From Okamejei kenojei (lineage: Eukaryota): a stretch of DNA of 64,000 nucleotides. Shown one piece after another: positions 1-64,000 of this stretch. Every line of letters begins with the position of its first letter. Within the stretch, counting starts at the first letter, position 1. Where the stretch lies: positions 3,906,001 through 3,970,000 of the forward strand of contig CM069166.1 of assembly GCA_035221665.1 (NCBI GenBank), read 5' to 3'. The notes beneath the pieces are model-generated. The model ran no database searches. It was not told the origin of the DNA and worked only from the letters and a program-made list of their open reading frames with translations. Made by a program: the position numbers and the translations under genes.

Positions 1-465
1 AACGTGGCACAACATAGAACTAGTGTGAAGGGGTGATCGATGGTCGGCACGGAGCCGCAGGGCCCATTTCCGTGCTGTATCTCTAAATTAAACTAAACTA
101 AACACAAACATTGTCAATAGGGATGAGGAATGGAAGACCAGCTCACGTACCATTGTTGGCTGTGGGCTAGGTGATAACGAGTTATACAGACAATGAAACT
201 CAGCGGGACGACAGTGAAACTAGTACAATGACTAGAGTCACTTGCACGGGTTAGACACCTGTACTAATCAAGAATCTATCTATCTCTGCCTGAAAAATAC
301 CCATTGACTTGGCCTCCACAGCCATCTGTAGCAACAAATTCCCCAGATTCACCGCCCTCTGATTAAAGGCCTTGTGCATGCATTGACTGCTGCATTTCCT
401 ATTTCACAATAGTTCTTCAAAATGAGATTTATTGCCGAAAGTTGCAAAAAATACTTGATAGAAAT

Positions 466-737
466 TCAGATGGACACAAGACGCTGGAGGAACTCAGCGG
501 GACAGGCAGCATCTCTGGAGAGAAGGAATGGGTGATATTTCGGGTCGAGACCCTTCTTCAGACTGATGTCAGGGGAGTGGGTGGGACAGAGATAGAATGT
601 AGTTGGAGACAGTAGGACTGGTGGGAGAACTGGGAAGGGGGAGGGGATGGGGAGACAGGGAAAGCAAGAGCCATTTGAGGTTGGAGAAGTCAATGTTCAT
701 ACCGCTGGGGTGAAAGTTGCCCAAGCAAAATATGAGG
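466..737 (-). mobile_element. Penelope-like element 3' end/pLTR fragment
   Basis: Reverse complement of the ...LHPSGMNIDFSN ORF end plus the CTGAAGAAGGGTCTCGACCCGAAA pLTR. Confidence 0.7.
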
Positions 738-2704
738 TTAAAGGGTGACTATATAGAATGCTATAAAATAGTAAGATTAAATGAGAACTTACCAGTTCGA
801 AGTTTGATCGTTATTTTATGAGGAGTAACGATGAGGGAGCACATCTTTCCTCATGTAATTTAGCAAAATGCATCCACCGCTCCTGCTCCCGGTTTTCCCA
901 CGAGAAACATTTGAGCAATCGGTGATTTAATCTGGACACAAACAGATTAATGGTAAGTAATCCATATTACTGACAATGTTTTTTCCCCTGATTTGTTGTC
1001 TGCAACAACATTGTCTCTTCCTTAGAGATAAACCGCTGAACTAAAACATTTTTAGAATACGCCACATCTGGTTACCCAGATAATCACTTGATAATGATCT
1101 TACTTGACCCATGTGATTGATATATGCCACAGCCGTGGTATTGTTCACCTGATTGGACATGCACACTTTCATAGTAGAACAATAGGCATTTAATCCATAA
1201 AAAGCTCCTGATACTCCAATAATTAATACAAATGTTTGGAGAAAAAAGTTTCTTAGGACAATCCATTTGCAATTCCCTGGTGTTATTGTCAGTAGTCCTC
1301 TAAACAAGGGACGTATCAAATATTAACTTGATAAGAATAGATATTATACTTATCTTAGCCCAACTAATCACAGAAGCTATCCATCATCCGAGAATACTTG
1401 CTTCAGTTTGCAACGGCTGCTAAGCAGCTTGTGGAACCTTTTCTATCCACCACTTTAATTCTGATAAAATATCCTTTGGTAATTGCATAGGCCTGTCAAG
1501 AAGGCCTGCATACTTTTATAATGCTTGTGTTTTTCCTTTTTTGGAGCTTTTTTACTCTTTTACCTAAGCGCCTTCTCGGATGGAGGGACAAAGTTTGTCA
1601 ACAAAGCAATGAGACATATTTGTAATATTGGCATTTTGTTTCTCGGAAAAAAAAATGTTCCCCCATATGGTGCTGAATTACTCCTAAACCCAGAATAGTA
1701 ATTTAGGAATGTTTATGAATGCCTAAAACATAGTTTTTATTGGATGGGTCAGGACCCTTGCCTCTCAACAGGCTTGTAATTGCTGCACTAATTTGCAGCT
1801 GACTCCTGATCAACCTTCCAATTTAAAATGTGATCAAGATAAACCATGACCATGTGTCCTCATTAGTGCAAGTGCTGATCTTCTATCAGTGCAATTGCTG
1901 TTCCAATAATTGTGTGAACAACCTAGAACTGAGTTTAATCCATTAGACAATGTCTTAACTTGCAACAGCTGACCCATCTAATTAATTTCAAGCACCTGTA
2001 AAGGTGATAATAAATTGGTACTAAATACCATCCTTCAAGTCTTATAGTAATGATTAACAATTTGTTAATAACAACTGTTTTTCAGTATTGAAGATGTCCA
2101 TTTTGATAAAATGTTTTTACACTGTAATAGTGTATTTAAAATGATGTCTCGTATGGCTTTACCACCACATCTTCCTTCTTCCTGGGGAAATTATGATACA
2201 AATTTACATACCTCTTCTTTATTGGAGATATTTTGGGTGCAAACCTAAAATCAATTTTTAGGTTTTCCTATACAAGAGAACCAATTCTACAATTTTTTTG
2301 TAGATCCTTTACACATTAAAATAAATCAATCCGTTGTTATGCCATATCATTGATCATAACACACCTGTAATCTCCCACAATTGGAGATTTCATCAACTTC
2401 TTCTGTAACAAGTTTTTGCACCTCTTCAAATGTACATGAAGCCTTCTCTCCCCAACCATATGGGTTCACATAAGGCTGTGCTGGATAAATATTTCTTAAT
2501 CATACTCCTGCCTCTGTTTGATCCATTATCAAATCTTTACATTGGATCATAATTTTGCCAAAGTTTAATGGCCAATAGTCTTTCCTTTGTAATCAATGTC
2601 TTTGAATCATCCTGAGGCAGGTTTACGCCATAAATAATCAGGAATTTAACATGATTATTGACATTTCCCTACCATTTCCCTACCATTCCTTGCCCTCACC
2701 ATCT

Positions 2705-3940
2705 CTATTGCAGGTGATACACTCCTGACCGACATCCACTACAAACCAACTGACTCCCACAGCTACCTGGACTACTCTTCCTCCCACCCTGCTTCCTGTA
2801 AGGACTCCATCCCCTATTCCCAATTCCTCCGTCTATGCCGCATCTGCTCCCAGGATGAGGTGTTCCACACCAGGTCATCACAAATGGCCTCATTCTTCAG
2901 AGAACGGGGATTCCCCTCCCCCACCATTGATGAGGCTCGCACCAGGGTCTCCTCCATACCCCGCAACACTGCCCTCTTTCCCCATTCCCCCACTCGCAAA
3001 CAGGGCAGAGTCCCCTTGGTCCTCACCTTTCACCCCACCAGCCGGCAAATACAACACATAGTCCTCCGCCAGTTTCGCCACCTCCAACGTGACCCCTCCA
3101 CTCGCCACATCTTCCCATCTCCCCCCCTGTCTGCCTTCCGCAAAGACCGCTCCCTCCGCAACTCCCTTGTCAATTCTTCCCTTCCCTCCCGCTCTACCCC
3201 TTCCCCGGGCACTTTCCCTTGCAACCGCAAGAAATGCTACACTTGTCCCTTCACCTCCCCCCTCCACTCCTTTCAGGGACCCAAGCAGTCCTTCCAGGTC
3301 TGACAGAGGTTCACCTGCACCTCCTCCAACTTCATCTACTGCATCCGCTGCTCCAGATGCCAGATGATCTATATCGGTGAGACCAAGCGTTTCGCCGAAC
3401 ACCTCCGCTCGGTCTGCAATAACCAAGCCGACCTCCCGGTGGCTCAGCACTTCAACTCCCCCTCCCATCCCGTATCCGACCTCTCGGTCCTGGGCCTCCT
3501 CCACGGCCAGAGTGAGCAACACCGCAAGTTGGAGGAACAGCACCTCATATTCCGCTTGGGGAGTCTGCATCCTCTGGGCTTGAACATTGAATTTTCTCAA
3601 TTCCGTTAACCCTTGTTGTCTCCTCCCCTTCCCACCTCTCCCTCAGCCCTTGGGCCCTGGCATTCCCTCTATCTCTATCTCCCTCCCCCACCCTAGTCGC
3701 ACTAGCTTCTCATTTTCACACCACAAACAGCTTACAATGGCTTGTTCCCTTTATCATCGATACTTTTTTTGCATATCTTTCATTCATTGTTCTTTATCTC
3801 TCCACACCACCGTCTATATCTCTCGTTTCCCTGATCCCTGACCAGTCTGAAGAAGGGTCTCGACCCGAAACGTCGCCTATCTCCTTCGCTCCTTAGATGC
3901 TGCTGCACCCGCTGAGTTTCTCCAGTCTTTTGTGTACCCA
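2705..3940 (+). mobile_element. Penelope-like element, 5'-truncated (RT C-terminus, GIY-YIG endonuclease, pLTR), nested in DIRS copy 1
   Basis: IYCIRCSRCQ..YIGETKR...EH GIY-YIG motifs, CNRKKCYTC zinc linker, in-frame stop at 3301, and a downstream pLTR with a hammerhead-like core at 3847-3874. Confidence 0.85.
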
Positions 3941-4726
3941 GGAGTTTAACATAACTTGATCTGTATTGACCTGCAAATCTAAAATACAAAAATGGTCCCA
4001 ATAACAATTTTATATATATATATATAAAATACATTTTTTATACCATTGAGCTCCACAAACAAATGGCAATTTGTCTTTTTATTTAAAATGTTTTGGTTTT
4101 GCACAATGTTTTACTTGTTTTACATAAGTAGTGATGCCACGCACCAGCTTGAAATTCTTTGAAATCGCATTTCCTTATGTCTCATATGTAATTGAGACAT
4201 GGGTACGGTAATCGGATTCACCGTTGATACCTTAATAAATGTTTTATCAATAACTCTGCTGTTTCAACCATAACAGCTTTATGAAGCTGGTGAGAGACCA
4301 ATTAATGTTGGTTACCATGGTTCCCTTCCATGGCCTCACTCCTTCATTCAGGTATCGTACTTAGTACACCTGTATGTATATTTGTGCTGTGGTGGGTACT
4401 TTATAACCAGCCACCACTATCAATGCACCTTCAGGGTCAGTTTTTTCCATTTTCTTTTACTGCCCTGGTACTCCTGAGATTTTCCTCAAGGAGACTACCT
4501 CCAAATCAATCTGAGGTAGATATTCCCACATTGGTAAATCCCACCATATATATTAGTATATGGAAACCCCTCAGGGTCTGTTTTTGGGAATATTCTGGGC
4601 TTTTTTTTTAAACCCTTTTGGTTGAATTATTAAATTGGAGTCTTTCTCCATTAATTTATTCTAAGCCATAAAGCTTTTTTGTCTGTAGGCCTTTTTTATT
4701 AGAACTTTTAAATCATGGCCTCTCTA

Positions 4727-4950
4727 GAAACATAGAAACATAGAAATTAGGTGCAGGAGTAGGCCATTCAGCCCTTCGAGCCTGCACCGCCATTCAATAT
4801 GATCATGGCTGATCATCCAACTCAGTATCCCGTACCTGCCTTCTCTCCATACCCTCTGATCCCCTTAGCCACAAGGGCCACATCCAACTCACTCTTAAAT
4901 ATAGCCAATGAACTGGCCTCAACTACCCTCTGTGGCAGAGAGTTCCAGAG
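4727..4950 (-). mobile_element. CR1 LINE 3' fragment
   Basis: LWNSLPQRVVEA..L..FK.ELD C-terminus and (CATAGAAA)n tail. Confidence 0.8.
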
Positions 4951-5223
4951 ACTTCTCTCTAACTTTTTAAAATTTCTCCCCATTGGAGTTTTTCTCATAG
5001 CCAAAAGTTTGTGGAGCAACTAAAGTCTCCCTAACGGTAACTTTAACAGCCACCTGTATCGGAACCAGCTCCGCACTGATCTGCCGTCCCGATCGCTGAG
5101 TTTTCCCCTGGGATGCTTTTTAAACTCGGAGTATTTAAACTTTTTTTCACCCGGAGTATTTTCTTTTCTTTTTAACTTTTAAACTCCGTTTTTTCACCTG
5201 GAGTATTTACTTTTCTTTTTAAC

Positions 5224-8200
5224 TTTTTTTTATTTTTTTTTTTTTTTATTTTTGTTAGAAGTAAGTACAGTAGTCTGGTACTTAAGTACCTAATACATAA
5301 ATACATATTTTCATTCTTGTACAACTTCATACTTTTAGTTCAATAATAAAAGAACAGTGAGAGAAAAAAGAAATAAAGAGTGTCGGAATAGACAAGCGAG
5401 TAGAAACAGAAAACAAAAAAAAAAAATAAAGGACAGAGGTGAGAAGTTAAAAGATTGAAAGAGAAGGAAAAAGTAAAAAGAAAAGAGAGATTAGGAGAGA
5501 TCTACCTATCTTATATTTTTGCCCATCCGTCACCCAGTTCTAAACATTTAATTTCTAAGGTTATGTTATGTTGCACCATATGCTTGTATAAAGTTGATGA
5601 ACGGAGACCAAATCTTTAAGAATTGGTCTACTTTGCCTAGTAAGAGGAATCTCATTTCTTCAAGATGTAGCGTTTCAGACATGTTTGAGATCCACATTTT
5701 GAATGTTGGCGTAGGTGCGTTTTTCCAAAATTTAAGTATAAGTTTTTTTCGCTGTTGTTAGACCATAATTAAGAAAAGCTTCTTGGAATATAGTTAGTTT
5801 ACTTCCCTCTTCCGTTGATCCAAAGATAATCAATTCAGTATTGGGGTTCAATTTTGTGTTAAATAGTTTTGTAAAAATTCCAAAAATTTCATTCCAAAAT
5901 GTATACAGTTTTGTACAAGAGACAAAGGAATCTGCTATAGTGGCATTTTGAGTTAGACATTTGTCGCAGATGGGGAAACATTTGAAAATATTTTATTCAG
6001 TCTTGTTTTCGAATAATATGATCTATGTAAAATTTTAAATTGAATTAGGTTATGTCTTACATTCATTGAACATTTGTTTACATATAATAAATTTTTATCC
6101 CAACTATCGTTCGGAATTTTTATCAATAACTCTTGTTCCCAGTCTCTTCTAATTGCTTCTGTCGTTGGTGTTTCTATATTTAGAATTATAATATATAAGT
6201 AAGATATTAAATTGCTTGATTCTGCCTTTCTATTCATTCCTTCCTCCAGTAGATCTGGGGTTAAAGTTTGATATCCTTGTATATACTTTTTCAAATAATC
6301 TTGAATTTGAAGGTATTTGTAATATTGATTACTTTTCAAATTATATTTTAGTTGTAATTGTTGGAATGATAAAAGTTTTCCCATTTCATACATATCACCC
6401 ATCATTTTAATTCCTATTCTTTCCCAATGGGTAAACGTTTTATCAATAATGGATGGTTTGAATGAGGGATTATTAGCTATTGGAGAAAGAAGCGATAATT
6501 TTCTTAATTTTAAAGTTAATTTTATTTGTTTCCAAATTCGTATTATACTATGAATAATTGGATTCTTCTTGTATATTACATTGTTCAGTTTTATCGGAGA
6601 AAGTAGGATTGCTCCTATATTATAAGGGGAACAATCCTCTTTCTCCATTCTTATCCAATCTACCTGTTGGGCAGAACTGTCCAACCAGTAGATTATATTT
6701 TTAATATTCACTGCCCAATAATAATACAATAAGTTAGGGAGTGTCAGCCCCCTGATTCTTTAGATTTACACAAGTGGTTTTTTTTTTAAATTCTGTGTGA
6801 TTTATAATCCCATATGAAGTTTATAATATCTGAATCTAATTTTTTGAAGAATTTTTTAGGTATGTATATTGGTATTGATTGAAATAGGTACAATATTTGT
6901 GGTAAGAAGATCATTTTTATCGCGTTTATTCTGCCTATTAATGACATCGGCAGTGTCTTCCAAAATTTAATCAGCCCATTTAATTTAGTTAATAAAGGCG
7001 TATAGTTTGCGTTGAGTAATGATTTATAGTTCTCAGTAATTTGGATGCCCAAATATTTAAATTTTTCTGTTGTAATTGTAAAAGGGAATTTCAACAGATG
7101 TGTCGACTCTTGAGGTTTTATCGTCATAATTTCGCTTTTGTTCCAATTTATTCTATATCCTGAAAAAGAACCAAATTCTTCTATTAAATTTAGTATATTT
7201 GGTATGCTAGTTTGCGAATTTGTAACATATAATAATATACCGTCTGCATATAATGAAATTTTATTATTCGAGTGTTTGGTAATATACCCATGAATGTTCG
7301 GATGGCTTCTTATACTTTCAGCTAAAGGCTCTATCACTAGTGCAAAAAGCAGGGGCTATAACGCGCACCCCTGCCTATTGCCCCTTGCTAAATAGAATTT
7401 CGGGGATAATATATTATTAGTCAATATTCTAGCCGTCGGCTTATCATATAGTAGTTTTACCCATGAAACAAAGTTATCTCCCATATTAAATTTTTCCAAT
7501 ACTTTGAATAAATATTGCCATTCTACTTGATCAAAAGCTTTTTCTGCATCCAATGAAATAATTGCTAGTTCTTCTTCAGTATTATGTGAGTACATTATAT
7601 TAGACAACCGTCTCAAATTGTTAAATGAGTATCTCTTTGGTATGAACCCTGTTTGGTCCGGATTTATTAGTTTACTAACATATTTACTCAATCTTCTCGC
7701 TAGGGTCTTCGTTAATATTTTTTGGTCTGTATTTAGGAGTGCAATAGCTCTATATGAGCCTGGGTCTTCTAGATCTTATCCTTTTTTGGTATAAGTGTAA
7801 TAGTTGATTCAGTTAGTGTTTCTGGTAGTTTATTTTCTTTAAAAATGTATATATATAAATCTTGCAACCGTGGAGAAATTATTTCGTAGAATCTTTTATA
7901 GAATTCTTTACTAAAGCCATCTGGTCCTGGGGTTTTGCCATTCTTCAACAAACTAATTGTTTCTTCTATTTCCTGTAGTGTAATCTGAGCTCCTAATGCC
8001 TCTTGTTCCACCATATTTAATTTTGGAAGATTACAGTTATCTAAGAAATTTGCAATTTGAGTATTATTTGCAGAAGTTTTCGATGTATATAAATTTTGAT
8101 AAAATTGAGCAAATCTTTTATTAATATATTTAGGTAGTGTTAGTAATTCCCCTTTGTCTGATTTAATTTTAGTAATTGTATTTTCTGTGTCCCTTTTTTT

Positions 8201-8680
8201 CAGTTGGCGTGCTAGGAGTTTATGAGGTTTATCACCAAATTCAAAAGTTTCTTGTTTTGTAATTTGAAATAATCTCATTATTCTGGTCGATAAAATTGTA
8301 TTTAATTTATATTTTAGTATTATTATCTTATTATGTTTATCTATAGTTGGTTCTTTGGCATTTTCTAAATCAAATTGTCTAATTTCTTGTTCTAACTGCA
8401 ATTGTTCAGTATTATTCTTTTTATTTTGGAAAGCTTGGTATGAGATTATAGTTCCTCTAATAAATGCCTTAAAAGTTTCCCGTAATAAGGAGGGTGAAAT
8501 ATCTGGTGTATCATTTGTCTCAAAGAAGAATCTCATCTGCTCATTTAAATATGTGCAACCTTGTGAGTTATTTAAAATTTGGGGGTTAAACCTCCAAAAC
8601 AAATTTTTATCGGGCATTACTTCTAATTTTAAAGAAAAAGTTAACGGTGAATGATCAGAAATGATACTATTATGATATTT
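5224..8680 (-). mobile_element. L1/Tx1-clade LINE, 5'-truncated and frameshifted ORF2, inserted in DIRS copy 1
   Basis: ORFs 7769..8617, 7356..7691, 6786..7337 and 5953..6729 give the APE end (ISDHSP), KTPGPDG, DQTGF, SLDAEKAFD, GNRQGC and LYAD. The poly-A tail is seen as the T-run at 5224-5253. Confidence 0.92.
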
Positions 8681-9391
8681 TAAACTTTTAAACTCCGTTT
8701 TTTCACCCAGAGTATTTTCTTTTCTTTTTAACTTTTAAACTCTGTTTTTTCACCCGGAGTATTAACTTTTCTTTTTAGCTTTTAAATTCCGTTTTCCCTT
8801 TTTAACTCCTGGTGGCTCTATACACCAGCCACAGAGTTTGGATATGCCCTGTAAGTAATTCAACTGTACTTACCTGCGGGCCCGTACCTACCGCTGAGAG
8901 GAGCTGCGCTCTGCAACTCTTGCTCTGCCGTCAGCGTGGACATAATGCCGATCATGTGCCAGGCGGGGCTTCTTCACGTAGCCACTCACGTGACTCCGAA
9001 GTAAAATAGATAACTGATTTTACAAACTTGTTGTGTTGCTGCAAGTAAGAATGTAATTGTCCTGTTTCAATACATGTGGCAATTAAACACTCTTGACTAT
9101 CCAGACAAATTAGACATAAATGAACATTTTAATGAAAGAAGGTATTAGTGCAAACTACATTTAGAAACAAATACAAGCCCATGGCAGGTTATGGTGAACA
9201 AAAAAGGTTTTTCTTAAAATAGTTGCTAAATACTTCTTCCAGCTCATAACACAGACAAACGCAGACATTACTTCAGACCAAATGCAAAGCTAAAGCACTC
9301 AGTCAAAAATGTGAAACTGACACTTATTGGTGTAATATCCCAATTCTTTCTCAGAGAATAAAAAAGACCCACGAGTTTTGGAAATGGAACG

Positions 9392-9666
9392 TGTAGGAAG
9401 GAACTGCAGATGCTGGTTTTGACTGAAGATAAGCACAAAATGCTGGAGTAACTCAGCGGATCTGGCTGCATCTCTGGGGAGAAGGAATGGGTAAAGTTGT
9501 GGGTCGAGACCCTTCCTCAGACTGATAGGGTCTCACTCTCAGTGTGAAGAAGGTACTCGACCCGAAACGTCACCCATCCCTTCTCTTCGGAGATGCTGCC
9601 TGTCCCGCTGAGTTACTCTAGCATTTCATGTTTACCTTTGGTGTAAACCAGCAGTTCCTTCCTGCA
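9392..9666. mobile_element. Fold-back (palindromic) Penelope pLTR derivative, representative copy
   Basis: Left arm GGAAGGAACTGCAGATGCTGG...ACCCTTCCTCAGAC and right arm GTGAAGAAGG...CAGTTCCTTCCT are inverted copies. Similar elements occur at about 12214-12425, 16212-16400, 22340-22480, 30745-30890, 32640-32877, 53950-54068, 54268-54470 and 61277-61430. Confidence 0.75.
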
Positions 9667-9825
9667 TGTTTTAATTCTGTTAATGTGCAGGAAAGAACTG
9701 CAGATGCTGGTTTAAACTGAAGAAGGGTGTCGACCCGAAATGTCGACACCCTTTCCTTCTCTCCAGAGATGCTGCGTGACCGGCTGAGTTACTCCAGTAT
9801 TTTGTGTCTACCTTTAATTCTGTTA

Positions 9826-10641
9826 AAGAAGGAACTGCAGATGCTGGAAAATCGAAGGTAGACAAAAATGCTGGAGAAACTCCAGTGGGTAAGGTAGCAT
9901 CTATGGAGCGAAGGAAATAGGCGACGTTTCGGGCAAGACCCTTCTTCAGACTGTGTGAGGGTTGGGGGGGGGGTGAAGAAGAAAGAAAAAGGTGGAGACA
10001 GTGGGCTGAGGGAGAGCTGAGAAGGGGAGGAGAGAGCAGGCCTCAAATTAGAGAAGTCAATGTTCATACCGCTGGGGTGAAAACCAGGTGTCAATTCATC
10101 CTTTCCCTGGTCAATTCGCCCCTTCACACCCAAACCACCCCCTCTCCTGGCACTTTCACTTGCAACTGCAGGAAATGCTACATTTGTCTCTTTACCTCCC
10201 CCTTTGACTCCATTCAAGGGCCCAAGCAGTCTTTCCAGGTGCGGCAGAGGTTCACCTGCACCTCCTCCAACCTCATCTATTGCATCCGCTGCTCTAGGTG
10301 TCAGCTGCTCTACATCGGTGAGACCAAGCGTAGGCTTGGCGATCGCTTCGCCCAACACCTCCGCTTGGTCCGCAATAACCAACCTGATCTCCCGGTGGCT
10401 CAGCACCTCAACTCCCCTTCCCATTCCGAATCTGGCCGTTCTGTCCTGGGACTCCTCCGTGGCCAGAGTGAGGAGAACCGTAAATCGGAGGAGCAGCACC
10501 TCATATTTCGCTTGGGCAGTCTGCACCCCAGCGGTATGAACATTGACTTCTCTAATTTCAGGTAGTCCCTGCTTTCTCCTCCCCTTCTCAGCTCTCCCTC
10601 AGCCCACTGTCTCCGCCTCTTCCTTTCTTCTTCCTCCCCCC

Positions 10642-10675
<34 letters not shown>

Positions 10676-11780
10676 ACCACCCTCAGGACAGTCTGAAGAA
10701 GGGTCTCAAACCCGAAACGTTGCCTATTTCCGTCGCTCATAGGTGTTCACAGCAAAGTGACGGGGTCAGGCAGGCAAGTGGCACTGACTATAAGAATAGC
10801 CAAGATCTCAGTTTTTAGTTGCTGAAGAAAAATTGCTTTGACTGCCGTTTTATTAAGTTTATTAAAATTAGTACTGGAAAAATTAAAAGCAGGAGTAAAA
10901 TTAAAATAATCTTCTATTGTCGTCAACGCTGACAACGGGACGGATCTCACGTAGGGGACAAGGCAAGGTACACCGTTTCTTTTTTCATATAAACTTGCTA
11001 CTTTGGATGCCTTTAGTAAAAATTTCATGTTGCGAAAAGGTGACTTTGGACCCGTACGAACCGGCAGTATTTTTCCTGCCGATATGGGGTTTAAATTCAC
11101 CACAACCGCAACGTTCCAATCGATCGCGTTCCATAAAAACCCACTCGCAAGATGATTTAAATGGCCATTAATTTACGGGAATTAAACACTAAGTTCCTTC
11201 CATTTGGCCTATAAATTCATGACAGTTAGATTAAAAAATCATGTTATATTGTGAATTCTTGTGTGAATGTTATTTGGACACTTAGGCTTTTTAAAATTGT
11301 TAACCTTTTCTTAAGAAATGGATAGATGTTTAGATCTAGTAATTGAATTTTGTAATTAGCTACAATTAGGTAACTAACTAATTATATGCTTTAATTTCAG
11401 GTCATCCAAGTAAGATTGTTTCATATTTGTTTCAGAATGCTTCAATCTATAATCACTAAAAATTTCATTCAGTTTGCTTAATTTTTAAGAAGGTTATGGG
11501 CTTTTGACTGTCCTAGATCACAGCTTTTGTGTTAAGTCAATGGAAAAGCAATAGGGAACTAGATGCTAATTTCCGAGTATGAAAATGGCCATAATTTTTT
11601 TAATACTGAAGATATGAAAGTGAATTAGGTGTCAAATTAAACTTCTTTTTATGCTTTATCTGATGGGATAAATTGCAGACTTGATTCTTAAAATCTCAAA
11701 ATTTTGTAACATATCTACTATTTCCGTCACTCCATAGATGCTGCCTCACCCGCTGAGTTTCTCCAGCATTTTTGTCTACC
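9826..11780 (+). mobile_element. Penelope-like element with inverted 5' pLTR, GIY-YIG ORF remnant and interrupted 3' pLTR
   Basis: ORF 10077..10565 (LIYCIRCSRCQLLYIGETKRRLGDRF), inverted pLTR at 9826-10082, flanked by direct repeats TTTAATTCTGTTAA. Confidence 0.85.
10740..11717. mobile_element. AT-rich non-autonomous insertion (possible DNA transposon derivative) inside the Penelope pLTR
   Basis: Interrupts the pLTR, has imperfect TAG...CTA termini, and the flanking CTATTTCCGTC.CTC is duplicated on both sides. Confidence 0.4.
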
Positions 11781-13299
11781 TTTAATTCTGTTAATGTTGT
11801 CTTTCACATGCAGAGGTCATGCGGACATTGGACGTTTATTCTGTAACTGTAACGCTACCATCATAGTCTGCATGTTAGCGGAACGAGAACTATTCTCCAG
11901 CTTTTTGTGTCTATCTTTGGGAAATGGAAGACAGTTTTGATGACAATTACAGCTCAGGAAATTGGAAACCTTGGCTGAACTTGGTGTTTATAGCAAAGTT
12001 ACGGGGTCAGGCAGGCAAGTGGCACTGACTATAAGAATAGCCAAGATCTCAGTAAATTGTTCCTATAATTAATAGCGTCCACAGAGTCCAGTTGTTGGCT
12101 TCTCTTCCTATTAACAAGCAAACACATGATCTACCATCAGCCTCTGCTTACAAAATAACTGTAACTAGTCATTAAAAAGTAATTAAATGACTGTGCTGGG
12201 CATGTGGAAGGAACTGTGTAGGAAGGAAGTGCAGATACTGGTTGACACTGAAGATAGACACAAAATGATGGAGTAACTCAGTGCGACAGGCAGCATCTCT
12301 GGTGAGAAGGAATGGGTGACGTTTCGGGTCGAGGGTCTGAAGAAGGGTCTCGACCCATTCCTTCTCTCCAGAAATGCTGCCTGCCTGTCCCGCTGAGTTA
12401 CTCCAGCTTTTTGTGTCCATCTTATGTGAAAGGAACTAATGTGTATGTTCCATGTAGGAGCTTTGTGTTAGGAATTTACTGTCATGACATCAGAAAATTC
12501 CTCTGATTCTTGGCATCAAAGTCATTACAACACAAAAGGATCAAAGGGGCTTGCATAACACAATATTCTCAATGGATGCAAATAAAAGATGAGTAATTGT
12601 CCTTTTTCCTGACATAAAGCACAGATGCACAGGAAGAAATATTGATTTGTTTTGACAGTAGCACCTTGTCCCACAAGAAATGAATTTCCAGCTAATCATC
12701 ACCAATATCTTATCTTATAAATCACATTGTCTTTATCGCCAAGCTCCGTTGGCTAAAATTATTTGGCAACTTTGATTGACAAAGCAAATCCAGGCTGGAT
12801 AAGTAGAAATAAGGAACTATAGGTGGTGGTTTACCAAGGAAAGATACAAAACGCTGGAGTAACTCAGCAAGACAGTCAGCACTGAATAGACTTGATGGGC
12901 CGAATGGCCTAATTCTGCTCCTATTCCTTATGACCTTAAGCAGCACCTCTGGAGAACACGGATAGGCGACTGTTTGGGTCGAGGTCCTTCCTTTACTGGA
13001 CTCTATCCTGCACTAAATGTTATTGCCCTTATCCTGTACCTAGACACTGTAAATGCCCCGATTGTAAGCATGTAGAGTCTAACCTCGGTGTAAACCAGTA
13101 TCTGCAGCTCCTTCCTACACATTACTTCTGATAATGTCGCCTTTCACATGCAGAAATCATGCTTCTGGACATTGGACTTTTATTCTGGAACTGCTGCGCT
13201 ACAATGCTGAGCACCATATCCTGCACTCTGCACCTTTCTCTTGCTCTACCGTTTGTACTTGAGTTTGTCTGATTGAATCCCTGTATAGTATTATCTGAT

Positions 13300-13565
13300 T
13301 TAGTTTAGGTTGGAGATGCAGCGCTGACACAGGCCCTTCAGCCCACCGAGTCCGCACTGACCAGTGATCCCCCGCACTAACACTATCCTACACACACCAC
13401 AGGGCAATTTACAATTTGACCAAGCCAATTAACCTACAAACCTGTACATCTTTGGAATGTGGGAGGAAACCGGAGCTCCCGGAGAAAACGCACGCAGGTC
13501 ACGGGGAGAAGGTACAAACTCCGTACAGACAGCACCCGTGGACAGGATCGAACCCGGGTCCCTGG
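13300..13565 (-). mobile_element. V-SINE/HE1-like tRNA-derived SINE
   Basis: Reverse complement of the consensus seen at 24496-24790. Confidence 0.75.
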
Positions 13566-14121
13566 TAACTCAGCGGGACAGGCAGCACCTCTGGGTAAAA
13601 GGAATGGGTGACGTTTAGGGTTGAGATCCTTCTTCAGTCTGAAGCATCAGACCCATTCCTTCTCTCCAGAGAAGCTGCTGTTTTGTGTGTCTGTCTAGAA
13701 TAGATCAATGTTAGTCAGGACAAGCTGACAGCGAAGCATACAGAGATAAAATGGAATCAAGGGGACGTCAAAACGTCCCGTTGAACTGGACATCAGTATC
13801 ATGTTGTGTGACAAGGAACTGCTGCCGCTGGTTTACACCGAAGATAAGCGCGAAATGCTGGAGTGACCCAGCGGGACAGGCAGCGTCTCTGGAGAGAAGG
13901 GATGGCAGGCGGGGGACGGGCAAGACAAATCTGATGTTGAAACATAAATATCGCCGCCAGCATCTCAGGCAGTTGTGGAAAGGAGGGGGGCGTTGATGTT
14001 TCCTTCCAGTGCAACTCAAGCCCTGGCACCGAGCTCATCTCAGAGCGCTGGGGAACGCGAGGCAACTTGCAGAGGAAGCCTTTAGTCTGAGGATTGAGCG
14101 CTTGGAAGCAGACATTCAGCT

Positions 14122-14188
14122 ATGGATGCGGGACTCACGCCGTGGGCTGGATACGTTTACATGTTGGCCTCGTTGTTCACTGTGGCAG
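14122..14188 (+). CDS. Gene A exon 1, signal peptide (MDAGLTPWAGYVYMLASLFTVA)
   Basis: ATG at 14122, 22 codons with a hydrophobic second half plus 1 nt, donor CAG|GTACCT. Same length (67 nt) as gene B exon 1, with shared LT....Y......LF residues. Confidence 0.75.
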
Positions 14189-17100
14189 GTACCTGTGGCG
14201 AGCCTGCGCTGTTTTTCAGGTTGCGATCTGACCGCGGCGTTGCTGGTCACACGGCGCTGAGGAGGGGGCTCAGATGCTGGGGGTTTGGGTGGCTGGAGCT
14301 GCTTCTTGGTGGGAGAAAGCTTGTCCATGGCGTCGCCGACCCCCACCCCCCTCTCCCCCTCCTCACCCCAGTTCCCCATCACCTCTGGCAAACCCTGAAC
14401 TGCCCACTGATTTATCTTCGCTTCTGACAGGGAGCGGACCGCAGTTGGAGTTTAGAAACATGGACAATGGGTGCAGGAGGAGGCCATTCGGCCCTTCGAG
14501 CCAGCACCGCCATTCATTGTGTTCATAGCTGATCATCCACAATCAGTAACCCGTGCCTGCCTTCTCCCCATATCCCCTCATTCCACTAACCCCTAGAGCT
14601 CTATCTAACTCTCTCTTAAATTCATCCACTGATTCTCTTTTCAATTCATCCAGTGAATTGGCCTCTGTTCACAGGGAGTTGTGGATTCCACAAATTCACA
14701 ACTCCCTGGGTGGAAAAGTTTAGTTTACAGACACACAAAGTGCTGGAGTAACTCAGCGGGTTAGGCAGCATCTGTGGAGAACATGGATTAGGTGACTTTT
14801 CTGCTCAAGACCCTTCTTCATATTGAATGGCGGTGCTGGCCCGAAGGGCCGAATGGCCTATTACTGCGCCTGTTTTCTATGTTTCAGACTGAGGGTTTAG
14901 TTTAGTTTAGCGTCGAGGTGCAGTGAAAAGCTGCCACGTCCTGATTCACATTCAGGTACAGTGAAAGGTGAAATAGTTACAGGGACGGGGCGGCGGTTCT
15001 GCTGTCAAACGCAATGTGCGGGAGGATCTCGGCGGCTCAGGCTGCGTCTGTGGACGGGAATGGTCGGGACCCTTCAGACTGACGGAGAAGGATGATGGGG
15101 GGGAGCTGGGAAAACGACCCGATGCTTCATCAGGAAGGTCCCGACCCGAAGCATCGTCTGTCCGTTCCCTCCACAGACGCTGCCTGAGCCGCTGAGTTCC
15201 TCCAGCTCTGAGTTCAGCGCAAGGAGAAGCTTCAGCGCCTTCAGCGGGCGCTGGCGCAGCGAATGTAGCGCCAGAGACCCGGGCTCCATCCCGGCCACGG
15301 GTGCTGTCTGTACGGAGTTTGTACGCTCTCATAGCTACATAGAAAATAGGTGCAGGAGGAGGCCATTCGGCCCTTCGAGCCAGCACCGCCATTCATTGCG
15401 ATCATGGCTGATCGTCCCCAATCAATAACCCGTGCCTGCCTTCTCCCCATATCCCTTGTCTCCACTAGCCCCTAGAGCTCTATCCAACTCTCTCTTAAAT
15501 CCATCCGGTGATTTGGCCTCCACTGCCCTCTGCGGCAAAGAATTCCACAAATTCACAACTCTCTGGGCGAAACCGTTTTTTCTCCCCTCAGTCTTTAATG
15601 CCCCTCCCCCCCCCCCCTTTATTCTAAGACTGTGGCCCCTGATTCTGGACTCACCCAACATTGGGAACATTTTTCCTGCATCTAGCTTGTACAGTCCTTT
15701 TATAATGTTATATGTTTCTATAAGATCCCCACTCATCCTTCTAAACTCCAGTGAATACAAGCCCAGTCTTTTCAATCTTTCCTCATGTGACAGTCCCTCC
15801 ATCCCAGGGATCAATCTGGTGAACCTACGCTGCACTGCCTCAATCACAAGGATGTCCTTCCTCAAATTAGGAGAGCAAAACTGTACACAATGCTCCAGAT
15901 GTGGTCTCACCAGCGCCCTACACAACTGCAGAAGAACCTTTTTACTCCTGTACTGAAATCCTTCTTGTTATGAAGGCCAACATGCCACTAGCTTTCTTCA
16001 CTGTCTGCTGTACCTGCACGCCAACTTTCAGTGACCGGTGTAAAAGGACACCCCGTGATCAGTGGGGGTTTTCTCCGAGATCTTCGGTTTCCCCCCACAC
16101 TCCAAAGACGTACAGGTTTGTAGGTTAATTGGCTTGATTAATTTGCTTGATAAATGTAAAATTGTCCAGAGCTGAGTGCTGCTCTATAGCGTACTACCTC
16201 CAGATCCAGATAGACACAAAACCCTGGAGTAACTCAGCGGGACAGGCAGCATCTCTGGAGAGAGGGAATGGGTGACGTTTTGGGTCGAGACCCTTCTTCA
16301 GTACAACTTCTCACCAGAGATGCTGCCTGTCGCGCTGTGTTACTCCAGCTTTTTGTGTCCATCTTCGGTTTAAACCAGCATCAGCAGTTCCTTCCTACAC
16401 ATCCTTCAGCAACAGACTGGTTCCAGCAAGATGCAAGCACAGAACGCCACAGGAGATCCTTTTTCCTTGTGGCTATCAAACTGCACAACCCAGGGAGAAC
16501 GTGCAAACACCGTACAGACAGCACCTGTAGTCAGGATCGTACCCGGGTCTCTGGCGCTGTAAGGCAGCAACTCTACCGCTGCGCCTGGATTTCCATTATC
16601 TATTATCTGTACTACATATAACGTGATTTGTTCTCTTGTCCAAAATTGTAGCTGCAGATACAATATTGATCAAAGCAGAACCGTCAGCTGTGGAATTTGG
16701 ACGTCCTTTGATGGTGAACTGCAGTTCATCTTGTGCAGCAGCAAGGATACTAATGGAAGGAACGAGAGGACATAATGAAATAAAACAACCTCAGTGGTTG
16801 GCACATTCTTACTCAACAGTTAAGTCGTGGTCTCATCGAGTGTCATGTAGTATGGAATGCTCATCTGGGAAAAAGGATCGCTTGATGACAATAGTTCCTG
16901 TCTACAGTAAGTACAAGAATTTCTCTTCACACAAAGGTGGAATAGGAACAGCTGAGCAATGTGCCAATGTCTCTCACGGTTTCCAGCAATGGGAGGCTGG
17001 AGAACCCAAGGCCACATCCTCAGAATAAAAGGACGAATCTTCAGAATGGAGATGAGGAGGATTTTTTTCAGCCGGGGGTGATGCAATGGTGGGATTCACT

Positions 17101-20100
17101 GCCACTGATGGCGGTGGGGGCCAAGTCATTGGGTATTTTTAAAGCAGAGGTTGACAAGTTTTTGATTATTAAGGGCGTCAAAACTCACAGGGAGAGAAGG
17201 CAGGAGGATGAGATTGAGTGGGAAAAATAGATCAGTGAATGGCGGAATAGACGTTAGTTTAATTCAGAGATACAGCTCAGAAACAGGCCCTTCGGCCCAC
17301 CGAGCCCGCACTGACCAGCGATCCCAGCACTAACACTACCCTACACACACTGGGGACAATTTACATTTATTCCAAGCCAATTAACCTACAAACCTGGACG
17401 TCTTTGGAGCGTGGGAGGAAACCCAAAGATCTCAGAGTAAACCCACGCAGGTCACGGGGAGAACGTGCAAACTCCGTACAGTCAGCACCCGTAGCCAGGA
17501 TCGAGCCGGGTCTCCGGCGCTGTAAGTGGTGTATGGCAGCAACTCCACCGCTGCGCCACCGTGCCGGCCAATGGGCTGAATGGCCTGACTCTTCCTGCGT
17601 AATGGTCTGATGGAAAATGCTTGTTTGAAATCTGATAGAAGCTTGTGTTGATAATCTGCCGCAGTGTGGTCGAAGGAACCACTCAAATTAACCCCGATTC
17701 CAGATAACGTTACACAATGTCAACAACTAAAGGAGAGGCAAAGGTTACAGACCCACCAGGTTTTTACAGCAATGAAACAGAAACCAAAGAATAAGGGGTA
17801 AGCCATTTAGAACTGAGACCAGGAAACACTTTTTCACACAGAGAGTGGTGAGTCTGTGGAATTCTCTGCCTCAGAGGGCGGTGGAGGCCGGTTCTGGATA
17901 CTTTCAGGGCAGAGCTAGATAGGGCTCTTAAAAATAGTGGTCAGGGGATATGGGGAGAAGGTGGGAACGGGGTACTGATTGGGGATGATCAGCCATGATC
18001 ACATTGAATGGCGGTGCTGGCTCGAAGGGCCGAATGGCCTCCTCCTGCACCTGTTGTCTATTGTCTATTAAGTGTGTTAGTAATTTCAAAGCTTTTAACG
18101 GTGGGCCATCCTGTTTGTTGGCTGCAGATGCCTCTAGCTTTATATCCGTTTTCAGTGCGCCAAGTCATAAAGCTGGTGTGACAAAGTGAGGCAGGAAATG
18201 TGTGCCAGTCATGTGCCTTTGCAATAAGTGAATCTGGATCACATATTGTGTTTGAGGACTGGCTGTAGATCTTCTCTGCATCAGATACAGAGGATTTCCT
18301 GAGAACACTGAACGGAACAGCACAGATTAGATTAGTTTAGTTTAGAGATACAGCGAGGAAACAGGCCCTTTGGCCCACCGAGTCTGTGCCGACCAGCGAT
18401 CCCTGCATACTAACGCTATCTGCACACACTGAGGATCATTACATTTATACCCACATCGACCAGCGATCCCCGCACATTTGTGTCTCTAAACAACACTAAA
18501 ACTATACTGCACACAACCGTGGCCAAACCAAAGAGCTGCATCATGACTTCCGTGTGAGGAAGGATTGTCGATATAGGGTTGGTCCTGAGTTTGACGATTC
18601 ACGTTACAACCCCTGTGCCTCGTCAATCTCAATGCTTCGTGCTTTGCAACATGACATAGAAACATAGAAAATAGGTGCAGGAGTAGGCCATTCGGCCCTT
18701 CGAGCCTGCACCGCCATTCAATATGATCATGGCTGATCATCCAACTCAGTATCCTGTACCTGCCTTCTCTCCATACCCCCTGATCCCTTTAGCCACAAGG
18801 GCCACATCTAACTCCCTCTTAAATATAGCCAATGAACTGGCCTCAACTACCTTCTGTGGCAGAGAATTCCAGAGATTCACCACTCTCTGTGTGAAAAATG
18901 TTTTCCTCATCTCGATCCTAAAAGACTTCCCGCTTAACCTTAAATTAGCATTGCCTATTAGATCAATTAGATTGTCCGCTACAACATCAATTAGCATTGC
19001 CTATAAATACATTTGCTGAAGAGAGCTCGATGTGTAAAAATAGAACAGAGCAGTTTTATTGTTACACAAGGGGGTGGCACTTACTGTAATTACTTATCGT
19101 AGAATAAAAATACAATCCAGATGTGTTCTCCACAACAGATGTGACCGAACCATCCATGGTGTATTGGTCGGTCAGTCAAGAATTCCCAGTGACGGCTGGG
19201 TCACACTATCAAACTGCATGGCAGCGCAGGGGTTAACGCAGCTGCTTCACAGCTCCCAACCTCGCAGCACCCATGCATTCCCAGGAAGAATGTGCTGCCT
19301 GAGTGGAGTTAGAGAGTCCGAGAGTGATACAGTGAGGAAACAGTCCCTTCACCCCAACTTGCCCACACCGACCAACATGTCCCAGCTACACTAGTCCCAC
19401 CTGCCTGTATTTGGTCCATATCCCTACAAACCTGTCCAATCCATGTACCTGTCTAACTGTTTCTTAAACGTTGGGTTAGTCCCAGCCTCAACTACCTCCT
19501 CTGGCAGCTTGGTCTGAAAAACCACCCTTTGTCTGAAAAAGTTACTGTTCAATTTCCTATTAAATCTTTTCCACTTCACCTTGAACCTACAGTATGTCCT
19601 CTGGTCCTCGATTCCCCTACTTTGGGCAAGAGATCTGTGCATCTTCTCTCAGTGTAGTAAGCGCTCGCAATAACGGACCTCGTTTCGGGGGAGGGAGGAT
19701 GGTGCCGTTTTGCTGTTTGTCCTCTATAACCGGGTGAGGGGGGATAAAGTTTAACCCAGGGTCGAGAGGGAAGAAATACGGCGTTGCAGAGGGGGTTAAA
19801 CAAGCAGGAATTCACAGGGCTGCGAGCCGCACAGACCCCGGCCCCTCATGCAGAGTGCGGAGACGGGTCCAGTACTCACTCTGCCCTCATGCTGCTCACT
19901 CTCTCCCCTCCCAAAGCTGAACCAGAAGCTCCCATCACCGACAAGGTACGATATGCGTACCAGCACCTTTTAGCTTCCAAAAAAAGCTCTGAACTCCTCA
20001 GTCCAATAAAAAACAGAGCATGTTGAACTAGTGGCCCTGAATAGTTCTTAAGTGATGCAGTAGTGACCTCTCCTGCTTCATCACACTGGTTGTGATATAA

Positions 20101-23100
20101 TGTATTTAGACAACTATTTCAGATAAGCCTGTTCCAGCAGCCCCACCTTAATGGAGTCGATTGTGTCTAAAAATACTGACACAGGATCTCGTTTCTCTTA
20201 TCTGCAGCTCAGATGACATAAAGTGTTTAGTTTATTTATCCAGAGGCAATGGGGTGCCAGGGGAACACATTTTTGCTGTTCAAGCTCTTTTTAAAAAAAA
20301 TTGTTGAAAGTTAAATCAGTGCTGTCTCCTCACCCTTCGGTTCTTTCATCCCTCACTAATTCCTTCCCTGATTACAATATCCCGGCCATTATTATTTCAT
20401 AATATAGGTTTTCATGTAAACGATACCGCAACCGCTAACTTTTAATTCATTTCCTGATTATAAAATTGTGACCATTATAATTTCATAATATTTGGATTAT
20501 TGGAGTGTTTATTTGGAGTATTGCATGGAGTTCTGGTCGCCCCTTTACAGAAAGATGCAGAGGCTTTGTTTAGCTTAGAGAGACAGCACGGAATCAGGCA
20601 CTGTGGCCCTCTGGGTCCGCACCAACCAGTGATGGCTGCAAACTAACTCTATCTACACAGACTAAGGACAATTTACATTTATACCAAGCCATCCACATCG
20701 ACCAGCGATCCCCGCACATTAACACTATGCCACACACTAGGGACAGTTTACATTCGTAGAAGCCAATTAACCTACATATCTGTACATCTTTGGAGTGTGG
20801 GAGGCAATCGAAGATCTCGGAGGAAACGGTCACGGGGAGAATGTACAAACTCTGTACCGACAGCACCCGTAGTTGGGTTCGAACCTGGGACTCTGGTGCT
20901 GTAAGTTAGCAACTCTACCACTAGGCCACCGTGCTGCCCTTTGGAGTAGGTTCAGCAGAATGCTGCCTGGACTCGAGGTTTTGAGCTATAGGGAGAGGTT
21001 GGATAGACTTGGATTGTTTTCTTTGAAACGTGGGAGGTTGAGGGGTGACGATAGATGTTTACACAATTATGAGAGGCCATACAGTCTGAACCTTTCTCCC
21101 AGGGTGGAAATGTCTTACACCAGAGGGCGTAGCTATACGGTGCGAGGTGGGAAGTTTAATAGAGACGTGTGGGGCAAGTTACATTTTACACAGAGAGTGC
21201 TGGGGGCCCAGAACACATTGCCGGGGGTGGTGGTGGAGGCAGATGCGATAAAAACATTTAGGAGGCTTTTGGATAGGCATAAGAAAGTGCAGGGAATAGA
21301 GGGAAATGGATCATGTACAGGCAGATGAGATCAGTTTAAATTTGGCATCATGTTCCGCAGACATTGTGGGCCAAAGGGCCCGCTCCTGTCATGTTCTATA
21401 ATGTAGTTAATATTTCATCTAATAGATACCTCGACCATTCTAACTTTGGTCTTACTAAATCATCTATAATACCCACCACTCTCTGTGTGGAAATAAATGC
21501 ACCTCTAGTTCAGTTCAGTTTAGTTCATGGTCACGTGTACCGAGGTACAGGGAATAGCTTTTGTTGCGAGCTAGCCAGCCAGTGGAAAGACAATACATGA
21601 TTACAATCGAGCCGCTTACAGTGTACAGATACATGGAAAGGGAATAACATTTAGTGCAAGGTAAAGCCAGCAAAGTCTGATCAATGACAGTCTGAGGGTC
21701 ATCAATGTTGTAGATCGTAGCTCAGCACTGCTCACTGGTCACCCTTAGCTTCCTATTAAATATTCCCCCCCCCTCACCTTAAACCTATAAACTGGAATAG
21801 AAAATTAAGAGTGCATATTTGACAATGGGTTTTAGTGAATGGAAGTTCTGTTGCACCCACAGACTGTTTGCACTTCACTATATTTTGAAGCTTCAGTGAA
21901 ACATTCAAATACAGACAGGTTCGATGATTACTGTCAACAGTCCTTTAACAGATTGTAATGCCTCGATGGTTACCGTCCATTGCAATTGTATTTCAACAGA
22001 TCGAGAGTTGAACATTACTTCCCCTCCTGAAGTGTTGGAAATTAATACAACATATAGCCTGGAATGCACTGGCCCCAGGGTCTATCCTAACAATAAGCTC
22101 ATACTCAAATGGCAAAGAGGAAACGAGATCATCCAGACCAATTCCACAGAAGAAAAAGGTCTCCCGAGTGAGGATAAACGATTAAGGAATGTCTTACAAT
22201 TTACTGCAAGGACTACGGACGATGGGCAGGTGTACACCTGCGTGGCGGAAGTGGACGTAGGCTCCAACACCACTTTGCAAATCACAAACTCCTCCGTGAC
22301 CTTGCAAACATACCGTAAGTTACCTTTGAATAAATGTTAGGTGGACAAAAATGCTGGAGAAACTCAGCGGGTGAGGCAGCATCTATGGAGAGAAGGAATG
22401 GGTGACGTTTCAGGTCTCGACCCTTCACTCCATAGATGCTGCCTCACCCACTCAGTTTCTCCAGCATTTTTGTCTTCCTTTGAATTAATGTTAGTTGGTT
22501 CATTTTCTTTATTATACCAGAGTAGTGATGGAACTTATGACAGAAGTCTCGGATGCTACTATGATGTTTACCCCAGTAGCAATTAGTAATCGGTACACAA
22601 TGTAAAGATGCCCAATTCAAACTGGCATCAGGATAGAGAAGCATTATGGACCAACTCTGATATGGTGTGAGATACAAGGAGCTGGCATCTACACACCTAC
22701 GCACACTGGGGACCATTTTGTTTTTTACATTTTACACCAAATTAATTAATATACAAACCTGTACGTCTTTGGAGTGTGGAGGAAACCGAAGATCTTGGCG
22801 AAAACCCACGCAGGTCTTGGGGAGAACGTACAAACTCGTTACAGACAGCACCCGTGGTCGGGATCGAACCCGGGTCTCTGGCGCTGTGAGGCAGCAACTC
22901 TACCCCCGCGCCACCCTGCTTAATTTGCTTAACTTTAATGCATTTTCTTTCTTTTCACAGGTGAACCTCGAAGCACAATGATATCAGTAAATAACCAAAG
23001 CTCCTCAGAGTCTCGAGTGCATGTGGCTGTTGGGGACAGCATCACCTTAGTCTGTGATACACTGGGGAACCCAGAGCCAACATTACAATGGGAATACCCT

Positions 23101-25073
23101 GCAAGTACCAACATTGCAATCAATTCTTCCGCACTCCTCTATATTTCTGAAGCCACGACGGAAAATAATGGAATATACAAATGTACAGCCAGTAATAAAT
23201 ATGGAGCTGATGAGAACAAAGTGGAGATCAACGTGAAAGGTCAGTTTGTAAACGATGGCTGTTGATTAAAATACTTACCTTCATCCCTACAAAGTAAACC
23301 GATGCCAAAAGCAAATCAGCCCCAACACCGGTTCCTAGTTTCCTTTTGTTTTACTTTCTGTCGAGGGGACCCTGCAACGGTCATAAGGTCATAAGTGATC
23401 GGAGCAGAATTAGGCCATTCGGCCCATCAAGTCTACTCCGCAATTCAATCATGGCTGATCTATCTCTCCCTCCCAACCCCATTCTCATGCCTTCGCCCCA
23501 TAACCTCTGACACAGGCGTTAATCTAAAAGCTATCTATCTCTGCCTTAAAAATATCCATTGACTTGGTCTCCACAGACTTCTGTGGTAATTAATTCCCCA
23601 GATTCACCACCCTCTGAGTAAAGAAATTCCTCCCCATCTCCTTTCTAAAGGTGCGTCCTTTAATTCTGAGGCTGTGCCCTCTGATCCTGGACTCTCCCAC
23701 TAGTGGAAACATCCTCTCCACATCCACTCTATCCAGGCCTTTCACTATTCGGCAAGTTTCAATGAGGTCGCCCCTCATCTTTCTAAACTCCAGCGAGTAC
23801 AGGCCCTGTGCTGTCAAACACTCATAGTCCCACTCACTCCTGGGATCCAGGCCGTGAAGCTGATGAGAACAAAGTGGAGATCAAAGTGAAAGGTCAGTTT
23901 GGAAACTTGACGTCTGTTGATTAAAATACTTTCCTTCATCCCAGCAAAGTAAAAGTCCGCCAAAAGCAAATCAGCCTAAACACCAGTTCAATAAGAGTGT
24001 GTGAGAGATCAGAATTGCCCCCACACCACTCACAGTTACTGGCATCAAACATGCTGCACTGTCCCACCCGTCACCGATCGGACCATTTTGTCCAACTATA
24101 CATTTCCACCCACGTGTGTGTGACATGTCTACAATACCATGCGCTGCAATGGCAGTGTATAGTCATACAGCACGGAAACAAGCCCTTTGGCCCATCTTGT
24201 CCATGTCGACAAAGATGCCCCAGCCCACCACCCCATTTGGAAAGTCCCAATTGTTCCTATCTATTATGTATTGCCCAGAATAATAACCACAGCAGTGGTT
24301 GTGTGAAGTGATGAAACAGTGATTTGCAGTCTAACAAACTGTGTCCTAGCCGAGTCCCGCACAAGTCCCGTGATTGATCGGTGTTCCCAAAGTACTGTGT
24401 CCGCACACACCTGTAACGTTCCTGGCCGGCAGCAATACCAGAGCTCACACACGCAAAATGCCAGTGCGTAAACAGAAACTGGTGTGAAAGTTAAGCGGCA
24501 CGGTGGCGCAGCGGTAGAGTTGCTGCCTTACAGCACCAGAGACCTGGCTTCGATCCTCACTACGGGTGCTGTCTGTACGGAGTTTACACGTTCTCCCGGT
24601 GACCACGTGGGTTTTCTCTGGGTGCTCCGGTTTCCCTCCCACACTCCAAACGCGCGCACGCTTGTAGGTTAATTGGCATCGGTAAGAATTGTAAATGATC
24701 TCTCGTGCGTAGGATAGTGTTAGTGTGCGGGATTACTGGTCGACACGGACTCGTGCACCCATTTCCATGCTGTATCTCTAAACTAAACTGCAAAGAACAA
24801 AAATCTGCCTTACATAACATTAACATTTCTCTTCAAATCAATTATTGTTGAAATAGATTATATGGTACAGTTAGCTTTACAAATCATTTTGTTCTGAATA
24901 TCTCCACAGATAAATCCGCAATCATCATAGGAGCAAGTGTATCGGCACTGGCCACAGCAACCCTTGCAAGTGGGGCTGTTATTTATTACTTGTACCAAAA
25001 GGCTCAGAAATCACAAGAATATAAATTAAAGAATGCCAAGCCTCGCAACAATCTACAGATGCTCAGCAGATAG
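14122..25073 (+). CDS. Gene A: ICAM-family (ICAM/VCAM-like) Ig-superfamily adhesion molecule; 5 coding exons, 359 aa, SP-Ig-Ig-Ig-TM-short tail
   Basis: join(14122..14188,16652..16906,22000..22314,22961..23239,24910..25073) = 1080 nt. All introns are GT-AG and phase 1, as typical of IgSF genes. The frame is open from ATG to TAG. D1 is ICAM-type with 4 Cys, and the tail YLYQKAQKSQEYKLK resembles ICAM-1 YLYNRQRKIKKYRL. Confidence 0.88.
15337..16055 (-). mobile_element. CR1 LINE 3' fragment (RT C-terminus)
   Basis: ORF 15422..15925 LVRPHLEHCVQFCSP...RLKRLGLYSLEFRR...WNSLP. Confidence 0.88.
16652..16906 (+). CDS. Gene A exon 2, ICAM-type N-terminal Ig domain D1
   Basis: Acceptor ttgtag|, donor |gtaagt, 255 nt. 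VNCSSSC...ILMEG...SCSMEC...VPVY shows two CxxxC motifs and a Glu at the ICAM-1 E34-like position. Confidence 0.9.
17253..17570 (-). mobile_element. V-SINE/HE1-like SINE
   Basis: tRNA-like head, conserved central domain, and CR1-like 3' tail with (TAAAC)n. Confidence 0.75.
18655..18945 (-). mobile_element. CR1 LINE 3' fragment
   Basis: FFTQRVVNLWNSLPQKVVEA, near-identical to copies at 4727, 37222 and 57950. Confidence 0.8.
20945..21400 (+). mobile_element. CR1 LINE 3' fragment
   Basis: LSYRERLDRLGLFSL...RLRGD...FTQRV in ORF 20873..21328. Confidence 0.75.
22000..22314 (+). CDS. Gene A exon 3, Ig domain D2 (ICAM/VCAM C2-like)
   Basis: Acceptor tcaacag|, donor |gtaagt, 315 nt. YSLECTGPRVYP..L.LKW.RG...DDGQVYTCVAE...LQTY. 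Confidence 0.92.
22961..23239 (+). CDS. Gene A exon 4, membrane-proximal Ig (I-set-like) domain
   Basis: Strong acceptor ttttctttcttttcacag|, donor |gtcagt, 279 nt. GDSITLVCDTLGNPEPTLQW...NGIYKCTASNKYG. Confidence 0.92.
23383..23850 (-). mobile_element. CR1 LINE 3' fragment in gene A intron 4
   Basis: ORF 23590..23817 GLYSLEFRKMRGDLIET...FFTQRVVNL. Confidence 0.8.
24496..24790 (+). mobile_element. V-SINE/HE1-like tRNA-derived SINE, near full length
   Basis: A box GGTGGCGCAGCGGT, B box-like GCTTCGATCC, core GGGTTTTCTC..GTGCTCCGGTTTCCCTCCCAC, and (TAAAC)n tail. Confidence 0.8.
24910..25073 (+). CDS. Gene A exon 5, transmembrane helix, cytoplasmic tail and stop
   Basis: Acceptor tctccacag|. 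Encodes DKSAIIIGASVSALATATLASGAVIYYLYQKAQKSQEYKLKNAKPRNNLQMLSR*, with TAG at 25071-25073. Too short to appear in the ORF track. Confidence 0.85.
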
Positions 25074-25339
25074 TAAAACCTGACAATTATCACTCAAAAG
25101 GAATATGAAATGTTAACTACCAAGAACAAACTAGGAAAGCAGTTTGTGTTTATTGGAAAATCTCACTTGCCGGTCACTCCGGACATGATTTTGATGTGAA
25201 TTTGCACAATTATTCTTCCACCTGTCTGCTTTAAAAGCCATCGAGGTAAATTATAAGAAGGATGTATTCAGATGTTTTAAAACTGATATCTTGGCTGCCT
25301 CTCCTCAATCATTATTGCTGTATGTTGTGAAATGGTTAG

Positions 25340-25345
25340 AATAAA
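25340..25345 (+). terminator. Candidate polyadenylation signal of gene A
   Basis: AATAAA about 270 nt downstream of the stop codon. Further AATAAA hexamers occur near 27474 and 27549. Confidence 0.3.
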
Positions 25346-27241
25346 TAATTGTTTAGCGAGATCAGCAGCATTTCTGGTGACGTTTCGGGTCGAGACCCTT
25401 CTTCACAAGTGTCACCCATTCCCTCCCTCCAGAGACGCTGCCTGTCCCACTGAGTTACTCCAGCGTTTTGTGTCTGTCTTTGGTGTAGACCAGCATCTGC
25501 AGTTCCTTCCAACATAAATCATTGTTTAATCTGTTTTCAGTTATTGCCACAAGTTTGTACAAGATGCAGCTGTGGGATTTAATTCTGGAATGGAATATTT
25601 TAGGAGCTCTCTCATAACTGGAATGGGAAAGTGTTGTTAACACTCCCTAGAAGTATTTGTCAAATATGTATTCTATTTTTGAAGACTGCCTTCTTCATAG
25701 ACACTCACTGGGGGTAGGTGGGGGGGGGGGGGGGAGGAGAATTATTTCCTACCATTGTAGATGAATCTCATTGAAACTTACAGAATAATGAAAGGCGTAG
25801 TTAGAGTGGATGTGGAAAGGGTGTTTCCACTGGTGGGAGAGTCTTGAACCAGAGCTCACATCCACAGAATTAAAGGGCGATCTTTTAGAAAGCAGGTGAG
25901 GAGGAACTTAATTAGTCAGAGGGTAGTTAATCTGTGGAACTCATTGCCACAGAGGGCTGTGGCGGCCAAGTCAGTGGATATTTTTAAGGCCAAGCTAGAC
26001 AATTGTTTTTATTAGAACAAGTTTCCACACATCCTGTGCTTTCATACGACATCTGTATTGATGAATCATGATTTTGGCGTTTCAATGCCTTCCCAAATGC
26101 ATCTTAGAACTTAGGACGGTGCAGCACTGGAACAGGCCCTTTAGTCCACAATATTTGCGCCAAACATGATGCCTAGTTAAGCTGATCTGCTTGCACATGG
26201 TCCATATCCCTCTATTCCTTCCTCTTCCATGTGTCTATCTAAAAGCCTCTTAAACGCCACTGTCATATCTGCTTCCACCACCACCCCTGACAATATGTTC
26301 CAGGCCCCCACCACACTTTGTGTAAAAAATGTGCCCCGCACATCTCCATTAGACTTCCCCCTCTCACTTCATAGCTACACCCTCTAGTGTTGGATATTTC
26401 CACCCTGGCTGTCTTCTTGAGTCATGGGCCAGAGAATCCATGGAGTCAGTTGGGACGTTGCATCAAGGAGGTTTAGAATCTGTTTCCCTGTCCATCTGGT
26501 CATCTTTGCGTCTAACAGAGGCATAAAGTGACCCTTCCAGGGCGATGGCCAAGCAGGTGACGTCACCCGTTCCTTCTCTCCAGAGATGCTGCCTGTCCCG
26601 CTGAGTTACTCCAGCATTTTGTGTCTAACTTTGGTTTAATTAGTTTAGTTTAGTTTATTGTCACGTGTACCGAGGTACAGTGTTGTGTGCTAACCAGTCA
26701 GCGGAAATACAATACATGATTACAATCGATCCAATTACAGTGTACAGATACATGATAAGAGAATAACGTTTAGTGCAAGGTAAGGACAGTAAAGTCCATT
26801 CAAAGATAGTCCGAGGGTCTGGGAGAGGACACTGATTTTAGATCGCCCTGAAAACTCATGACAAAACAAGCAGTTGCAAAAGACAAAATTAGAATATGCT
26901 TCTCGATCAACATTGAGTGCAAATTGTTCTAATTTGCCAGTAAACAAAGAGTTTTGATGAGGGCTTCCAGCAGCATTCAGGGGAGGCAGTGCATCAATTT
27001 ACAATCAGTTTCCTGGATGACTTGTTCCCTAACTGTAAATTGCCCACAAACCACAAGAATGCCCTCAGCTCTTCTCTCTGTGGCTCTTTGACCTTCCTTT
27101 ATTTTAACGTATTATTTCCTTGCCTTTTGACGTTTCAAACCGGAATCTTCCTTTAATCTATCTACTTCTCCTTCCTCCTTTAATATGTTTCTTTAAAATT
27201 ATTCTGTGACCTGTGACCGAAACAGAACAGTGAAATTCTTA

Positions 27242-27456
27242 AGGGCCTGTCCCACTTGGAGATTTTTTTTCTGCGACTGCCGGCGTCATGTCCGTGTCGC
27301 CAAAAAATGTGGATCTTTTCAAAATCCAGCGGCGACAAAACAAATGTTGCGACACTTGAAAAAACACCGGGCGTCACCACTGCGTCACGCCCGTGAACTT
27401 TTCGGTGACCTGATACGTCAGTCAATGTTGCCAAGTCGCCAAGTGGGACAGGCCCT
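27242..27456. mobile_element. PIF/Harbinger-type MITE
   Basis: Perfect TIRs AGGGCCTGTCCCACTTGG / CCAAGTGGGACAGGCCCT flanked by a TTA target-site duplication. Confidence 0.85.
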
Positions 27457-27616
27457 TTACTTCAAAACTCATTAATAAAGTCAGGATTTTACGAACAGAT
27501 TGTACAAAGTAAACCGGGAAATGTATCATATGTATGTATTCAACATAAAATAAACGTTAACAAAAGAAAATCAGAGCAATGGTAAAAAAACTATATACTG
27601 GTTAAGTTTTGTCATC

Positions 27617-27925
27617 AGTTTAGTTTAGAGATACAGCGGGGAAACAGGCCCTTCGGCCCATCGCTCCCGTACCGGCCAGCGATCCCCGCACATTAACACT
27701 ATCTACATACTCTAGCGATAATCTACATTTATACCAAGCCGATTAAGCTATAAACCTGTACATCTTTGGAGTGTGGGAGGAAACCGAAGATCTCGGAGAA
27801 AACCCCACGCGAACAAGGGGAGAACGCACAATCTGTGCACAGACAGCGCCCAAAGACGGGATGGGACCCGGGTCTCTGGCACTGTAAGGCAGCAACTCTA
27901 CCGCTGCACCACTTTGCCGCCCATC
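27617..27925 (-). mobile_element. V-SINE/HE1-like SINE
   Basis: Same consensus as 24496-24790, reverse strand. Confidence 0.75.
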
Positions 27926-29126
27926 AGTGCAGCCAACAGTGAGACTGCTGAACAGTTTTATAAAAATCCACTAATCATACCTCCTACGTACACATCTAGA
28001 TAGTTACTGTACTGTGGTGTCAGGGATGATGCCAGGTTCACACGACCACACCGATACTCACAGTAGGATGAACTCACGTAATATACTTTATCTACTGTTG
28101 TTGTTAATCCTGGATTGTCTAGGCCTGCTGTCCCTCACCATCAGAGCGAAGGAGCTGATGATCTCAGGCTTGTCCCACCAGCTCGGTCCTGGTCTTGGAA
28201 GGAGGAGACCTGGTGATCTCAGGCTTCTTGCTGCAGTTCATCCTTACCTCAAGAGGAGGCGCTGATGGTACAGGTCTTTTCCAGGCAGCTCCGTTTTGAG
28301 CTTGAAGAAGCGACACTGGCGGTCTGGATTATCCTGGTGGCCAGTCTTTGCGTGTGTGGACGTTATATGTGGGTAGGAAGAAGTCCTGGCATCTCAGGCT
28401 TGCTTCTGGCCACTCAGCCTTAGCCTCAGAGAGAGGGACTGGCTGTTGAGGGCTTTTTCCCAGCAACCCAGTTTTGACCACACCGTGGCTCTGATGGCAT
28501 GTTGCCAGCATCAGATAGTTAGATGTAAGTAAGAATGTAATTCTTCTACCTGGGACATATGACAATAAAACACTCTTGACTCTTGTCCTGCTTGAGAGCG
28601 ACTCGACTAATAACCATCGGCCCGGATAGAGTCCCTGGCCACGTCCTTAGAGCCTGCGCGGACCGGTTGATAGGAGTATTCCAGGGACAATTTCTCCCTG
28701 TGATCAGGCAACTGAACCATCCCACTGCAACTAGAGAGCAGTCCTCAACCACTATCCACCTCATTGGAGATCCTCGGACTGTCTTTGACCGGACTTTACC
28801 GGTATTACCTTGCACTAAATGTTATTCCCTTTATCATTTATCTGTACACTGTAAATGGCTCGATTGTAATCATGTATTGTCTTTCCGCTGACTGGTTAGC
28901 ACGCAACAAAAGCTTTTCACTGAACCTCGGCACACATGACAATAAACTAAACTAAACTACTGGGGGGCATCTATACCCTCTCCCTACTTCACCCTGAGTT
29001 TTCTGTCTGCTTTAAGAAGATTACTAAATCTTACTGCTCTAAGAAGATGTCCTGGTGCCAAAGAAAGCAAGCCAGTTAGACTGTCGATGCTGGGTTAAAC
29101 CGAAGATAGACGCAAAATGTTGAAGT

Positions 29127-29480
29127 TGGATCTTTTCAGAGGGATATGGTCTCCATATATTGAATATCTACAGGGTCAAAGTGGCTCAGTGCGAGAGCCT
29201 GATTGAGGCCTGAATAACAGAATGGATGAAGAATTACTTATAATAAATCATGGATATATCTCCAATGATGGGTAACTATTTAATACTCCATTCATTTCCT
29301 TATTTTCTATATTATTTTCCTCTATCTTTTCCTACTTAATAAAAAAAAATAAAAATGTATAGAAATATAAAGTCTTAAATGTTAATATTAATATTAATAA
29401 TATTATGAATATATGTAAGAAGTATTTTTTATTAATATGTATTTACAACTAATAAAAAATATTCATCCAAAAAAAAAAAA
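29127..29480 (+). mobile_element. Short 3' fragment of the L1 family seen at 47042-49311
   Basis: Matches 48595-48760 (DLFRGIWSPYI..LQG), ends in poly-A, and has TSD-like AAAT.TTGAAGT on both sides. Inserted in a Penelope fold-back element. Confidence 0.8.
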
Positions 29481-30139
29481 TTTTGAAGTAACTCAGCGAG
29501 ACAGGCAACATCTCTGGAGAGAAGTAATGGGTAACATTTCGAGTCAAGACCCTTCTCCTTCTGAAGAAGAAGGGTCTCGATCCGAAACATCACCCATTCG
29601 TTCTCTCCGGAGATGCTGCCTGTCCCGCTGAGTTACTCCAACATTTTGTGTCTTTGCCAGTAAGACTAATGGCTAACACGTTGTGGCTCTGTTGTCCACG
29701 ATCGTGATGTGCTTTGTGAGGCTGCTCATGCACGCACATTCACTCCAGCGTTCCAGACAGCCTCAATCCACTGCAATTCACCTACAGTTGCAACAGGTCT
29801 GCAGCAGATAGCATCTCCCTGGCCCTAACACTCATCCCTGAAACATCTGAATACCGACGGCACCTAAATCTCACCCCCACCCCCCCCCCCCCCCCCCCCC
29901 CCCCCCTCCCACCCCTATTTATAGACTATAGCTCCAACAACCAATCTCTGGACCTATATCTCAGCAACCTCCTCTGCAATTTAATGCTTGATTCCAACCT
30001 TGGGACCACCACCTCTTGTAAAGACCCTTCCCCAGACTCTCAGAGGGATCTTGGGGTCAGTTGCTACAAAACCTTGCAGATTCTCCTTATAAATTCACAT
30101 CAAGAGTGAGTAAATCCTATCTCTGGGGTTTTCTCCAGA

Positions 30140-31030
30140 GATGTTCCTACACAACATGCTCAACACTGGTGTGGCACAAGGTTGTGGTCTCAGCCGCTTT
30201 CTATACTCCCTTTGCACTCGTGACTGGGTGGCCACACTCTGCTCTGACACCACAATGGGCCAGGTTGCAATCGACTCTAGGAACAAGAGGATGCCAACAA
30301 CCTCTCCCTCAGTGTCAGCAAAGCAAGGAAGCTGGTTATCGACTTCAGGGAATGGGATGGAGCACATCCCAGTCCGTGCCATCAATGCTGAGGAGGAGGT
30401 GGCCAAGAGCTATCGGTTTCTTGATGTAAACATCACCGACCACTTGTCCTGGTCTGATCACATTGATGCAACAGCCAACAAAACACACAGACGCCTCTAC
30501 TTCCTGTGAAGGCCAAGGAATGTTGGCATATCTCCAATGGCTCTTACTCATTTCTGTGGACGTAGCACATAAAGCATCCTAATCAGACGCATGGCATCTG
30601 CTCTGCCCAAGTTTGCAAGGAACTGCCGAGATGTGATTACAGCTCTGTGCCCCTCACAAACCGGCCTCTCCCCACCTCGCCCACCCACCAGTGACTCCAC
30701 AAAAACACACTGCCTTTGGAAACCAGCCAATATAATCTAAGACCAGCGCGACAGGCAGCATCTCTGCATAAAATAAATAGGTGATCACCTATTCCTTTCC
30801 TCCAGAGTTGCTGCCTGTCCCGCTGAGTTACTCCAGCATTTTGTGTCTATCATCAGTGTAAACCAGCATCTGCAGTTCCTTCCTATACATAATCTAAGAC
30901 CACTTACACCCTGACTATTCTTTCTTATCACCTCTTTTGTCGGGCAGAAGGTAGAAAAGCTTGAATGCACGTGCCACCAGATTCAAAAACAGCTTCTTCC
31001 CTGCTGTAATCAGACTGTTAAACATATGCT
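30140..31030 (+). mobile_element. Decayed Rex1/Babar-like LINE fragment
   Basis: NTGVAQGCGLS.FLYSL.T.D and YRFL.V.ITD.LSW..HI.....K...RLYFL motifs. Confidence 0.65.
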
Positions 31031-32633
31031 AGGGGCAATCCAGCATGCTATTTCATCGCAGTCTCACCTTTTGTTTTATTCGTACCTTCTCTGTACCTGT
31101 GACAGTATTTTCTACACTTTTTTATTTCTTCAGCATAACCCATTAGAGTGATACAGTGTGGAAACAGGCTCTTCGGCCCAACTTGCCAACATGTCCCACC
31201 TGCCCATGTTTGGCCCGTATCCCTCCAAACCTGTCCTACCCATTGTACCCATGTATGATATATGTTGCTTGGATAACGCTTCACTTTTTGCCTTCACCTC
31301 TCACACTTTCTCCTGCTGCTTAAAGTAGTTCCATTAACTATTTATCTTCTCATTGTATTTAAAACTATCATCAATGCTGCCTTTTTATTGACCTCACCAC
31401 ACAACCCAACCCGTTGACAACTTTAATCTTCTTGAGACCATCCTATTTCCTCATCCTCGCTCAGTTTGGGTGGTGCCACTCTCAATTATAGTTTTCCTTC
31501 CGACATATGATTTATTAATTTGAGTATTAGGTCTTGCTTTTTAATTTAGCTCCACTTGGAGGCCTGGGTTTACAAACAGAACCTTTCCTGTTTTTTGTCC
31601 TGTCCTTCCTCCAACATGGATCACAACAACTAGATTGTCACAATTTCCTTTCAATATTCTAACAACTTCAGCAACATAGACATAGAGCACAGAAATGGGC
31701 CCATCAGCCCATCTACTGAGTACTGTGTTTACAAACCAGTTATGCTGCTGGTGCAAGTAAGAATTTCATTGTTCAATTACGGTACATATAACAATAAACA
31801 CTGGCCTTTCTGTCCTAGGCCTCCTCCATTGTCAGAGTGAGGCTAAACACAAATTGGAGGAACAGCATCTCATATTTCGCTTGGGCAACTTACATCCCAG
31901 TGGCATGAATATTGATTTACCTAACTTCAGGTAACCCCTGTATTCTCTCTTTCTCTATCCCTCCCCCACCCAAATCACACCAGCTTTTCTTTCTCACCTA
32001 GCAAACAGCTAACAATGGCCTGTTTCCTTTATCATTGTTACTTTTTTGCATATCTTTCATTAATGTGTTCTATATCTCTCTACATCACCGTCTACATCTC
32101 TCGTTTCCCTTTTCCGTGACTCTCAGTCTGAAGAAGGGTCTCGGCCTGAAACTTCACCCATTCCTTCTCTCCAGAGATGCTGCCTGTCCCGCTGAGTTAC
32201 TCCAGCTTTTTGTGTCTACTTTCTCATTCCAAAACACTTTTGACTCTTGCTTCCACCACTCTCTCAGGCAATACATTCCAGGTACTCACCACTCTCTGGA
32301 TGAAAACTGTTTCCTTCAGATCCCCTCTAAATTCCTTACCTGTTACCTTAAATCTGTGTCCTCGATTTGTCCTGTTTGCTTTGTTACCTTCTCCCAACTA
32401 ACAATTATCTTTTCTACATGTTCCTTGATCTCTATTCCCTGTGTCCTGTTTTCACACCTTACACTTCCTTATCTATGCACTTCCTTATCTATGTACCTGC
32501 CACTCCCCTGACATCAGTTTGAGGAAGTGTCTCGACCCGAAATGTCACCCATTCCGTCTCTCCAGAGATGCTGCTTGTTCCGCTGAGTTACTCCAGCATT
32601 GTGTGTCTATCTTCAAGTTGTATTCATCTCTGA

Positions 32634-32877
32634 ATTTTTAAGAAGGAACTGCAGATGCTGGAAAATTGAAGGTTCACAAAAACGCTGGAGAAACTCAGCG
32701 GGTGCAGCAACATCTATGGAGCAAAGGAAATAGGCAACGTTTCGGCCCAAAACCCTTCGGGTTTCGACCCGAAACGTTACCTATTTCCTTTGGGTTTCCA
32801 TCCGAAACGTTGCCTATCTCCTTCGCTCCATAGATGCTGCTGCACCCGCTGAGTTTCTCCAGCATTTTTGTGTACCT
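32634..32877. mobile_element. Fold-back Penelope pLTR derivative with 16-bp target-site duplication
   Basis: Inverted arms, with TTGTATTCATCTCTGA at 32618-32633 and 32878-32893. Confidence 0.75.
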
Positions 32878-34039
32878 TTGTATTCATCTCTGATATGGGG
32901 CAAAGTTTTGGGCAGTCTACTCCACCTACACCCCTTTTAATTTTATATACCTTATTTGTGTTACCTCTTAACCTACTCCACTCCAGGGAAAACAGACCTA
33001 GTCTCTCCTCATAATCTCAAACAGAATGCTTCATACACAGAGTAAGGTATAGAACTCTGATCAGAGGGAAATTTGGGACATTGAAAGAAGGCAATTCCCT
33101 CTCTTGCCTCACATACTTGGCGGGCTTCATACAAACATCAGGCAGAAAGTGACTGTTGGTGTGTCAATTCAGGAAAAATATTTATAAATAAAATGCTAAA
33201 GTTACAGAAGAGCAGTGCGTATGTCAAAAGTGCAGGAAGCTTTCACTGGGGCCGAGACTCTTCTGTGTAAATATGTCTGCAGTAGATGATGCAATCCTGA
33301 ATTCTTTCAGGATTGTGTGAGTAGGAGATATTTGGACATATAAGGAAGGATGGAGTATCTGGGCAATTTGCTGCAGATGGTGTCCACATCTGGTCAGAAG
33401 GATGGCCAACATGCTAATTACAGCATTTCAGAGCAGAAGGCTTTCCAGAGAGAAGAAAGGAAAAGCTTTGGACAATTTTATATTTCAGGAGAAGGAATGT
33501 TGTTAGGATGGTGTTGTCTTGAAAATGGTGAGGTATTAAGCGAATATTTCCCATGATAGACGCAAAATACTGGAGTAACTCAGCAGGACAGGAAGCATCT
33601 CTGGGGAGAAGGAATGGGTGACGTTTCGGGTCGAGACCCTTCTTCAGACTGTCACAGAGGGCTGTGGAGGCTAAGTCAGTGGATATTTTTAAGGCAGAGA
33701 TAAACAAATTCTGGATTAGAACGGGTGTCAAGGGTTATGGGAAGAAGGCAGGAAATGGGATTAGGAGGCAGAGATCAGCCATGATCCAATGGCGGAGTGG
33801 ACTCGATGGGCCAAATGGCCTACTTCTACTCCTATAACTTGTGAACTTGTGTACTCAATACTTCCCAACTCCATTCACTGGCGTGGAGAAGTTAGTGATT
33901 TGCAGCAGATGGCATTTTGAAGCAAATGATCAATTAAAAAGAGGTAATAGATGTCTGAACAGGTTTATCGATGGATAAATGATGGGAAGAGATTGCTGAG
34001 TCTCTTCAGCCACATAAGAGGTGCCAAATTACAGTGATA

Positions 34040-34400
34040 CCTTTATCCAAGATGGGGAACAAATATAAGCCAGGTAGTTAAGACATTGGTGAATCTATCA
34101 TCAGAGATAAGGAAGTTATTGGAAAACATTCTGAGGGACAGGAATAATTGGCACATGGAGGGGTAATGTGGCTTTGATAAGGGAAGACAATGTCTGTTAA
34201 ATTGATTGAGTTTTTCCAAAGGTTTAGCTAAGTTTATCAATGAGCATAAAGCAACGGATGTCATCTAGAATTACTCAAGCAAGGTCTTTGGCAAAGACTG
34301 ACTTGAGAGGCTGGTTCAACTTTAACAGCCCGTGGGATCCAGGGGACTTGGTAGATTCAGCATTTATTTCCTATGTAATAGGAGGAGAGAGTGATGGCTG
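34040..34400 (+). mobile_element. Old decayed CR1 RT fragment
   Basis: Degenerate GF..GR.CL.NLIEFF....DVI....SK.F.K motif. Confidence 0.5.
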
Positions 34401-36449
34401 AGAGTTGTTTAGGACTGTTGGTTGAGAGTCGTCCGAAGAAGGGTCTCGCCTCGAAACGTCACCCATTCATTCTCTCCAGGGATGCTGCCTGTCCCGCTGA
34501 GTTACTCCAGCATTTTGTGACAATTTTTGGTTTAAATCAGCACCTGCAGTTCCTTCCTACACATGCAATGCATTGAGCTTGCTGGGGACGGAGGGGATGT
34601 GTTGTGATCAGCGATTCTGCCGATTCCACTGTGTAGCTGTTTACAGTGTGCAAGGCTTGCAACGATCGACGTGAGCCTGTGTGAATAAGCTGCGACTATG
34701 GCTTGGTATGGAGTGGAGATGTGCAGGCAAAACTGCTTTACCTTTATACAAATACTCTCCTGATTAAAGGCAACAAATCATTTGTCTTCCTAATTGTTCG
34801 CCATGTCTGCAAGGTGATGTGTACATGAACATGTACGTGCTTGTGAACATCCAAAATACCCTCCTTTTACATTTTGTGCTCTAAAATGGATGACCTCATA
34901 TTTTTCACTGCACATCCCATTTGGGAATACTCCTCCCAATTCTTGCATCTTTAATTTTTGTGAAGAGGGAAGAATGTCCATTCAAGCACTTTGATGAAAA
35001 TCAGTCAGAACAACATGACATTCTTTCAATTCAAGGTAAATTAGATTGTTAAATTATCCTGTTTACAGTTAAGTTCAAAACCACTGGCGATCTCCCAGTG
35101 TAGTTGCAAATGACTCAGGATTCTTGGTTTAGACACAGAGTGCTGGAGTAACTTTGCAGGTCAGGCAGCATCGCTCTAAAGTGGATGACCTCATATTTTT
35201 CACTGCACATCCCATTTGGGAATACTCCTCCCAATTCTTGCATCCTTAATTATTGTGAAGAGGAAAGAATGAGTCGATTCAAGCGTTTTGATGAAAATCA
35301 GTCAGACCAACATGACATTGGAGAACATGGATAGGTGATGTTTCACAAAGTGCTGGAGTAACTCAGCAGGTGTGGCAACTTCTCTGGAGAACATTGTTAG
35401 GTGACACTTTGGGTCGAGACACGAGAAGGAGCCTGATGGAAAAGGCCACCTATCCATGTTCTCCAGACATGCTGCCCGACCCGCTGAGTTACTCCAACAC
35501 TCTGTGTCCATCTCTGTCATGACCCCAGCAATCTCCTCACTTGCTTCCCTCAGGCTCACCAGATAGATCCTATCAGACTCCAAGAACTTATCCACATTAA
35601 TGTTTTTCAAAAGACCCAACATATTTTACTTAATAAAACTATATTCAGGATGAGTACCTGAATATGGAAAGTTTAGTGGAATATGTGCTAAACATGGACA
35701 AATAGGACTAGCTTTGATGGGGAATCTTGGTTGTCATGCATTAGTTGGACAAAGAGCCTGTTTCCATGTTGTATGACTGGAGGTGCAACATGGAAATAGG
35801 CCCTTCGGCCCATCGAGTCCATGCCGACCATTGATCACCCGCACACTATATATTTTTAGAAAGATGAGAGGAAGGCTGGTGTAATGCCAAGGCCTTGCTT
35901 GACCCCTATGTGCACTGGCACTGAGTCTGTGGGGAACATGTTCATTTCATCACAGGCTACTTGATATTATGCTCCATTACACCTCTAGGCTAATGGAGTT
36001 GAAGTCTCTTTATGAGGCTGTGGCCTGTTTCCAAGCTGTATCTATATAATTAATAGTCTCATCTTGACCACTTCCTGTTTGCACCGTGCTTTGATTTTAG
36101 AAAAAACGCTACCACATATGGCTGTGATTTTTTGGCCATCTTACTCAGAGTCCTCCTCCGCTGCACAGGCCCCGAGGAATATTTCCCATCAATTAAAAAT
36201 AAAAGACTTATTAGTGTTTTAAAAATCTTGAGACTCTCTCTCCTGTCAATCACTGCCTTGAAGGCCACGCCCCTTCCGGTGGGAGGGGGAGGGACTATAA
36301 AACCCAGAAGTGTGGGTTCTGTCTTCAGCTCAGTCTGGCTGCAAGATGGCGAGGGAGAGGTCACAACTCTCTGTCTGAGCTGGGAAACTACAGAACACTG
36401 TAGTATGCAATGTACTTGAATAAATGATTTGTTAGCCCTTAATGAAAAT

Positions 36450-36625
36450 GAAATGAGTTGTTTGACCTGCCCTGTGCTTGAAACTGCAATGGCAATGGAA
36501 ATGAAGTGAAAATGCAATGAGCTGTTTGGCTTGGACCTGCCCTGTGCTTGAAACTGCAATGGCAATGGAAATGAAGTGGAAATGCAATGAGCTGTTTGGA
36601 TTGAGCCTGCCCTGTGCTTGAAAGT
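36450..36625. repeat. 70-bp tandem repeat, about 2.5 copies
   Basis: CCTGTGCTTG ends at 36480, 36550 and 36620. Confidence 0.9.
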
Positions 36626-37221
36626 GCAACCCGGCTCACCAACCCGGCGGAGGCCTGGCCCAACTCTCGCCACCCACCAGTGGCCCGACAGCCCGACCAA
36701 TCCTCCACAGCATCCATCGACCTACCGACAAACCCGACTGACTGCCTGACTGATTGACCGACTGACTGACCCTAACCCTTACCCCAGCTGTACATTTGTT
36801 ATTTAACATTTTTATTTAACAATTCACATTATAACTTTATAAAGATAAATCAATTGCGAAACAAAATGAACAGCAAGGTGAGCATTACCTTTATTCCTTG
36901 GAAACCTTGTTAATGTTTGGATGTAATGAGGAGGCAGCCATGATCCCAGGGTCCTTGCTGCCTAGCGACCATAAAACAAAGCGCGGGGTTGGTCAATTTG
37001 CGTCCGCCTCAATGTCAAACGTGCATTGATTGGGCAATTACTACTCATATTTCTTAAAAATGCGCAGGATTTGTCTTGACGAGTTTCAGGTATGATTTAT
37101 ATAATATTTTTACACAATATGTTAAAAATGTAGGTAGTTCCGTGAGTTGGGTCATGAACCTGAACGAAAAAGCTCCTCGGCCCGCAGCCTATTCCTTTGT
37201 ACTTTAGTGAACCTACCTTTC

Positions 37222-38830
37222 ATAGAAACATAGAAATTAGGTGCAGGAGCAGGCCATTCGGCCCTTCGAGCCTGCACCGCCATTCAATATGATCATAGCT
37301 GATCATCCAACTCAGTATCCCGTACCTGCCTTCTCTCCATACCCCCTGATCCCCTTAGCCACAAGGGCCACATCTAACTCCCTCTTAAATATAGCCAATG
37401 AACTGGCCTCAACTACCTTCTGTGGCAGAGTTCCAGAGACTCACCACTCACTGTGTGAAAAAAGTCTTTCTCATCTCGATCTTAAAGGATTTCCCCCTTA
37501 TCCTTAAGCTGTGACCCCTTGTCCTGGACTTCCCCAACATCGGGAACAATCTTCCTGCATCTAGCCTGTCCAACCCCTTAAGAATTTTGTAAGTTTCTAT
37601 AAGATGCCCTCTCAATCTCCTAAATTCTAGAGAGTATAAACCGAGTCTCTCCAGTCTTTCTTCATAAGACAGTCCTCACATCCCAGGAATCAGTCTGGTG
37701 AACCTTCTCTGCACTCCCTCTATGGCAATAATGTCCTTCCTCAGATTTGGAGACCAGAACTGTACGCAATACTCCAGGTGTGGTCTCACCAAGACCCTAT
37801 ACAACTGAAGTAGAACCTCCCTGCTCCTATACTCAAATCCTTTTGCTATGAAAGCTAACATACCATTCGCTTTCTTCACTGCCTGCTGCATCTGCATGCC
37901 TTCTTTCAATGACTGGTGTACCATGACACCTAGGTCTCGTTGCATCTCCCCTTTTCCTAATCGGCCACCATTTAGATAATAGTCTGCTTTCCTGTTTTTG
38001 CCACCAAAGTGGATAACCTCACATTTATCCACATTATACTGCATCTGCCAAACATTTGCCCACTCACCCAGCCTATCCAAGTCACCTTGCAGTCTCCTAG
38101 CATCCTCCTCACAGCTAACACTGCCCCCCAGCTTAGTGTCATCCGCAAACTTGGAGATATTGCCTTCAATTCCCTCATCCAGATCATTAATATACATTGT
38201 AAATAGCTGGGGTTCCCAGCACTGAGCCTTGCAGTACCCCACTAGTCACTGCCTGCCATTGTGAAAAGGACCCGCTTACTCCTACACTCTGGGGATTTAT
38301 TGGCCTTTAATCCATTCAATTTACCCAACATCACTTCCCGACTAACCTGGATTTCACTCAATTCCTCCTTTGACCCGCGGTCCCCTGCTATTTCCGGCAG
38401 ATTATTTATGTCTTCCTTAGTGAAGACGGAACCAAAGTAGTTATTCAATTGGTCCGCCATATCCTTGTTCCCCATGATCAACTCACCTGTTTCTGACTGC
38501 AAGGGACCTACATTTGTTTTAACTAATCACTTTCTCTTCACATATCTATAAAAACTTTTGCAGTCAGTTTTTATGTTCCCTGCCAGTTTTCTTTCATAAT
38601 CTATTTTTCCTTTCCTAATTAAGCCCTTTGTCCTCCTCTGCTGGTCTCTGAATTTCTCACAGTCCTCTGGTATGCTGCTTTTTCTGGCTACTTTGTACGC
38701 ATCATCCTTTGCTTTGATACTATCCCTGATTTCCCTTGTTATCCACGGATGCACTACCTTCCCTGATTTATTCTTTTGCCAAACTGGGATGAACAATTTT
38801 TGTAGTTCATCCATGCAGTCTTTAAATGCA
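37222..38830 (-). mobile_element. CR1 LINE, internally deleted ORF2 plus 3' end
   Basis: ORF 37676..38242 FTMYINDLD...SKFADDTKL...[13 protein letters not shown], upstream ORF2 pieces 38242..38502 and 38527..38830, and (CATAGAAA) tail. Confidence 0.92.
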
Positions 38831-40068
38831 GTCTTTCCCCTGTCAACCCTCTGCCTTGGTAGACTCCTTAATCCTACTAGTCTACAACTATTATTGGCCT
38901 CTTTATAGCTCCCAGTTTCTTTAGAGTCTAGAGATACAACGTGGAAATAGGCCCTCCAGCCCATCGAGTCCACCATTGATCACTGGCACACTAGTTCCAA
39001 GTTATCTCAATGCATCTCACATTATAGGGATAAATCAGAGAAGTCAATTAACCTACAAACCTGCTTGTCTTTGCATATCTTTGGAGTGTGGGAGGGAACC
39101 AGAGCAGCTGGAGAAAACCCACATGGTCACAGGAAGAACGTACAAACTCCGCACAGACAGCACCCATAGTCAGGATCAAACCCAAATATCTGGCGCTGTG
39201 AGGAAACAACTCTACCGCAGTGCCACCTTGCCACCCAAAGTACTTACATTATTTTCTGCGTCATTTGTAATCCTTAAGGGTCTTGTCTGATTTCACCTTC
39301 CTAAACCTTACACGGTTCCTTTTTCATTTTAACTAAAGTGTGTAGTTGGGGGGGGGTCTAATCTTTTTGTGTGGGGGGTGGGGAGGAAGGGGGAAACTGC
39401 TTTTTCAAGTCTCTACCTGGTCCGAGAGGCTGCTTTACTCCGAGCAGCAACTTCGACCCGTCCTACCAGCGGGGCCTGGAGCGGCGTTTCCTGAAGGGAC
39501 CTGGCCAGACCCTCGGCTTCAGCGGCGGCACAGCGCTGGAGCGCTATCGCGGAGCGGGCGATGCCTTGCCTGGGTCGCCGCGCTGGAACTCCGGTATGCA
39601 GAGACCGCTGATAAAAAAACATCGCGGAGCCGCAAGCTACGGGATGTTGTGGAGCGGCCAGCAACGGGCGGCGACGCTGAACTTTACATCGGGAGCCTGG
39701 GATCTCACGCCGAGATCGCCAGTGTGTGGAGCTCCTTCCAGCGCGGCCTGTTCGCTTGGAAGCTGCGGCCTCCGGTAAGGAGGCGACTGTTCCTGGCACC
39801 CTGAGCCGCTGAGAGAGTTCGCCCCGACGCCGGAGCACCATCACCCGGCGAGAATGGCCGTGAAGGCCTGCGGAGGCCTCAATAGGCCTGACTATGGGTG
39901 GACATGGAGATGGGGACTGGACTTTGTGCCTTCCCTCACAGTGCAAAACCATTGTGGGGGGATGTTTTTATGTTTTAATGTTAAAATTCTTATTTAATGC
40001 TATGTTGTATTTTTATTAGTGTGCTGCAAGGACATCTGAATTGCCCCCGAATAAGGGGATTAATAAAG

Positions 40069-40069
<1 letters not shown>

Positions 40070-40127
<58 letters not shown>

Positions 40128-40140
40128 ATTATTATTATTA
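40070..40140. repeat. (TTA)n microsatellite, probably the tail of the GC-rich interspersed repeat at about 39340-40070
   Basis: About 22 TTA units directly after AATAAA. Confidence 0.9.
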
Positions 40141-43100
40141 AACATGTAATGTCTCATCATCCCATGTTCCCTAACTGTGTCACAGCTGGTGTACTAGATA
40201 CAGTTCTGGTCACCACACTAAAGGAAGGATTTAGAGTGATACAGTGTAGAAACAGGCCCTTTGGCCCAACTTGCCCACCCCGGCCAACATATCCCAGCTA
40301 CACTCGTCCCACCTGCCTGCATTTTGCCCATAACCCTCCAAACTTGTCCTATCCATCCAGTTAGGAGAGAGGTCCTAATGTCGGAGGCAGGAGGATCATC
40401 AGAGACACCACGTAGGTAGAATCAGGCAAGAGTTAGTTTCAATTGTTTCCTCCTGGTGTAAGAATAAGAGATATGTCAGAGTTAGTTGCCCACAGCTGAC
40501 AAAAATGGTAGTGAACCATCTCAATAAATGGAACAGCGACTCGATTGGGCATGCGGTGACGGGGAGAACGTACAAACTCCATACAGACAGCACCCGTAGT
40601 CGGGATCGAACCCGGGTCTCTGGCACTGTAAGTGCTGTAAGGCAACAACTCTACCCTGCGCCACCGTGCCGCCCAACATCACTGCTCACTGTAGTAAGTT
40701 TTTAAATGCGTTGAGGGATTCTGGAACATGCAGCTTTGTAGATTGTGAATTCTAGGCACTCACCACTGTCTGGCTGGAAACAATTCCCTTTAATCCTCTC
40801 TAATTCTTCAATCTATAAAACCCGAAGCCTCACTGCGACGAGAAGTAAATTATTCGATTCACTCGTTCCGCAGTTCTCATAGTGTTAAATATTGCTCCAA
40901 AATATAACTGTAATTATCGGTACATTGGTCAACAGCCAGGAAGTGCGGGAAACCGAGTTTGAATGGGTCAGCAAATATTTTACAAGCACTTGGCACTGAC
41001 GGCTGGGCCCCATTCACCAGTATTGCTGTTCTCAAGTGTCGAGCTGAAGGTTAAATGAAAGGCACCCAAAGTTATTTAACTGCGTTGCACATGTCAAATG
41101 CAGGATGTTTTAAGGAATATAGAAAATAGCTGCTTCCTATTCACAATAATTAAAAAAAAATAATTTGTAAGGAACTAATCATAAGGAAAACAGTAGAAAG
41201 AGTATTTTGAGGCGAAGTTCTTCCTCTATTCTTAACCTCACTTAATAAACTACTCACATATAAACTGTTCATTATTGGCTCCTTACCTTACTGAGGGTGG
41301 TCAGATGCAGTAAAATCCACACTGGCTATGTGATGAACACCAGAAAAACTTCTGATTTTAGTTTTGTTTGGAGATATATGGCGGCAACAGGCCCTTCGGC
41401 CCACCAAGTCCGCTCTGGCTAGTGATCCCCGCACACTAACATTGTCCTACACCAGGGAAAATGTTTACATTTATCCAAGCCAACCAGCGTACAAATCTGT
41501 ACGTCTTTGGAGTGTGGGAGGAAACCGGAGCACCCGGAGAAAACCCACGCAGGTCACGGGGAGAACGTACAGCACCCAGGTCTCCGTCACAAAGGGTGGT
41601 AGGTGTATGGAACGAGCTGCCAGAGGAGGTAGTTGAGGAAGGAACTACTGGAACATTTAAAGAAGTACATGGATAGGACAGATTTAGTGGAATATACTGT
41701 AGGCCAAACGCAGTCAGGTGGGACTAGGGTACATGGGGCGTGTTGGCCAGTGTGGGCAAGTTGGGCTGAATGGCCTGTTTCCACGCTGTAAGCCTCTATG
41801 ACTATTTCTCCAGGCTATTTATACTGATGGCCCTGAGCTGACCTCCCAGTCATTTCTCATCTTCCGGAGGGGAAGTCACTCACGGTGTCTCTGTGTTTGC
41901 CCAGATACAACGTGTGCAGGAGGGGGAGATGAGGCTGTGAATCTGCTCACTACCACTCTGTGGTGGGGGCCGTGGGCAGAGGATTGCAGGAACTTCTCTA
42001 CCACTGTGTCAGCCCTGAATCGGCGGAGAATGTGGAAGGGACATGCCCTGGGCTGCAAAATGAAAGAACAGAAACTTCAATAGAATTAGCAGCAACGTGG
42101 GAACAACCGATAGAGAGGAAGTATTAAGTCCCAGTCATTTACAAAATGGGGAATTAGTGAATAGTGTTCATTAAAATCATCATGAACAGCTGATGCTGGA
42201 TATCTGGAATTAAACAGAATGCTGGAAACACTCAGCGGTCAGGTAGGGAGAAACAGATTGATGTTCTTTTGTTCGTACCAAAGTTTACTCTGATTCCTTC
42301 TCCACACATTCTGCCTGTCCTGCTAAATATCCCCAACTTCGACAGATGCACCGTATAAAGCATTTTCACAGCATAGTTTGGGAACAGCTCCATCCAAGAC
42401 TTTTACTGGACTTTATCCTGCGCTAAACATTATTCACGTTATTCCCTTATGTCATGTATCTGTACACTGTGGGAGGCTCGATTGTAATCATGTATTGTCT
42501 TTCCGCTGACTGGATAGCACGCAACAAAAGTTCTTCTCTGTACCTCGGTACACGTGACAATAAACTAAATTAAACTAAACTAAACTAAATCGAAACTAAA
42601 CATCTCATGTTTTGTATACCCTTATATCAATCACCATTTGCAGTTCTGTATTAAACCCATTCAAAGGTCATTCACAAGCACAACCATCAAGGTAGTTCAT
42701 CACTGAGTCATTCAGGAAAGGATGTGGGTAGGTAACGCAAAATATACTTGAAAGAACTGTAGGATTTAAGAAAAGCTTAAGAAGTAAAAAGAGGTTGTTA
42801 ATTCTAAGGAGAGGAAGATTCAGAGCCAACAGCTGCCATTGAGTCAAATCCTGAAAGATCAAGTAGCCAGAATTAGCAACGCGGAACTGCGAGAGGTTAC
42901 TAATACAGGGAGCACGAGGCAATTAGAGGGAACCAAAAATGCACAAGAGCATTTTTAAATGAACGAATTGCCAAACTGACAACTCATTAAGTGTGGTCAC
43001 CTGAACCAGTATAATGAGTGAATGGGGTTTGGGGCAAGAACACCAGGGTTGTGGAGGAGCTCTGGTTTATGGAGAGTGAAAGGGGTGAGATTGACTTAAT

Positions 43101-43671
43101 ATGTAGTGGAATGATTGAGTTTCTGGGAAAGAGGGGCAAGGGTGAGGGTCTCAGCAGCAGAGTGGTGATGTTACAAAGGAGGAAACACATGTTATTGGTG
43201 ATGGGGAAGATATGGTGTCAGAAGGTCTATCCTGGGTTAATGGTTCATCATAATAATGTCTATTTTAAGCAACTGTAGTCCCAGAGGTAATGTTGGGAAA
43301 GGCAGCAGTCAATTTTCACAAGCTAATCTGCCACAATCTATCATATAATGTTATGAGAGGCATAGAGGCAGACAATCAGAATCTTTCTCCCAGCATGGAA
43401 ATATCCAACATTAGAGGGCATATCTATAAGGTGAGTGGGGAAAGATAAATGGGGAAGTGCAGGACAGGAGCAAGTTTTTTACACAGTGAGTGGTGGGAGC
43501 CTGGAACATAATGCCAGGGGTTATTTTAGTTTAGTTTAATTTAGAGATACAGCATGGAACAAGACCCTTCAGCCCACCAAGTCTGTGCGACCAACGATCC
43601 CAGTACACTGACACTATCCTACACGCACTGGGGACAATTTACAATTTTTACCGAAGACAATTGGCCTACAT

Positions 43672-44262
43672 TCGGCACTTCGAGCCTGCACCGCCATTCA
43701 ATATGATCATTAAACGCAGTATCCTGTACCTGCCTTCTCTCCATACCCCCACAAGGGCCACATCTAACTCCCTCTTAAATATAGCCAATGAACTGGCCTC
43801 AACTACTTTCTGTGGCAGAGAATTCCATAGATTCACCACTCTGAAAAAAAAAATTCTCATCTCGGTCCTAAAAGACTTCCCCCTTATCCTTAAACTGTGA
43901 CCCCTTGTTCTGGACTTCCCCAACATCGGGAACAATCTTCCTGCATCTAGCCTGTCCAACCCCTTAAGAATTTTTTAAGTTTCTATAAGATCCCCCCTCA
44001 ATCTTCTAAATTCCAGCGAGTGCAAGCCTAGTCTACCCAGTCTTTCTTCAAATGAAAGTCCTGCCATCCCAGGAATCAGTCTGGTGAACCTTCTCTGTAC
44101 TCCCTCTATGGCGAGAACATCTTTCCTTAGATTAGGAGACCAAAACTGTACGCAATACTCCAGGTGTGGCCTCACCAAGGCCCTGTACAACTGCAGTAGA
44201 ACTTCCCTGCACCTATACTCAAATCCTTTTGCTATGAATGCTAACATACCATTCGCTTTCTT
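43672..44262 (-). mobile_element. CR1 LINE 3' fragment inserted in a SINE
   Basis: ORFs 43975..44247 and 43666..43959, same family as 37222-38830. Confidence 0.88.
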
Positions 44263-45271
44263 CTAATGTGGGAGAAAACCGGAGATCCCGGAGAAAACCC
44301 ACACAGGTTCCGGGGAGAACATGCAATCTCCGTACAGACAGCAGCACCCCTAGTTAGGATCGTACCTGGGTCTCTGGCGCTGTAAGGTAGCAACTCTACC
44401 ACTGTGTCACCACCAGTGGTGGAGAGAGATATGATAGTGGTGTTCATGAGGCCTTTAGATAGGCACGGAGGTACAGGAAATAGAGGGATATGGATCATGT
44501 GCAGGCAGATGGGATCAGTTTAACTTGGCATCACAGACATTGTAGGCTCAAAGGCCCCGTCCTATACTGTACTGTTCTACAAACTTCGTTTTGGTTACAA
44601 CTAGATGATCTTTGTTTAAGATGTTGATTGAAGGATAAACATTAGTCAGGACACAGTTAATAACTTCTCATCTTCATCGTTCTATGGAATCTTTAACATC
44701 CGCGTAGGAGAGCAGACAAGAGCTCAGCTTAACGTGCAGTGTGAGAGATGGGCTTCTTTTTAATGTTTCCTCCTGATACTCCTTCAGTGTTGCACCAGAG
44801 GAACAGTGTGGGTGTCTCTCTGCTCAAACCCCTGGCTTGGGACTTGAACTCAGACCATTTTGACTATCGGATCCACTGACGGCCTCTACAGCCTTCTGTG
44901 GCAAACCATTGGTTCACAGCTGATGGACATCATTGTTCCAGATGCTGGCTGGGAATAGGGATGGGGAGATTGTATAAAGTGTGTGCCAGGGTCCAGGATA
45001 ATGGCTTTAGAACAGAACAATACAGCACAGAAACAGACCCTTCAGCCCATAATGTCTGTCCCGGACATAATGCCGACAAGCTCTTATCTGCCTGCACATA
45101 TCACATATCCCTCCATTCCCTGCATATCCATGTGCCAATCCACAAATCTCTTAAATGCCATTATCATATCTGCTTCAAACATAAAGTCATAAGGTCACAA
45201 GGAATAGGAGTAGAATTAGGCCATTCGGCCCATCAAGTCTGCACCATTCAATCATGGTAGATCTAACCCCA

Positions 45272-48200
45272 TTTCATTTCGGAGTCGCATGAGTGATTCC
45301 GTGAAGAAGCCGCCAGCACACATGCGCGTCAATACGTCGACGCATGGCGCAACGCTGGCTGCCAGGCGCGCTGCTCCTGCCATCGGTAAGTTTAAACCCG
45401 AAGGCAAGTTTTTAAACTTTTCAGGTTAGGTTTCCATTGCAGGAATCTCTTCTTACAGAGTTTCCTGCTGGATTTCGGGGCAAAGTCGGGACGGGCCGCG
45501 GGGAGACCTTTATGGACTGCGTCCCAGTCACGGACTGTGGGGAATCCCGGCCACGGACCGCAGGGAACCCGCTACGGAGACGGCTGAAGTGCGGGTAGCG
45601 GCGGGGGTCAAATTCGCCTTCAGAGTCGCTGGCGGTGGAGCCAGCGGCTTCAGACTGGTGCGGCAGCACCTTGGCAAACCCGCTTGAAGGGCAGCCACGG
45701 AGAAAGTCCGTACGGCCCATTGACTCAAACGAGTCGGGCCAGGAGGATTCCTGGTGCAGAGGATCCCCTACTTCTATGGGTAACGTTCTTCGGACGTCAA
45801 ACCCACATGGAGCACCTAATGGAGAGGTGCTCCACAATGGTATGCTCCAAGAAAGGAGTTATATCACTGCGGGTCTCTGCGGGGCCCCCGGCAACAGCAC
45901 CTGTGTACAGGGCTGCACACTGTCTCCCACTCTGAAGATGGGAGCAGTCGGAAACACTCGTAAAAGTTGGAAACACTTGTAAAAACTTGTAAACAACCTT
46001 GTTGTTATGAAGCAGCCTCTATTCATCAAGAGTATTGGCAATATAGTGGCTGTGTTTTCAGCTGTGCATTTGGACCTTTGCATTTTCAGTGCCATGCAGG
46101 TCGTTATTAACAGATCTACCTATTCCTATTACCAGCTGAAGCTATCAAAGTCACAATGGTGTATTCTACATTGCTCCTGTACTTTTGCTCAGTAACTCTT
46201 CAGTTATATTACAAACTGATACTAGTACTCAAAGATGAAAAATTACGAATACCATCTCTAGTTACGGAGGCAAATGGGCTTTGCATGCTCAGCTCCAAGT
46301 TGATACACTACGGTAGGGGCATTTGACGCTGGTGTATCATCACGTAAAGGTCTATGACAACACAGTATGGATGTTGTATCACAACGTATTTAATGACATT
46401 GTGGTTGAATGGAACACCGAATATCAATATGTTTGCATCCAGGCTCAATCTCCATTGCAAATATATGTGGCACAGTGGTAATAGATGTATTCTCGCTACA
46501 CTGAGGAGGAATGTTCTTTCTGTCTTTCCTCCATTTTGCCTCATCAGTCGGGTCTTGCACAAAAACCAGCAAGATCTCTCCTCAGGAATTTTGTACGGAC
46601 TGACTGGCCTATGCAGCCATGGCTCCTGCTAAATGTTGGGGATGATTATAGGACCTTATATGGTTGTCCTAAACACAAACATTTGGTGGTTTACCCCGTG
46701 ACTGAGGAAACCATCCTCTGCATGATAAAATCAATTTATAGACTTGGAGTCTCTGAAAAGACCATTCTGCGGCACGGATTGCCAGACCGATCCATGTACG
46801 TGCTCACTGCAGAATGTAGGGATAGCACTGAGAAAGCAGCACATTTTTCCTCATCAGGAGATGGGAAGTGTTTTGGTTTTAAATGCCAATGGTCCATATA
46901 ATACGGCATGGATAACTAACGATCGGAGTTCATTTCAGATGAGTCTTTTAATTAAATTATAGTACCCTTAACTGTGCCAACGTGCTTTCTCATCATAGTT
47001 GCTGCAGCGATCAGGACCCACTCTGTCGGGTCACACTCTCTAATAACGGAATTTGGATCAATCTCAGGATACAGTATCAATTGGAATAAAAGTGAACTTA
47101 TGCCAATAACGATGAATAATTTACATATATTACAACAATTTCCTTTCAAGATAACAAATGAAAATATCAAATATCTTGGCATTTTCGTTACAAAAAGATT
47201 TGATTCTTTATTTAAATTTAATTTCCCTTTATTACTGAATAAATTAAATAAGAATATTTTATACTGGAAAAGTTTACCTATTTCAATGTTAGGTAAAATC
47301 AATGCGATAAAAATGATTTTTCTCCCACAATTATTATATTTATTTCAATTAATCCCGATATACCTCCCTAAATTTTTTTTTTAAAAAGTAGATTCCCTAA
47401 TTACTAACTTTATCTGGGATTATAAGAACCACAGAATAAATAAAAAACACTTATGTAAAGCTAAAATAAATGGGGGATTAGCATTACCAAATCTTATGTT
47501 TTATTACTGGGCAGTTAATATTAAAAATATGAATTTTTGGCTAGAAGAAATAGATAACAAACCAAACTGGTTAAAAATGGAAAAAGAAGATTGTTCTCCA
47601 TTTGAAATTAGTTCTATAATATTCGCTAACACTAACATAGCTAAGAAAATTTATAGTGAAAATCCGATAATAGAAAACGGAATCCGCATTTGGAAACAAA
47701 TAAAGAAAACATTAAAATTAAAATCTATACCATTAGGTCTTACCATTGCCAATAATTTTACGTTTAAACCCTCAACGATGGATAAGGCTTTTTTACAATG
47801 GAAAAATAAAGGAATCTTTAACATGGGTGATCTTTATAAGGAAAACTCTTTTCTTTCATTTCAAGAGTTACAACAAACTTATGGACTACACAATAATGAA
47901 TATTTTAGATACTTACAAATCAGAAACTATGTTTCTGCAAATACACAAGAACTTAGAAATAGAAAGACTGAAATTTTAGATGAATGCTTGAATAAACATC
48001 CAAATACAGAAAAAATGATATCATATATTTATAATATTTTATTGGAAAGTGATATCCCATCAACAGAAACACATAGACAGCTTTGGGAAAATGAATTAGG
48101 TCAAATAATAAGACCAGAAATATGGGACGAAAGCTTACAGCACATACATCATTGCTCGTTAAATGCTAAACATCCCTTATACAGTTTAAAATTCTACATA

Positions 48201-50320
48201 GACTACATTATTCCAAATCTAAATTACATAATATATTTCCAAAATTATCTCCTATATGTGATAAATGTCAAATCTCAGAAGCAAATTTGTCACATTCATT
48301 TACTAATTGTATAAAAATTGTAGAATATTGGAACGAAATATTTAAGATAATTTCGAATGTTATTAATATTACTATGACTTCTGATCCAAAGTTAATAATA
48401 CTTGGAATACTTGAAACGGACCAACTAATTACAATGAACCAAAGAATTTTTATCGACTATTGTTTAATAATTGGGAAAAAATTAATACTAAAATTTTGGA
48501 AAGGCCCTGCATCCCCAACAATTAAAATGTGGAATACAGAAATGTCGGAGACACTTCACTTGGAGAGATTGAGGCTTGTCCTTATGGATAGGTTAGATCT
48601 CTTCAGAGGGATTTGGTCTCCATATATTAAATATTTACAGGGTCATAATGGTTCGGCGCGAGGACTTGACTGAGGCCTGAATATCGGAATGGATGAAGAA
48701 ATATATATAATAAATCATGAATATATCTCCAAGGACGGATTAATGAGTAATATTCCAATCTCCATCAAACTTTCCATACTCTCTTTTCTATTTTCCTATG
48801 CTTAATTAGAAAAAAATATAGAAACACATTATATTAAATTATTAATATTAGTACGAATATAGATATCACTGGTGGTATGAAAATATTATTAATGTCTTGT
48901 ACTTTCAATTATATAAAATTGTGTATTTTCAACTATATAATAATTTTGGAATTTAAAGTCAATAATAATACAAACATTCTTAATATTATGAAAATATAAT
49001 GAATATCATAGAAGTTCGGTTAATATTGTGTATTATCAATTATAACATGGGGAGCTGTATTTGGAAATCATAGAAAATATGGATATCATGGGTAGTATGA
49101 GTATATTGCTAATACTAGGAATGTACTATTAATACCACATACTCCCAATTATATAAAATAAACAACCTTAATATGTATAATTAATAATATTACAAATAAT
49201 ATAAACAGTATCAATTTATCATTATTATCATGTATTTTTTATCATCGTATAAGAGTGTACTTTGTAATTACTTTGTTTCTATAATTTAAAAAAATTAAAA
49301 AATAAAAAAAAACACTCTCTGATATCCAGATTTATAAGGATATCTTTAACATAATTCTCCCAGGCCCAGGTACTCGGAGATATGGGATGTTAGCATTGTT
49401 CTTCAACTGCTTCACCAGTAGGGCCCAGCTACATCTCTATCCCTGGTCAAACTCACTTACAAAGTGTTTATGCTCATGGCACTAGTCTCAGCGCAACTGG
49501 TCCAGCCACTACTTATATTGCGACTGGACTGGATGGTTACATTATGTTTATGATCTAGTTAAGCAGCAGACCAGGGGTGTCAGGTCCCAAACTATTTCTC
49601 ATGGCATACCCCATGGACCTTTGGTTGTCTGTAGTCACTCATTTACAACAATATGTCAAGGTCACCAAGAGCCTTAGAGGATCTGCACTAGCAATGGTTG
49701 TTAGTTACTAAAAACCTCATAAAAGGTATCTATCCAGACCATCTCTAGGTGGTCAAACAGGGTTTTGGCTTATGCAGAAGTATATACTATATTTCTATCG
49801 CACTCTACTAGGGCTGCTACTACATTAGCAGCAAGGGTAATGTATGTTCCACTGGACCACACCCTAGCGGCTGCAGGATGGTCAAACAAATGAACTTTCC
49901 AACATTTTATAATAACCGATTGCCAGACCAGGGGTATTTGCCAATTTCCATTTATGATTTGTTTCATAGTTTCCCCCAGGATGGAAGGGGTCACTATTAT
50001 TCTCCTTTGATGATTAAAGCATCAGCATTTTTAACAAACTATGTCATGGCTGACTGCATTAATCTTTTTCACTCATCCATGGTCAATTGATGCAGTGTGT
50101 GACTCCTGGACTCGTCTCTGGCATGAAATCACAGAGCTTTGAAGTCTTCACGGAATCACTCTGAAATTAAATAGTAAGATTAAGTGAGAATTACCAGTTT
50201 GAAGTTTGATATTTATTTTATGAGGAGTTACAATGAGCGATTACGTGCCCACCACTCCCAACCCTCATATCATAAAGGCCATCTGGTAGTTCTCAGTTTC
50301 TCTCCAATCTTACTATATTC
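45272..50320 (+). mobile_element. Decayed DIRS retrotransposon, copy 2 (gag-like region, RT/RH remnants, MTase-like domain, tyrosine recombinase, ICR)
   Basis: GTPNINMFASRLN and FPPFCLISRVL (MTase-like, ORF 46354). YR motifs VGSHSL|ISRF..PRYSEIWDVSIVL, HSTRAA and LAAAGWS..TFQHFYN at 49800-49915. ICR at 50141-50260 is complementary to both termini. Confidence 0.85.
47042..49311 (+). mobile_element. L1/Tx1-clade LINE, 5'-truncated, inserted in the YR gene of DIRS copy 2
   Basis: ORFs 46974..47384, 47496..48314 and 48287..48673 are homologous to the 5224-8680 element. AT-rich 3' UTR and poly-A. TSD ACACTCTCT at 47033-47041 and 49312-49320. Confidence 0.92.
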
Positions 50321-51477
50321 AGGTCAAATCTCTAAACTAAACTAGATTAGATAAAACAGGAAATATATCAACTGACCCTCCAGTACTCACTGACATTTAG
50401 GATGACGAAATTTGATATTTCCGTTCCTATTTATGTGGAAATGTTACGGGCACTTTGCCACTAATTAAATGAGATGATGAGGAGTGATTTGATGCTCTTG
50501 ACAAATAGCCAGTCATGTCCTCTAACACATATATTGCATGGCAGAGTAATTTGGAAGATGGGAAATGTAATTCCAGATTAAATTTTATAAATTTGTATAA
50601 GTATTGACACAGAGTGTTGTCTGTCACACTTCGTATCATGTACACATGAACAAAATCATTTTCATTTGTTAGAAAAGCCTTACTGCATACTTTAATAGCA
50701 ATGAAAAATCTGTAAAAATGCTGCAAAAATTTACATTGCAATGTTTTTTAAAAATTAATTCTATGTTGGTTTTTAAAAAAATGTGTTATTTCTTCTTTTT
50801 CGTGTTTAAATTCAGTACAGACAGCATCCACAGTCAGGATCGAACCCGGGTCTCTGGCGCTGTGAGGCAGCAACTCTACCGCTGTTCACTGTGCCACCCT
50901 AGTGGATGGGTTCGTGTTGAGAGCAAAATGGATTAGTTTTGGTGTCGTGACACACTGTGTGTAGATGGGGGCTTGATGATCCATGCTGTATTGATTCTAT
51001 GACTCCAAAAGTATAAACAGCCTACGGTGTGAATGCAGTGGGCTGCTAGATGTAGTGTACTGGGATGTGGTCCATGACCCATCATTGTAAAAATGGTGAA
51101 TAACACATTGAACAAATTCCAGGATTCACCAGTAACTTCAGAACATGCGTTGTGTGGGGCACGGTGGCGCTGTGCTAGAGTTGCTGACCTACAGTGCCAG
51201 AGACCCAGGTTCAATCCAGACCACGGGTGGTGTCTGTATGGAGTTTGTACGTTCTCACCGTGACTGCGTGGGTTTTCTCCGAGTATTTCAGTTTCCTTCC
51301 ACAGTCCAAAGATGCACCGGTTTGTAGATTAATTGGCTTGGTATAGATGTAAAAATTGTGCACAATACATCATTGTGCTATTATATCACAAACCAGCAAA
51401 ACATATTTATATAAAAATTATATAATTCCAGGAAATGGCGTCAGCGTTAGAGTCTGAGGTGATTCTTAATTCACACT

Positions 51478-52762
51478 GGACCCACTGCAGTTCGCTTACC
51501 GCCACAACAGATCAACGGTGGATGCGATCTCGCTGGCCCTCCACTCCGCTCTGGACCACTTGGACAACAAAAACTCATATGTCAGGCTGTTATACATCGA
51601 TTACAGCTTGGCATTTAACACAATCACCCCCTCCAAGCTGGTTACCAAACGCGCAGAACTGGGTCTCTGCGCATCCCTCTGCAATTGGATCCTCGACTTC
51701 CTCATTCACAGACCACAGTCTATTCGTATTGGTGGAAATGTGTCAGCCTCGATAACAATCAGCACGGGAGCACCTCAAGGCTGCGTGCTCAGCCCCCTGC
51801 TGTACTCACTCTATACTCATGACTGCGTAGCCAGTCACAGTGCGAACTCCATCATCAAGATCGCTGACGACACCACTGTTGTGGGACGTTTCACTGATGG
51901 GGATGAGTCAGAGTACAGAAGAGAGATCGAGCGACTGTCCATATGGTGCCAGCACAATAACCTGGCCCTCAACACCAGCAAAACCAAGGAACTGATTGTG
52001 GACTTTGGAAGGAGTAGGATGGGGACCCACAGTCCTGTTTGTATCAACGGGTCGATGGTTGAAAGGGTCACAGCTTCAAATTCCTGGGCGTTCACATCTC
52101 TGAAGATATTTCCTGGTCCGAGAACACTAATGCAATTATCAAGAAAGCACATCAGCGCCTCTACTTCCTGAGAAGATTACGGAGAGTCGGTTTGTCAAGG
52201 AGGACTCTCTCTAACTTCTACAGGTGCACAGTAGAGAACATGCTGACCGGTTGCATCGTGGCTTGGTTCGGCAACTTGAGCGCCCTGGAGAGGAAAAGAC
52301 TACAAAAAGTAGTAAACACTGCCCAGTCCATCATCGGCTCTGACCTTCCTTCCATCGAGGGGATTTATCACAGTCGCTGCCTCAAAAAGGCTGGCAATAT
52401 CATCAAGGACCCACACCATCCTGGCCACACACTCATCTCCCCGCTACCTTCAGGTAGAAGGTACAGGAGCTTGAAGACTGCAACGACCAGGTTCAGGAAT
52501 AGCTACTTCCCCACAGCCATCAGGCTATTAAACCTGGCTCGGACAAAACTCTGATCATTAATAAACCATTATCTGTTATTTGCACTTTATCAGTTTATTA
52601 TTCATGTGTGTATATATTTATACAATGGTATATGGACACGCTGATCTGTTTTGTAGTCAATGCCTACTATGTTCTGTTGTGCTGAAGCAAAGCAAGAATC
52701 TCATTGTCCGGTCAGGGACACGTGACAATAAACCCACTTGTACTTGAACACTTGAACTTGAA
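51478..52762 (+). mobile_element. Rex1/Babar-clade LINE, 5'-truncated RT with frameshift
   Basis: [23 protein letters not shown]...[11 protein letters not shown]...[20 protein letters not shown]...ADDTTVVG, with a 3' AATAAA and (CTTGAA)n tail. Confidence 0.88.
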
Positions 52763-54499
52763 TTCTTCCCAGTGTTCAAGTAAAGGAAGTTTCTGTTTAG
52801 CGAGTGTTGAATATAGAATAAACAGTTTGACAATGGAGAAGTTATCATAAGTGTTTTTGCAAGGGAGAGCTCCTTTTGTTTTTAAGATAGGCACAAAATG
52901 CTGGAGTAACCCAGCAGGACAGGCATCATTTCTGGATAGAAGGAATGGGTGACGTTTTGGGTCGAGACCCTTCTTCACACTGAAAGTCAGTGGAGAGGGA
53001 ATCAGAAATGGAGGGGAAAGTTATGAAAACTAAAGATCAAAAGGGATAAGGTTCATGGAAAATGTAGATCATTGTTAGCTAGGGGAAAGTGACAACGAGA
53101 CATACAATGTAAAATTTAATCAAGAGGACAGTCAAACTGGGATAGCCACTTTCTGGAAGGAATCGTGGTCGGAGAACTAGGATGGGGGTGGGGTGGAGAG
53201 AGAGGGAAAGCAAGGGTTACTTGAAGTTAGAGAAGTCAATATTCATACTTCTGGGCTGTAAGCTACCCAAGCAAAATATGAGGTGCTGTTCTTCCAATTT
53301 GCGTTGGGCCTCACTCTTTGTTGCTTGCTGTTGGACTGTGTCATGTTGACCATAGCCAGTGTTTCTGAAACAAACAATTAGATATTAGCTGCTCGGATGA
53401 GTTTTTTTTCTAAAATTAAATTGTCCACGATGGAACCGAGAGAACTACAATCAGTTTTCGACGCATATGCTATATTGGAAGAGGATATTGTGGTTAGCTG
53501 TGACAAAGACTTGTTTCAATCTTTGCCACAGTCTGACCGAACATCATTAGTGGCTTTGGTGAAAGGCTTTGCGATACTGTAAAGGCCCCAAAATCCAAAA
53601 GTTTAGGTTTAGTTTAGTTTAAATTAGTTGGAAGCTCCTCAAACTGCAGAGCATTTTGGACAATACAGCTCACTTCCTCCATGACATATCTTGGGATAGT
53701 GAACAGCTATGGTCGCTAACAGCAGATAATAGTGTTTTGTGTGTTCACGACAGTAACTAAAACAAAGGTTTGCCCTTTCAATCTGCTTTGTTTGCTCTGG
53801 CAGCATAGTCACGAGGGCTGTGCCAGGACTAGAAACAGTGAAGGGCAATCAGGAAGTCACAGTTGGAGGTGAAGTTTTACTGACTCATTTCCTCTGAAAT
53901 ATTGTAATGTTATTCTACTCTCTGCTTACAAACACAAACTGAAGCGGAAGATAGACACAAAATGCTGGAGTCTCAGCGGGACAGGCAGCATCTCTGGAGA
54001 GAAGGAATGGGTGACATTTCTGGTTGAGACCCTTCTTCAGACTCATCCAGCATCTGCAGTTCCTTCCTACTGAAGCGGAATGATTACTTCCAGAAAGTGG
54101 CTATCCTAGATTAATATGCCATTGCTGTCACAGAATTCACAGAAAGAGCGTAGAGGACTGTGTACCAAAGGAGATGATATGTGTGTTCCCTGTGGATGAA
54201 CCATGAAGGCTAATCCCAGGTGATGTCCAAGTCTTCAGCATTTGTCAAACGATCTAAAGCGTTGAAGGCACTGCAGATGCTGAAAAAAATTGAAGGTGGA
54301 TAAAAATGATGGAGAAACTCAGTGTGTGAGGCAGCATCTATGGAGCGAAGGAATAGGTGACGTTTCGGGTCTGAAGAAGGGTCTCGACACGAAACGTCAC
54401 CTATTCCTTCGCTCAATAGATGCTGCCTCACCCGCTGAGTTTCTCCAGCATTTTTATCTACCTTCAAGTGGTTCAAGAAACCTATCTATGACTTTTGCA

Positions 54500-54830
54500 G
54501 AGCCTGGATAGTGTGGATGTGGAGAGGATGTTTCCACTAGTGGGAGAAGTTTGGGATTAGGATCAGAGGCCATAGCCTCAGAATAAAAGGACGTACCTTT
54601 AAAAAGGTGATAAGGAAGTATTTCTTCAGTCAGAGGATGGTGAAACTGTGGAATTCATTACTGTGGAGGGTAATATTTTTAAGGAGGAGAATAACAGATT
54701 CTCAATTCATACGGGTGTCAGGGGTTATGGGGAGAAGGCAGGAGAATGGAGTTGAGAGGGAGATAGATCAGCAAAGATTAATTGGCGGAGTAGACTTGAT
54801 GGGTCTAATTCTGTCTATGAAGGTATGAAC
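54500..54830 (+). mobile_element. CR1 LINE 3' fragment
   Basis: FFSQRMVKLWNSL plus the CR1 3' UTR. Confidence 0.7.
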
Positions 54831-55189
54831 TATGATGGGGAACAGCGGGTGGGGGGAGGGGAGTAGGTTGTTACTGTGACGGGAGACTGGGTAGGGAGGG
54901 GGTTACAGTGATGGGAATGTGGGAGGTTTACTATGATGAGAGGCAGGAGTAGAGGGGTGGGGGGGGGGGGGGTACTGTGAAGGAAGGAACTGCAGATGCT
55001 GATTTACTGTGATGGGAATGTAGGCGAGGGAGAGAGGTGGGGAGTAACACCATTGCGCTTATTATCAGAGCTCAGATCCAGTGTGAATCTTCCACTGGTG
55101 TTAAGGTCAGTCTGCAGCAAATATCCTGTACATTCCTCTCGCCAGTGGTCATCGCTCTGCACATATGGGCGTGTTTACCTCACGATTGT

Positions 55190-55600
55190 CACCGGACTTT
55201 CCCCAAGTCCGTCTCTGTGATGCTTGTTCGCAGCGGCGAGCCGAGGGGAGGTTTTTTTTTTGAACTGTGGGACTTTCTCAGCATTTAGTTTCGGAATTGT
55301 TTCCGGGAAATCAGAGCGACTGTTTGCATTAATAGCGAGTGTGTGGGCTGCGGGAGCGGGAGCTGCGCTCATTTGGACGGGCGGGGACCGGAGAGGCAGC
55401 GGGCGCCGAGGGTCGCGGTCATGGTCTCCGCACTCACTGCAAGCGGGAGATACCTTCACCTCGTCTTGTTCCTATTCGCGTTCACAAGTTAGTACAATCC
55501 TCACATCAAACGCGTTTCTCCCATGGCGTGTACCGTTTTTTATTTCCAGGCCGAGCTATTAAGCGGAGCTCGATAACCAGCGGGGGGATTTCCTGTCATT
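55190..55600 (+). promoter_or_regulatory. Gene B promoter and first-intron module: GAS/STAT palindrome, NF-kB sites, GC box
   Basis: TTTCCGGGAAA at 55300-55310. kB-like GGACTTTCCCC at 55194-55204 and GGGACTTTCT at 55269-55278. GC box GGGCGGGG at 55379-55386. Perfect kB site GGGGATTTCC at 55584-55593 in intron 1. Local CpG enrichment. Confidence 0.75.
55421..55487 (+). CDS. Gene B exon 1, signal peptide (MVSALTASGRYLHLVLFLFAFT)
   Basis: Kozak-like gtcATGG, 22 codons plus 1 nt, donor CAA|GTTAGT, in a CpG-rich promoter context. Confidence 0.8.
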
Positions 55601-58600
55601 TATTAATGTCCAAACGAAAAGCAGACGATTGCTTGTTTTTGGCGGAGTGAAGCAGCGGCGCGGTGGGACAGGGCGCTGCCTGGACGCCGACAACACGCCA
55701 TTACCGGCACCGGTGCAGCGAGTGTGTGCGCGTATGTGTGTGAGCGAGTGAGTGTGAGCGTGTGTGTGCGTGAGAATGTGGGAGCGAGTGTGCATGTGCG
55801 TGCGTGAGCGTGTGGAGTGTGTGTGTGTGTCTATGGGGGTGAGTGTGAATGCGTATGAGTGTGTGTGAGTGGATGTGTGTGTGTGTGAGCGAGTGTGTGC
55901 GTCTGCGTGTTCGTTTGTATAAGTGTGTGGATGTGTGAAAGAGAGTGAGTGTGAATGTTCGTGTGAAAGTAATTGTGTGAGTGTGAGAGTAATTGTGTGA
56001 GTGTGTGTGTGAGTGTGAGAGTAATTGTGTGTGTGAGAGTAATTGTGTGTGTGTGTGTGTTAGAGTAATTGTGTGTGTGTGAGTGTGTGTGGATGTGTGT
56101 GTGAGTGAGTGTGAGAGTAATTGTGTGTGTGTGAGTGTGAGAGTAATTGTGTGAGTGTGTGTGTGAGTGCGAGAGTAATTGTGTGTGTGTGAGTGTGAGA
56201 GTAATTGTGTGTGTGTGTGTGTGAGTGTGAGAGTAATGTGTGTGAGTGTGTGTGTGAGTGTGAGAGTAATTGTTTGAGTGTGTGTGTGAGTGTGAGAGTA
56301 ATTGTGTGTGTGAGTGTGAGAGTAATTGTATGTGTGAGTGTGAGAGTAATTGTGTGTGTGTGAGTGTGAGAGTAATTGTGTGTGNNNNNNNNNNNNNNNN
56401 NNNNNNNNNNNNNNNNNNNNNNNNNNNNNNNNNNNNNNNNNNNNNNNNNNNNNNNNNNNNNNNNNNNNNNNNNNNNNNNNNNNNNNNNNNNNNNNNNNNN
56501 NNNNNNNNNNNNNACCTGTGGACCGGGGCTGTGTGGCTCCAACCTGCAGCCTCTGGGCCGCCGGGCAGTGAGCGTCGCGGACGGGGGGAGGTCTCGTCTC
56601 CTGTCTCGGCAGGGTTGGCCTGTTCCATGTGGGAGTTGTGACCCGCTGCTCCGGTGGGTCAGAAACATCACCGGCTTTCACCTGGAAGGGTTTGAACATG
56701 TTTTTCAGAGGATTTAAATGTGATTCTCTTGTGATTTAAATGTTTGCCTGGAATGCATTTTGCCTGAAGGGTCCCGCCTGTCCGTTCCTTCCACACACAC
56801 TGCCTGAGCCGCTGAATTAACAATGGCCTGTTTCCTTTATCATTGTTACTTTTTTTGCATATCTTTCATTCATTTGTTCTATATCTCTCCTTTCCCTTTC
56901 TCCTGACTCTGTCTGCAGAAGGGTCTCGACCCGAAACGTCACCTATTCCTTTTCTCAAGAGATGCTGCCTGACTTGCTGGGTAACTCCAGCATTTTGTGT
57001 CTATCTTTAAAAAAATAGCATGTACAATGGTGATATGGAGCCCAATCACTTGAACATTTCTCCATTGTCAATCTGTTTATTCTACTGTATATTCAGCACT
57101 TGCTAAACAGAAACATCCTTTACTTGAACACTGGGAAAAGTTAAGAATCACCTCAGTCTCTAACACCGACTCCCATTTCCTGGAGTTATATAATTCCTAG
57201 GAAAAAAAAAGTTTTACAATTCAATTCAATAAACTTTATTTATTCGTTAGGAACTTAATTTGTGCAGAACATCAGTGCGTGTACAGTTCACATACCCAGC
57301 AACACAACACAATACACCACACACATCACATACCAGCAGTCCAACAGTGGTCAGTAGGTAAAACTTGCAAAGCACAATACACGAAGAATAGGCAATAAAA
57401 ACATTAAAATAATGTTAAAAATGTATATATAGACAAATGAATAAATAAATAGATCAACTATTCATGAATCTAATGGATGTAGGCACAAAACTCGACGTGG
57501 CTCTCTAAGTCTGAATGTGAGTGACCTGTATCTCTGGCCTGAGGGTAGAAGACTGTTTTGACTGTGCAGTGAGTGAGTGGTGTCTGAGGCTATTTTTGTT
57601 CCTTTTAGCTTTGTCCTTCTATTGGAAATACTGATCGGTGGTTCCTGCTCCAGTCCGATTATTTTACTGCTCATTGATATGAATTTGTTTAGTGGGTTGC
57701 GATGGATGTTGGATAGTGACCCAAACCAGGCTGACATATTGAAGGTTATTACTGATTCAATGAAACGTTTGTAAAAAGCTGTCAGGACTGACTGGTGAAC
57801 CTGAAGTCTGCGGAGTTTCCTCAGGAAAAAGAGGCGCTGCTGACACTTAGAAAAGATAGTTTCACTGTTTAGTTGGAAGGTGAGTTTATGATCAATTATT
57901 GTCCCAAGGTGCCTGTATGACTCGACCCTTTCTATTGGCTGGTTGTTGACTAACATAGAAAATAGGTGCAGGAGTAGGCCATTCGGCCCTTTGAGCCTGC
58001 ACCGCCATTCAATATGATCATGGCTGATCATCCAACTCAGTATCCTGTACCTGCCTTCTCTCCATACCCCCTGATCCCTTTAGCCACAAGGGCCACCTCT
58101 AACTCCCTCTTAAATATAGCCAATGAACTGGCCTCATTTAACGTATGTTACTGGTTCGTGAGTAATTTGAAATGACTTTTAGATCAAGAAATTACCTTGA
58201 TTTTGCCCTTTGTTTAAATGGATTTTGTATCTCTGTACTTATTGTCATGTTTTGTTTTTCTCTGACAGCTAAAGGGAATGGATTTGAGGTTGAAATAAAC
58301 ATAGACACTCCAGCTGTGAAAATCGGGGGCTCTTTGAATGTGACCTGCAGAACCACATGTTTAAATCCTACTATAGATATGGAACTAAAATCAGGGCTAA
58401 ATATACACTGCCTTCAAGTTAACAACTCAAACACATGCCAATTCCCAATTGGGGAGAAGTGGGATTTACCAGTGGTTTGCATTGTAACATGCAAATCTGA
58501 AAACAATACTCAGAAGGATGTCAAAAAAGAGATCACTGTGTACAGTAAGTGTAATTTCTTATTCTAACCGGTATAGGAGAGTTGGGCCAAAGGGCCTGTT

Positions 58601-61600
58601 TCCACTCTGTATCACTCTATAACATTTGATAGCAGAATAATACGCAGAACCGGACAGCACATTGGCGCAGCAGAAGAGTCGCTGCCTTACAGCGCCAGAG
58701 ACATGGATTCGATCCTAACTACGGGTACTGTCCGTAAGGAGTTTGCACGTTCTCCCCATAACCTGCATGGGTTTTCTCCGGGTGCCCCGGTTTCCTCCCA
58801 CACTCCAGGTTTGTAGGTTAATTGGCTTTGGTAAAACTGTAAATTATCCCCAGTGTGTGTAGGATAGTGCCAGTGTGCAGGGATCACTGAAGAGCCTGTT
58901 TCCCTAAACTAAACTAAACAAAAAGCCTTGAAAACTTGTGATCATAGTGTATAGTAAGTGAAAACTCCCATTCTAAAATGATAATTAATTAGTTACACAG
59001 GTGACATTGCAGAATATCATGTATAGTCTTTCTGCTGACTAGTCAGCACACAACAAAAGGTTCTCTCTGTACTTTGCTACACGTGACAATAAACTAAACT
59101 CACACTCTGAATGTGTAGGAAGGAACTGCAGATGCTAGTTTAAACCGAAGATAGACACAAAATGCTGGAGTAACTCAGCAGAACAGGCAGCATCTCCGCA
59201 GAGAAGGAATGGGTGATGTTTCAGGTTGAGTCCCTTCTTCAGACTGATGTCAGGGGAGAGAGAGGTACATAGATAAGGAAGTGAAAGGTGAAAACAGGAC
59301 AAAGGGAATGCAGACCAAGGAAAATGTAGAATAAATAATGTAGAATGTAATGTAGAATATATGGGTTAATTGGCCTCTGTAAATTGCAATTATTGTGTAG
59401 GGAGTGGATGAGAAAGTGGGATGACATAGAACTAGTATGAACGGGTAATTGATGGTCGGTGTGGTGTCAGTAAGCTGAAGGGCGTGTTTCCATGCTGCAT
59501 CTCTGAATTAAACTAAATATGAAATACTAGAAACACTCAGCAGTCCAACCAGCATCTGTGGGGAGAGAACATCTAAGTTCTTGCTTACAATTTAGTTTTG
59601 TTTAATTTAGTTTAGAATTACAGTGCGGAAACAGGCCCTTCGGCCTACCAAGTACGCAAGGACCAGCGATCCCTGCACACTAACACTAATCTATACACAC
59701 TCGGGAAAATTTACACTAATACCAAGCCAATTAACCTACAAACCTGTACCGCTTTGGAATGTGGGAGGAAACCAAAGATATCGGAGAAAACCAATGTGGT
59801 CATGGGGAGAACTTACAAACTCCGTACAGACAGCACCCGTAGTCTACATCAAACCAGGGTATCAGGCAGCAACTCTACCACTGCGCCACTGTGCCACCCT
59901 AAATATTGAAGAATATATGTACATTCCTGCTGTGTGTATATCACTTGAACAATCAGTGAATATGAGATGAGGTGGGACAAATACTAGTCAGGTTCATTAT
60001 TTCAGTGAATTTTATTAACATGATTCTCCTTCAACAGATCAAGATCTCGTCATTGCACCACATCCAGAAGTGATGGAAATTAACAAAACATATCAGCTGC
60101 ATTGTACCGGTCCAAGAGTGTATCCAAACACCAAGCTCCATCTCAAGTGGCTCAGAGGGAACAAAGTTGTTAAGTCAGTTAAATCAACGGATTCAAGAAA
60201 GCTTCCAGATGATGTGACTCCGTTGGTCAATATCCTCGATCTCATTGCAAGCAAGACTGATGATGGACAAGTGTACACATGCTTGGCAGAGCTGGACTTG
60301 GACACAAACACCACGAAAGTAATCAAATCCTCCTCCGTGACTCTGCAAACCTACTGTGAGTTCCACTTGAACAATAATTGCTCTCCTCTGCTCAAGACTA
60401 AGCTGAAATAAACTGGTAGTCACATTTTGTAAAGTTTAGTTTAGAGATACAGCGTGGAAACAGGCCATTTGGCCCACCGAGTCCGTGCCAACCAGCGATC
60501 CCCCCACACCAACATTATCCTACACACTATGGACAATTTATAATTGTGAGTCGCCAATTAGCTATAAAATGTGCATGTCTTTGAAGTGTGGGAGGAAGCC
60601 AGAGCACCTGCATAAAACCCACAGGTCACGGGGAGAATGTACAAACTCAGTACAGATAGCACCGTTAGTCAGGATTGATGCCTGGTCTCTTGTGCTGTAA
60701 GGCAGTAACTCTACCCCTGCGCCACCGTGCTGTCTGCTGATACATTTACAAGCAAGCCACAGACACTAAACCAGAAGGGATGATTTATCCTCAGAACAAG
60801 CACTTTAAGTCCAGTTCACCCTGTCTGCAACTGCAAATCTGCAGAACACGTTAACACAATGTGTGTTTCTGCTTGGTTTAGTTTAGTTTAGTTTAGGGAT
60901 ACAGCGTGGAGACAGGCCCTTCAGCCCACCGTGTCCGCGCTGACCAGCGATCCCCGCACACTAACACTATCCTACTCACTGGGGTAGATTTACAAATTTT
61001 ACCAAGCCAATTAACTTACAACCCTGCACATCTTTGGAGTGTGGCAGGAAAACGGAGCTCCTGGAGAAAACTCACGTAGATCATGGGGAGAACGTACAAA
61101 CTATGTACAAACCGCACGCATAGTCAGGATCGAACCCGGGTCTCAGGTGCTGTAAGGCAGCAACTCTACCGCTGCGCCAATCAACCTCCCCCCCCCTCCT
61201 CATTACAACTTCTAGAGTGCTCCGGGGATTACTTTTTAGAACAGTTACTGAACCTATCTGGGAGCAGTAGAAACAAGGAACTGCAGATGCTGGTTTATAC
61301 AAAGTGCCAGAGTATCTCAGCGGGCCAGGTAGCATCTCTGGAGATCATGGAAGGGGTCGTGAAAGATCACCTAAACGTGTTCTCCAGAAAGGCTGCCTGA
61401 CCCGTTGAGTTACTCCAGAACTTTGTGTCGTGCTATGTCAGTGAGTGGCTGGAGCTCAAAGCAGAGTTAGATCCTCGGGATGCCAGAAGCATAGGAGGAG
61501 TCTATTTAAATAACAAATTTGTGTGGCACGGTGGCGCAGCGGTAGAGCAACTGCCTTGCAGCGCCCGAGACACGAGTTAGATCCTGACTAATGGTGCTGA

Positions 61601-62250
61601 CTGTATGGAGTTTGCACGTTCTCCCCGTGACCTGCGTGGATTTCATCAGGGATCTCCGGTTTCCTCCCACACTCCAAAGCCGTACAGGTTTATCGGTTAA
61701 TTGGCTCGGTATAATTGTAATTGTCCCTAGTGTGTATAGGATAGTGTTAGTCCGCTGGTTGGTGCGGACCCGGTAGGCCAAAGGGCCTGTTTCTGCGTTG
61801 TATCTCTGAACTAAACTAAATTACGGGACATCCAGATTCTGACTTGGGTGTGGTGAACTCCTGTTTGTGCGTTCAATGCAATGCCAGTATTGGTCTGCCT
61901 TCCATTAGTTCCATTGTCCACAGAAACCTAATATGCAGTGAATTCCTTGTGTGTCATTACAGTTTTACCAGAGCCTAGAATCCTCAACAGAAAGCCCATT
62001 GTAGTGAATGAGGAGGTGACGTTGGAATGTGAGGTCCATAATGTCTATCCAGCTGAGAACTTGACTGTAACATGGTTTCACAATGGTGAAGAACTGAAGT
62101 CAGTTACAAAGACGTCAGCGTCCCACGATATCTGGGCAACAACATGGACACCACAAGACACGGGATTGACTGAACTTGCCTGCAGAGCAGATTTTGAGGA
62201 TTATCCATTAAATCTAACAAGGAGTGACAACATTTCCATTGAGGTGTACG
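55421..62250 (+). CDS. Gene B (partial, continues beyond window): ICAM-1-like Ig-superfamily adhesion molecule, paralog of gene A
   Basis: join(55421..55487,58269..58544,60038..60355,61963..62250,...). All introns are GT-AG phase 1 and the frame is open. D2 is clearly homologous to gene A D2. No TM exon was found inside the window. Confidence 0.88.
55720..56384. repeat. TG-rich compound micro/minisatellite (GTGTGAGAGTAATT units) in gene B intron 1
   Basis: Seen directly. It runs into the assembly gap. Confidence 0.95.
56385..56513. other. Assembly gap (129 N)
   Basis: Run of N. Confidence 1.
57220..57950 (-). mobile_element. Rex/L2-like LINE 3' fragment
   Basis: ORF 57462..58031 IERVESYRHLGTIID.KLTF.......KCQQRLFFLRKLR...LLPSG.RYR, with a (TTGAA)n tail. 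Confidence 0.75.
58269..58544 (+). CDS. Gene B exon 2, ICAM-type Ig D1
   Basis: Acceptor ttttctctgacag|, donor |gtaagt, 276 nt. GGSLNVTCRTTC...IDMELK...VVCIVTC...ITVY. Confidence 0.92.
59590..59900 (-). mobile_element. V-SINE/HE1-like SINE
   Basis: Same consensus. Further copies lie at about 20568-20940, 22690-22920, 38925-39240, 41360-41580, 51157-51350, 58659-58920, 60433-60735, 60878-61180 and 63820-64000. Confidence 0.75.
60038..60355 (+). CDS. Gene B exon 3, Ig D2
   Basis: Acceptor ttctccttcaacag|, donor |gtgagt, 318 nt. YQLHCTGPRVYP...KWLRG...DDGQVYTCLAE...SVTLQTY. Confidence 0.92.
61524..61820 (+). mobile_element. V-SINE/HE1-like SINE, near full length
   Basis: tRNA-like head, central conserved domain and (TAAAC)n tail. 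Confidence 0.8.
61963..62250 (+). CDS. Gene B exon 4, Ig D3 (no counterpart in gene A)
   Basis: Acceptor cattacag|, donor |gtaagc, 288 nt. VTLECEVHNVYPAENLTVTWFHNGEE...LACRADF...IEVY. Confidence 0.9.
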
Positions 62251-63021
62251 GTAAGCATGCTGGATAACCGGAGATTATGATTGATATCATAGAGTCATAG
62301 TCATACAGCGTGGAAACAAGCCCTTCGACCCAACTTGCCCCCACCGGCTACACTAGTCCCACCTGCTTGCATTTGGCCCATATCCCTCTAAACCTGTCCT
62401 ATCCATGTAACTGTGTAACTAGTTTCTTAAACGTTGGGATAGTCCCTGCCTCAGCTACCTCCTCAGGAAGCTGTTAAAGATCCCTATCTACCTGTGGGCA
62501 CTCATTGCATGGGGACATTTTGTACAGGAGAGTCACAAAACTTTAATCGGTCCGCACAGAAACCACAGTAATTAAGGGGAAAAAAGGCAACATGATGTCA
62601 CCTAGATGGTGTTATTCACCCACATTCTTACTAATGGAAGATAGACACAAAATGCTGGAGTAACTCAGCAGGACAGGCCACATCTCTGGATAAAAGGAAT
62701 GGGTGGTGTTTAGGGTCGAGACCCTTCTTCATTCAAGAGCTGCCTCAATGGAGCATGTGACTGAGCCCTGCTCTTATTTCGTCTGTTTTTAATATACACC
62801 TCGTTACAGAGGCAGCTACCAGCAACTGAATTTATCCAAGATAAAAACTGAATGTAGATGCATAACATTTACATCAGGGAGAAATATTGTAGTACCTTCC
62901 CTACGCCCAGGAATTAAATCAGTGGACTATTTACCATTGTTTTGAAAGCAAAGAGTTCCCTGCAGTGACGTAGAAGCCTCTGGCTTGTTACCGGCCAGGA
63001 TGGAGATGCTAAACACTATAA

Positions 63022-63553
63022 ATCCCCTTCCCATTCCCACACCAACCTTTCTGTCCTGGGCCTCCACCATTGTCATAGTGAGGCCCAACACAAATTGGAG
63101 GAACAGCTCCTCATATTTGGCTTGGGCAGCTTACACCCCAGTGGTATGAACATTGACTTCTCTAACTTCAAGTAACCCTTGCTCTCCCTCTCTCTCCATC
63201 CCTCCCCCTTCCCAGTTCTCCGACCAGTCTCCCCGATTACATTTTGTCTCTGTTTGCTTTGTGGTCACCTTCTCCTATTCTACATTCTGATCGATTCTAC
63301 ATTTTTCTTGATCCTCATCTTGTCTCATGTCAAGATATTGTCCTGACCTCACCTATTATATTGTCTCGGGTCTCAGTTTGACACCTTCCTTATCACTGTA
63401 TCTCCCTCTCCCCTGACCTTCAGTTTGAAAAAGGGTCTCGACCCGAAATGTCTCCTATTCCTTCTCTCCAGAGATGCTGCCTGTCCTGCTGAGTTACTCC
63501 AGCATTCTGTGCTTATCTCCGGTATGAACCAGCATCTGCAGTTCCTTCCTGCA
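63022..63553 (+). mobile_element. Penelope-like element 3' fragment plus pLTR
   Basis: KLEEQLLIF.LGSLHPSGMNIDFSNF end followed by pLTR. Similar fragments lie at 31800-32220 (+) and 52885-53315 (-). Confidence 0.75.
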
Positions 63554-64000
63554 CCTGGTGTTCAATGGGAGTTTTGCCAGTGTTGCCCAAACATTGAGGA
63601 CATTGCAAATTCCACTCATCAGGATGCGTTCAACCAACATGTCACTAGGTTTCATGAGATTGGTATAGGGGGTGAATGATGCCGGGAATAATGGGGTGAC
63701 GTTTGGTGATTGCCTCCGATCCTTGTCCAACTACAGTTGGATGTAGAGCCATAGATGGTCTTCTGAGTTGCATTCGCCACATTAGTCCAGTCATGTAGAG
63801 CGGCTGCATCATTCATTCAGTTTAGTTTAGTGATACAGCGCGGAAACAGACACTTCGGCCCACCGAGTCCATGCTGACCAGCAATCCCGCACACTAACAT
63901 TACTATCCTACACACACTGGGGACAATTTACAATCTCTACCAAAGCCAGTTAACCTACAAACCTGTACGTCTTTGGAATGTGGGAGGAAACTGGAGCACC

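Follow-up and report, generated by a model that had tools for sequence, protein, structure and literature searches.

The 64,000-nucleotide stretch of Okamejei kenojei DNA analysed here (hereafter the window) carries two tandem genes resembling those for intercellular adhesion molecules (ICAMs), gene A upstream and gene B downstream, and the region of interest, 55190-55600, surrounds the leader exon of gene B. Each gene has a leader exon and an exon matching the N-terminal ICAM domain, and two further immunoglobulin (Ig) exons of gene B fall inside the window. The coding features, with their positions in the window, are the following.

14122-14190: gene A, leader MDAGLTPWAGYVYMLASLFTVAG
16627-16920: gene A, ICAM_N exon (29.1 bits)
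55421-55487, plus strand: gene B, coding part of exon 1, a signal-peptide leader MVSALTASGRYLHLVLFLFAFT; phase 1, donor GTTAGT
58269-58544, plus strand: gene B, exon 2, ICAM N-terminal Ig domain (D1); phase 1 at both ends, Pfam ICAM_N
60038-60355, plus strand: gene B, exon 3, second Ig domain (D2); phase 1, nearest PDB entries ICAM-5 and ICAM-2 D2
61963-62250, plus strand: gene B, exon 4, third Ig domain; phase 1, Pfam ICAM1_3_5_D2

Long open frames resembling reverse transcriptase, of the kind carried by LINE-type retrotransposons, lie at 5956-8734 on the minus strand and at 46956-48670 and 51470-52551 on the plus strand, taking up a large part of the DNA that separates and surrounds the two ICAM-like genes.

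Gene B and its relatives

Exons 2 to 4 of gene B have clean AG/GT borders, are in phase 1 and encode one Ig domain each. Searched singly rather than as a joined protein, exon 2 scored 30.5 bits against Pfam ICAM_N (PF03921; cut-off 21) and exon 4 scored 31.5 bits against Pfam ICAM1_3_5_D2 (cut-off 27.5). The four cysteines of D1 are present in the arrangement C-x3-C ... C-x3-C (VTCRTTC and VCIVTC), and the Glu of 'MEL' in this domain aligns with the integrin-binding Glu that stands in 'LET' in ICAM-2 and in 'IET' in ICAM-1. Among solved structures (PDB), D1 matched ICAM-2 (E = 0.005), ICAM-1 (0.67) and ICAM-3 (0.86) and nothing else, and the nearest structure to D2 was ICAM-5, followed by ICAM-2. 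Three Ig exons lie inside the window, and the orthologous products have three or four Ig domains, compared with five in the ICAM1 type. A transmembrane segment and a short cytoplasmic tail are found in the skate orthologues P0128, P0133 and P0135; those of gene B itself lie past the end of the window. Judged by its sequence, gene B is an ICAM-family gene that is nearer to ICAM-2 and ICAM-5 than to ICAM-1. The proposal that it is the functional counterpart of ICAM-1, made from the DNA letters before any database search (the sequence-only reading), therefore stands as regards the family and falls short as regards the member, the nearest mammalian relative being ICAM-2 or ICAM-5, ahead of ICAM-1.

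A search of protein representatives returned an elasmobranch family whose nearest member is LOC129714544 of the little skate (Leucoraja erinacea), a different skate species in which the domain order is the same as in gene B; its isoform X3 (XP_055520215.1) is annotated as 'intercellular adhesion molecule 2-like'. The gene B leader, MVSALTASGRYLHLVLFLFAFT, matches the N-terminus of XP_055520215.1 at 17 of 22 residues, and identity to little skate proteins is 70% for exon 2 (D1, to P0128) and likewise 70% for exon 3 (D2, to P0006). When the orthologue P0128 was itself compared with solved structures, ICAM-2 ranked first (8e-12), ahead of ICAM-5 (4e-7), ICAM-1 (7e-6) and then VCAM-1. Further orthologues are annotated 'ICAM5-like' in Amblyraja radiata and 'ICAM1-like' in Rhinoraja longicauda, and the skate orthologues have the same leader. 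The best relatives beyond skates are 41-51% identical and carry the automatic names ICAM1-, ICAM5- or VCAM1-like, and with such identities and such inconsistent names a one-to-one orthology with ICAM1 is doubtful.

The domain encoded by exon 4 is present in the RNA-derived 504-aa relative P0133 and in Amblyraja P0134 but absent in the 406-aa isoform P0128, so that exon 4 is probably alternatively used. Isoforms X1 and X2 of LOC129714544 (P0006 and P0127) begin with threonine-/serine-rich mucin-like repeats and have a different D1 exon, a structure that points to tandem D1 exons or to merged neighbouring genes.

Motifs at the 5' end of gene B

The features of the 5' region and the adjoining part of intron 1 are listed below in order of position.

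54986-55001, plus strand: fragment of a dispersed repeat, 16-mer GGAACTGCAGATGCTG, 14 copies in the 64-kb window
55001-55420, plus strand: stretch before the ATG covered by the spliced RNA contig X1; a promoter or else a long 5'UTR
55100-55900, no strand assigned: CpG island enclosing the leader exon, with no other in the 64-kb window
55193-55203, plus strand: kB-like site 1, CGGACTTTCCC (CGGACTTTCC/GGACTTTCCC), a 9/10 match to GGGACTTTCC
55269-55278, plus strand: kB-like site 2, GGGACTTTCT, a 9/10 match to GGGACTTTCC
55300-55310, no strand assigned: GAS palindrome TTTCCGGGAAA with core TTCCGGGAA, a perfect match and predicted STAT dimer site
55379-55386, plus strand: GC box GGGCGGGG, Sp1-type, 35-42 nt before the ATG
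55584-55593, plus strand: intronic kB site GGGGATTTCC, a perfect match, 97 nt into intron 1
55722-56384, no strand assigned: intron 1 repeats, a GT-rich microsatellite and a 26-nt minisatellite, up to the assembly gap 56385-56513

The motifs described in the sequence-only reading were all recovered where it had placed them. The GAS palindrome lies 111-121 nt before the gene B ATG at 55421, two kB sites matching at 9 of 10 positions lie upstream of it and a GC box lies downstream, and the perfect kB site said to stand about 100 nt into intron 1 begins 97 nt past the donor at 55487/55488. The GAS, the kB-like sites, the GC box and the intronic kB site are all inside the CpG island, where the observed/expected CpG ratio (o/e), taken in 200-nt windows, is 0.88-1.5 from about 55100 to 55900 as against 0.2-0.6 just upstream; the kilobase 55001-56000 reaches 1.05, and every other kilobase of the window stays at or below 0.9. 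Neither a TATA box (TATAWAW) nor the C/EBP motif TTGCNNAA was found in 54900-55900, so that no such C/EBP motif lies near the kB sites, and no further copy of the gene B 5' region was found in the window.

A transposon end and repeats lie directly upstream of the gene B 5' region. The repeat GGAACTGCAGATGCTG is present at 54986-55001 and at 13 further positions, and copies of this kind interrupt RNA contigs and may be mistaken for transcript ends. Within intron 1, about 660 nt of GT-rich microsatellite and a minisatellite with a 26-nt period, in 16 copies, run into the assembly gap, and the length of this intron is accordingly uncertain.

The optimal GAS core TTCCSGGAA occurs once in the 64-kb window, at the palindrome itself, and seven matches to GGGACTTTCC are present if one mismatch is allowed, two of them being the pair that stands 76 nt apart upstream of gene B. 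The expectation from local composition was obtained from 2000 dinucleotide-preserving shuffles of 55150-55650, as the fraction of shuffles reaching the observed count. Because the motifs were picked after the sequence had been read, the resulting fractions overstate significance: 0.0015 for the GAS 11-mer TTTCCGGGAAA, 0.008 for TTCCSGGAA, 0.002 for the kB-like pair, 0.096 for the perfect kB site, which is not significant, and 0.36 for the GC box, which is uninformative in so G+C-rich a stretch. Thus the GAS palindrome and the kB-like pair exceed chance in local shuffles, and the GC box does not. Nine-of-ten matches to the loose consensus GGGRNNYYCC are frequent, at 2.7 per kb, so that the only unusual part of the kB matches is their likeness to the classical kB site.

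These figures bear on the possibility that the motifs came together by chance in a CpG-island promoter rich in G+C and contribute nothing to any cytokine response. The motifs were selected post hoc, among many windows and many possible factor sites, and the frequency of the loose kB consensus and the unremarkable fractions for the perfect kB site and the GC box are what such a cluster would give. The 11-mer and the classical-type kB pair are each rare in the shuffles, however, and the cluster is found at a gene of a class that is switched on by precisely these factors in mammals. We consider an origin by chance plausible but less likely than not.

RNA contigs spanning the leader exon

Parts of 58200-62300 are present in 11 public sequencing runs, four of which, from four studies, were compared with 55030-55690. 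The X1 contig (organism A, about 97.6% alike; 1059 nt) places its letters 30-485 on 55030-55487, with 29 further letters upstream, and past 55487 it continues CTAAAGGGAATGG..., identical to the start of exon 2 but for 1 difference in 30 letters. The X5 contig (organism B, about 91% alike) begins at 55418 and has the same junction between 55487 and exon 2. RNA contigs from two studies therefore join 55487 exactly to 58269, the first position of the ICAM_N exon, and the leader exon that had been assumed for gene B is real and spliced as assumed. The X1 material had been labelled 'probably DNA'. That origin was rejected for the contig, which skips the intron and runs on through the exons; a contig from which the intron is missing is spliced RNA. 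The X1 run as a whole also has a word share of 0.19, near the exonic share (roughly 0.21).

Colinearity of the X1 contig with the genome extends to about 55001, and the contig hence includes the GAS palindrome and both kB-like sites. This raises the possibility that transcription is driven by a promoter located before about 55000 and that a long first exon, with a 5'UTR of at least 420 nt, contains the three upstream motifs, whose role would then be confined to that of downstream elements, if they had any; such an arrangement cuts across the other readings of the locus. Besides the colinearity of the spliced contig with 55001-55487, the missing TATA box in 54900-55900 is in keeping with it. 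The 5' end of the contig falls on the dispersed repeat at 54986-55001 and is thus probably an assembly break rather than a transcription start, in which case the RNA may begin still further upstream. Assembled contigs, however, show neither transcription starts nor levels, and a few upstream reads suffice to lengthen one. Upstream ATGs are present at 55012, 55018, 55165 and 55220 and are then absent for 200 nt, from 55223 to 55420, and this pattern, together with the onset of the CpG island only at about 55100-55200, fits a main start downstream of 55220. The transposon end and repeats that directly precede the region are, moreover, not promoter-like. Weighing these points, we hold a long first exon of this kind to be unlikely, at well below even odds.

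Variation of the sites in close relatives and in gene A

In organism A (X1) all sites upstream of the ATG are intact, at a divergence of only 2.4%. In organism D, X9 record 5 (about 94% alike) has the GAS and kB site 1 unchanged, with 85 identical nucleotides around the latter, and has kB site 2 changed to GGGGCTTTTT (A55272G, C55277T); the intronic kB site reads GCGGATTTCC in X9 record 8. The intronic kB site is preserved in a short X6 contig from organism C, between flanking sequences that differ. In a copy about 90% alike, represented by X9 record 7 and X6 record 3 (organisms D and C), the palindrome reads TTTCCGGGATA or TTTCTGGGATA and its core is broken. Retention of the GAS and kB site 1 at 94-98% identity is uninformative on conservation at that distance. 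Substitutions in organism D amount to 4.0% in the upstream stretch versus 8.3% in intron 1 (Fisher p = 0.052), which is a weak sign of constraint.

For a chance origin of the cluster these comparisons cut both ways: changes at two kB sites in a close relative and loss of the palindrome from a related copy would be expected of motifs without a function, but organism D has an intact GAS and no substitution in the 85 nt around kB site 1. The tandem paralogue offers a further comparison. No GAS, kB-like site or CpG island was found in the 500 nt before the gene A ATG (14122), and the promoter regions of genes A and B have no significant similarity, their best local match being a shared dispersed repeat.

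Comparison with the human ICAM1 promoter

The palindromic IL-6/IFN-gamma response element of human ICAM1 reportedly reads TTTCCGGGAAA, and intron 1 of the human gene is said to contain an NF-kB site. In the human promoter an Sp1 site adjoins the GAS. Compared by published layout, gene B and human ICAM1 have the same order of site types, namely kB, GAS, GC box, ATG and intronic kB. The human NF-kB site occupies -187 to -178, next to a C/EBP site, and the IFN-gamma/IL-6 element bound by STAT1 and STAT3 lies within -116 to -36 (2023 review). The gene B palindrome thus stands at a similar distance from the start, and it is the same 11-mer as the reported human element. Gene B differs from the human gene in having neither a TATA box nor a C/EBP site, in the position of its GC box, 69 nt after the GAS as opposed to the adjacent Sp1 site in human ICAM1, and in its kB sites, which are of the classical GGGACTTTCC type, the human one being a variant. 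Its 5' region is, in addition, a CpG island whose sites may be transcribed, unlike the human layout. Of the claim that gene B reproduces the human ICAM1 architecture there remain, then, the GAS and the order of sites in outline; the TATA box, the C/EBP site and the adjacent Sp1 site are missing.

The sequence-only reading had gone on to suggest that this switch may date back to the ancestor of jawed vertebrates, which would make the kB/GAS/Sp1/intronic kB layout a single cis-regulatory module that human ICAM1 and gene B have each retained since then. The shared 11-mer, its similar distance from the start codon and the common order of site types are what such descent would leave. The palindrome, however, is a generic optimum for STAT binding. 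The commercial reporter pGAS-TA-Luc carries GTTTCCGGGAAAG and a 2xGAS STAT3 reporter carries TTCCGGGAAAT, the same GAS in engineered multimers, whereas gene B has a single natural copy in a CpG island; being the generic best STAT site, the 11-mer offers by its identity with the human element no proof of common descent. Common descent is further opposed by the tandem paralogue, gene A, which has no such sites and a promoter that does not align; by the broken palindrome in the copy about 90% alike and the varying kB sites in close relatives, which suggest fast turnover; by the greater closeness of the protein to ICAM-2 and ICAM-5 and the doubtful one-to-one orthology with ICAM1; and by the missing TATA box and C/EBP site and the distant GC box. 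Given the turnover in close relatives and paralogues, the doubtful one-to-one orthology and the generic nature of the site, we regard an ancestral module as very improbable. A literature search found no study on elasmobranch ICAM promoters, and a phylogenomic paper touches on the origins of ICAM1 in passing only.

Discussion

We propose that 55190-55600 controls the response of a skate ICAM-family gene to cytokines by means of generic STAT and NF-kB sites, a reading to which we assign a probability of roughly one in two. The region would comprise the CpG-island 5' control sequences and the leader exon of the gene. The GAS palindrome is predicted to bind STAT dimers after interferon or IL-6-type signals, and the kB-like and intronic kB sites may bind Rel/NF-kB after TNF, IL-1 or TLR signals; the two inputs together would raise the expression of an integrin ligand in inflammation. 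The sites would act either before the transcription start or from within a long first exon. On the sequence comparisons presented here, independent recruitment of generic STAT and NF-kB sites fits the data better than a shared ancestral module, and the identity with the human ICAM1 element would then mean that a gene family that evolves fast and duplicates locally had come independently to use the generic optimum for STAT binding.

To our knowledge, the ICAM-like genes of cartilaginous fishes have been annotated only automatically, and we know of no study of their regulation. If the sites described here work, they would offer a simple way into the question of how these animals increase their leukocyte adhesion molecules in inflammation. 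Promoter modules rarely survive for about 450 million years, and for this reason a module common to skates, sharks, chimaeras and tetrapods at aligned positions would matter more. Were an ancestral module real, cytokine-inducible expression of integrin ligands would be an ancient, hard-wired switch.

Another CpG-rich stretch, weaker than the first (o/e 0.76), lies at 45000-46000 in the window. It contains a palindromic perfect kB site, GGGGAATCCC, at 45539, a GAS-type site, TTCCGTGAA, at 45297, and GAAAGTCC at 45702.
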